Part shown: piece after piece, positions 1 to 32,000 of the stretch
How positions within the stretch are numbered: the first letter of the stretch is position 1
Layout: every line of letters starts with the position of its first letter
NCBI GenBank assembly: GCA_964648855.1
Contig: CAZYLT010000007.1
Span: 1 to 32,000, forward strand
DNA from: an uncultured archaeon
GTDB lineage: Archaea > Asgardarchaeota > Thorarchaeia > Thorarchaeales > Thorarchaeaceae
Reading direction: 5' to 3'
DNA length: 32,000 bases
Notes under the pieces: model-generated
The model's input: the letters and a program-made list of their open reading frames with translations, nothing else
Told to the model about the DNA's origin: nothing
Database searches by the model: none
Program-made: the position numbers and the translations under genes

Positions 1-46
1 CCACATTCAGCGGTTGCTGGCTGTCCGATTTTGAGTCATCACTCAT
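1..46 (-). CDS. possible 5' end of a gene running off the left edge (MSDDSKSDSQQPLNV...)
   Basis: Minus-strand ATG at 46 is open to the window edge, with AT-rich sequence upstream. Too short to assign. Confidence 0.3.
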   Translation of the reverse strand, partial: MSDDSKSDSQQPLNV

Positions 47-192
47 AGTATGGCTGATTCTCCCATTGCCATTTTTAGTTATCTGATTAGTCAAAGGGCA
101 ATGAAAAATCAGTTCATATCTTTTGTTATTCAGACTAACAGGCATCCAGACCTTACCTAAGGGATTTCGTCCGACTCTGCGAAGCGTGGTCT

Positions 193-693
193 TCAGATTC
201 TTTTGTGTCTGAAATATATATATAGTCCAGCAATCACGACAACGACTACTGAAATCACTGCAATTGGCGGCAGAAACAGCCGAGCCCCTTTTTCCCAAGA
301 GGTTTCACTCCATGTGTCAATGTAAATCCATTGCTCAGTCGGTGATGTGATAACATAGAACAGCATTGGAACGGGGCCATCGAGCACAATCTCTCCTATC
401 TTACCCGAGCTTTTCTCTATGTAATAATCGGGCGGTCCTCCTGCAGTTGCGTTATAGAGGTCCTGATTGACCACCCAAACAGTGACTGAGGAGCTCTCAG
501 CGCTCCAACTGATGGTATGAATCTGGTTGCTTGCGGTTTCAGAATTGAACCAGATGATTTCATACTCGTTTGCCTCCAATAACGTTCGGGCGGAACCATG
601 TTGAACGCCCCCAACTTGCTGGGGTATGCTTGACAATATTAATGCAGCAGTGAGAATCAATAGAGCAGATTTGTGCATCCGCATCATAGCCAC
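193..693 (-). CDS. hypothetical secreted, membrane-anchored protein
   Basis: N-terminal signal-like hydrophobic stretch (SALLILTAALILSS) and a C-terminal TM helix followed by a basic tail (IAVISVVVVVIAGLYIYFRHKRI). Confidence 0.75.
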   Translation of the reverse strand: MAMMRMHKSALLILTAALILSSIPQQVGGVQHGSARTLLEANEYEIIWFNSETASNQIHTISWSAESSSVTVWVVNQDLYNATAGGPPDYYIEKSSGKIGEIVLDGPVPMLFYVITSPTEQWIYIDTWSETSWEKGARLFLPPIAVISVVVVVIAGLYIYFRHKRI

Positions 694-733
694 GACGATG
701 CAGAATAAGCGTATTTTTCATATGAACTCTGCG

Positions 734-949
734 TTATTCTTTGTCTTCGGAGGGCTGGTACGTGCCTGCCCAAAACTCTGGCAATTTACCTTCTCTGGAT
801 GCCATCTCTGCAAGACGAGTCCTCTCCCTCACCTGTTCTTGATTCAGACATCGGAAACACTCCCCGCAGTAGACTTCTCTGACATGCCACTTGTTGTACA
901 TAATCCTCCTACTGGTGCTACCACAGTGGGGACAGGGTTCATCAGACAT
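734..949 (-). CDS. small zinc-ribbon protein
   Basis: CPHCG...CGECFRC knuckle pairs in 71 aa; lies between two same-strand genes. Confidence 0.7.
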   Translation of the reverse strand: MSDEPCPHCGSTSRRIMYNKWHVREVYCGECFRCLNQEQVRERTRLAEMASREGKLPEFWAGTYQPSEDKE

Positions 950-989
950 GTTTCGGTCTTCCGTCTTCAGTTAGAAAATCAACGCGTTG

Positions 990-1538
990 TTATGCCTTTT
1001 CTCTCTTGAGGATATATAGACCAATCCAACCAGCCACGACCACAAGGGAGAACATCAGCAGGCTCATTTTTGCGGCACTTATCAAACTGGTGGCGAGTAG
1101 CATGGTTGTTGAAGTCAATGGGTACACATCTAGCTGATACCATAGGAGAAAATTTTCCAAATAGTCAAAGAGTGCAGTTATGAATGGAATGACCACAACT
1201 TTTCTCGGTCTGTTTTTTGGGGGAAGGATTTCTCTATTGATTAGAGCAATGGCCGAGGAGAGTGTCACTGCTAGGCTTATTGGAAAGCCCATATCGAATA
1301 TGTGAAAGAGATGATATAATGCAATTCCTTCGCTGCCGAGAGCTTCAGCAAGGTCATAGAAACCTGAAGGCGAATATGCAAACCTCATATCGAGTGGAAG
1401 CCGACCTCCAGAGGTTACTAGAAGCTGCGGAAGTAGCACAAGCATCATTATCCCGGAGAAGAAGGCTGTTGCTACTATTGCTACCAGTAGAGTTGTCTTA
1501 CTCGCTCTTTCATGAATGCGTTCAATCATCCCAACCAA
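990..1538 (-). CDS. hypothetical integral membrane protein (about 4 TM)
   Basis: Four hydrophobic segments with conserved-looking motifs LDMRFAYS, DMGFP and DYLEN. Confidence 0.75.
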   Translation of the reverse strand: MVGMIERIHERASKTTLLVAIVATAFFSGIMMLVLLPQLLVTSGGRLPLDMRFAYSPSGFYDLAEALGSEGIALYHLFHIFDMGFPISLAVTLSSAIALINREILPPKNRPRKVVVIPFITALFDYLENFLLWYQLDVYPLTSTTMLLATSLISAAKMSLLMFSLVVVAGWIGLYILKREKA

Positions 1539-1635
1539 CAGGTAACAATTCGAATATTCTCTCTATAACTCATTCCTTTTTCAAGAGCGTTCTCTAAAAA
1601 CAATATCTCTTATTACAGACGTCTATTCCTGTTAC

Positions 1636-2538
1636 TTGATCGCAATGATGCAACTTCTCGTGACCGGCGTGCTTCTAGGGATTCTTCTGGCTATCGTGAC
1701 CTCCTTGATGTGGAACATTGCTCCCATCATCCAGAAAGAAGCTCTTTCCACCATGGAGGACATAGAGGTCTCCGGTGCCTTGAAGCAGACCAGAGCATTA
1801 TTCAAGAACAAGAGATGGCTTGCTGGGTTTGCTATTTCGTTGCTTGGAGGGTTAACCTATCTACTCGCCACTCAAATGGCAGGCATCGTTGTCGTCCAGC
1901 CGCTCATGAACGTTGGACTCATCGCATTGGTAATTTTGTCTCATCGTCGACTACATGAGGAGATTGATGCCAAGGCGATAATTGGAGTCATCATGCTGAT
2001 TCTGACACCCGTGTTCATTGCCTTTGGAGGGGTAACGGAACCAATGATGTTCACGTCATATGATGGAATTCTCCTTTACACAATTATTCTCCTAATTGGA
2101 GTTGGCATTATGGTACCTGCAACCAGACGTGTGTCTATACTATGGGCGCCGATAACTTCACTCTTGCAGGCATTAGCGTCACAATACACGCAGTGGTTCA
2201 CGCTTTCACTGTTCGCAGGGACCAACATTATTGAAGGATTCACCAATGCCTTGATCCCTCTTATTTTACTGGGTATTTTCACATTTGCAGCGGGAGTCTA
2301 TACAATCTCCATTGGACTGCAAAGAAATCCCGCTGCGCGATTCAATGCAATCACAGGGACCATAAGTATGTTCGCGGTGATATTCGGTGGACTCTATATC
2401 TATAGTCAGAGTATGACCAATATCCTATTCTACGGACTGGGTCTAGCTTGCGGCATTATTGGTGTGATACTCCTGAGTCGGTTCCAAGACAAGGAATTTT
2501 CTGGTGCAGAATCTGGAGAGCTTGGTGGCAGTGCATAG
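1636..2538 (+). CDS. DMT-superfamily (EamA/NIPA-like) transporter
   Basis: About 9 TM helices. The IIQKEA...RWLAG...VVVQPL...LHEEI pattern is typical of NIPA/EamA-like DMT proteins. Confidence 0.7.
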   Translation: MIAMMQLLVTGVLLGILLAIVTSLMWNIAPIIQKEALSTMEDIEVSGALKQTRALFKNKRWLAGFAISLLGGLTYLLATQMAGIVVVQPLMNVGLIALVILSHRRLHEEIDAKAIIGVIMLILTPVFIAFGGVTEPMMFTSYDGILLYTIILLIGVGIMVPATRRVSILWAPITSLLQALASQYTQWFTLSLFAGTNIIEGFTNALIPLILLGIFTFAAGVYTISIGLQRNPAARFNAITGTISMFAVIFGGLYIYSQSMTNILFYGLGLACGIIGVILLSRFQDKEFSGAESGELGGSA

Positions 2539-2912
2539 GGCTTTGGTTGTGAGCAGAATTGACGACTTTGCATTGATTGCACTACTCTAACAAACACATA
2601 TGATTTTCATCATTTAGCATAGGGTTGGGATTAACGTGGTTCCACAAGAAGTACCCATCATAACAGGTGTCCTCTCCTAGAGATTTGGTCCACATACTGC
2701 TTGATATTGAACACCAAGTACATGTATCCATTCCAAATGAGTGGAAATATGATAGTTATTGCAGATTCAACCATCAGAATGATGCTCTCCACAATGGAAC
2801 CCGTACAGCATTCGGCCCCAACCATAAATATTGACATTACAAATCGATATAGGACTCCGATTTCGAGCAGCTAGACTAGTAACACAAAAGTGAACTGATT
2901 GACTCGCCTGAC

Positions 2913-3608
2913 TTAAGAGATCTTGTGGAGGAACGCTCTCCCCTTTTTCCCTGATACTTGTACTAGGTTCATCTTTCTCAAAGTGTAAGTAATTTTCTGT
3001 GCGATTCGATTCTTGATTCCAATAGCCTCTGCAAGTTGTTTATTCGTAAAAGGAATGTCAATATCATCAGGGATAAGGGCAAGCAAATCTTCACCAGTTC
3101 TAAAGAGATACTTTTCTTCAATGCTTAACAGCTGCCGGTCCACTATACTCCATCCCTTCCTTCTCCAGCTCCCTTTTTTGTCGTTCACCCAGATTTCTTC
3201 CTCTGATATGAGAAGAACCTCCAGCTCGACACCTCTTATACCCAAAAGAAGTGGCGCATGAACTAGTTCCTCAAACAGGTTGAAGATGTCCTGTTTCTTA
3301 GGTGACTTTCTGCGACTCAAAACTTCACTCCGATCCATGCTCTCTCTGATAATCCATCTCTCTTTGGCTATCGGATGAACAACGGTGATTCGGTACTTCT
3401 TGGCTAGCTCGGCTAATTTGTCTTGAAGGGCTGCGAGATTCCCAACTTGGACCTCTATGATGCGGCCTCCTCTGAGAATATCCGCCACGAAGTTATCGAC
3501 ACTAGCTTCAATGAGGTCGCCTTCCTTTGAATACTTCTCTTTCAGCTTTGCATGGAGTGTACTCTCACTAAGCGTTCCAATGTGGTTCCCATGCCCAGAT
3601 GAGCTCAT
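2913..3608 (-). CDS. conserved hypothetical protein: PD-(D/E)xK-like nuclease plus C-terminal winged HTH
   Basis: ESTLH...IE...VADI...IIEVQ nuclease-like motif; the C-terminal PFTNKQLAEAIGI...TYTLRKMNLV...GKKGRA looks like a wHTH. Confidence 0.6.
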   Translation of the reverse strand: MSSSGHGNHIGTLSESTLHAKLKEKYSKEGDLIEASVDNFVADILRGGRIIEVQVGNLAALQDKLAELAKKYRITVVHPIAKERWIIRESMDRSEVLSRRKSPKKQDIFNLFEELVHAPLLLGIRGVELEVLLISEEEIWVNDKKGSWRRKGWSIVDRQLLSIEEKYLFRTGEDLLALIPDDIDIPFTNKQLAEAIGIKNRIAQKITYTLRKMNLVQVSGKKGRAFLHKIS

Positions 3609-3701
3609 GCATCTAGACTGCCATTGGCAACTATAAAACTGTACAATACCTGGGCAGTGCCTTTGTTGGAACCACCCAGATATTGTTTTCCTCTCAATAT
3701 A

Positions 3702-3866
3702 TTACTCAATGAGAGTCAGTTCTTCGCCACAGCAGTGGAATGAGCAACCGCATTCACCGTCATCGCCGCAGCACTCTGAGCACTCATTTACTATTTTGAT
3801 TTCAAGTCCACACTCTTCACAGGCATAGACCTGTCCCTTTTTCATGTCATGACAATGTAATCCCAT
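3702..3866 (-). CDS. 54-aa Cys-rich desulforedoxin-like metal-binding protein (absent from the ORF track)
   Basis: Manual translation: MGLHCHDMKKGQVYACEECGLEIKIVNECSECCGDDGECGCSFHCCGEELTLIE*. G-x-VY-x-CxxCG...CCG matches the desulforedoxin pattern. Confidence 0.8.
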   Translation of the reverse strand: MGLHCHDMKKGQVYACEECGLEIKIVNECSECCGDDGECGCSFHCCGEELTLIE

Positions 3867-4012
3867 TTCTTCAACATCCTGTCTTTAGATTTAGCGTCCT
3901 TTATCGTAGTCGAATATTATTCTTACCATGTATACCGGTTTACCCTGCTGCCCTCCGCAATGATATTCTATATCAGGCGGTTTGCATCTGCTATGCGAAA
4001 GAGTGATGACCG

Positions 4013-5122
4013 ATGTCTAAGAAGGCAAGAGCTGCAGTGGTTCCCGAACCCAATGCTGATTTGGAAATTCGTGAATATGAGATTCCAGAGCTTGTTCCTG
4101 GTTCTGCTTTGTTGAAAGTTGCAAATGTTGGGGTATGTGGAACCGATGTGCATCTTTGGCACGGGAAGTTATCAGGCGTTCCCTACCCACTTATTCTTGG
4201 ACACGAAGTAGTTGGAACCATAGAGGAAGTCGGACCCAGCGAAATCACCAATATTGATGGTGATGTCATCAGACCCGGTGACCGAGTTGTCTTTCACGAT
4301 GTGACAAAGACATGTTATTCCTGCTGGCATTGTCTGATTGCGAAGAACCCCACGATGTGCCCCAACCGTGAGGTGTATGGGATTACACGAGATCCAGAAA
4401 AATGGCCACATCTCCTTGGAGGATACTCTGAGTATGTCTATCTCACTCCAGGAACACACATTGTAAAGCTCCCCGATCATGTCAGCTTCGATGGGGCAAG
4501 TGCTCTTGGATGTGCAATGCCCACCGCCGTTCATACCGTCCACCGAAGCCCCATGGCATTTGAAAAGAACGTTGTTGTTCAAGGGGCTGGACCTGTTGGA
4601 TTGATGATAACAATTCTGGCTAGTATCAGTGGAGCATCAACTATCGTTTCAATCGACCAGACAGAACACCGATTAGAGCTGGCAAAGAAATTCGGTGCCA
4701 CCCACACATTGAACATTTCGTCAACTTCAATTGAAGAACGGGTCGAATTCACGCGGAACCTCACACAGAATCATGGACCTGACATAGTCTATGAGGCTAC
4801 TGGCAACCCACTCGCCTTTCGCGAAGGCATTCTTCTAGTCCGAAGGGGAGGCTCTTATTCTGTCTGTGGGCAATATACAGACCATGGTGATGTGAAAATC
4901 AACCCCCACCTCATGAATAGAAAACATTTGGATATCAAGACTGTTTGGGGTTCCGAAACCAAACATCTCTACGAGGCCATAGGTGTGCTCTCGTCCCATT
5001 ACAATCGGTTTCCCTTCGAGGAACTGGTCACTCATACTTTTAGTCTGGACGAGGCTCAAAAGGCACTTGAAACACGGGAAAACAGAGAATCAGTGAAAGC
5101 TGTCATAAAACCTTGGAAGTGA
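4013..5122 (+). CDS. zinc-dependent medium-chain (MDR) alcohol dehydrogenase
   Basis: GVCGTD, GHE, structural Zn site CYSCWHC-x7-C and GAGPVG Rossmann motif. Confidence 0.92.
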   Translation: MSKKARAAVVPEPNADLEIREYEIPELVPGSALLKVANVGVCGTDVHLWHGKLSGVPYPLILGHEVVGTIEEVGPSEITNIDGDVIRPGDRVVFHDVTKTCYSCWHCLIAKNPTMCPNREVYGITRDPEKWPHLLGGYSEYVYLTPGTHIVKLPDHVSFDGASALGCAMPTAVHTVHRSPMAFEKNVVVQGAGPVGLMITILASISGASTIVSIDQTEHRLELAKKFGATHTLNISSTSIEERVEFTRNLTQNHGPDIVYEATGNPLAFREGILLVRRGGSYSVCGQYTDHGDVKINPHLMNRKHLDIKTVWGSETKHLYEAIGVLSSHYNRFPFEELVTHTFSLDEAQKALETRENRESVKAVIKPWK

Positions 5123-5434
5123 TACTCCTCGCGCCGTTCCCTGTAAATGGGCACTGTTGAACACAGGAGCGTTGTCATCCCACAAACGGTACTGGGGTGG
5201 ACTCCTCAAGGTCCTCGAGCAGATTGAGTTGGCTCCAAATGGCAGGTCAGGCATATCTTATCTGGGCATAGCACTGAAGTCATCTCATTGTCCAAATAGC
5301 CACCCAAGCACTGTTCAACTTTACCCGAGTTTCTCCCAGTTGTTCAGTACGCGCTGTTAGGATAAACTACACCAAGGAAGATTTCATCTCTGATTCATTA
5401 ACGCTATTGACGATAAAGATTCGCAAGGCATAAG

Positions 5435-5443
5435 TTTTTAATA
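5435..5443 (+). promoter_or_regulatory. putative TATA box for the CLC gene
   Basis: TTTTTAATA about 75 bp upstream of the ATG at 5519. Confidence 0.3.
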
Positions 5444-5518
5444 TGACACACAGCCGCCTCGATTTAACATTCATTTTACCCTTCCGTAGGTTGTTGGAAC
5501 CAAGGGAGGCCAGAAGAG

Positions 5519-7318
5519 ATGTTTAAGAAAGAGCTACTCAAACAAAGAGTAATACTTTACGTCTTAGGTGCAATCATTGGAGCAGCATCTGGTCTTGGCG
5601 CAGTTATCTTTAGGTATCTAGTTCTCTATCCTAGCTATTTCTTTGCAGCCATCCCTGCTCACCTTGGTATGATTGGATGGGTTATTGCCCCTGTTCTTGG
5701 GGGATTCTTGGTTGCAGGGCTTACATACAAGTACGCACCGGAAGCAAAGGGACATGGTGTCCCTGAGGTGATAACTTCCTATTCGCTCCAGGCAGGTAGG
5801 ATGAGGGATAGGATTCCAATAGTGAAGAGCATTGCATCTGGATTGTCTATCTCATCTGGCGGATCATGTGGACGAGAAGGACCTATAGCTCAGATTGGAG
5901 CAGGTATTGGGTCTGTGATAGCCACCAGACTCAATCTTGGAAAGAAGGAACGTAAGACCCTCTTAGTATGCGGTCTCTCGTCGGGTATTGCTGCCACATT
6001 TAACGCCCCCCTTGGAGGAACACTATTTGGAATTGAAATTATCGCTGGAGGTATTGTGGGTTTCTCTATTGTTCCAGTTATCCTGGCATCCGTTGTTGGA
6101 ACTGCGGTTTCATATACCCTGATCGGTCCAGAGGTGTCCTTCAGAGCCCCTCCCTTTGCATTGGAAGATCCCGCGCAATTGATATTCTATCTGTTTCTTG
6201 GATTATTGCTTGGAGTAGGGAGCATAGTTTGGAACAGAGGTTTCTACTACATAGAGGTGTTTTTTGAACGGCTGAAGATTTCTGGATATATATTGCCTGC
6301 AATAGGCGGGCTATTGGTTGGTCTAATGGGAATCCTCTCGATATTCTTGGAGAACATGATGGGATACTCTGGCTTGTTTGCCCCGGATGAACCATATTTT
6401 CCAGCCATAATGGGGGTGGGATATGCCTTTATTGACGCTACTTTGGCAGCCAACGTCGCCTTGGGTGTGCTGGTTCTATTTGGTATTCTAAAAGCAATAG
6501 CCACATCTCTGACACTAGGATCTGGAGGTTCAGGCGGTGTGGTTGCTCCAACGCTATATATTGGAGCCGCCTTTGGTGGAGCGTTTGGATTATTCTTTTC
6601 GATAATCTTTCCTAGTATCATCACCCAACCTATGGCATTCGCTTTGGTAGGAATGGCGGCTTTGATTGGTGCGAGTAATAAGGCTCCTGTAACATCAATT
6701 ATGATTGTAATGGAATTGACGCGCGGCTATTCAATGATTCTTCCTCTGATGGCTGCAGTTTCTGCCTCCTACTTGGTTTCATATGTAATTGACGAAACAA
6801 GTATTTCCACAATGAAGCTGGTACGCGAGGGCGTTATCCTAGAACCAGGTCTTCATGTAGGTGCACTCAAGGCAATCGAGGTGGGCGAGGTCATGACATG
6901 TAGTCCAACCATCCTACGACCTGATATGACCACTGAAGATGTATTGGAGATAGTTGACAAAACACACCATACCAAATATCCAGTTATTGACTATGACGGC
7001 CGCGTAGTGGGGTCGCTTATTACCGAAGACCTGTTCAGTGAAACGAAGTCTGGAGAAGAAAGAATAGTCCGAAACCTGATGAACAAGGATTTCCTCCGAA
7101 TCTCTCCCAGTTGTCGGATGGATAGTGCCCTCCATGCTATGATGATACGAGATGAAGGCCATGCTGTAGTTTCAGAAGCGTCCGAGCCGGAAAAGATGCT
7201 TGGGTTCATCACAAAGGCAGACGTACTCAAAGCATACGAGATTGCAATATTCCGTCTTCAACAAAGGGGTATGGATATTGAGGACATAGGACCTCCTGAC
7301 ATCGTTGAAATACCGTGA
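5519..7318 (+). CDS. CLC-family anion channel/antiporter with two C-terminal CBS domains
   Basis: GHGVPE, GREGP, FNAPLGG and GSGGSGG motifs, then a CBS pair (VGEVMT...YPVID...GFITKAD). Confidence 0.93.
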   Translation: MFKKELLKQRVILYVLGAIIGAASGLGAVIFRYLVLYPSYFFAAIPAHLGMIGWVIAPVLGGFLVAGLTYKYAPEAKGHGVPEVITSYSLQAGRMRDRIPIVKSIASGLSISSGGSCGREGPIAQIGAGIGSVIATRLNLGKKERKTLLVCGLSSGIAATFNAPLGGTLFGIEIIAGGIVGFSIVPVILASVVGTAVSYTLIGPEVSFRAPPFALEDPAQLIFYLFLGLLLGVGSIVWNRGFYYIEVFFERLKISGYILPAIGGLLVGLMGILSIFLENMMGYSGLFAPDEPYFPAIMGVGYAFIDATLAANVALGVLVLFGILKAIATSLTLGSGGSGGVVAPTLYIGAAFGGAFGLFFSIIFPSIITQPMAFALVGMAALIGASNKAPVTSIMIVMELTRGYSMILPLMAAVSASYLVSYVIDETSISTMKLVREGVILEPGLHVGALKAIEVGEVMTCSPTILRPDMTTEDVLEIVDKTHHTKYPVIDYDGRVVGSLITEDLFSETKSGEERIVRNLMNKDFLRISPSCRMDSALHAMMIRDEGHAVVSEASEPEKMLGFITKADVLKAYEIAIFRLQQRGMDIEDIGPPDIVEIP

Positions 7319-7501
7319 AGAGTCTGTATGTCCTGTGATTGATTTAGTTGTGGGTCTTCCCTTCAATCTTAACTAGCGATGAGATCCCTTTAGATTCTAT
7401 TGAAATCTATTAGGAGAAAGCAACGGACATCTATACTTATGAAGGTCATTACAGTTGCTGCCCCCCACCGCAGTTCCCTATGACGTATATTCAAAGCGTT
7501 C

Positions 7502-7696
7502 TTGCTAAACAAGCAGAATCAGAATTACCTTACTTGTTGCTTTGGAAATGAGCTTTTTCGGCGCAATTATGAGGTTGCAAGGGAATTAACAAGATGTACA
7601 CACATGCCCAAGTTCATCGAGCTCTACCAGATCAGAAAACGTGTGGAAAGCTCGCTCGAATCGCGTAAAACAAAAACCAACAGAGCTGTTTGGTAA
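7502..7696 (+). pseudogene. possible DDE transposase remnant
   Basis: YQIRKRVESSLESRK fits the Y-x2-R-x3-E-x6-K (YREK) signature of IS4-like transposases. It sits in an otherwise empty gap of about 450 bp; no terminal inverted repeats were recognised. Confidence 0.3.
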
Positions 7697-7771
7697 TCAG
7701 CAGATATCAACTGAGTTTTGGAGAAGGTAGATACGAGGGTCTGCAATAGGCCCTCTGATCAGTTCAGATGT

Positions 7772-8551
7772 CTATTCAATAATCAATATCGCGTCAACAA
7801 AAAGCTCATATTCCTCATCCTCATCAAGATTCAGAATTAGTGCCTTTTCCACTTCTTCTTCTCCGCGGACTTCAAGAAGCCTTGACTCATAAAGCACTTT
7901 AACTGCCGAGTTACGGAGTTCTTGTTTCAATTCATCGGTCGTAACGATTCGTGATTCTGGAGTCAATAGAACCACCCTGTCAGTTACATCTGTCAGCTCA
8001 AGTGCAGCTTCAACTGATTCATCTCCAGTGTGCAATACCAAGGTTCGCTTGTTTTCAAATTGGCTTCTATCCATCCACGACAGGTACACACCTTTGTCCA
8101 GAAATTCATCTTTGCCCACAACACATTCGGGTTCCTCCTCTTTCTGCTTCTCTTCCATTACCACTGCCTCGCCTTTACCCATCTTGTAGTTCTTGATAGC
8201 CTCATGAAGTGCTTCGGTGGCCAGATTTGAGCAGTGCATCTTGATTGGTGGCAGCCCGTCAAGTTCGTCAGCCACATCCGCGCGAGTGAGTTCCAAGGCT
8301 TCGTCTATCGTCATGCCTTTGACCATCTCTGTAGCCATGCTTGTGGTTGCTATGGCTGAACCACAGCCAAATGTTCTGAATCTTGCATCCTTTATCACAT
8401 CGTCCTCAACCTCTAGGAATATCTCCATGATATCCCCACATGTGGGATTTCCCACTTTCCCGCGGACGACATTATCGCCTTCAAGCGTACCAACATTTCT
8501 TGGATTTCTAAAATGGTCGAGAACCTTTTCTGAATATTCTGTTGATTTCAT
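7772..8551 (-). CDS. iscU: IscU/NifU-N Fe-S scaffold fused to a degenerate thioredoxin-reductase-like NADPH domain
   Basis: aa 1-125 carry NPRNVG, NPTCGD, FGCGS and LPPIKMHC (C38, C63, C107). aa 144-259 follow the TrxR central domain. Confidence 0.9.
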   Translation of the reverse strand: MKSTEYSEKVLDHFRNPRNVGTLEGDNVVRGKVGNPTCGDIMEIFLEVEDDVIKDARFRTFGCGSAIATTSMATEMVKGMTIDEALELTRADVADELDGLPPIKMHCSNLATEALHEAIKNYKMGKGEAVVMEEKQKEEEPECVVGKDEFLDKGVYLSWMDRSQFENKRTLVLHTGDESVEAALELTDVTDRVVLLTPESRIVTTDELKQELRNSAVKVLYESRLLEVRGEEEVEKALILNLDEDEEYELFVDAILIIE

Positions 8552-9750
8552 CTACTCATCACCTTCTCTTTCGGAGTGTAAATTGGAGATAGCTCACGTA
8601 GTCGGGATACGACTTTAGGGACCGCATCTATCACCCTATCTATGTCGCTGTCAGTATTGAATCGTCCCACGGTAATCTCAAGAGAGCCGTGCGCCTCTTC
8701 ATGAAGTAATCCTGTAGCAATAAGACAATGCGAGGGTTCAAGGGTCTTAGAAGTGCACGCAGACCCTGTAGAGATAGCAATGTCCAGGTCTTTGAATGAT
8801 AGCAATATCGATTCTCCCTCAATCCCGTCAAACCTGAAGTGAGCGTTGTTTGCCAGTCGTTCCTCAGGATGACCATTAAGATAGCTGTCAGGTACTTCAT
8901 TCAGCACAGTATCGATGATTCGGTCACGATACTTCTTAAATCGCCCTATTTCATCATTCATTTCTTCCTGCATAATCTCGGCTGCTGCGGCCATCCCGAC
9001 GATGGATGGCACATCTTCGCTTCCTGACCTCAGTCCCCTCTCTTGACCTCCTCCAATTATGAGCGGATTTACTCTGTAACCTCTCCGCATGAAGAGAAGA
9101 CCTGCTCCCTTAGGACCATAGATGTCATTTGAAGACATAGACATCAGGTCGATATTATCTGTTTCAACATTAATCGGAACTAGTCCTTCGGCTGCAACTG
9201 CGTCCGTATGTAGTGCAGCACCATGGTCATGAACAATCTCTCCAATCTCTCGTATCTTTTGAATAGTCCCAATCTCATTGTTTGCATATTGTATGGAAAC
9301 CAGAATCGTGTCACCCCGGAGTCTGCTCTCAAGTTTTCCAAGTTTTACCTGCCCGTATTGGTCGACAGGAACTCTGGAAACCATGAAACCTTCTCTTTCA
9401 AGATATTTTGCTATATTTCTGATAGAAATATGTTCCACTTCTGAGATGACTATGTGTTTTCCCTTTCTTTTGTTCCTTAAGGCATAACCAACGATGCCTA
9501 AATTGATAGATTCCGTCGCGCCGGAGGTATAGACTATTTCATCCATCTTGGCTCCGATGAACTCAGCCACTTTCTTTCTGCTCTGTTCTAATGCTTCAGT
9601 TGCTACATCACCGACATGGTGTAGAGAAGATGGGTTACCAAATCTCTCAGAGAAGTATGGACTCATCTGCTCCATTACTCGCTCATCAACGGGCTTAGCA
9701 GATTGGTAGTCGAGGTATATCTGTTCGTCGAATGTGCTACTCATCCTCAT
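8548..9750 (-). CDS. iscS: group I cysteine desulfurase homologue (IscS/NifS), Lys-to-Asp variant
   Basis: YLDY, GNPSS, TSGATES, NNEIG, GGGQERGLRSG and TGSACTS (C332). The PLP motif reads SSNDIYGPKG rather than SxHKxxGPKG. Confidence 0.92.
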   Translation of the reverse strand: MRMSSTFDEQIYLDYQSAKPVDERVMEQMSPYFSERFGNPSSLHHVGDVATEALEQSRKKVAEFIGAKMDEIVYTSGATESINLGIVGYALRNKRKGKHIVISEVEHISIRNIAKYLEREGFMVSRVPVDQYGQVKLGKLESRLRGDTILVSIQYANNEIGTIQKIREIGEIVHDHGAALHTDAVAAEGLVPINVETDNIDLMSMSSNDIYGPKGAGLLFMRRGYRVNPLIIGGGQERGLRSGSEDVPSIVGMAAAAEIMQEEMNDEIGRFKKYRDRIIDTVLNEVPDSYLNGHPEERLANNAHFRFDGIEGESILLSFKDLDIAISTGSACTSKTLEPSHCLIATGLLHEEAHGSLEITVGRFNTDSDIDRVIDAVPKVVSRLRELSPIYTPKEKVMSR

Positions 9751-9992
9751 TCGCTCTTTTTCTTTATTAGAAAGACTTGAACTCCATCTCCAAGTTTATC
9801 ATAACTAAGGAGCTCATGCCCCGTCCGCTTGCAGAATCTCTCAAGATCCGATTTTGCTGCGGGGTCGTCTGAAAGAACTTGCAGAACCTGACCTGGTTCC
9901 AACTCATCAATTGCTTTCCGCGTTTGAAATAAGGGTTGTGGACAGTACAGACCGATACAATCCAGCTCGCTATCTACTTCTTCTGAGTTCAT
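9747..9992 (-). CDS. tusA: TusA/SirA-family sulfur carrier
   Basis: LDCIGLYCPQP (CPxP) and SDDP...D motifs. Start placed at MNSEEVD; 4-bp overlap with iscS. Confidence 0.92.
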   Translation of the reverse strand: MNSEEVDSELDCIGLYCPQPLFQTRKAIDELEPGQVLQVLSDDPAAKSDLERFCKRTGHELLSYDKLGDGVQVFLIKKKSE

Positions 9993-10071
9993 CTCCAAAT
10001 ATACACCTTTCTCAATACACAATAGTTAATTATTGACTTATAATTCTATTCGTAGGAAAAAATCTGCTCCT

Positions 10072-10476
10072 CTATTGGTCACGATCCTGCACAAGCTCAT
10101 CTTGCATTATTCTACATCTGTCCAGCCATACTCTTTGGTATGTGATGTGGTCAACGACTCTATCTTGGAGATCCGGTATTGATTCAATTCCGTTAGACTT
10201 GCACCACTCGACGCAGATTCTATATGCCTTCCAGTCGAGATTCATGGTTTCCACTTCGACTGGAACTCTTTCAAATCCATTGAGATGCCACGCAAGCCCC
10301 CGAGTATGCCCATCTGTTGATACCAGTTCCCCATCCAACCTCTTGATGGGTATTGGTTCCAATTCATGTTCTCTACCTTCTTCAAAGAAATTCAGAACAA
10401 GGTCGAGTTTCTTTTTTGATATATAGAGCTGACTCGGCTGAATCTTATGGAGTTCTAGTGGTGAGGGAATGTCCAT
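10072..10476 (-). CDS. ParB/sulfiredoxin-like N-terminal domain protein
   Basis: IQPSQ...PIPI...DGHTR pattern of the ParB/Srx fold. Confidence 0.65.
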   Translation of the reverse strand: MDIPSPLELHKIQPSQLYISKKKLDLVLNFFEEGREHELEPIPIKRLDGELVSTDGHTRGLAWHLNGFERVPVEVETMNLDWKAYRICVEWCKSNGIESIPDLQDRVVDHITYQRVWLDRCRIMQDELVQDRDQ

Positions 10477-10639
10477 CCTTATGCCTCTGAATGACTATTA
10501 GCTCATGACTTGCCTTTCTCAGTTTCGAACAATCTCCAACTCGTGTCCCGAAGATATATCTCTTAGTATCTTAAGGGGCTTGTGCGTAGAAATGTCTACC
10601 ATTTGGTAATGATGCTGTACTAAGTCGGAGTACAAGGCG

Positions 10640-11827
10640 ATGAAATCTAACATTTACACGGAAAAGAACCAACAGATACCGGAAATACTAGATGAACTGG
10701 ATATTGATTCGTGGTTGATTTGGGTCAGAGAAACCTCTCAGCTTCGCGACCCCGCACTCGATTTGTTATTAGATGGAGATTTAGTATGGCAGTCAGCTCT
10801 GATATATACAAGAGAAGGAAGCCACATAGCTATTGTTGGCAATTTTGATGCAGATGGTCTCAGGGAAAAGAAGATATTCGATAGGATTGAATCCTATACG
10901 AAATCAATACAGGAGCCACTGATTCAAGAGCTACGAGAGATTAACCCCTCGAAGATTGCATTAAATTACAGTAAGAACGATGTCGCTGCTGATGGCTTGA
11001 CTGTGGGAATGTATCGCAGCCTCAAAGAGCTTCTGCAGGATACTGGTTTTGAGCAGCGATTCACGAGTGCTGAAGACATTATAGGTTGTCTTCGAGGAAG
11101 AAAGACCAAGACTGAACTGGACCTGATACGAAAGGCTGTGCAAATCACAGAGAAAATATATTCCATTATTAGAGAAGAAGTCCGACCCGGTCAAACAGAA
11201 CTTGAAATCTATCAACGGTTTCATGACCTTATGAGGGCTAATAACGTAAGTCCTGCTTGGGCACCAGATCATTGTCCTGCAGTTGATGCTGGTCCCGATA
11301 AGCAGTTTGGGCATGCAGGTCCAACTGAAAGCAAGACGAAAGAAGGGCACCTGCTTCATTTCGATTTCGGTGTCAAGTATTTCGGTTATTGCTCTGATAT
11401 ACAGCGGATGTTTTTCTTCGGCAAGGAGAGAGATGTTCCAGATCAAATCACCTCAGCATTCAATACGGTTCGCGATGCGATACAGACAGCTGCTGACAGA
11501 ATAGAACCGGGTATGAAGGGATTTGAGGTTGACGCGATCGCTCGAGACTATGTTGTAGACCATGGCTATGAAGAGTATCAACATGCTCTTGGGCATCAGG
11601 TGGGGCAGCATGCTCATGATGGTGGTGTTTTGTTGGGCCCTCTATGGGAACGCTATGGTGATATTCCAAAAGGCGAGGTGGAAGTGGGGAATGTCTTCAC
11701 GCTTGAGCTTTACGTGACAACTGAGGACTATGGTCAAGTAAGCCTTGAGGAGGATATTGTAATTTCTAAGAATGGATATGAGTTTTTGTCAACTCCGCAA
11801 AAGAAGCTAATATGCGTGCGTGATTGA
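10640..11827 (+). CDS. M24-family Xaa-Pro aminopeptidase/prolidase
   Basis: Metal ligands in FDFG, SDIQR, HALGH..G...HD, TLE and LEED; creatinase-like N-domain. Confidence 0.92.
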   Translation: MKSNIYTEKNQQIPEILDELDIDSWLIWVRETSQLRDPALDLLLDGDLVWQSALIYTREGSHIAIVGNFDADGLREKKIFDRIESYTKSIQEPLIQELREINPSKIALNYSKNDVAADGLTVGMYRSLKELLQDTGFEQRFTSAEDIIGCLRGRKTKTELDLIRKAVQITEKIYSIIREEVRPGQTELEIYQRFHDLMRANNVSPAWAPDHCPAVDAGPDKQFGHAGPTESKTKEGHLLHFDFGVKYFGYCSDIQRMFFFGKERDVPDQITSAFNTVRDAIQTAADRIEPGMKGFEVDAIARDYVVDHGYEEYQHALGHQVGQHAHDGGVLLGPLWERYGDIPKGEVEVGNVFTLELYVTTEDYGQVSLEEDIVISKNGYEFLSTPQKKLICVRD

Positions 11828-12292
11828 AACCAGTGCTAGTGATTTGAAGCGGAACACGTTAAGAATAATTACCGGATGGCGAAAAAACAAAAGCGCAATA
11901 GAAAATTTCAAAACTAAGTTCCTTGTACTCTTCCTCCTGTTATGAGGATTCTTGGCTTTCGCAACAAGTACTACAGGTTGGTTGATTCCAACTCTACTCC
12001 TTTTCATCGCTATCTTCCCATCAATCGCAAATGGGCGAGAGAAAAGAGAAACAGGATATGATTATCCTCAACTGGAAAATGAGTTGGTATCGAAAGGTGA
12101 CTGAATCGACCCGGAAAAACAAGAGAAGCCCGCAAATCCGTATACGATCTCCCAGATTGCTATCCCCATTGCGATGGTAGTGTTAGCATGGAAGTAGTTG
12201 ATTGGATTGGGTCCCATGACTGCAAAACGCCCTATTGTTCTGGATGAGTAAAATCAAAGCTTGGCGCTCTTTGAAAGAAATACCTTTTCAGG

Positions 12293-13117
12293 TTAGCGTT
12301 TTTCTTCCTCACATAGGGGTTCATCCATAGATCCTGACCTGTATCCCTTCAAATCAAGTGTGACATACTGAAATCCTAGAGACTTCCCTATTTGATGGAG
12401 GTCATCGAGAATCTCCTTATCAAAGAATGCATCACGCTCTTCAGGCGCGACTTCAATTCTGACAATATCATCATGATATCGAACTCTTAGTCTATGAACA
12501 CCGGTCATCTCTCGAATCCTCTCCTCGAATTCCTCTATTGTCCGGAGTAATTCCTTGGTGATTTGTGTGCCATAGGGAAATCGTGTTGCCAAGCATGCCA
12601 TTGAAGGCCGCTCTGCTATGGACAAGTCATGTTCCCGGGCATAGGCTCGAAGATCGGACTTTGTTAGCTCAGCCAAGAGAAACGGTGACGTGATGCCCTC
12701 CTCTCTAAGAGCTTGTTCTCCCGGCCTTCTTCCAGACATCTCTGTCGCTGTTGTCCCTTCCACAACCATATCGAATCCAAGTTTGCTGGCATGTTCTTTC
12801 CAGAGTTTCGCGAGAGCCTTTTTACACTGATAGCAACGGTCGATTGGATTGCTTGCGAGGTCGTTGTGGCTCAGCCAGTCGAAATCAATCACGTCGAGGC
12901 CTAAATCCAATTCATTTGCCACGGATTTGGCGTTTTGAATCTCTTCACTTGTGATAGTTTCACTACTAACCAGGATGAGACTGACTTCTTTTGCCCACCT
13001 CTTTGCATTGTGTGCCAACACGGAGCTATCTACTCCTCCACTGAAGGCGACTAATACATGATGACCAGAGAGCAGATCCCGTACGATATCAAACTTTGAC
13101 TTATCTCTTGCCATCAT
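12293..13117 (-). CDS. larE: LarE-family ATP-dependent sulfur transferase
   Basis: PP-loop AFSGGVDS, NPIDRCYQCK, RPG, SMACLATRFPYG, RVRYH...RIEV and DLKGYRSGSM. Confidence 0.92.
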   Translation of the reverse strand: MMARDKSKFDIVRDLLSGHHVLVAFSGGVDSSVLAHNAKRWAKEVSLILVSSETITSEEIQNAKSVANELDLGLDVIDFDWLSHNDLASNPIDRCYQCKKALAKLWKEHASKLGFDMVVEGTTATEMSGRRPGEQALREEGITSPFLLAELTKSDLRAYAREHDLSIAERPSMACLATRFPYGTQITKELLRTIEEFEERIREMTGVHRLRVRYHDDIVRIEVAPEERDAFFDKEILDDLHQIGKSLGFQYVTLDLKGYRSGSMDEPLCEEEKR

Positions 13118-14952
13118 CTCTCACCAGACATGTAAGGGTCTTCATCAATATCCAAACCAAAATATCCTATGTCTTCAAGGATCTCCTCCATGTTCTGGGC
13201 TCCAGCCATCCAACGTGTTTGCCAGTTTCCATCCTTATCAAGAAGAAGCTCAACATCAGGAAGGTCTCCTAAATGATCATGACCCATCTCAATTACATCT
13301 TGGTATGCCCCTGTCAAAGCGATAACGAAGTAAGAATCCTGCACATTCTCAAGCTTGCCAACAGGAATTCCAGTACCCATCTCTCCAACTGCCATAGTGA
13401 TTGGTCTATAGTCGTTGGTGTACCACATCTCTCCCGTGCCCTTTCTATGAAACTGCGAGATCTCTCCATCTGAATCACACGTAATATCAACTAGGCGAAC
13501 TGTTGTTTCTGGTCTCACATGTAGGTCTGTTATGGGCAAAATGGGGAAATGTTGTGTGACAAGTACATGATCGCCAGCACTATTGAAAACGCTGAAGCTA
13601 CCGATCACTATATGCTCTGGATACCAGAGTTCCTGAACAACATTACTCGAAACCAGCACATCAATACCAACCCGGGCAATATGTTTCCGAATCTCTGACC
13701 GCAATGCTCCACGAAGCATTTCCTGTTCACGAAGCTCGAAGAGCGAAGGGGATTCTGATGAGCTATCTGCAATAAATTTCTCCCAAATATTAAGAATCTC
13801 CTGCGCTGAATTAGCATCATTAAGTCTGGATATCCATGGTTCAAGGCGCTTTGCCATCTCATCAGAATCACGTGTTGAGCGATATACTGACCGTACTTCT
13901 AGAACCTCAACAATGACGAGTGAGCTCAACGCAGTAATCCCTCTGCCCGACTCTATCATGATATCCGGTGCTTGGCGCTCTGCAGTCTGGTTTTCCATCT
14001 CATCAATAATACCTCCGATGATTGCCCTTGCATACAACTCCATCATATTATCTGGATGACTACTTGTATAGTCAATGGGCAAGCCTCCGCCAAAATCAAT
14101 AGTTGTGAGGTTTTCGAATCCCATATATCTTATCTCGTAAAACCTTCGTGTCATGAAGTGAGCGAACTTCCTGAGATCTTCAATTGCAGTGATTTGAGAA
14201 CCTACATGACCAAGAATGGTTGTTACAGAGGCAGCAAAGCCAGTTTCCTTCAATAACTCAACGACGTCGAACAGGTCGTGGATGCTTAGACCGAACTTTG
14301 AATCTCTTCCTGCAGAATGAGCCCAATGTCCACGTACAGTGAGATATGGTTTCAGACGCAACACAAGAGTCGCTTCGTCAGGTCTGAACAAGTCTACAAT
14401 CGATTCTGCCTCGTGTACAGATTCTATGCTTATTCCTATGTTATAGCCATCCTCAGTGAGTTCCTTGATAGTTGAAAGGTATTCGGCGTCTTTGACTCCA
14501 TTACAAATGATGAGTCGGTGTTTTTCATTGCCGACGACATTTCTAATCAAGTGTAGCTCTGCCTTGGTTCCGGCCTCTATTCCGTAGGAGGAGTCTGACA
14601 TTAGTACAGGAATCACGAAATCTTTTCTATGGTTCACCTTGACCGGGTAGATACCATGGAATTCTCCATCATAGCCCAGCTCATCAATGACTTTGTGGAA
14701 GCATTTCTTCAGCTTCAGAATCTGGTACGTAATTAATTGAGGCATCCGAAGTGTGAAGGATGAGGTATATCCTTCCTTCATTTCGTTCTCTTGACGAATC
14801 CGCGAAACCAAATCCTCTATTGTCATCCGTTGTTTTTCGATTTCAATGCAAAGCTTGCCGTCTTTGGTCACGTTAAGGAAATGCAGGTCATTCCTATCTA
14901 GACCATACACTAGCTTGGCATCTTCTATTGTCCAGTTTTCCATTATATGCAT
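13114..14952 (-). CDS. speA: PLP-dependent (fold III) biosynthetic arginine decarboxylase-like protein
   Basis: YPVKVN (PLP Lys), EAGTKAE, CNGVKD, SKFGL, HVGSQ, DFGGG, ESGR, DITCDSDG and GAYQD. The start may be 14943. Confidence 0.85.
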   Translation of the reverse strand: MHIMENWTIEDAKLVYGLDRNDLHFLNVTKDGKLCIEIEKQRMTIEDLVSRIRQENEMKEGYTSSFTLRMPQLITYQILKLKKCFHKVIDELGYDGEFHGIYPVKVNHRKDFVIPVLMSDSSYGIEAGTKAELHLIRNVVGNEKHRLIICNGVKDAEYLSTIKELTEDGYNIGISIESVHEAESIVDLFRPDEATLVLRLKPYLTVRGHWAHSAGRDSKFGLSIHDLFDVVELLKETGFAASVTTILGHVGSQITAIEDLRKFAHFMTRRFYEIRYMGFENLTTIDFGGGLPIDYTSSHPDNMMELYARAIIGGIIDEMENQTAERQAPDIMIESGRGITALSSLVIVEVLEVRSVYRSTRDSDEMAKRLEPWISRLNDANSAQEILNIWEKFIADSSSESPSLFELREQEMLRGALRSEIRKHIARVGIDVLVSSNVVQELWYPEHIVIGSFSVFNSAGDHVLVTQHFPILPITDLHVRPETTVRLVDITCDSDGEISQFHRKGTGEMWYTNDYRPITMAVGEMGTGIPVGKLENVQDSYFVIALTGAYQDVIEMGHDHLGDLPDVELLLDKDGNWQTRWMAGAQNMEEILEDIGYFGLDIDEDPYMSGER

Positions 14953-14971
14953 CTCACTTTCATGAAACGGC

Positions 14972-15360
14972 CTATTCCTCGGTATCCTCCTGTCGGATGG
15001 TATCTATCATCCCTTGGAATGCCCGGGCCAATTCGCCGTCTCGTCATCCTGTCCAGTATATACCCTATCAACTTGGAGATTGCTTGTATCCAACCTCTCT
15101 TGGTTAATCATAGCTTATACCTTTCTGTTTGCCAAGTCCATCAAGTATTGAAGAGGACGAGTTATCTGATTGGACACGATTACTGGTACAGCTCCCGCTA
15201 TCAATATACCGCCAACGGTAACTGCAATAATGAAAGTGGTTGATTGAAGATCTGCAACCTGTATTCTAGCTTCAAGTGCAGGGATAGCTGCGAGTGCCTA
15301 TTCACGAGGTATAATGATGATACAGATGTATCCTCCCTCAACGTTTCCCACAGCTATACA
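14972..15360 (-). pseudogene. remnant of a membrane sensor (TM-HAMP) gene
   Basis: Reads ...GGYICIIIIPRE*ALAAIPALEARIQ...FIIAVTVGGILIAGAVPVIVSNQITRPLQYLMDLANRKV*AMINQ...GQDDE/frameshift/GELARAFQGMIDTIRQEDTEE*. Stops at 15298-15300 and 15115-15117, and a 1-nt deletion near 15039. Confidence 0.75.
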
Positions 15361-15602
15361 TCGAACCTTACTACTCCAGTTTCTTGATGACTGTAGCGTC
15401 CCTGAAGTATCATATACCTTCAGTTGTTCTCCATAGTCCAGTGAAAAGACCTGGGGGATTAACTTGTGGTCTCTACCTTACAAAGAGGCTGTAAGCATCA
15501 GAAGAAATTGGCTCTCTCCCTATCTCTCGAAGCCTCAACTGACCGCCCACCGTGTATCCCACGCTCGGTATCCATATAAGTTTTCAACGCCGCGCTGGCG
15601 CA

Positions 15603-16688
15603 ATGAATAATGATTTCTCCTCTTGCACTGTCGGATTCATGTGGGACTCTGATTTAGAAACATTCGATTTTGGAGCCCGTCATCCGGTAAGAGTGGGACG
15701 TTTTCAGATGGTACACGACTTCTTACTTGAATCCGGCATTCTTGATGCCTCTCGTATCGAAATCATAAAACCCGAACCCGTATCAGACGACCTTCTCCGG
15801 AAGGCACATTCTGAGGAGTACATTCAGAAAGTCAGGCAAATCTCGAAGACTGGTGAGGGCGATATAGACATTGATACTCCTGGATTCGTGGGTATCTTAG
15901 AACATTCTCTCCTAACGTCTGGAACAATAACCTCGGGGATCAGAGCTATGCATGGGGGCAGGATTGACCATTTCTACTCACCAACTGGCGGCTTTCACCA
16001 TGCCTTCTACAACCATGGGGGCGGCTTCTGTATCTTTAATGACGTTGCCATGGGCACCATTCTGCTGAAAGAACTTGGTTATGAGCGGATTCTAATTGCA
16101 GATTTTGATGTCCATCATGGAAATGGAACTCAGGATTATTTCTACGAAGATCCTGCCGTCATGACAATTTCATTTCACGAAGATTCCGAGTGGATGTATC
16201 CTCATGATGGCTTCATAGAAGATATAGGTGCAGATTCTGGTCGAGGGTATAACATCAATATGCCTTTCCCGATGGATGCGGGTGATGATGTATATCGCTA
16301 TGCCTTTGATGAGTTGGTTCCACCACTGGTTCACCTCTTTGAGCCGGACTTTATTCTCTTTCTTCCCAGCTTCGATGCACACTACCGAGATCCTCTCGCT
16401 CATCTAAACCTTACATTCAAGACTATCCACTATGTTGCAGAATGGTTCCACAGATTCTCTCATCGCTACTGCGATGGTTGCTTGGGAGTTGTCTCTGGTG
16501 GTGGATATAATCCTGAAATTTTCAAAATAGGTGCGAAAGTAATTATCTCGTTATTATCTGGTCTTGACGTAGGAATTCCGGAGGAGGAAGCTCCTTTTCG
16601 AGACGATGAAGAAACTTGGGAAATCACTAGAGAGAATGTAAAGAGAGTCAAAGATTGCGTCTTTCCAAAGTTATCATTGGAATATTGA
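15603..16688 (+). CDS. Zn-dependent HDAC/AcuC-family deacetylase
   Basis: FDFGARHP, GGFHHA, GFC, DFDVHHGNGTQ, FDAH..DPL and GGGY are all intact. Start placed at the ATG at 15603. Confidence 0.92.
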   Translation: MNNDFSSCTVGFMWDSDLETFDFGARHPVRVGRFQMVHDFLLESGILDASRIEIIKPEPVSDDLLRKAHSEEYIQKVRQISKTGEGDIDIDTPGFVGILEHSLLTSGTITSGIRAMHGGRIDHFYSPTGGFHHAFYNHGGGFCIFNDVAMGTILLKELGYERILIADFDVHHGNGTQDYFYEDPAVMTISFHEDSEWMYPHDGFIEDIGADSGRGYNINMPFPMDAGDDVYRYAFDELVPPLVHLFEPDFILFLPSFDAHYRDPLAHLNLTFKTIHYVAEWFHRFSHRYCDGCLGVVSGGGYNPEIFKIGAKVIISLLSGLDVGIPEEEAPFRDDEETWEITRENVKRVKDCVFPKLSLEY

Positions 16689-16780
16689 CTACTTTGCCGT
16701 CTTCCGCCTGTTGTTGGTTTTTGTACCGAAGAGAAGGAGTTAATTGTCAGGGTACGACACTGGCAAGACCGGGTGTAAGC

Positions 16781-18136
16781 ATGGAAATTTTGGTTTCATT
16801 ATGTAAGCAAGATGCCTGTGATAGGGAATGCATAGAGGCGTGCAGAAGTATCCACAGCGAAGACGCTCCTCTTTCATTCTCCATTACCAAGGGATATCCT
16901 GTGATTAATGAAGCGAAATGCACCGAATGCCTGAGCTGCATCCGGTCATGTCCTCATGGTGCCATCACAAGCATTCACCAACGCGAGCAAGAAACGAGTG
17001 AGAAGAAAAGCTCGCGGACATCTGTAGCTCAGAAGAAACCCTATGAAGTAACAGAGGAATACTCCCGTTTTTCTGAATCCAGTATGATTTTTGCGAGGGT
17101 TAGAAATGACGCGAACTTTGAGTACTACGGAAAGGACGAGTGGTATGGCGCCGAGGCCATGATTGAAAGGAATATTGACGGATATGGGAGATTCGAACAT
17201 GAATTAGCTGTCGCTAACTGGCACCTGTATAATAAAAGAACACACATCACTGGAAGTCCCCAAGAAGCAACTGTAAAACCAACAAGAAATCGGTTAATAC
17301 AAGCAACGTCACAGACGCTAACTCTCGCCATCAAGCGCGCTGCACGATTTATAGGTGCAGATCTTGTGGGCATTGCTCAGCTTGATAGAAGATGGCTCTA
17401 TTCAGAAAATCGAAAAGGAAATCCGTATGAAATCCCTGAAGCCTTCGATCGTGCAATTGTTATGGCTATTGAAATGGACTATGACTCCATAGCCACATCT
17501 CCATCGTTCACCAGCTCAGCGGCTACTGCACTTGGCTACTCAAAGATGGCTTTTCTGGAAATTGAACTTCTAGCCTTCATTCGAAGACTTGGCTACTCAG
17601 CAATTTCCTGTGGCAACGATGTTGGTTTAAGCGTTCCATTAGCTATTGATGCTGGACTCGGAGGATATGGCAGGCATGGTCTTCTGATAACGAAAAAATA
17701 CGGTCCAAGGGTCAGACTTGCAAAGGTACTCACCGATATGCCCTTAGAGCCCGACCAACCGGACACCAAATTTGTGCAGTCTGTCTTAAGATTCTGTGAA
17801 GTGTGTGAGAAGTGTGCAGTCCACTGTCCTTCGCAATCAATTCCATTTGGACCTGAAAGGACCATGAGAGGGAAAACCAAATCAAACAATCCCGGGGTCA
17901 AGAAATGGTATATCAACCCGGAAACATGCTATGGTTTTTGGGTTGAAAACGGCTCTGAATGTTCCAATTGCCTTCGTTCCTGTCCGTATAACAAAGAAGA
18001 TGGCATATTACACAGGGTAATCCTTTGGTTTGTAGAAAAGATGCCTTGGATGAATCGTTTGATTGTAAAGATGGATGATATTGTTGGTTATGGTAAACAG
18101 AAGCCCCCTTCAGCCCCCTGGAGCAAATATGACTAA
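16781..18136 (+). CDS. rdhA: reductive dehalogenase-like (RdhA) protein with an extra N-terminal 2x[4Fe-4S] domain
   Basis: AARFIGADLVGIA, AIDAGLGGYGRHGLLIT..YGPRVRLAKVLTDMPL, FCxxCxxCxxxCP and C..FW......CxxCxxxCPY. No RRxFxK Tat motif. Start placed at MEILVSLC. Confidence 0.82.
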   Translation: MEILVSLCKQDACDRECIEACRSIHSEDAPLSFSITKGYPVINEAKCTECLSCIRSCPHGAITSIHQREQETSEKKSSRTSVAQKKPYEVTEEYSRFSESSMIFARVRNDANFEYYGKDEWYGAEAMIERNIDGYGRFEHELAVANWHLYNKRTHITGSPQEATVKPTRNRLIQATSQTLTLAIKRAARFIGADLVGIAQLDRRWLYSENRKGNPYEIPEAFDRAIVMAIEMDYDSIATSPSFTSSAATALGYSKMAFLEIELLAFIRRLGYSAISCGNDVGLSVPLAIDAGLGGYGRHGLLITKKYGPRVRLAKVLTDMPLEPDQPDTKFVQSVLRFCEVCEKCAVHCPSQSIPFGPERTMRGKTKSNNPGVKKWYINPETCYGFWVENGSECSNCLRSCPYNKEDGILHRVILWFVEKMPWMNRLIVKMDDIVGYGKQKPPSAPWSKYD

Positions 18137-18155
18137 ACCTCATAAATAGCAACTA

Positions 18156-18168
18156 CGAAATTTATATA
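18156..18168 (+). promoter_or_regulatory. archaeal BRE-TATA promoter upstream of the histidine kinase
   Basis: CGAAA-TTTATATA is a canonical BRE plus TATA arrangement. Confidence 0.55.
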
Positions 18169-18293
18169 GTATATGTCATTGGTAAATATCTGTCGTATAT
18201 CCCCGTGATTAGTCAGCAAATCAGCTCTCACGGCATCAGCAGGTTGGGTCGGGAATTCCATAGTCCTGGTCATTATCATCGGAGATAGAGTGA

Positions 18294-19748
18294 ATGAATT
18301 CGGGAGATCAGAAATCGAGGAACAGCGCTTATTCAACTAATACGGCTCTGAAGTTGGGTGAAGTAAGAGTTACACAACAAATACTCGAACATCTTATGAA
18401 ACATAGCCACGAGGCTATAATGATAGTAAACGAAGACTATCAGATCGAATACATCAATCAAGTTGCGAAGGACGTTCTTGGAAGGCCTGCTGAAGGATAT
18501 ATTGGGCGTGATTTCCGAGATTTCCTTGAGAAAGATGTCGCTTCCCGAGTTTCACAAAAATACAAGAAACGTCAAAGCGGTGATATTGGTCCTGGGGCTT
18601 ATCGTATCGAGGTCACTCGAGTTGGCGGCGAAAAAGCTAACCTCAATCTCATGGCATCAGTTGCCTCGACAGAGTCGCAAGGAAAAAAGACAATCTTGCA
18701 CATTCTAGATATAACGCAACAGATTACTGATAAGAAGGCTTTGGAACAGAGTGAAGAAAAATATCGGACACTCGTTGAAACAATGAATGACGGGCTATCA
18801 ATAGATGATAAAAATGGTCGTATCGTTTATGCAAACAAAGCCTTCTGTGAGATGCTGGAACGTGAGCCCAAGGAGATTATTGGACACGGCTGGGTAGAAT
18901 TCACCAGAGATAAAGATAACATATTTGTCGAAACCAAACGCGAGGAGCGTAAGGCTGGCATATCTGATCATTATGAGTTAAGATGGGAAACCAAATCGGG
19001 TAAATTGGTTCCGACCATTGTGTCAGCTATGCCCTACTTCTCTCCTGAAAATGAATTCCTTGGCACTTTTGCGGTAATCACTGACATTTCTCCTCAGAAG
19101 GAGGCGGAGGAATCGATTCAGTTCTATCTTGATTTGCTTACTCATGATATTGCAAATCAACTTCAGGTAATCATGACATCTTCAGGCCTTCTTGACGAGG
19201 AGCTCCCAGACTCTTACATTGAGGATGCACGTATGGATATCCAAGATGCGGTAGAGCGGTGTAATCGATTAATTACAAAAGTGAAGCGTGCCGGACAGCT
19301 GCGGCATTTACCTACTGCAAAAGTAGACCTCACAGAAGTGGTCGATGAGAAGGTTTCGATTGTGCGCCGCGTACACGGGGCTGATGTCAAAGTTGTTGGA
19401 CTTCCCGATAGGATCCATGTTCATGCTGATGCACTTCTGGGTGAGCTACTTTGGAATCTTCTAGAGAATGCTGCAAGACATAATCCTAAGGACGACCGGA
19501 AAATTTGGGTGGAAATAAAGCGATTGAGTGAAATGTTAGAGGTATCCATCGCTGATAACGGGCCTGGTATCAGTGATAGTCGGAAAAAAACCCTATTCGA
19601 TAAATCCAAACGCTCTGGCGGTGTGGGTCTAACTCTGGTTTCCCAAATGGCCACAAAATACGGTGGGCAACTTGAAGTCTTTGATCGTGTTCCAGGAGAG
19701 CCCAGTAAAGGAGCCAAGTTTGTGCTTAGACTCAGACTTGCTGAATGA
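18294..19748 (+). CDS. cytoplasmic PAS-PAS sensor histidine kinase
   Basis: Two PAS/PAC repeats ending in DIT and DIS, H-box THDIANQL, N-box NLLENA, G1 DNGPG and G2 GVGL; no TM segments. Confidence 0.92.
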   Translation: MNSGDQKSRNSAYSTNTALKLGEVRVTQQILEHLMKHSHEAIMIVNEDYQIEYINQVAKDVLGRPAEGYIGRDFRDFLEKDVASRVSQKYKKRQSGDIGPGAYRIEVTRVGGEKANLNLMASVASTESQGKKTILHILDITQQITDKKALEQSEEKYRTLVETMNDGLSIDDKNGRIVYANKAFCEMLEREPKEIIGHGWVEFTRDKDNIFVETKREERKAGISDHYELRWETKSGKLVPTIVSAMPYFSPENEFLGTFAVITDISPQKEAEESIQFYLDLLTHDIANQLQVIMTSSGLLDEELPDSYIEDARMDIQDAVERCNRLITKVKRAGQLRHLPTAKVDLTEVVDEKVSIVRRVHGADVKVVGLPDRIHVHADALLGELLWNLLENAARHNPKDDRKIWVEIKRLSEMLEVSIADNGPGISDSRKKTLFDKSKRSGGVGLTLVSQMATKYGGQLEVFDRVPGEPSKGAKFVLRLRLAE

Positions 19749-19753
19749 AGTTC

Positions 19754-20047
19754 CTAATCGGCCTTTCTTTCGATTCGTTCGTATAAGCCTTCGTAGAAGT
19801 CTTTCTTCTTTGTCTTTCCTTTGTTAATACTGAAGAAACTGGTATCTATTTTGTAGAGCTTCCTCTTCAGTTTCTTGTAACTCGGCATCCCATTCTCATC
19901 AATCATTTTGTCAAATACATTAGAAACCGCTTCTGGAAAGTCATCAATGTATTCGCAGCGGTTAATTTGAATGTGGAAGAGAGTGCTCCTTAGAATATCA
20001 TCTTTTGTTACGCTTAATTCCGCCATTTCTGGTCCCATTATTGCCAA
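19754..20047 (-). CDS. hypothetical protein (charged, 97 aa or shorter)
   Basis: Plausible composition; fills the gap between genes, with an AT-rich promoter-like region upstream. Confidence 0.6.
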   Translation of the reverse strand: MAIMGPEMAELSVTKDDILRSTLFHIQINRCEYIDDFPEAVSNVFDKMIDENGMPSYKKLKRKLYKIDTSFFSINKGKTKKKDFYEGLYERIERKAD

Positions 20048-20205
20048 ATGAATTTAAATTAATAAGCATTCTAGTAAAATCATTCGAATAAATATCATAT
20101 CATATATACTATGACGGCGATATTCAACGAATCGCGGTATACATGGTTCAATATCGATGGAGATTTATTGCGGTATGAAGGAGGAATAGACTAGAAGATG
20201 AGCAA

Positions 20206-20904
20206 GTGATGAGAATCGCTTCAATCATTGATGTAAGTCTTGTTGATGTCCCTGGCATTCCTGTTACGGTCATCTTTACGGCTGGATGTAACTTTGATTG
20301 CCCATACTGTCAAAATGCAAACATAATTCCCCTCGATTCTGGAACGGAAATGTCTGTTCTCGAGGTAGTTTCCGGCGCGAGTGGCTACCTAGTGGATGGC
20401 TACTGCATAACCGGTGGAGAACCTACAATTCAAAAGGAATTGCCTGACCTCCTTAAGGCGCTGAGCAAAACAGGGGACTTTCATATCAATCTAAACTCTC
20501 AGGGGTCCGTTCCATCGGTGCTTGAGGAGTGCATTCCATACCTCGATTCAGTTTGGCTTGACGTAAAGGCTTCGCCTTCGAGATATGAAGAGGTCTGTAG
20601 AACAAAACATAACTCTTGGCCCAATGTAAAGAAATCAATCGAGATGCTAGTAAAATCCGATGTCGAACTGTGGCCAAGAACTACTTATGCACAGAATCTA
20701 CTAAGCCCCCAGGATATTGCAGACATTATAGATAACCTTGAACAGATAGGATTTGAAGGGCGCTACGTTATTCAAGACTATGTACCATCATCTGGGGTTC
20801 GAGAAGGGGAAGCACCAACTCTGGAACGCCCCAAGAAGGAGGACCTAGCAGAGATCGTGAGTACCCAATCTGGGAAAATTGAAGTGGACCTACAGTTTCG
20901 CTAA
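20206..20904 (+). CDS. radical SAM glycyl-radical activating enzyme, anaerobic RNR activase (NrdG)-like
   Basis: SLVDVPG, FTAGCNFDCPYCQN (CxxxCxxC), ITGGEPT, LDVK and RTT. Confidence 0.82.
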   Translation: MMRIASIIDVSLVDVPGIPVTVIFTAGCNFDCPYCQNANIIPLDSGTEMSVLEVVSGASGYLVDGYCITGGEPTIQKELPDLLKALSKTGDFHINLNSQGSVPSVLEECIPYLDSVWLDVKASPSRYEEVCRTKHNSWPNVKKSIEMLVKSDVELWPRTTYAQNLLSPQDIADIIDNLEQIGFEGRYVIQDYVPSSGVREGEAPTLERPKKEDLAEIVSTQSGKIEVDLQFR

Positions 20905-20952
20905 TCGGTGGCTATTTGCCTTGAATCGACCATATCTATGCCAGTTGAATAC

Positions 20953-20961
20953 TTTTATAAA
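20953..20961 (+). promoter_or_regulatory. putative TATA box for psmA
   Basis: TTTTATAAA about 70 bp upstream of the ATG at 21031. Confidence 0.5.
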
Positions 20962-21030
20962 CTGGCTTCATGTGTCGTTCTACTGACCATATCGTTTTCG
21001 GGTCCCATAATTGCAGAGAGTAGAGTTATC

Positions 21031-21768
21031 ATGTTTCCAAATCAATCGATGGGCTACGACAGAGCTATCACGGTTTTCAGTCCTGAGGGTCGTTTGTACC
21101 AAGTTGAATATGCGACAGAGGCTGTTAGGCATGGTCCTTTGGCAGTTGGAGTAAAGGCAACAAACGGTGTGGTGCTCGCAGGAGAGAAGCGAACTCCAAA
21201 CAAGCTCATTGACCTTTCAACTCTCAAGAAGATTCTCTTGATTGATGATCATGTTGGTACTGCTATTGCAGGACTACACGCTGATGCTCGCAAGCTTATT
21301 GACCAAGCTCGAGTGAGATCTCAGGTAAATCGACTATCATATGACGAGCCCATCTCTATTCAATCCCTAGTGGTTGATATCTGCGATACAAAACAGATGC
21401 ATACCCAGTACGGTGGAGTACGTCCCTTTGGTGTATCACTGCTTGTTGCAGGAGTTGATGATTTTGGTCCTCAATTGTATTCTACCGATCCATCAGGTTC
21501 ATTTTGGGGCTGGAAAGCACACGCGATTGGAAAGGATGCAGATATCGTAAGGGATTTCTTTGAGAAAGAACTCGCAGGCAAGAAGTTGCCGGATTTGGAT
21601 GGAGCGATTGACTTGGCACTTCGGGGCATTCGTCAATCTGAGGCTAGGTCCGAAGAGGAAGACGAAGAAGATGAAACCATTGACATAGGTGTGGTCGATG
21701 CTGAAGAAAAGCAATTCAGGATTCTCTCTCGTGATGAAGTCAAAGCATTGACATCCAAGAAGGAATAG
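21031..21768 (+). CDS. psmA: archaeal 20S proteasome alpha subunit
   Basis: GYDRAITVFSPEGRLYQVEYA signature, TQYGGVRPFGVSLL and TDPSG. The true start is MFPNQSMG at 21031. Confidence 0.97.
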   Translation: MFPNQSMGYDRAITVFSPEGRLYQVEYATEAVRHGPLAVGVKATNGVVLAGEKRTPNKLIDLSTLKKILLIDDHVGTAIAGLHADARKLIDQARVRSQVNRLSYDEPISIQSLVVDICDTKQMHTQYGGVRPFGVSLLVAGVDDFGPQLYSTDPSGSFWGWKAHAIGKDADIVRDFFEKELAGKKLPDLDGAIDLALRGIRQSEARSEEEDEEDETIDIGVVDAEEKQFRILSRDEVKALTSKKE

Positions 21769-21792
21769 AGCAGTCGGTTTATAGCATCTATT

Positions 21793-22128
21793 CTATTCAG
21801 TCTTCAAGAAACAGTGCAAGTGATTCGCTTTTCTCAGAGCGTTTCTAATCTCCAATGGTGTAGGGATTCCATCTAGAATACGGTCACACACCCGAACGGA
21901 GGGAAATGCGTAGACCGAATCGAATGGCATATTTTCGATTGGTCTTTCTTCAGGTATTTGTTTCACAATGTCTTCTGGGAGGCCCTCTGCTCTAAGAGCC
22001 TGCCTTACAATCACCTCAATAAACTGACACATATGACACTCTCTGCTGGAGTACACTGATATACATCCAATCCGCCCACAAGGAGCAGTGAAAGCGGGCG
22101 CATCGTTCTTGCCGTCGTATATGGTCAT
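21793..22128 (-). CDS. hypothetical Cys/His-containing protein
   Basis: CGRIGC...CHMC and a C-terminal HLHC; same strand as, and downstream of, the ATP-grasp ligase. Confidence 0.55.
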   Translation of the reverse strand: MTIYDGKNDAPAFTAPCGRIGCISVYSSRECHMCQFIEVIVRQALRAEGLPEDIVKQIPEERPIENMPFDSVYAFPSVRVCDRILDGIPTPLEIRNALRKANHLHCFLKTE

Positions 22129-22206
22129 CTGTTCTCGTGCGAGCCGCCTTCAGTTTATTAAAAAAGTGCCGGATTGGTGCAATCAATAAAAGAGCAAAGT
22201 ACAAAA

Positions 22207-23091
22207 TTATCGCTTAAATTTCTCGACGAGATGGTCGATTATCATATCGGCAACATCCAAGCCAGTCACTCTGGATAGCGCGCTCCATGAGGGGGAGGCG
22301 TTGGCCTCAATAACAACTGGTCCATTCTTTGATTCCAAGATATCTACGCCAGTATAGTCCAATTTGAGAACTTCTGCTGTCCGTATCGCACATTCTTCAT
22401 ATTCGGCTGAAAGAGTAGCTGCCTCTGCGCGACCTCCACCATGCACATTTGTTCGCCATTCGTCGTCATCGTCTTCAGGGAGGTATCTGTACATTGCGCC
22501 AACCAGCTCGCCGCCAATCACAAAGGCCCGGATATCTCTGTCAGGCTTATCTATCATCTGTTGAACATACAAGACCTGACCAAGCTGATGAACAAATTTC
22601 ATTGCTCTATAGGTGAGTTCCTCATGTTTGGCTCTGATTGATCCCAACCCTCTAGCTCCAATGAGCGGCTTGATGACGACATCTCCTACCTCCTCAACGA
22701 ATTCCATAGCTGCCTCAAGATTTTCTCCGATAAACGTTTTTGGAACTGCTATACCGTTTTTGTGTAAGGCAGTGAGAGTTGCGTACTTGTCCTTTGCCCG
22801 CCGGAACGAATATGCCGGATTCATGACATATATCCCAGCATCCTCGAACTGCTCAAGCAAGCTGATTCTGAATGTGATTTGGTCACCCGTACCAAATCCG
22901 ATTGTTCTAACAATAATGCCATCCATGTCGGTTACGTCATTATCAATATGGATGAATCTGTTTGGGATTTCAGCACCCATGTCGGCCAATCGAATTGGGA
23001 TTGCGTCATGACCTTTCTTTTTCATGGTTTCCAGTAAGCTAGCTGTAGCCCAGTTATTCACATTCTCGTGGTATGAAATCCCTAATCGCAT
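22207..23091 (-). CDS. RimK-family ATP-grasp alpha-L-glutamate ligase (MptN/CofF/LysX group)
   Basis: AKDKY, VPKT, VIKPLIGARG, RDIRAFVIG, WRTNVHGGG, GVDI and IEANASP. Start placed at MRLGISYH. Confidence 0.9.
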   Translation of the reverse strand: MRLGISYHENVNNWATASLLETMKKKGHDAIPIRLADMGAEIPNRFIHIDNDVTDMDGIIVRTIGFGTGDQITFRISLLEQFEDAGIYVMNPAYSFRRAKDKYATLTALHKNGIAVPKTFIGENLEAAMEFVEEVGDVVIKPLIGARGLGSIRAKHEELTYRAMKFVHQLGQVLYVQQMIDKPDRDIRAFVIGGELVGAMYRYLPEDDDDEWRTNVHGGGRAEAATLSAEYEECAIRTAEVLKLDYTGVDILESKNGPVVIEANASPSWSALSRVTGLDVADMIIDHLVEKFKR

Positions 23092-23229
23092 ATGATAGAA
23101 ACAACATTCAAGGATAAAAAACCGGTCATTTGGGTTATGCAAGTTGATGTATTCTCCCCTGCATCTGCAAGCGCAATAGATTTCGGTTTCAGAGTGTGCG
23201 TCACGTGGGCGCAATGTTTCTTCCAACAT

Positions 23230-23581
23230 ATGGACGAAACAGAGGATGTTTCAAAAGAGGATTCCAAGGGGTTTCTGATTATAGTGATTGTGCATGGCAT
23301 CATCTTAGTTGGAGGTGTAACAGCCTTCATGATTGATTCTATGAGGCCGAATGACACAGCTACAAAAACGACCCGTGTGGATGATTTATTGTAGATCGGA
23401 GCACAATCCTGCTTGGAACGTGAGTATTGATACTTACAAGGATGCACCTGATTTCCTCAGAATGCGATACTCACCAACTATTGAACCGATTGATGAAACA
23501 GGTATATTGAGATGTATTCATGAAGGAACGTGGTGCTGGTTTGAGATGCGTGATGCCCTAACGGAATTGATTGAACAGTAG
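23230..23581 (+). pseudogene. decayed membrane-anchored thioredoxin/TlpA-like gene
   Basis: One frame has an N-terminal TM helix (stop at 23394). A second frame has a TlpA-like C-terminus (WNVSIDT...RYSPT..IDETGILRCIHEG). No CxxC remains, and the gene lies directly upstream of a ccdA-like ORF. Confidence 0.5.
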
Positions 23582-23590
23582 GTTTTTCGA

Positions 23591-23992
23591 ATGCAGGAGC
23601 TCTTTGCCGTTCTTATCCAGTGGATCATTCAATTGGGAACTGTATTTGATGTGGGATTGTATATCGCAACTTCTCCTTGTCTTTTCCCACTACTTCCTCT
23701 CTTCTTGATTAGGAATCTTCAATCGGAATATGGCCGGACAAGGAGCATTCTAGTGACTGGCATCCTGACTGCTGGCATTCTTGCTTCGCTTGGCGCTTTC
23801 ACTCCGTATCTAGCCATCGCACTTGTTACTGGTGAGAGCAGGGATCGGCTTGCATCAAAGATGGCAGAATCTGCTCGAAGTGTCGAGATAGTAGTTGGGT
23901 GTCTTCTTATCGCTCTCAGCGTGTGGCTACTTCTCCTCCACTTTGGTTTCTACCTCTACCTGGGGGCAAGGGCGAGGATATGTTCAATATGA
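23591..23992 (+). pseudogene. internally deleted CcdA/DsbD-like thiol-disulfide transporter
   Basis: N-terminal TSPCLFPLLP motif and a C-terminal 'VEIVVG.LLI' helix, but only 133 aa and no second PC motif. Confidence 0.6.
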
Positions 23993-24205
23993 AGAAACGA
24001 CCATAAAAAGAGAGATATAGGAATAGCTTTACTCAACTGAAACGCTTACAGGCATCTATTCTCATTTGCAACAGAACTCGCTCGTATCGGTTTTCCACAA
24101 AAATACTAATCTCCAAGCCCCTCGTCGAATGTCTGGAAGGTGTCGCTTTACGAAAGCGCCGTTTTTAATGAATGTTCGAAAACAATCAAATAACGAAGGG
24201 GATAT

Positions 24206-24215
24206 GTTTTAAAAC
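24206..24215 (+). promoter_or_regulatory. putative TATA box (palindromic GTTTTAAAAC) for a near-leaderless transcript
   Basis: Lies about 25 bp upstream of the ATG at 24238. Confidence 0.4.
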
Positions 24216-24237
24216 CTTAATACTAGTATGAATAAGT

Positions 24238-24525
24238 ATGCCCTATGGATCGAAACCCTTTGCGAAAATGGTTGGATTGCTAGTTGAAAAATACGGCATG
24301 GCGCCTTCTGGGGCAGAGAAGCTTGTCGCCAAGAGCTCAGAGCCAATCCTGACGGTGAGAGAACAGATTCATTTCCAGCAAGAATTCAAACGGCTCTCAG
24401 AGGAAATGAATCCCAGTGAAGCAAGAGTTGAAGCGCTGAAACGAGTGATCAATAGCAGTGGAGTCTGGCATACTGTGACTGATGAGGCTCATAGATATCA
24501 GCTGGGTCTGCGTTTGACGAGCTAA
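24238..24525 (+). CDS. hypothetical helical protein, 95 aa
   Basis: Plausible composition and a correctly spaced TATA box. Confidence 0.65.
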   Translation: MPYGSKPFAKMVGLLVEKYGMAPSGAEKLVAKSSEPILTVREQIHFQQEFKRLSEEMNPSEARVEALKRVINSSGVWHTVTDEAHRYQLGLRLTS

Positions 24526-24878
24526 TCAACTAGTAGTTTCCACCGAATGAAACCTCTACTAAATGAGGGCTAAGATATGGTTCTTAGCTGATGTCTTGAA
24601 TGATTTTTTATTAGGATTAGTAGATGAGCCATGTGATGAGCTTCATTTCATTGCAACATATCCATTTCCAAATCAAAATGATTGTGTGTGATGATCCGAC
24701 CGCATTATTCTTTTCTGCGTTTCAATTCAGCTTTCCTAATTTCGGCAGGCGAAATACCGGTGCGTGTATTGAAGGACTATTTCCGCTGTCAGAATTTTGC
24801 GTTCTTCACATTTTACCAAACAGATTTATCTCGCCGATTATTAATCAGGCACTAATCCGTATAAAGAGCTGAACAAAG

Positions 24879-26321
24879 ATGGCAGAAGAAGGAAACGGCT
24901 ATATCCCCGGAAACAAAGTGGCATTTGGATTTGGCGCATTGTCGGACAGCGTTGCGTATCAAGTCTTCACATTTCTTGTCTTCACGTTCTACTATGGCGT
25001 ACTTGGAATCGACATAAACCTAGTTACTCTGGGATTTGTGACTTGGAGTGTCTGGAATGCAATTAATGACCCCTTAGCAGGGCTGATTTCTGACAAAACA
25101 AAGACTCGGTGGGGACGACGAGTTCCCTATGTAGGCTTGACATTTCTTCCGTTGAGTCTACTCATGATTGTTTTGTGGACTCCGCCTGTGGGGAGCTTAT
25201 TGTGGTCGTTCATCTATTTCGTCATCATCATCATGATCTTTGATACGGTGTATACTTTCAACAGCCTAAATCTGACTTCTCTCTTCCCGGAGATGTACCT
25301 GACAGAACCGGAACGTGCCTCGGCAAACAATATTCGTCAGATTTTCCTCATACTGGGGCTTCTGATTGCCTTTCTAGTTCCGACGCTTCTTATATCTGAT
25401 TTATCCGCCAAAGATGTGGCCGCAGATATTGTGATGGCCGAATATCAGCAGGCGGGCATGATTCTTGCAGTAATCGTAGCTGTGGGTTATCTCATAACTC
25501 TGAAATGGGGTGTTTCAGAGAGACGCGAGTTCAAGGAGGATTGGTTGGACGTCCCAAGCTGGAGTGATGCATTCAAGCATACTCTCGGTAACCGCACATT
25601 CCATGTGTTTCTTGTTGTAAACACCTGCAACTGGTATGTATTTGGTCTCATACCTACCATCATCCCGCTCTATGGCCAGTTTGTGCTGGGAATCGGGGCA
25701 GGAGAGTCAATTTTTCTGGGGATTCTCTTGGCTGCAGCTTTCATATCAGGAGGGGTCTTCATGGCTCTCTGGAAACATGTGGTAAATAGATGGGGTAACT
25801 TGCGCAAGGCTTGGATAGCCAGCATGGCTCTTTGGATTGCCGCATTGGTTCCTCTGTTTTTTGTCGGAGATGTCACAATCGCACTTATTGCATTTGCACT
25901 GAATGGGATAGGGCTCTCTGGCAGTCTTTATCTCAAAGACCTTGTAATTGCTGATATTATTGATGAGGATGAAGTCAAGACTGGTGTAAGGAGAGAGGGC
26001 GCTTACTTCGGAGTCAACGCCCTTGTCATGAGACTCGCAGTTATCATGGTCTTCTTAAGCATAAATCTCGTGTTCAATAGCGTAGGCTGGAGGGTCTTCA
26101 CGCCTGAAACTGCCACAATGGAAACCCTCACAGGTCTGAAACTACTAATGGGCGTATTTCCATCGATAGCACTTCTAATTGGCATTTTTGCCATGTCCCG
26201 ATATACCTTGGTGGGCGAGCGGCTAAGCAAGATCAAGGATGAGAGGGACAGTATCCATGATGGCAAGAAAGAGAAGCTACAGTATCCGCGTGAGGAGATG
26301 CTAGAGGAAACTCAAGAATAG
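24879..26321 (+). CDS. MFS glycoside-pentoside-hexuronide (GPH/MelB-like) transporter
   Basis: NAINDPLAG..SDKTKTRWGRRVPY, ER, and DIIDEDE..TG.RREGAYFG; about 12 TM. Confidence 0.92.
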   Translation: MAEEGNGYIPGNKVAFGFGALSDSVAYQVFTFLVFTFYYGVLGIDINLVTLGFVTWSVWNAINDPLAGLISDKTKTRWGRRVPYVGLTFLPLSLLMIVLWTPPVGSLLWSFIYFVIIIMIFDTVYTFNSLNLTSLFPEMYLTEPERASANNIRQIFLILGLLIAFLVPTLLISDLSAKDVAADIVMAEYQQAGMILAVIVAVGYLITLKWGVSERREFKEDWLDVPSWSDAFKHTLGNRTFHVFLVVNTCNWYVFGLIPTIIPLYGQFVLGIGAGESIFLGILLAAAFISGGVFMALWKHVVNRWGNLRKAWIASMALWIAALVPLFFVGDVTIALIAFALNGIGLSGSLYLKDLVIADIIDEDEVKTGVRREGAYFGVNALVMRLAVIMVFLSINLVFNSVGWRVFTPETATMETLTGLKLLMGVFPSIALLIGIFAMSRYTLVGERLSKIKDERDSIHDGKKEKLQYPREEMLEETQE

Positions 26322-26399
26322 CAGAGCTGCCACCTTTAGTTGAAGTGGGGGCGGTACAATTAGGTTTGCCTCTTCTGTCATAAATATTCGCGACTTGAT

Positions 26400-28178
26400 T
26401 CAATCTCTACCTTCTTTATCTAGATAGGTTGGCTTGGGTACATCCCACCAACCATATACTGGAGATTCGCTCAATGGGTGTTCTCTATTCACATTAACCA
26501 CAACTACCGCAGGGCCATCCGCATCTAATGCTTTCTTCATAGAATCCTTGAAATCTTCAGGAGCAGAACATGCCTGTGCCCAGCAGCCATATGCCTTAGC
26601 AAGTGCGACGAAGTCGGGAGACTGCGCTTTTCCCATGCTTCTGGACCAGAACTCTGTTGCGAATCCTCTGTCCTCGCCATAAGCATCCAATTGAAGATCC
26701 CTAATGCTAATCCATCCCTGATTGTCAGCAATAACTATTCTGATTGGAATATTGTATTGAACAGCAACAGCTAGCTCTTGAGATGTCATTAGAAAGGAGC
26801 CATCTCCCTCCACAGAAACCACCGCCCGTTCTGGATATGCTAGTTTCACTCCCATGGCAGCTGGAACACCAAATCCCATTGTAGAGAATCCACCTGATGT
26901 TACGTGCGTTCCTGGTTCATAGATTGGAAACTCCTGAAACAGTGCCGCTTGGGTGTGCCCCGCACTGGTTACCACAAATGAATCTCGGGGAATGACCTCT
27001 CTCAGATTTGCTAGTAACTCAGAGATTGTCATAGGAGTATGGCCTCTATGTTTCTGCAGCTGTTCAAACCATTTCTTCTTCTCATTTTGAATCCTTGCAG
27101 CTATCTCCGATTCTTTGTAGTTCTTTTGTGGCATTTCTTCTTCTTTGATGATTTCCAACATTTGAGAGAGGGTTGTCTTTACATCCCCAAGAATCGGCAG
27201 AGCGACATCATAATTCTTACCGAGTTCATATGGCGAGATATCAACTTGGATGAATTTCGTCTTCTTATCATCGAATGAAACCCCCTGCCTATAGCTGCTC
27301 GTAGTTTCGTCTGCAAATCTGCAGCCGAGAGCCAGTATGACCTCTGCATTACTCGTCAATCGATTTCCGATAGGAGATCCTTTTGTACCTGGATAGAATC
27401 CAAAGAGGGGATGGTCTTCAGGAAATGCACCTTTTCCTGCCATTGTACACACGACGGGAACTGTTAGTGCTTCTGCTAGTTTCCGTAGCTCTTCGGTTGC
27501 CTCTGCATGAAGCACCCCGCCGCCCGCGACAATGACAGATTGATTAGCTTCGAGAATCATATCGATTGCTTGTCTGAGTTTCTCTGGATCTGCAAAAGGT
27601 CGGTATTCTCCCCTTACAAAAGGCTCGTCTGGGAATAGCGTAACCTCAATGCTCTCAGATTGCATATCCATGGGAAGATCAATATGAACAGGACCTGGTC
27701 GACCTGTAGCGGCAGCCTTGAATGCATTATGGAGGACCCATGGGATTTGCTCCAAGCTGGAGATTCTATAGGTCTTCTTAACTATGGGTTCTAGTATGGA
27801 AGCAAAGTCGTTCCAGTGTGATCTCTCGATCTCTTGGAGAACACCATGTCCTTGCCACCGTACATGAGTCGAGCCTGTTATCAATATCATTGAACTTGAA
27901 TCCACGTACGCCGTGGCGACCCCAATGACCGTGTTACAACCCCCAGGTCCAATACTGGTGAACACAACGAGAGGTTTCCCAGTGACCCGGAAATAGCCAT
28001 CTGCAAGATGTGCCGCACTCTGCTCATGCCTAACTTGAATGACTTCTATTCCATGCTCAAGAAACGCGTCAACAAGGCCCAGACATCCATGTCCTGGGAT
28101 TCCCACCGCATAGGGGACTTCTTGCATCTTCATATATTTCGCAATCATCTCTCCACCTGTCATCTCTCTGGATGTCAT
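26400..28178 (-). CDS. ThDP-dependent enzyme, acetolactate-synthase superfamily, IolD-like
   Basis: GIPGHG, HEQ, TSIGPG, GDGSF...DN ThDP motif and C-terminal WWDVP. The start is 28178 or 28193, adjoining the dehydratase stop. Confidence 0.85.
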   Translation of the reverse strand: MTSREMTGGEMIAKYMKMQEVPYAVGIPGHGCLGLVDAFLEHGIEVIQVRHEQSAAHLADGYFRVTGKPLVVFTSIGPGGCNTVIGVATAYVDSSSMILITGSTHVRWQGHGVLQEIERSHWNDFASILEPIVKKTYRISSLEQIPWVLHNAFKAAATGRPGPVHIDLPMDMQSESIEVTLFPDEPFVRGEYRPFADPEKLRQAIDMILEANQSVIVAGGGVLHAEATEELRKLAEALTVPVVCTMAGKGAFPEDHPLFGFYPGTKGSPIGNRLTSNAEVILALGCRFADETTSSYRQGVSFDDKKTKFIQVDISPYELGKNYDVALPILGDVKTTLSQMLEIIKEEEMPQKNYKESEIAARIQNEKKKWFEQLQKHRGHTPMTISELLANLREVIPRDSFVVTSAGHTQAALFQEFPIYEPGTHVTSGGFSTMGFGVPAAMGVKLAYPERAVVSVEGDGSFLMTSQELAVAVQYNIPIRIVIADNQGWISIRDLQLDAYGEDRGFATEFWSRSMGKAQSPDFVALAKAYGCWAQACSAPEDFKDSMKKALDADGPAVVVVNVNREHPLSESPVYGWWDVPKPTYLDKEGRD

Positions 28179-28179
28179 T

Positions 28180-29859
28180 TCATTCACTTTCATCCTTGAA
28201 CGCGGCTCCTTCATCAGCAGAAGATACAAGCCTACGGTACCTATGTAGTATGCCCCGCCTGTAACTAATCTCTTGTGGTCTTGGGTCAAAATCGGACAAT
28301 CGAAACTCCATCTCTTCTTCAGAAATTTCAAGGTCCAGTTTTCTCTCCGGAATTGAGTAAGAAATACTATCACCATCCTTCACAACTCCGATCGGTCCTC
28401 CAGCGGCTGCCTCTGGTGCAACATGTCCTATTGCCGCACCACGCGAACTGCCAGAGAATCTTCCGTCAGTTACGAGTGCAATCTCTTCACCAAGTCCCGA
28501 GATAAGAGACGCTATGGAATGCTGCTCACGCATTCCCGGACCACCCTTCGGGCCCTCGTATCTAACCACCATAATGGACCCACTTGCAATATCTTTTTCC
28601 CAGAGCGTGTCGAGAGCCTCTTCAAGGCTATCAAAGACTCTGGCGGGCCCAGCAAATTCCACCATGCTGCTGGGAACCGCTGCCTGCTTAATCACGGCTC
28701 CTTTTGGTGCCAATGTTCCTGAGAGTACTACAATACCTCCCTGTGTCTTCACGGGATTCTTAACGGTGTGAATGATTGAATGCTTTTCTGCAGGAAAATG
28801 AAACTCTGAGAGATTCTGTTCTAATGTCTTTCCAGCGACAGTGATTTCATCCGTATGAAGTAGATTTCCTTTCGCGAGCTCTCTCATGACTGCAGGAATC
28901 CCACCGGCGAGATCCAATTTCCACACCGAGTCCTGGCCAGAGGGCTTGAGGGCACAGAGCTGAGGAACCCTCTCTGTTAGCTTATTGAAGACGCTAAGGT
29001 CAAAGTTTTTTATTTCGAGTTCTTGTGCGATGGCCATCATATGGAGAACAGAATTCAGACTCCCTCCCAATGAGAGGTCAACAGTGACTGCATTCTGTAA
29101 CGCTTTTTCAGTCATGATTTTTCTGGGAGTGGTCTTGTTGTTAAGCAGCTCAATTACCATCTGCCCGCTACTTCTTGCAAGACGCTGCTTTTCTGCCATA
29201 AGGGCATGAGCAGTAGCACATCCTGGCAGTGACATCCCTACCGCCTCAGTGACGGCAGCCATGGTGTTTGCAGTTGCCATCATACTGCACGAGCCTGCTG
29301 ATGGACAAGCTATACTCTCGATCTGCAGCAATTCCTCTTTGCTTAATTCTCCCGCCCGAACTCTTCCAATGTATTCCCTCATCTCAACTAGGCTCAATTC
29401 TCTACCGCAATAGTTGCCGGGAAACATAGGGCCTCCCGTTAATATGATGCTGGGTATGTTTAACCGAGCAGCGGCCATAAGACTAGCTGGTACTGTCTTG
29501 TCGCATGATGGAAGAAGAACCATGGCGTCAAAACCATGTGCTCGTATCATTATCTCGATAGTTTCAACTGCTAAATCTCGACTGGGCAATGAATACTTCA
29601 TGCCTTCTGTTCCCTGAGCGATGCCGTCACAGACTGCGATGGTGTTGAACTCAAACGGTTGACCACCTCCCAAGAATACGCCTTCTTTCACAGTATTTGC
29701 AAGTTCTCTGAGGTGTACATGTCCCGGCACGACCTCTGTGAAGAAATTCACTACTGCGACCCAGGGCCTCTCAATATCCTCCAGTCGGAGTCCAGTTGAT
29801 TTCAAGAGTGATCTTGCTGCAGAACGCTGAATTCCATCCTTCATCTCTTTGCTATTCAT
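28180..29859 (-). CDS. ilvD: IlvD/Edd-family dihydroxy-acid or sugar-acid dehydratase
   Basis: PGHVHL, CDG, CDK, GSC.MMATANTM, YEGPKGGPGM, TDGRFSG and GHVAPEA. Start placed at MNSKEM. Confidence 0.88.
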   Translation of the reverse strand: MNSKEMKDGIQRSAARSLLKSTGLRLEDIERPWVAVVNFFTEVVPGHVHLRELANTVKEGVFLGGGQPFEFNTIAVCDGIAQGTEGMKYSLPSRDLAVETIEIMIRAHGFDAMVLLPSCDKTVPASLMAAARLNIPSIILTGGPMFPGNYCGRELSLVEMREYIGRVRAGELSKEELLQIESIACPSAGSCSMMATANTMAAVTEAVGMSLPGCATAHALMAEKQRLARSSGQMVIELLNNKTTPRKIMTEKALQNAVTVDLSLGGSLNSVLHMMAIAQELEIKNFDLSVFNKLTERVPQLCALKPSGQDSVWKLDLAGGIPAVMRELAKGNLLHTDEITVAGKTLEQNLSEFHFPAEKHSIIHTVKNPVKTQGGIVVLSGTLAPKGAVIKQAAVPSSMVEFAGPARVFDSLEEALDTLWEKDIASGSIMVVRYEGPKGGPGMREQHSIASLISGLGEEIALVTDGRFSGSSRGAAIGHVAPEAAAGGPIGVVKDGDSISYSIPERKLDLEISEEEMEFRLSDFDPRPQEISYRRGILHRYRRLVSSADEGAAFKDESE

Positions 29860-29939
29860 GAAAACCGCCATGCATACCAAGAAGATAAGTACCATAATAC
29901 ATTTCCGTGGCATGACGCTATCAAATGGCTGTGAAACCA

Positions 29940-31031
29940 ATGAATGAACAAGTCAACTTCGCAATAGTGGGGTGCGGGCGAATATCAGATCTCCACGCTC
30001 ATGGCTACAAAATGAGTGAGAAGGCGAATTTGATTGCCATTTGTGATTTGGACAAGGACCGTCTTGCCCACAAGTCAGCGAAGTGGGGCATTGACTCCGA
30101 CATGTTATTCACAGATATAGATGAGCTCTTGAGGCTTGACAATCTTCATGCCGTTGATATTTTGCTCCCTCACGACCTTCATGAAAAAGTGACGAGGAAG
30201 GCAGCTGAGGCCAAAAAGGATGTTTCTGTACAAAAGCCTATGGCACTTGAATTCCGACAATGCCAGAACATGATAGATATCTGCCACGATAATGAGGTCA
30301 AATTGCGGGTCTTTGAGAATTTCCGGTTCTATCCGCCCTATATCAAAGCGAAGGAGATTATCGAATCCGGGGAAATAGGCCGTCCATCATTTATTCATAT
30401 AAAGCTGGGAGCTAGCCTTGGAGGCGGCTGGGAGGTGCCACTCGATGCTTGGATGTGGCGATTCGACCAAGATCGGTGTGGCGGCGGTCCACTTGTATGG
30501 GATGACGGTTACCACAAGTTTTCGATAGCTGAGTTTCTGCTGGGCGATGTTCAGAAGGTGAAAGCCTGGATCGATGAAACTGGTGTGTATGACGATGACC
30601 AGGAAGCTCCAATTGTTGTTGATAGCCCTGCGGCTGTGATGTGGAAATACAAGCGTCCGCGAACATACGGTACAATGGATGTCACATGGAGCAGAGAAGG
30701 TGAATTTCCTTCGGACTTCTATCCCGCAGATGAGCGGGTCGAGATTACGGGCGATAAAGGCTACATCTGGGTGAATCAATGCACAGCAAAGTCTCTGAGA
30801 AAGGATTCTCCCGTTGTCACCTTTATTGAAGGCAAACTAAGGGAATTTGATGAGATTGACTCGGGTTGGCAATCATCTTTTGATGCAGCAGTTGATCACT
30901 TCGCTGATTGTATCTTGAACGACACAGAGCCAATCCTCTCTGGTCAGAAGGGACTTGAAATCCAGAAGTTCGCCACCGCTGCACACCTTTCAGCAGAGAA
31001 AGGTACTGAGATCAGCTTGGACGATATTTAG
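29940..31031 (+). CDS. Gfo/Idh/MocA-family NAD(P)-dependent oxidoreductase
   Basis: GCGRIS Rossmann motif, PHDLH, QKP (an EKP variant), ENFRF and D-x3-H (DDGYH). Confidence 0.92.
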   Translation: MNEQVNFAIVGCGRISDLHAHGYKMSEKANLIAICDLDKDRLAHKSAKWGIDSDMLFTDIDELLRLDNLHAVDILLPHDLHEKVTRKAAEAKKDVSVQKPMALEFRQCQNMIDICHDNEVKLRVFENFRFYPPYIKAKEIIESGEIGRPSFIHIKLGASLGGGWEVPLDAWMWRFDQDRCGGGPLVWDDGYHKFSIAEFLLGDVQKVKAWIDETGVYDDDQEAPIVVDSPAAVMWKYKRPRTYGTMDVTWSREGEFPSDFYPADERVEITGDKGYIWVNQCTAKSLRKDSPVVTFIEGKLREFDEIDSGWQSSFDAAVDHFADCILNDTEPILSGQKGLEIQKFATAAHLSAEKGTEISLDDI

Positions 31032-32000
31032 TCTGGGTGTGTCGTCGCATAATCTGGTCAGTAGTTGCCTTCAGCCATTGTTCAACGTGTGAAAAGAAGG
31101 TCTGATAGCCATAGCAAAGGTGGCTCTTTGGGCGTCCGTCCTGTCCAATCCTATCTTTTGGGCATCCCCCCCTGCACAATCTTAGCCAATCACATTGGTG
31201 GCAATCCACTGGAAGGTCAGTCTTGAGCTGTTCAAAAGGCCCTCGTCTTTGCATAATGTCGGTCCAAGAATCAATCAGGACATTTCCCAATTTATCCTGA
31301 GAGTTCACGAAAAAATCACAAGGATAGACATCGCCATTCCATTCCACAACCAGATAAGGCGGGCAATGCTGGGAAATGCTGCATAATGAGCAATTCTGGT
31401 AGCCTAGTGCATTCTCAACAACTGCATCAAAGAACCTAATGGCTACGGTACCCATATCACCGTTCTGTAGCCATATGTCAAACAAATCACAAAGGAATCG
31501 CCCGTATTTGTCAGGACTCAGAGTATGGGGGCACAGAGTGCCATCTTTATGGAAATCCACAGCGGGGATAAACTGCAGATGGGCGAAGTCATTCTCTCTT
31601 AGGAAGGTGTATATTTCTGCCGCCTTGTCCGCATTGTCTTTATGAACAACCGTTAGGACATTTATGGGAACCTCGTACTGTTTGAGCGTTTCTGCCGCTC
31701 TCATCGCTTTGATCCAAGTCCCTTGTCCTCTCGCTCCATCATGGATGTGCTTTGGGCCGTCCAAGCTTAGACCCACCAAGAAGAGGTTCTGTGCCAGAAA
31801 ATGTGCCCATTCTTGGTCTATCAGGGCACCATTCGTCTGAAGTGCGTTTCCAATGGTTTTTCCTCTCCCCGCGAAGGTCTGTTGGTATGTTATCGCAGAC
31901 CGAAAGAAGTCGATTCCTGCCAGTGTGGGCTCTCCACCTTGCCACGTGATGATGCTCTCTTCGAAACCGAGCGATAGAAATGATTCCAATATCTTTTTCA
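31012..32000 (-). CDS. anaerobic sulfatase-maturating enzyme (radical SAM/SPASM), 5'-truncated by the window
   Basis: WQGGEPTL, QTNG, SLDGP...HD..R, QFIP, C-x5-C, GDVYPCDF and CxxC-x5-CxGGCP. The frame stays open to the window edge. Confidence 0.9.
   Translation of the reverse strand, partial: KKILESFLSLGFEESIITWQGGEPTLAGIDFFRSAITYQQTFAGRGKTIGNALQTNGALIDQEWAHFLAQNLFLVGLSLDGPKHIHDGARGQGTWIKAMRAAETLKQYEVPINVLTVVHKDNADKAAEIYTFLRENDFAHLQFIPAVDFHKDGTLCPHTLSPDKYGRFLCDLFDIWLQNGDMGTVAIRFFDAVVENALGYQNCSLCSISQHCPPYLVVEWNGDVYPCDFFVNSQDKLGNVLIDSWTDIMQRRGPFEQLKTDLPVDCHQCDWLRLCRGGCPKDRIGQDGRPKSHLCYGYQTFFSHVEQWLKATTDQIMRRHTQTKYRPS

Follow-up and report, generated by a model that had tools for sequence, protein, structure and literature searches.

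The window analysed here is a 32,000-nucleotide stretch of a contig from an uncultured archaeon of the Thorarchaeaceae, and on its reverse strand lies a tight tusA–iscS–iscU operon (Table 1), in which tusA and iscS overlap by 4 bp, as do iscS and iscU. The last gene encodes an IscU that continues, beyond a linker, into a C-terminal domain resembling the NADPH domain of thioredoxin reductase (TrxR), referred to below as the relic domain. The segment 7772–8125 spans exactly Cys143 to Glu259 plus the stop codon, with 8114–8134 reading EPECVVG, and a scan for a promoter or terminator 3' of the fusion gene found none. By a genome-wide look, the fusion is the sole IscU of a genome that is 94.6% complete, and the order tusA–iscS–iscU::relic recurs in most of the 30 Asgard loci inspected.

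Table 1. Features of the tusA–iscS–iscU operon, in window coordinates.
Feature	Position	Strand	Remark
iscU::relic fusion gene	7772..8551	(-)	Single 259-aa ORF, P0001
IscU domain, aa 1–125	8177..8551	(-)	NifU_N and TIGR03419 matches
Acidic disordered linker, aa 126–142	8126..8176	(-)	pLDDT <50 for residues 132–143
Cys143, lone Cys on a flexible arm, directly before the relic domain	8123..8125	(-)	
Relic NADPH-type Rossmann domain, aa 144–259	7775..8122	(-)	Profile, fold, alignment; conserved LDEDExYELFVD loop
IscS, Archaeoglobus fulgidus type	8548..9750	(-)	Best PDB match 4eb5_A, 2e-140
TusA-family sulfur carrier, first gene of the operon	9747..10022	(-)	Pfam TusA, 9e-25

Residues 5–125 of the fusion are a canonical IscU. 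They are matched by NifU_N (PF01592) at 1.9e-47 (161 bits against a cut-off of 22) and by the IscU profile TIGR03419 above its curated cut-off (192.1 against 187.9 bits), and the cluster ligands Cys38, Asp40, Cys63, His106 and Cys107 are intact here and invariant in both alignments (A1 and A2). Foldseek matched this part of the model to the IscU chains 7cnv, 4eb5_C and 3lvl_A, the second of which shares 59% identity with it.

For the remainder of the protein, a first-pass annotation had proposed a TrxR-like NADPH domain following an acidic linker with a lone Cys143, and had suggested a fold comparison as a check; profile, structure and fold searches all bear this out. TIGR01292 (thioredoxin-disulfide reductase) matches residues 144–259 at 8e-14 over profile positions 117–232 of 300, which are its NADPH domain, scoring 51 bits against a cut-off of 343 and leaving both halves of the FAD domain unmatched, and Pfam Pyr_redox gives 1.3e-4. 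The best solved match is PDB 2zbw (7e-11, chain residues 130–247, 30% identity), behind which rank some 20 further TrxR, AhpF and FNR chains. The AlphaFold2 model of the fusion (mean pLDDT 84, pTM 0.52) gives the relic domain as alpha/beta with an intact Rossmann fold at a pLDDT of about 90, and Foldseek matched TrxR-type chains to it (2zbw_B, 3f8d and 7jyp, over about 123 columns at an rmsd of 2–3 Å). The resemblance to TrxR is thus far beyond chance, and the domain is a homologue of the NADPH domain of low-Mr TrxR.

When aligned with the genome's own genuine TrxR (SYCATCDG, VGGGNTA, IHRRD), the relic domain reads YLSWMD at the CxxC, LHTGDES at the GxGxxA and LTPES at the HRR, so that the earlier observation that the GGG motif, the HRR site and the FAD domain are all missing holds. 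The CxxC, which had been listed among the losses, is indeed absent here, although it was not lost in the fusion, since the nearest full-length relatives never show it. The pattern is general: in a set of 69 archaeal and bacterial short domains, no sequence has a Gly at the first position of GxGxxA, where D, H, E, Y or F stands instead, the HRR position is T followed by variable, never basic, residues, and the folded domain is without Cys in 138 of 140 short fusions. A search of this genome for a separately encoded FAD half found only full-length TrxR-type genes. The protein therefore has the NADPH fold of low-Mr TrxR and lacks both FAD halves, the CxxC, the GxGxxA and the HRR; with the TrxR-type ferredoxin-NADP+ reductases it has a CxxC-less NADPH domain in common, but the FAD domain and the nucleotide motifs that would place it among them are absent. 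The GenBank name of the orthologue in Candidatus Lokiarchaeum ossiferum B35, 'Ferredoxin--NADP reductase', is misleading for the same reason.

We regard the 116-residue C-terminus as a probable pseudo-enzyme in which a redox or NADPH-binding function is unlikely, because the old nucleotide site is not among its constrained features. It might instead bind a nucleotide or another small ligand at the degenerate Rossmann site and tune cluster assembly as a metabolic or redox sensor. The intact, confidently modelled fold would suit such a role, as would two residues kept in the old pyrophosphate loop, G176 (64/69) and S179 (61/69). However, the first Gly has become Asp or Glu in 49 of the 69 domains, none of them retains the HRR 2'-phosphate site, lineages differ freely at positions 174, 175, 177 and 178, and the conserved residues lie on the beta-sheet and loop face that is predicted to touch IscS, away from the old nucleotide site. 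A sensor of this kind seems to us quite improbable.

The loss of every catalytic motif could also be read as the mark of a functionless remnant, or the fusion as a product of assembly or gene calling. Against decay, dN/dS in the Thor family is 0.033 for the relic domain and 0.027 for IscU (both rough, as is the 0.26 of the linker, residues 126–143 including Cys143, with dS near saturation), and 23 positions of the relic domain are at least 90% conserved across the 69 archaeal and bacterial sequences; purifying selection on the relic domain is as strong as that on IscU. Nor is the fusion an assembly artefact, because an intact ORF is found in roughly 200 of the 400 Asgard genomes, with closed chromosomes among them. 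Its standing as the only IscU of the genome examined here counts against both readings as well. Remnant and artefact alike are scarcely credible.

A search for the fusion across Asgard genomes had been proposed in the first-pass annotation, and the short fusion is present in about half of the 400 sampled. Counting by hand the full-length matches (rows with E of at most about 1e-99), it occurs in about 68 of 85 genomes for its own, Thor-type family, in 113 of 135 for family f22, in 9 of 14 for f21, in 4 of 4 for f23, in 2 of 2 for f19 and in 2 of 3 for f17. Carriers include the cultured Promethearchaeum syntrophicum MK-D1 and Candidatus Lokiarchaeum ossiferum B35, and also a Hermodarchaeota MAG. 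The short fusion is not specific to Asgards: it adjoins IscS in many bacterial MAGs, among them MAGs of Actinomycetota (Coriobacteriia, Gaiellales and Thermoleophilia, on contigs of up to 1.37 Mb), Desulfobacterota, Aerophobetes, Aminicenantes and WOR-3, and it is found in one Bathyarchaeota MAG. Binning errors could account for some single-MAG assignments but not for the large Actinomycetota clade. In the tree, bacterial sequences are interspersed with Asgard ones, which indicates lateral transfer. The acidity of the relic domain, also pointed out in the earlier annotation, differs between lineages: it is extreme in the Thor lineage (net charge −16 to −21) and modest in most of the Loki-type sequences compared (−5 to −14), and extreme acidity was dropped as a defining property.

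An origin for the domain is suggested by longer proteins. An exhaustive search with the relic domain retrieved P0152, a 443-aa protein that joins IscU to an entire TrxR-like flavoprotein, and more than 80 clusters of such long fusions of about 444 aa (some 443–449 aa) were found, mostly in Ca. Methanoperedens; Asgard examples are one from a named Jordarchaeaceae and a 448-aa gene in a closed genome (G117). The long fusions consist of NifU_N and a full Pyr_redox_2 match (1–291 of 291). Like the short form, they carry an IscS-linked IscU at the N-terminus, and the relic has its nearest relative in their NADPH domain; unlike the short form, they keep the whole FAD domain (GGGPAG) and, in Methanoperedens, also GGGNSA and HRK, and as judged by these motifs they are probably real flavoreductases. 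The CxxC is absent from the long fusions and from their nearest stand-alone relatives, TrxR-like proteins of the ferredoxin-NADP-reductase type; in this branch the redox disulfide was already missing when the reduction of the fusion took place.

With 78–89 bits, the long fusions score higher against a profile of the short domain than almost all stand-alone TrxR-like proteins. In maximum-likelihood trees built on the NADPH domain, the short forms fall into one clade (100/100, on a stem of 0.93–0.95), and two such trees group short and long fusions to the exclusion of stand-alone proteins (96/94 and 98/94); as far as sequence phylogeny goes, this shows that the short form arose once, within the group of long fusions. 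The Asgard long fusions, in which the HRR is already YKEK and which have the acidic loop LGEDEDFELVVD in common with the short forms, look intermediate by these residues. A sister relationship between them and the short form, obtained in the first tree (83/73), became a polytomy after bacterial sequences were added. An exhaustive search among representative proteins for stand-alone relic domains gave proteins of 56–200 aa and no evidence for a free-standing family, those inspected resembling fragments, calls from the internal Met of MHCSNL, frameshifted pieces or chimeras. In the simplest history, an IscU–flavoreductase fusion would have lost its split FAD domain once.

A cysteine next to the relic domain has persisted through this history. 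Cys143 is invariant in the 25 Thor-type sequences. Among 140 short fusions with a complete domain, exactly one linker Cys is present in 131, the Cys lies in a short C-terminal tail instead in 6, and both segments are without one in 3; the same pattern holds in 41 of 43 further loci, mostly from bacteria and non-Thor Asgards. The linker around it is otherwise unrelated between lineages (GxGCG in Actinomycetota, EC-VVG in Thor), and the Promethearchaeum type has its Cys in the tail. Low-Mr TrxR contains its NADPH domain as an insertion, the N- and C-terminal strands of which depart from a common point, and because of this a Cys on either flank would occupy the same place. We infer that the linker or tail Cys is functional; its persistence invites the speculation that Cys143 might serve as a cluster ligand or a sulfur relay.

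The IscS encoded upstream is by its motifs of the PLP-less A. fulgidus type, with the lysine replaced by aspartate and the Cys loop retained: at the site where desulfurases read S-x-H-K it has SSND, with Asp209 (codon 9124–9126) in place of the PLP lysine, and Cys332, in the retained loop, is invariant in the IscS alignments. SSND was found in every readable IscS beside short or long fusions, bacteria included, but HK is kept in several Asgard IscS beside plain IscU genes. A PLP lysine had been expected in the IscS beside the long fusions, and this was wrong, the Methanoperedens locus L049 and the Asgard loci L048 and L051 all having SSND.

A repurposed docking or regulatory role, put forward in the first-pass annotation together with a complex prediction with IscS as a check, is the best reading of the domain, and IscS is its predicted partner. 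The complex was modelled from two IscS chains (aa 11–390), IscU (aa 6–126) and, as the scored partner, the relic domain (aa 142–259), with a gap of 15 residues between the IscU and relic chains. Three runs gave ipSAE values of 0.63, 0.64 and 0.65, against 0.00 for the best of three controls, and agreed in at least 92% of contacts, with a partner pLDDT of at least 85. Of 80 solved complexes 58 score as high, and so do 2 of 110 mismatched pairs; this calibration is rough here, because our own alignments and four chains were used. We know of no solved complex of an IscS with a fusion of this kind, which makes it unlikely that the predictor reproduced an existing structure. Confident contacts fall on positions 169, 191–192, 194, 218, 220, 231–232, 235–236, 243, 248 and 250–252 of the relic domain, on positions 104, 128, 131, 139, 142–143, 344–347, 349–350 and 352 of IscS, and on N35 of IscU. 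The monomer model, which has no fixed orientation between domains, as its pTM reflects, fits a tethered module and is silent on the partner.

Conservation coincides with this interface on both sides. Of the 15 contact positions in the domain, 9 belong to the set of 23 that reach 90% conservation or more in the 69 sequences (Fisher p 2.5e-4). On the IscS side, 8 of 380 positions are module-specific, that is, invariant in 20 partners of fusions and different in at least 4 of 5 partners of plain IscU; four of these (104, 139, 344 and 352) are among the 13 interface positions (p 5e-5), and a fifth, 127, adjoins an interface residue. The tests treat positions and sequences as independent and the fusion-partnered IscS are kin, so that the statistics assume more independence than there is. 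E104, P128, K139, R143, I344, L349, H350 and E352 are also kept in 28 or 29 of the 29 IscS from bacteria and Bathyarchaeota, none of which was part of the alignment used for the prediction. The module-specific residues could be conserved for another reason, and conservation may itself sway the predictor; the prediction supports binding of the relic domain to IscS but does not show it.

It is also conceivable that the relic domain docks a different partner, such as thioredoxin, ferredoxin, flavodoxin, the TusA of the operon or apo-clients; the first-pass annotation had named a reductant, TusA or client proteins. Thioredoxin docks on the NADPH domain of genuine low-Mr TrxR, as is textbook knowledge, the operon includes tusA in most Asgard loci, a flavodoxin gene follows the long fusion in Methanoperedens, and the relic domain is acidic. 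Ferredoxins and flavodoxins, however, are acidic too, and none of these partners was seen travelling with the fusion in bacterial loci, where only IscS and IscU were sought; IscS, the sole partner put to prediction, passed with its controls at zero, and its contact residues are conserved specifically in the fusion module. Another partner is accordingly rather unlikely in our judgement. A further proposal would make the domain a self-association module pairing two IscU, for instance so that two [2Fe-2S] clusters can be coupled reductively to give one [4Fe-4S] cluster. The flexible tether would allow such pairing, but TrxR is known from textbooks to dimerise through its FAD domains and not its NADPH domains, and IscS is already predicted to bind the conserved surface. 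Dimerisation of IscU is part of cluster maturation in other systems (PMC8617193), and even so we find self-association very improbable.

We favour, with a confidence only a little above even, the reading that the domain is a relic of an IscU–flavoreductase fusion, now serving as a non-redox module that docks on IscS and has spread together with a PLP-less IscS. The ancestor would have joined IscU to an entire TrxR-like flavoreductase of the ferredoxin-NADP-reductase type, a form that Ca. Methanoperedens and some Asgards still carry at full length. One lineage would then have lost both halves of the split FAD domain along with the nucleotide motifs, and the remainder would have been held by strong selection and carried by gene transfer with the PLP-less (Lys to Asp) IscS. 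According to the predicted complex, the invariant surface formed by R169, R192, K218, E235, D243, Y248 and F251 would dock on a module-specific patch of IscS (E104, K139, I344, L349, H350 and E352) that lies beside the Cys332 loop and the IscU assembly site. More speculatively, such docking might keep the scaffold on IscS and bring Cys143 near the nascent cluster, where it might act as an extra ligand or a sulfur hand-off arm. A bolder extension, which we think doubtful, is that PLP-less IscS and the fusion together constitute a desulfurase-independent Fe-S machine, with the relic in the berth of frataxin or ferredoxin and the tethered Cys as the fourth cluster ligand or as the hand-off arm that frees the cluster from the IscS Cys, the long fusions being the ancestral version with its electron donor built in.

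The fusion is a widely distributed, strongly selected variant of the ISC scaffold that is absent from the literature searched. ISC-type Fe-S assembly is textbook biochemistry, yet a description of an IscU with this domain was found in no paper, PMC6857552, PMC7585200, PMC12872458 and PMC11293456 among them, within a search of incomplete coverage, in line with the earlier impression that the architecture was not a described one. Databases call the fusion plainly 'NifU' or 'IscU', or wrongly 'ferredoxin--NADP reductase'. It is open to experiment, being carried by both named cultured Asgard archaea, and it occurs widely in anaerobic Actinomycetota as well as other bacteria. It offers a clear case in which an enzyme domain would have become a structural pseudo-enzyme with its intact ancestor alive for comparison, together with a predicted docking interface and a candidate mobile cysteine, and with it the odd PLP-less arrangement known from A. 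fulgidus is extended to a large module capable of lateral movement. The long fusions suggest, in addition, a possible electron route to the scaffold in archaea that have no bacterial ferredoxin partner. Asgard IscS and IscU are relevant, too, to current debates over the origin of eukaryotic NFS1 and ISCU (PMC12872458).

Several known systems resemble this one in part. The reductase in 2ZBW, a TrxR-type ferredoxin-NADP+ reductase of Thermus thermophilus, is like the relic in having no CxxC, but it is a complete FAD- and NADPH-binding enzyme, whereas the relic has neither the cofactor sites nor the FAD domain. NifU likewise adds domains to an IscU-type N-terminus, and its profile TIGR02000 matches residues 5–135 of the fusion, although at 151 bits it falls far short of its cut-off of 273; its added ferredoxin-like and Nfu domains, however, are cluster-binding and unrelated to the relic. 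Residue 344 of the IscS studied here, which we take to be the equivalent of R340 of E. coli IscS from a hand alignment of the Cys-loop region, belongs to the predicted interface. The R340E change in E. coli IscS weakens binding of CyaY, IscX and ThiI (PMC2854127), and the relic domain is predicted to occupy roughly the berth of these proteins; frataxin (PF01491) was sought in the genome and gave no match. CyaY, IscX and ferredoxin are acidic and dock on E. coli IscS beside IscU near the active-site loop, as is predicted for the relic, but the likeness is one of position only, there being no kinship of sequence or fold, and the relic is tethered in cis. A further parallel is the (IscS–IscU)2 complex of A. 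fulgidus (4EB5, 4EB7, 4HVK, and 4R5F for the D199K variant), whose IscS has the same SSNDIYGPKG and Cys loop as the IscS of the window but departs from it at the predicted docking patch, with A, G, F and K, in a hand-read alignment, in place of E104, D130, K139 and L349. Its IscU, of 153 residues in the PDB entry, has no TrxR-like domain, unlike the fusion, and its IscS is without desulfurase activity and gives a Cys ligand to the [2Fe-2S] cluster on IscU (PMC7585200).

In the full-length IscU-flavoreductase fusions (long fusions) of Ca. Methanoperedens, the order of the neighboring genes suggests that the scaffold has its own built-in electron-supply chain, since both loci, L014 and L049, have a flavodoxin gene directly after the fusion (see the table) and a DsrE-like gene on the upstream side of iscS. 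Among the other neighboring genes, the 134-aa ORF of the window gave zero matches to the Pfam and NCBIfam profiles, and the two ~790-aa genes of Asgard family f22 carry a weak TusA-like segment (E ~1e-7).

Coordinates of the neighboring genes, the IscS substitution and the other IscU architectures
Feature	Locus	Positions	Strand	Context
Flavodoxin gene	L014	1925-2356		Ca. Methanoperedens; immediately 3' of long fusion
Flavodoxin gene	L049	6592-7023		Ca. Methanoperedens; immediately 3' of long fusion
134-aa ORF	window	10072-10476	-	directly upstream of tusA
~790-aa gene	L023	4003-6390	+	Asgard family f22; directly downstream of iscU fusion
~790-aa gene	L030	24-2399	-	Asgard family f22; directly downstream of iscU fusion
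IscS Asp209 codon	window	9124-9126	-	inside iscS 8548-9750; SSND replaces S-x-H-K
IscU-FeS_assembly_P fusion	L038	1483-2133	+	Asgard genome G085, family f13
Plain IscU, 148 aa	L031	1495-1938	-	Asgard genome G308, family f30; adjoins SSND-type IscS

The cultured Asgard Candidatus Lokiarchaeum ossiferum B35 (CP104013.1; loci L089 and L016) has a fusion orthologue, UYP44078.1, which is labelled 'Ferredoxin--NADP reductase' and has NifU_N as its only Pfam match; contrary to that label, it is an IscU scaffold carrying the cofactor-less relic of a thioredoxin-reductase-like domain. The metagenome protein P0128 (176 aa, a single representative) combines the relic domain with an unrelated N-terminal segment, which by impression we take to resemble a CorA-type N-terminus; contig chimerism or a gene-calling error is the probable cause. 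The iscS and/or iscU-fusion frames of three Actinomycetes MAGs (L117, L124, and L128) are broken into at least two ORFs, reflecting either frameshifts or sequencing errors.

Other IscU architectures also occur in Asgards. The L038 protein, distinct from the relic-domain fusion, joins IscU to a DUF59/MIP18-type FeS_assembly_P domain (PF01883, 3.5e-7), and its adjoining IscS apparently has Thr at the PLP-lysine position. The plain IscU of L031 ends in a flexible His-rich tail (last part ...HHDHACEP) with a terminal cysteine, which resembles a mobile Cys present in the absence of the relic domain.

In the window IscS, Asp209 occupies the position of the PLP-binding lysine, and SSND was found without exception among the readable IscS genes adjoining short or long fusions, those of bacteria included. 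The identical substitution is present at the PLP-lysine position of A. fulgidus IscS (4eb5).

Follow-up and report, generated by a model that had tools for sequence, protein, structure and literature searches.

A tusA-iscS-iscU operon with a lysine-less IscS of the Archaeoglobus fulgidus type in a Thorarchaeaceae archaeon

The closest described counterpart of the locus presented here is the IscS2-IscU pair of Archaeoglobus fulgidus. IscS of this type has been described as devoid of cysteine desulfurase activity, and the A. fulgidus protein gives one cysteine ligand to the [2Fe-2S] cluster that is built on IscU (PMC8918507, PMC7585200). Its crystals contain PMP, or PLP in complex, and the D199K variant bound PMP as well (PMC8918507). 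Methanosarcina acetivorans likewise has a lysine-less IscS, IscS1 (PMC7585200). In reviews, the way in which this pair builds clusters without a desulfurase is an open question (PMC8918507), as are the electron donors of minimal archaeal systems (PMC13066941). In the relay of E. coli, IscS hands sulfur to TusA, which passes it on to the DsrE-like TusBCD (PMC13066941), and TusA and IscU are reported to compete for IscS (PMC11302665).

The window, i.e. the whole stretch of 32,000 nucleotides analysed here, belongs to an uncultured archaeon of the Thorarchaeaceae (contig CAZYLT010000007.1 of assembly GCA_964648855.1). It contains the following features:

9747..9992, minus strand: tusA, sulfur-carrier protein of 81 aa; Cys17 (CPxP) codon at 9944-9942
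8548..9750, minus strand: iscS, Asp-type (lysine-less), 400 aa; Asp209 codon GAC at 9126-9124, Cys332 codon at 8757-8755
7772..8551, minus strand: iscU fusion, whole gene, 259 aa
8168..8551, minus strand: IscU scaffold domain, residues 1-128; ligands C38, D40, C63, H106 and C107
8126..8167, minus strand: IscU linker, residues 129-142, acidic and disordered
7772..8125, minus strand: IscU C-terminal domain, residues 143-259, probably the pared-down NADPH domain of a flavoprotein of the thioredoxin-reductase-like kind

An earlier note had described these genes as a three-gene unit joined by two ATGA overlaps (9747-9750 and 8548-8551), and both are present in the sequence. The tusA stop and the iscS start share ATGA at 9750-9747, the iscS stop and the iscU start ATGA at 8551-8548. 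Overlaps of four bases are frequent in operons and weak evidence by themselves. The same gene order recurs in dozens of lineages, however, for which chance is no explanation. As judged from the sequence, tusA, iscS and iscU form a single, translationally coupled operon. The open reading frame of tusA spans 9747-10022 and the ATG at 9992 yields the 81 aa protein; translation could also begin at a TTG at 10022, but homologues start close to the ATG.

The window IscS carries the Pfam domain Aminotran_5 (PF00266, residues 11-373, E 1.3e-69) and stays under every NCBIfam equivalog cut-off. IscS2 of A. fulgidus is its best solved relative (4eb5/4eb7/4hvk, E 2.3e-140; 4eb5_A over residues 11-391). 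The motif SSNDIYGPKG is identical in the window protein and 4eb5, while the D199K variant 4r5f has SSNK. D209 of the window protein aligns with D199 of 4eb5, a position occupied by lysine in all 29 Lys-type sequences, and the lysine-to-aspartate change reported in the earlier note is real (GAC codon, 9126-9124). The signature against Lys-type IscS consists of S109, A186, N208 and D209, all four of which are found in the window protein. The search pattern itself prescribed N208 and D209; S109 and A186 lay outside it and occur in 99/99 and 89/99 Asp-type sequences, respectively, whereas 29/29 Lys-type sequences possess alanine and glutamine there. The loop cysteine C332, situated in GSACTS in the window protein, is kept in all 99 Asp-type sequences, and so are the PLP-contact residues T79, H107, D183, S206 and R241. 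Asp-type and Lys-type sequences (99 vs 29) are separated by one split with an SH-aLRT of 100. By these residues the window IscS belongs with A. fulgidus IscS2: the Schiff-base lysine is missing, the cofactor pocket is remodelled and the mobile-loop cysteine is retained. Lack of desulfurase activity and the use of the cysteine as a cluster ligand are known for the A. fulgidus protein alone and would, by analogy, hold for the window protein. The core of Asp-type IscS and IscU is already known as the A. fulgidus IscS2-IscU type (PMC8918507), and the "undescribed system" of the earlier note is in this respect a described one.

The changes at S109, A186, N208 and D209 could represent a new cofactor-dependent activity instead of a pure scaffold. 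Asp-type IscS would then be an enzyme with changed chemistry, holding PLP or PMP non-covalently and mobilising sulfur from some compound that is not free cysteine, and TusA and DsrE would be acceptors or substrate carriers. Four pocket positions that were switched and then held (A186 in 89 of the 99 sequences), together with the five invariant PLP contacts, would suit such an enzyme, as would the PMP, or PLP in complex, of the Af-IscS crystals (PMC8918507); yet two of the four positions were set by the search pattern, Af-IscS is inactive on cysteine, its D199K variant bound PMP as well (PMC8918507), and no alternative substrate is known. We regard this explanation as quite improbable.

The 81 aa protein scores 86.8 bits against the TusA profile of Pfam (PF01206, cut-off 28.6) and 64.1 bits against the E. 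coli TusA equivalog NF001423, below its cut-off of 78. It is accordingly placed in the TusA family, and its orthology to E. coli TusA falls short of the curated cut-off. C17, P18, P20 and the D42-D43-P44 stretch are invariant across 50 operon-linked TusA proteins, and the invariant CPxP cysteine argues for sulfur chemistry. Among solved structures, the profile of operon TusA is nearest to E. coli TusA (1dcj/3lvj, E 2.4e-19). A predicted complex of the IscS dimer with TusA scored 0.39, the best of three controls 0.00; its runs share at least 70% of contacts and the partner has a pLDDT of at least 81. The mark applied to such predictions is reached by 58/80 solved complexes and 2/110 mismatched pairs, and scores at or under 0.60 that reached it belong to 7/80 solved complexes and to both passing mismatches. 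The prediction lends weak support to an IscS dimer-TusA complex and, the E. coli complex 3lvj having already been solved, its pass may reflect likeness only.

Species-representative genomes were scanned for the motif S-N-D-x-Y-G-P-K-G, which yielded at least 120 loci. The listed loci derive from Bathyarchaeia, Thermoplasmatota, Hadarchaeota, Methanoperedens/Methanosarcinales/Methanocellales, Asgard lineages, Nitrososphaerota and several bacterial phyla, and include related genomes, i.e. non-independent samples. Carriers were counted in the 94 listed loci with at least 900 nt of upstream sequence: among these matches, tusA is located upstream of Asp-type iscS in 76, tusA or dsrE in 81, both in 48 and neither in 13. 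Downstream, iscU is present in 83 of 102 matches listed. The earlier note had suggested comparing the co-occurrence of tusA with Asp-type and Lys-type iscS; tusA and/or dsrE accompany the former at 81/94 loci among the matches listed and the latter at 0/30, the control being confined to Asgard Lys-type loci with short flanks (about 870 nt upstream each) and the TusA and DsrE profiles being iterated on Asp-type loci.

The usual cassette includes dsrE, a gene missed by the earlier note. Operons of the window's relatives are arranged as tusA-dsrE-iscS-iscU with an iscU of 259 aa, and A. neptunius likewise possesses tusA-dsrE-iscS-iscU. In A. fulgidus DSM 4304 a full DsrE frame is found 10 nt upstream of IscS2, with no TusA frame within 1.2 kb upstream of dsrE. 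From these gene orders, a cassette tusA-[dsrE]-iscS(Asp)-iscU[-reductase part] is widespread in anaerobic archaea and in some bacteria, and the window holds a dsrE-less member. The literature searched, with the original A. fulgidus papers outside its reach, contained no description of the carrier link or of an IscU-reductase fusion.

Our preferred reading, to which we give a probability of roughly 0.55, is that of a coupled, dsrE-less cassette operon in which the loop cysteine of IscS, and IscU, would receive persulfide sulfur from TusA. TusA, joined by DsrE in most lineages, would be a dedicated persulfide carrier that replaces the lost desulfurase step. Sulfane sulfur would move from TusA to Cys332 of IscS and/or to IscU, and polysulfide, sulfide-derived sulfur or a lysine-bearing SufS-like enzyme of the window genome are candidates for the primary donor. 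The flow from IscS to TusA in E. coli counts against this direction. Following that precedent, in which a DsrE-family complex takes the sulfur from TusA (PMC13066941), the pair of Asp-type IscS and IscU might be the donor and TusA, with or without DsrE, the acceptor, supplying tRNA thiolation, molybdenum cofactor and other thio-cofactors, with Cys332 charged by another route. The affinity of operon TusA to the E. coli structure, a DsrEFH-like triple on contig C16 of the window genome and several Thermoplasmatota loci that possess the carriers and no adjacent iscU are in agreement with this. However, no way is known by which an IscS that lacks the PLP lysine could make a persulfide of its own (PMC8918507), and neither tusE nor mnmA-like genes were found in the cassettes examined. 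Furthermore, the downstream iscU (83/102 listed), together with a reductase fused or adjacent in some lineages, suggests that the sulfur is destined for cluster assembly. Donation to TusA is therefore considered unlikely, although it is the most probable of the alternatives.

The proposed relay from TusA to IscS and IscU also has to accommodate the gene content of the window genome. No dsrE is present between tusA and iscS, and no dsrE of the operon type was found in the window genome or its genus; a 36%-identical paralogue is located on contig C14. Compared with its relatives, the window operon is a derived form, dsrE evidently having been lost in the lineage. This absence, that of both carriers from 13 of the 94 listed Asp-type loci, and the Thermoplasmatota loci with carriers but no neighbouring iscU run against the relay. 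TusA and DsrE might instead have a regulatory or protective role only, keeping reactive sulfur in check or tuning the complex without delivering sulfur to it, with sulfide entering the cluster directly. Free sulfide has been proposed as the source in A. fulgidus (PMC8918507), the reported competition of TusA and IscU for E. coli IscS (PMC11302665) offers a precedent, and dsrE is dispensable in the window's lineage. Against a mere modulator stand the translational coupling of tusA to iscS, its Asp-type-specific occurrence across phyla and the invariant cysteine of CPxP, and we rank it as the least probable of the alternatives.

A SufS-like gene with HK motif and catalytic cysteine is present on contig C2 of the window genome, and a lysine-bearing desulfurase (IscS or SufS-like) occurs alongside Asp-type IscS in 6/6 genomes, the window genome and five others. 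Cysteine may therefore remain the ultimate source of sulfur for the relay, and the "cysteine-independent" route of the earlier note does not follow. The archaeon also possesses a SufB-type (SMS) scaffold. Chaperone, ferredoxin and A-type carrier genes were not found among the Pfam-scanned open reading frames between 4013 and 13117. The Fe-S clients that the earlier note had seen nearby (LarE-like, RdhA, radical SAM and IlvD) are not syntenic in relatives, which share ADH and M24 peptidase neighbours and none of the supposed client genes.

The scaffold domain of the window IscU matches NifU_N (Pfam, E 1.9e-47) and TIGR03419 (NCBIfam, 192.1 vs a cut-off of 187.9), and its Foldseek matches are 4eb5_C and 7c8m (E about 5e-16). 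C38, D40, C63, H106 and C107 are invariant in an alignment of Asgard and bacterial copies, and by this alignment the protein holds the full set of cluster ligands. The linker has an AlphaFold2 pLDDT below 50 at residues 129-140 and is not conserved among the copies; Cys143 was considered as a functional linker residue and rejected, as other lineages than Thorarchaeota do not conserve it. The tail has a sub-threshold Pfam match to Pyr_redox (residues 175-234), a phmmer match to 2zbw (E 2.3e-10), Foldseek matches to 2zbw_B (E 4.7e-12) and 7jyp (rmsd 1.7 over 119 columns) and a model pLDDT of about 90. With the corresponding NADPH domain in the IscU::Pyr_redox_2 fusion of Methanoperedens it shares 34% identity (E 1e-18), with HTGDES and TPESRI where the latter has GGGDSA and HRRDEL. 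Eleven tail residues are invariant across the Asgard and bacterial copies, and among the loci compared here the fusion is confined to Asp-type operons. The fold predicted for the tail is the NADPH-domain fold of TrxR-like reductases. This part of the IscU::TrxR-like fusion of the earlier note stands; the FAD part, glycine motif and CxxC do not belong to it, as neither GxGxxG nor CxxC occurs in the 259 aa protein and the central domain is the only one represented. Without FAD domain, GxGxxG and HRR-type site the tail is not a reductase by itself. What is left is a nucleotide-domain shell, which would bind no FAD and probably no NADPH and would therefore most likely be a docking or structural module.

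The tail would descend from a CxxC-less flavoprotein of TrxR type. Such proteins are found complete elsewhere, fused to IscU in Methanoperedens and encoded beside iscU at a Methanocellales locus. Among the scanned loci, L077 combines NifU_N with a complete Pyr_redox_2 (both GxGxxG motifs, no CxxC), and L081 and L096 possess separate genes of 311-313 aa after iscU, of the CxxC-less Pyr_redox_2 kind. A gene of 111-112 aa after Archaeoglobus iscU was considered as a free-standing tail and rejected (profile E 0.066, helix-turn-helix-like by eye). The ISC system obtains its electrons from ferredoxin. In Methanoperedens and at the Methanocellales locus, the whole flavoprotein plausibly provides NAD(P)H electrons that reduce persulfide sulfur to sulfide.

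Beyond the window, Asp-type pairs may be the core of a distinct Fe-S route widespread in anaerobes, in which TusA/DsrE replace the desulfurase reaction and charge the loop cysteine of the pseudo-enzyme, while a TrxR-type flavoprotein, fused to IscU or encoded next to it, gives the electrons in some lineages, a possibility to which we assign somewhat less than even odds. If true, this would put names to the parts that the minimal archaeal system still lacks for sulfur trafficking and electron donation. The subtype-specific link to TusA/DsrE and, in some lineages, to a TrxR-like flavoprotein names candidate partners, which can be examined with proteins of already solved structure. A true relay would be a further sulfur feed into Fe-S assembly in Asgard archaea, Bathyarchaeia, methane-cycling archaea and several anaerobic bacteria.

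In comparison with known systems, the window shares with the A. fulgidus IscS2-IscU pair (AF0564 pair; 4EB5, 4EB7, 4HVK; D199K variant 4R5F) the IscS subtype, the loop cysteine, the adjacent iscU and the fold of the IscU domain. It differs in the gene upstream of IscS, which is dsrE in A. fulgidus and tusA, with a four-base overlap, in the window, and in a 117-residue reductase-domain remnant absent from the 153 aa A. fulgidus IscU. The remnant shares NADPH-domain fold and order with TrxR-type ferredoxin/flavodoxin-NADP+ reductases (2ZBW), but lacks their FAD domain, GxGxxG and HRR-type site. Like MIS (MisS/MisU, PMC13066941), the window has a two-gene IscS-like/IscU-like core without hscAB, fdx and iscA; by its reviewed description, MIS possesses a cysteine desulfurase and no carrier, whereas the window combines a lysine-less IscS with a sulfur carrier. 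The E. coli IscS-TusA-TusBCD system (3LVJ) consists of the same families, with IscS, a CPxP TusA and, as in the window's relatives, DsrE-family proteins. Its IscS, however, has desulfurase activity and serves as donor, its genes lie outside one iscU operon, and its end points are tRNA thiolation and Moco. Among solved structures, the cassette DsrE of the relatives is nearest to 3mc3 (E 7.3e-10), the Saccharolobus homologue of the TusA-paired DsrE3A of Metallosphaera cuprina. Carriers of the Metallosphaera type belong to dissimilatory sulfur oxidation beside shdr genes (PMC11094781), whereas those of the cassette flank genes of Fe-S assembly.

Three genes on the minus strand of the window form a tusA-iscS-iscU operon, whose parts, motifs, coupling and subtype-specific synteny are all observed:

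7772-8551, minus strand, iscU with C-terminal tail (259 aa; Pfam NifU_N, E 1.9e-47; tail match to Pyr_redox below threshold)
8548-9750, minus strand, iscS (Pfam Aminotran_5, E 1.3e-69)
9747-10022, minus strand, tusA ORF with ATG at 9992 (81 aa, a length as in homologues; Pfam TusA, 86.8 bits)

The genes are joined by consecutive ATGA overlaps at 9750-9747 and 8551-8548, as the earlier note had read, and each stop codon therefore overlaps the following start. Homologues of the 259-aa IscU carry names from Thorarchaeota and Sifarchaeia. The source genome (3.1 Mb, 94.6% complete) contains the window as contig C7. On the same strand, about 80 nt separate the tusA ATG from the end of an upstream 134-aa ORF (10072-10476), which matches nothing in Pfam or NCBIfam; relatives have different genes at its position.

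The closest solved structure to the window's IscS is Archaeoglobus fulgidus IscS2 (4eb5, 4eb7, 4hvk; E 2.3e-140). Both proteins share an identical SSNDIYGPKG motif, which reads SSNK in the engineered D199K variant 4r5f. The replacement of the PLP lysine claimed in the same note (Asp209, codon GAC at 9126-9124, SSND as in 4eb5) is thus real, and it is already known from the A. fulgidus protein. A. fulgidus IscS2 is without desulfurase activity and binds PMP (PMC8918507); it is thought to supply one Cys ligand for the IscU-bound [2Fe-2S] cluster, and sulfide is the proposed sulfur source (PMC8918507, PMC7585200). Methanosarcina acetivorans IscS1 likewise lacks the lysine (PMC7585200).

Residues were compared between 99 sequences with this aspartate (Asp type) and 29 that keep the lysine (Lys type, Asgard only). 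Four positions have changed from the Lys type and stayed fixed in the Asp type: S109, A186, N208 and D209 stand where the Lys type has Ala, Gln, His and Lys, respectively. Of these, S109 and A186 lie outside the search pattern used to collect the Asp-type sequences. Neither set varies at H107, D183 or the loop Cys332. Judged by these positions, the Asp type is no decaying gene but a coherent subfamily under selection. A quick maximum-likelihood tree (Lys type Asgard only, root not established) sets the 99 sequences apart in a single split (SH-aLRT 100). Contig C4 of the window's own genome carries another class-V aminotransferase paralogue that lacks the PLP lysine (L003:1444-2655). It reads SSNR in place of the expected S-x-H-K, retains a Cys close to the C-terminus, and has no tusA or iscU neighbours in its 4-kb locus.

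Two close relatives possess tusA-dsrE-iscS-iscU(259 aa). A pattern scan for S-N-D-x-Y-G-P-K-G in one genome per species returned at least 120 loci, from Bathyarchaeia, Thermoplasmatota, Hadarchaeota, Methanoperedens, Methanosarcinales, Methanocellales, several Asgard lineages and Nitrososphaerota, and from bacteria, e.g. Thermodesulfobacteriota, Aminicenantes and WOR-3. The Asp-type loci were searched with profiles seeded by the proteins of the window and then iterated, and upstream counts were restricted to loci with at least 900 nt upstream. Among the matches listed, 76 of 94 Asp-type iscS loci have a co-oriented tusA upstream, tusA or dsrE is upstream in 81/94, both are upstream in 48/94, and iscU follows iscS in 83 of 102. 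The Lys-type motif, used as control, occurs in 141/400 Asgard genomes versus only 3/85 of the window's family. Neither tusA nor dsrE was found upstream of Lys-type iscS in any of 30 Asgard loci (about 870 nt upstream each). The co-occurrence test proposed in the earlier note, of tusA with Asp-type versus Lys-type iscS, is therefore positive (76/94 among the matches listed versus 0/30), with the caveats of an Asgard-only control, related genomes that are not independent, and profiles trained on Asp-type loci; the TusA profile still recovers Escherichia coli TusA (E 2.4e-19). In two Atabeyarchaeia loci (L071:3874-7569, L098:2942-6592), the place of iscU after tusA-dsrE-iscS(Asp) is taken by a SufS-like class-V gene that keeps the lysine (IHKMCGPSG; Cys in RSGMFC), which puts a "dead" desulfurase next to a presumably active one.

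In the window tusA overlaps iscS directly, with no dsrE between. About 49/85 genomes of the family have operon-type dsrE (71% identity or more to the copy at locus L009), and neither of the two genomes of the window's genus does, so the three-gene form is a derived variant. Another genus of the family (three genomes, 96-99% complete) also lacks it, and in Bathyarchaeia tusA without dsrE is likewise the commoner form among the matches listed. The window's own genome has a DsrEFH-like triple on contig C16 and, on contig C14 (L164:1498-2707), a DsrE paralogue only 36% identical to the operon type beside a second TusA. This TusA is 37% identical to the window's, and the two genes are divergently oriented, with a gene for a 135-aa membrane protein between them.

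The AlphaFold2 model of the 259-aa IscU (mean pLDDT 84) has two confident domains and a disordered linker at residues 129-140. In Foldseek, IscU structures match the first, and the NADPH domain of TrxR-like proteins matches the second (2zbw_B, E 4.7e-12). In sequence, the tail most resembles the NADPH domain of a Methanoperedens protein of 444 aa (34% identity, E 1e-18). Methanoperedens-type genomes (L077:4494-5828; also loci L033, L105, L028) encode, in a dsrE-iscS(Asp) operon, 443-444 aa fusions in which NifU_N is joined to a complete Pyr_redox_2 that has its two GxGxxG motifs and lacks CxxC; they are candidates for a built-in electron donor for Fe-S assembly. In one Methanocellales locus and one unclassified archaeon, iscU is followed directly by a free-standing gene for such a flavoprotein (311-313 aa). 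Such complete fusions are the likely origin of the tail, in which the FAD parts are missing, GGGDSA has become HTGDES and HRRDEL has become TPESRI. Asgard and bacterial copies share 11 invariant residues in the tail; Cys143 is not conserved. Short fusions occur in 19/92 Asp-type loci among the matches listed and in none of 15 complete IscU ORFs (all 122-133 aa) of Lys-type loci. The IscS of short-fusion operons form one clade (SH-aLRT 100, quick maximum-likelihood tree), in which Asgard sequences are mixed with those of Thermodesulfobacteriota, Aminicenantes and WOR-3 (L044, L046, L051, L085, L090, L103, L131); this mixture suggests that the entire cassette was passed between domains. The IscU beside Asp-type iscS in Sifarchaeum (L126:1584-3170) reaches 528 aa because NifU_N is split by an intein that contains a LAGLIDADG endonuclease domain.

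TusA, with DsrE where present, would deliver persulfide sulfur to Cys332 of IscS and/or to IscU, and a complete flavoprotein, where present, would provide electrons to reduce it; the IscU tail in the window is probably a docking or structural remnant. The cysteine independence also proposed finds no support at the genome level: the window's own genome holds a SufS-like gene with HK and catalytic Cys, besides one SufB-type scaffold, and each of five further genomes with Asp-type IscS has a lysine-bearing IscS or SufS-like gene. Prediction weakly supports an IscS dimer-TusA complex (score 0.39, best of three controls 0.00; runs sharing at least 70% of contacts, partner pLDDT at least 81), by a mark that 58/80 solved complexes and 2/110 mismatched pairs reach, at scores up to 0.60 only 7/80 and both passing mismatches.

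The core of IscS(Asp) and IscU has been described before. In the literature covered, to which the first A. fulgidus papers do not belong, no paper on the TusA/DsrE link or the IscU-reductase fusion was found. The characterised organism fits the carrier-link pattern. In A. fulgidus DSM 4304 (AE000782.1; L169:4650-6616) the crystallised IscS2 is preceded, at a distance of 10 nt, by a complete DsrE reading frame, with no tusA found within 1.2 kb. The 94-aa gene call for this DsrE looks 5'-shortened, since the profile alignment runs on upstream of the call's ATG. A. neptunius (L170) has tusA-dsrE-iscS-iscU. The IscS-TusA complex of E. coli has been solved, so the predicted one may reflect likeness only, and in the E. 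coli relay sulfur runs the opposite way to the transfer from TusA to IscS proposed here.

Follow-up and report, generated by a model that had tools for sequence, protein, structure and literature searches.

The gene at 16781-18136 (+) of the window, the whole 32,000-nucleotide stretch of Asgard archaeal DNA analysed here, encodes a protein whose core is a reductive dehalogenase (RdhA), with QueG excluded, and whose N-terminal iron-sulfur domain is, on sequence and profile comparison, closest to the Fe-S domain of ABCE1 among the ferredoxin domains tested. We consider it probable (roughly 0.7) that the protein is a soluble cytoplasmic cobamide RdhA in which the N-terminal domain acts as a built-in ferredoxin feeding organohalide dehalogenation, as opposed to Tat/RdhB respiration; the predicted soluble, cytoplasmic state belongs to this joint reading and shares its probability. 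The gene is a single-copy orthologue carried by most Thorarchaeota.

Gene structure and domain layout

The gene is complete and encodes 451 amino acids followed by a stop codon. Its start, the ATG at 16781, is backed by homologues, most of the 120 relatives listed having M-x6-C at the same place, and GGGTG, a possible Shine-Dalgarno-like site inferred from sequence only, lies 5 nt upstream of this ATG (16771-16775, +). A longer frame, with TTG at 16655 as its start, overlaps with the gene upstream; it was rejected because the hydrophobic 42-aa extension that it would add is unconserved. No RNA runs are listed for the stretch, and the runs that carry it are DNA from one microbial-mat study only.

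The N-terminal two-cluster, ABCE1/RLI-like Fe-S domain (hereafter N-domain; aa 1-66; 16781-16978, +), with eight invariant Cys and matches to NCBIfam RLI and ABCE1, is followed by a Lys/Ser-rich linker (aa 67-86; 16979-17038, +), which is predicted to be disordered (pLDDT below 50 at residues 67-81) and is not conserved in sequence, and by the RdhA core (aa 87-451; 17039-18133, +), which includes the corrinoid-binding and Fe-S parts and matches PceA in phmmer and Foldseek searches. The translation of the N-domain contains two Cys motifs, C8-x4-C13-x3-C17-x3-C21 (16802-16843, +) and C47-x2-C50-x2-C53-x3-C57-P58 (16919-16954, +), separated by 25 residues, which is exactly the spacing read in the earlier note, as are the segments GYPVINEAKC and CPHGAI; Pfam Fer4, one of the models by which that note proposed to check the domain, matches aa 40-63, over the second motif, at E 2.2e-6. 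The core contributes C339-x2-C342-x2-C345-x3-C349-P350 (17795-17830, +), with matches to Pfam Fer4_7 and Fer4_16 at aa 339-404, and C383...C394-x2-C397-x3-C401-P402 (17927-17986, +), both consisting of invariant columns. All 16 Cys, eight in the N-domain and eight in the core, show no variation across an alignment of 75 family members and fit four [4Fe-4S] clusters, the number that had been proposed.

The core belongs to the RdhA family

The protein scores 220.7 bits with the RdhA model TIGR02486, above the family threshold of 160.35, and 51.6 bits with the QueG model TIGR00276, below the threshold of 200; the Pfam Dehalogenase model PF13486 gives 15.9 bits, under its cut-off of 24.3. In phmmer comparisons, the core is similar to PceA (8q4h, E 6.4e-59; 4uqu, E 3.9e-57), to the catabolic NpRdhA (E 4e-29) and to QueG (E 4.5e-6). 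The AF2 model of the full-length protein (pLDDT 89.3) yields the same ranking in Foldseek, with PceA (8q4h) at E 7e-29 and TM of about 0.63-0.67 to PceA chains, NpRdhA at about 1e-21, and QueG at about 1e-7 and TM of about 0.32. The core is thus an RdhA and not a QueG, the latter being an outcome that the earlier note had entertained: both the family scores and the fold place it nearer RdhA.

The Tyr, Asn and Arg that PceA has in its active site are retained as Y253, N279 and R312, all invariant or nearly so across the 75 sequences. In the alignment to 4uqu, Tyr253 (17537-17539, +), invariant in the 75, corresponds to PceA Tyr246, the proposed proton donor (PMC6737245); Asn279 (17615-17617, +), conserved in the same alignment, corresponds to Asn272; and Arg312 (17714-17716, +), conserved in at least 90% of the 75, corresponds to Arg305.

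PceA of Sulfurospirillum multivorans and the Desulfitobacterium RDH complex (4UQU/4UR0, 8Q4H) thus have in common with the window protein the core fold, the sequence family, both Fe-S motifs and the Tyr/Asn/Arg set. However, PceA is a respiratory enzyme, exported by Tat and anchored by PceB, whereas the window protein has neither a Tat signal nor an anchor gene and carries an added N-terminal two-cluster domain. The catabolic enzymes NpRdhA and BhbA (4RAS, 6ZXU) are cytoplasmic and, like the window protein, combine an RdhA core with the absence of Tat and rdhB, but are farther from it than PceA, and NpRdhA, at about 700 aa, has a different N-terminal extension. Members of the catabolic class are typically NADPH-dependent and may have C-terminal FAD/NAD-binding and 2Fe-2S domains (PMC6737245, PMC12219181); the window protein has instead a ferredoxin-type domain fused at its N-terminus, and the Pfam scan detected no flavin or NAD(P)H domain in it. 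QueG (5D08, 5D6S) belongs to the same superfamily and binds cobalamin and two [4Fe-4S] clusters, but its similarity to the window protein is weak. A Tat-less, four-cluster RdhA homologue is accordingly the annotation that fits, although some public sources name relatives QueG.

Predicted location

The first 80 residues contain no RR Tat motif, the N-terminal residues being those of the Fe-S domain. No 19-residue segment of the protein reaches a Kyte-Doolittle hydropathy of 1.6, the threshold used for a membrane helix, and no small ORF with at least two hydrophobic helices, as expected of an rdhB-like gene, occurs at 12-23 kb of the window. These motif, hydropathy and ORF scans bear out the claim that the Tat signal and the rdhB anchor are absent. 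The further proposal that the Fe-S domain replaces the Tat signal holds for its position in the protein, but not otherwise: the nearest non-Asgard relatives found, proteins of about 390-410 aa, have neither a Tat signal nor the N-domain.

Distribution and genomic context

The matches listed include 120 homologues, each about 450 aa long, that share 52-82% identity with the window protein over 100% of its length, and public-database relatives are named “reductive dehalogenase [Candidatus Thorarchaeota archaeon]”. The window gene is the sole RdhA in its genome. A homologue was found in 88 of 151 sampled Asgard genomes, as a single copy in 86 of the 88, and was not found in the other 63, including 7 of the 26 from the window's own family, so that the gene is dispensable. 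In a quick IQ-TREE tree (rows L026, L037, L039 and L044 were omitted as partial matches), the sampled Asgard RdhAs all fall into a single clade (SH-aLRT 96).

Synteny is kept across 26 Thorarchaeota loci. As neighbours, the window gene has an HDAC-like gene and a PAS histidine kinase, the latter located 3' of RdhA in 16 of the 26 loci. This kinase was considered as a dedicated regulator and rejected because the whole region, including proteasome alpha, is syntenic and the neighbours of RdhA differ in other Asgard families. No conserved redox-partner gene adjoins RdhA, and the neighbours vary between Asgard families.

The N-terminal domain and its relationship to ABCE1

The earlier note had equated the Cys spacing of the N-domain with that of the ABCE1/Rli1 domain, and the 25 sampled Asgard ABCE1 agree, showing C-x4-C-x3-C-x3-C and, most commonly, a Cys4-Cys5 gap of 25; among RdhA N-domains, 19 of 25 sequences likewise have a gap of 25 residues and the other six have one of 24. 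Across all six translated frames of the 3.1-Mb genome, the window gene has the single instance of the complete eight-Cys pattern, fewer than chance would produce, and the first Cys motif is present, among the long ORFs of the same genome, only in the window RdhA and ABCE1. The window protein is not itself an ABCE1: the NCBIfam RLI model NF009945 matches aa 7-69 only (E 2e-7), with 30.1 bits against a family cut-off of 469, and the true ABCE1 of this genome sits elsewhere (G000:C10:33451-35256).

Profile comparisons extend the resemblance to the entire domain. The ABCE1 structure chain 6tmf_d matches the N-domain as a single sequence at E 1.8e-6 and in the N-domain profile at 50.1 bits over profile positions 3-66; in the PDB search with this profile, the whole domain was matched in one stretch by ABCE1 chains only (41-50 bits). 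On the window's own genome, the RLI model ranks the N-domain first after ABCE1, at 32.4 bits with all others at or below 23.7, and the N-domain profile ranks ABCE1 first after itself, at 46.7 bits against 32.1 for the next protein. An hhalign comparison with Asgard ABCE1 gave 99.4% probability, score 104 and E 1.9e-21 over 67 nearly gap-free columns, against a score of 57 over 38 columns, confined to the second half of the domain, for the one control family, PorD. A better fit of the N-domain to generic ferredoxins than to RLI, the outcome that would have spoken for an ordinary ferredoxin, was thus not seen among the domains tested, either in the reciprocal profile searches or in hhalign. The Fe-S domain of ABCE1 (6TMF, 3BK7, 3J15) shares with the N-domain its extreme N-terminal position and its spacing, and is its best full-length profile match in both directions; it precedes twin ABC ATPases, whereas the N-domain precedes the RdhA core. 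The N-domain differs from it in being acidic, a charge like that of ferredoxins (mean net charge -4.0, compared with +2.6 for the ABCE1 domain), in lacking Pro after the fourth Cys and in falling under Pfam RLI significance.

The last two of these differences bear on the alternative that the likeness reflects no specific kinship, the N-domain being an ordinary 2x[4Fe-4S] ferredoxin domain that shares the Cys spacing by chance. The Pfam RLI scan (PF04068) that had been suggested as a check returned no match to the window protein at E<=1 and matched only 3 of 25 Thorarchaeota N-domains (best E 0.17), leaving 22 of the 25 without a match; Pro directly follows the fourth Cys in 24 of 25 ABCE1 and in none of the 25 Thorarchaeota N-domains, and identity to the ABCE1 domain of the same genome is 27%. 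Structure and language-model comparisons are compatible with this alternative: although the N-domain is confidently modelled within the full-length protein (pLDDT 88-93), it gives a poor model when folded alone (pLDDT 63), for which the Foldseek matches, led by ABCE1 at E 0.53 with AprB next, are all non-significant, and the ESM Atlas neighbours of aa 1-70 mix generic Fer4 and Fer4_RLI clusters, all below 0.9, and serve as a lead only. However, PF04068 is not a clean test for a cluster domain because it also matches the cluster-less N-terminus of Tsr3, and the N-domains of RdhAs from other Asgard families retain the CP and reach or approach the Pfam RLI cut-off of 23 bits (26.7 for P0228, which passes, 22.3 and 19.4). 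Moreover, the N-domain and ABCE1 are mutual best matches within the genome, by margins of about 9-15 bits, and their alignment is full-length with the same commonest gap, the PorD control reaching about half the score. On balance, chance resemblance is unlikely.

A stronger proposition is that the N-domain truly descends from the Fe-S domain of ABCE1, having been recruited early in Asgard evolution onto a Tat-less RdhA and kept as an electron-transfer module; we regard this as a tentative scenario, at somewhat less than even odds. Among the 150 matches listed for the N-domain profile against 1.84 billion representatives, those that cover the domain in a single stretch are RdhAs or N-terminal RdhA fragments only, in a list dominated by polyferredoxins that sum half-domain matches and reaching down to about 62 bits, with ABCE1 scoring about 50 or less. 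When small ferredoxins of this type standing alone were sought at lengths of 39-126 aa, the only matches were three sequences that are probably RdhA fragments and three generic ferredoxins of 57 aa. Nothing in these data favours the suggestion that the fusion is a clue to the origin of the RLI domain itself: RdhAs with the N-domain were seen in part of Asgard only, whereas 30 of 31 sampled Asgard genomes and 4 of 4 archaeal control genomes yielded an ABCE1, and Asgard ABCE1 gives the N-domain no higher a score than ABCE1 of Thermococcus does. A ribosome- or RNA-directed role taken over from ABCE1 was also considered and is disfavoured, the N-domain being acidic where that of ABCE1 is basic and the core retaining the dehalogenase active site.

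Proposed function and alternatives

Under the preferred reading of a cytoplasmic dehalogenase with a built-in ferredoxin, the N-domain would hold two [4Fe-4S] clusters in addition to those of the core and would receive low-potential electrons from a cytoplasmic donor, such as reduced ferredoxin, a 2-oxoacid:ferredoxin oxidoreductase or a hydrogenase. The electrons would then pass from the N-domain by way of both core clusters to the cobamide, and the latter would remove the halogen from an organohalide, the likely substrates being bromo-, iodo- or chlorophenolics that occur naturally in sediments and mats. The corrinoid would need to be scavenged, in favour of which we count that neither CobS nor CbiB was detected in the genome, itself 94.6% complete. 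Physiologically, the reaction might serve as an electron sink or as a detoxifying or catabolic step, and not as respiration of the Tat-exported, RdhB-anchored kind.

The enzyme could nevertheless be respiratory if the N-terminal ferredoxin domain docked on a membrane complex from the cytoplasmic side, linking the enzyme to the quinone pool or a hydrogenase, with energy conserved. Consistent with this possibility, the core is nearer to respiratory PceA (E ~1e-58) than to catabolic NpRdhA, and Heimdallarchaeia RdhAs with N-terminal ferredoxin domains were assigned to the quinone-dependent prototypical group, for which electrons from the quinone pool were suggested (Han et al. 2025, PMC12219181). 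Against it are the lack of a Tat signal, a membrane helix or a nearby rdhB in the window, the failure of Manoharan et al. to find B-protein genes in Thor or Loki genomes (PMC6737245), the absence of conserved membrane-complex genes beside RdhA, and the short, soluble-looking, Tat-less nearest relatives outside Asgard; together, these observations make a respiratory role very unlikely. Another concern is whether the enzyme dehalogenates at all or is instead an RdhA-fold cobamide reductase acting on some other natural substrate, in a housekeeping reduction akin in kind to the epoxide reduction by QueG. The occurrence of the gene as a single copy in 88 of 151 Asgard genomes, at a fixed chromosomal position in Thorarchaeota, is unlike the multi-copy, island-borne rdhA of organohalide respirers, and, such a single-copy, syntenic, widely kept gene being unusual for xenobiotic dehalogenases, the natural substrate may be a non-organohalide. 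Yet the PceA Tyr, Asn and Arg are all kept and the similarity to QueG is weak; the dispensability of the gene also argues against housekeeping, as does, at second hand, a published list that counts a heterologously expressed Thorarchaeota RDase as active on organohalides. The relevant entry of that source (PMC13101508, 2026, citing Ng & Silver 2024) names A0A5C9E7E1, expressed in E. coli, which may differ from the window orthologue. An activity other than dehalogenation is, in our assessment, quite unlikely.

Relationship to previous work and implications

The earlier note did not know this fusion, which in fact was already on record: Manoharan et al. 2019, mBio (PMC6737245), describe thorarchaeotal RDases with an additional 4Fe-4S domain at the N-terminus. 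The RDases of Thor- and Lokiarchaeota described in that paper, which belong to the same protein family as the window gene, lack Tat and rdhB, conserve Tyr246, Arg305 and Asn272 as well as synteny, and have PceA as their closest characterised enzyme, and corrinoid synthesis was found to be incomplete. N-terminal ferredoxin domains were subsequently described in Heimdallarchaeia RdhAs (Han et al. 2025, PMC12219181). The family, the architecture and the likely non-respiratory role were thus published in 2019, and the window gene adds nothing new there. That study labels the extra domain as a single pfam00037 4Fe-4S domain, whereas eight invariant Cys, enough for two clusters, in an ABCE1-like arrangement are seen here. 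In the literature searched, no paper dealing with both a reductive dehalogenase and ABCE1 was found, so that the ABCE1 kinship of the N-domain, as suggested by sequence comparison, is apparently the only new point, and a modest annotation. The identity of the extra domain, as a full two-cluster module nearest to ABCE1 among those tested, may merit a short note.

Elsewhere, the RLI-type domain is associated with translation. Should the kinship be real, these RdhAs would be the sole case in this analysis of an RLI-type di-cluster domain within an ordinary redox enzyme, and the fusion would provide an easily assayed setting for the redox behaviour of RLI clusters. It would thereby offer a handle on RLI-type clusters as electron carriers and bear on why ABCE1 has Fe-S clusters.

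The reductive dehalogenase core

The gene at 16781-18136 on the forward strand encodes a 451-aa protein of the reductive dehalogenase (RdhA) family that consists of an N-terminal domain (aa 1-66; hereafter, N-domain), a linker and the RdhA core. The supported start codon is the ATG at 16781, which is preceded 5 nt upstream by GGGTG and matches the M-x6-C start found at the same place in most of the 120 listed homologs. An alternative TTG start at 16655 was rejected: it overlaps the end of the upstream histone deacetylase-like gene and adds a hydrophobic 42-aa extension that is not conserved.

By sequence and modeled fold, the core is that of an RdhA, as the earlier note proposed, and not that of the epoxyqueuosine reductase QueG. 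The NCBIfam RDH model TIGR02486 matches the protein with 220.7 bits (cut-off 160.35), whereas the QueG model, with 51.6 bits, remains far below its cut-off of 200. The best PDB sequence matches are two enzymes of the respiratory PceA type (E 6.4e-59 and 3.9e-57), with the catabolic NpRdhA (E 4e-29) and QueG (E 4.5e-6) more distant. The full-length AlphaFold2 model, obtained from an alignment of 75 family members (mean pLDDT 89.3, pTM 0.82), shows disorder in the linker only (residues 67-81), and in Foldseek searches is most similar to PceA (E 7e-29, TM ~0.63-0.67 to PceA chains), followed by NpRdhA (~1e-21) and QueG (~1e-7, TM ~0.32). In the sequence alignment, Y253, N279 and R312 lie opposite PceA Tyr246, Asn272 and Arg305, which Manoharan et al. 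(2019; PMC6737245) name as conserved active-site residues. Y253 and N279 are invariant among the 75 sequences, as are eight core cysteines (339, 342, 345, 349, 383, 394, 397 and 401), and R312 is kept in at least 90%.

The Tat signal and the rdhB anchor are both absent, as already noticed: the protein contains neither an RR motif nor a 19-residue stretch with Kyte-Doolittle hydropathy of 1.6 or higher, and between positions 12 and 23 kb of the window, no short ORF has the two or more hydrophobic helices expected of an rdhB-like anchor.

The N-domain and the Fe-S domain of ABCE1

The cysteine spacing of the N-domain, C8-x4-C13-x3-C17-x3-C21-x25-C47-x2-C50-x2-C53-x3-C57-P, is exactly that described before, and each of the eight cysteines is fully conserved, both in 25 Thorarchaeota sequences and across the alignment of 75. 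Several independent sequence comparisons point to the RLI-type Fe-S domain of the ribosome-recycling ATPase ABCE1/Rli1 as the closest likeness among the domains tested. Outside RDH and QueG, the best NCBIfam match is the RLI model (aa 7-69 aligned to model positions 11-73, E 2e-7). A single-sequence search yields archaeal ABCE1 (6tmf_d) with E 1.8e-6, the next Fe-S protein being HdrA (E 0.01). When the RLI model is run against the 3.1-Mb genome of the organism, no Fe-S domain other than that of ABCE1 itself scores higher than the RdhA N-domain (32.4 bits; others 23.7 or less), and reciprocally, a profile built from 25 Thorarchaeota N-domains retrieves ABCE1 next after itself (46.7 bits, positions 3-68), followed by the C-terminal ferredoxin domain of a TPP enzyme (32.1 bits). 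Among PDB chains, a single match spanning the entire profile is seen only with ABCE1 (41-50 bits). Polyferredoxins rank higher solely because as many as a dozen half-domain matches, none above 20 bits, are added together. Alignment of the N-domain with 27 Asgard ABCE1 N-domains by hhalign (99.4%, E 1.9e-21) gives a score of 104 over 67 nearly gap-free columns, compared with 57 (38 columns) for the ferredoxin control family PorD, which itself scores 76 against ABCE1. Both RdhA N-domains and ABCE1 most often have 25 residues between Cys4 and Cys5, and among long ORFs in the six-frame translation of the genome, the first Cys motif is confined to this gene and ABCE1.

The Pfam RLI scan proposed in the earlier note gave a different outcome: PF04068 (Fer4_RLI) does not match the window protein, and among the 25 Thorarchaeota N-domains, there are only 3 matches, all non-significant. 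Furthermore, ABCE1 has Pro after the fourth Cys in 24 of 25 sequences, in contrast to none of the Thorarchaeota N-domains. Because N-domains from other Asgard families retain this CP and score higher with PF04068 (26.7, 22.3 and 19.4 bits, the first exceeding the cut-off of 23), the Thorarchaeota branch looks like the more diverged form. PF04068 is also not a clean test, since in these genomes it matches the N-terminus of a ~190-aa Tsr3-like protein that lacks cluster cysteines. Such a protein of 189 aa, with the motifs CDPKKCT and LDCSW, is encoded in the organism's own genome (L119:339-908, contig G000:C6) and outscores ABCE1 there (44.8 versus 43.1 bits); similar matching ORFs of ~150-220 aa occur in many of 100 sampled Asgard genomes. 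Folded alone, the N-domain yields a low-confidence model, for which the fold search ranks ABCE1 first, non-significantly. The domains also differ in charge: with a mean net charge of -4.0, the RdhA N-domain resembles the acidic electron-carrier ferredoxins, whereas the ABCE1 domain is basic (+2.6).

ABCE1 of the same genome (L001:1501-1740; G000:C10:33451-35256) has CSGAGMC in place of the second cluster motif C-x2-C-x2-C. The Cys6 position is occupied by E, A, T or V in 11 of 25 sampled Asgard ABCE1 proteins and interrupted by an insertion in two more (loci L045-L072), which suggests that many of them carry a [3Fe-4S] or non-Cys-ligated cluster.

Genomic neighborhood

Upstream, the gene borders on an HDAC-family gene, and downstream on a gene for a PAS histidine kinase. 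Beyond the kinase come a conserved 97-aa ORF, a radical SAM gene and the gene of the proteasome alpha subunit. This neighborhood is strongly syntenic in Thorarchaeota (26 loci); the neighbors differ in other Asgard families, so that no partner gene can be inferred. The 97-aa ORF (19754-20047, reverse strand), located between the kinase and radical SAM genes, has no Pfam match, yet 19 of the 26 loci have a homolog in the corresponding place. Within 20206-21768 (forward strand), 3 nt separate the end of the 232-aa radical SAM gene from the listed ORF of the proteasome alpha subunit, a pair kept in 17-18 Thorarchaeota loci; because the proteasome ORF begins 49 aa before the Pfam domain, its true start is probably farther downstream.

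Distribution and history

RdhA homologs (E 1e-30 or better) are present in 88 of 151 sampled genomes of the phylum. All but two of the 88 have a single copy, as does the organism studied here. Forms with the N-domain occur in its family and three others, and short forms (~370-408 aa) in several further families. The core was placed in a quickly computed maximum-likelihood tree, with sampling biased by pattern-based retrieval. There, the sampled Asgard sequences all fall into a single clade (SH-aLRT 96) that excludes the sampled Bathyarchaeota, Nitrospinota, Chloroflexi and other relatives, and at least two gains or losses of the N-domain are required. The closest relatives found outside Asgard (35-41% identity, ~390-410 aa) lack the Tat signal, membrane helix and N-domain, with a Tat motif in only one, from Gracilibacter; thus, as far as this sample shows, the N-domain was added to an already Tat-less RdhA type. 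Among the matches listed in sequence searches (for other enzymes, down to about 62 bits), there was neither a stand-alone N-domain nor another enzyme containing it, and the suggestion that it holds a clue to the origin of the RLI domain found no support.

Two Asgard orthologs with in-frame stop codons, G005:C51:3823-5169 (one TAA) and G114:C7:33260-34627 (TGA and TAA), may be pseudogenes or sequencing errors. Three metagenome proteins of 71-105 aa (P0165, P0123 and P0137) have the N-domain fused straight to the enzyme's C-terminal tail and are probably mis-assembled copies or copies with an internal deletion. A 637-aa Thermodesulfobacteriota homolog (L027:7470-9380), without a Tat signal or Fe-S N-domain, carries a different N-terminal fusion of ~175 aa with a phosphoribosyltransferase-like AILIDDGLASG motif.

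Relation to previous work and proposed mechanism

The fusion, which was not known to the author of the earlier note, was described by Manoharan et al. (PMC6737245), who reported an extra N-terminal 4Fe-4S domain in thorarchaeotal RdhAs as an unobserved architecture, along with the lack of Tat signals and B-protein genes, PceA as the closest characterized enzyme, conserved synteny and incomplete corrinoid synthesis. N-terminal 4Fe-4S ferredoxin domains have also been reported in Heimdallarchaeia RdhA-like proteins (Han et al. 2025; PMC12219181). No paper in the literature searched mentions reductive dehalogenases and ABCE1 together; the apparent ABCE1 kinship of the N-domain is the one modest addition to a known architecture. 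The original observation was right and its interpretation largely so, save for the RLI-origin idea.

Li et al. 2026 (PMC13101508) list RDases from Bathyarchaeota, Lokiarchaeota and Thorarchaeota (A0A5C9E7E1) among those active after heterologous expression, and credit Ng & Silver 2024 with identifying 36 RDases that dechlorinate PCE and/or deiodinate 2,4,6-triiodophenol. Searches of the 94.6%-complete genome detected neither CobS nor CbiB, which fits corrinoid scavenging by this organism.

Sequence and model together show an RdhA core with an intact active site and two cluster motifs, a flexible linker and an N-terminal domain that is acidic, resembles that of ABCE1 and carries eight invariant cysteines; features for export or anchoring are absent. 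In such a protein, electrons from a cytoplasmic low-potential donor would enter at the N-domain and pass along a wire of four [4Fe-4S] clusters, from the N-domain through the core clusters to the cobamide, which would reductively remove halogen from natural organohalides. For the organism, the enzyme may serve as an electron sink, or catalyze a detoxifying or catabolic step.
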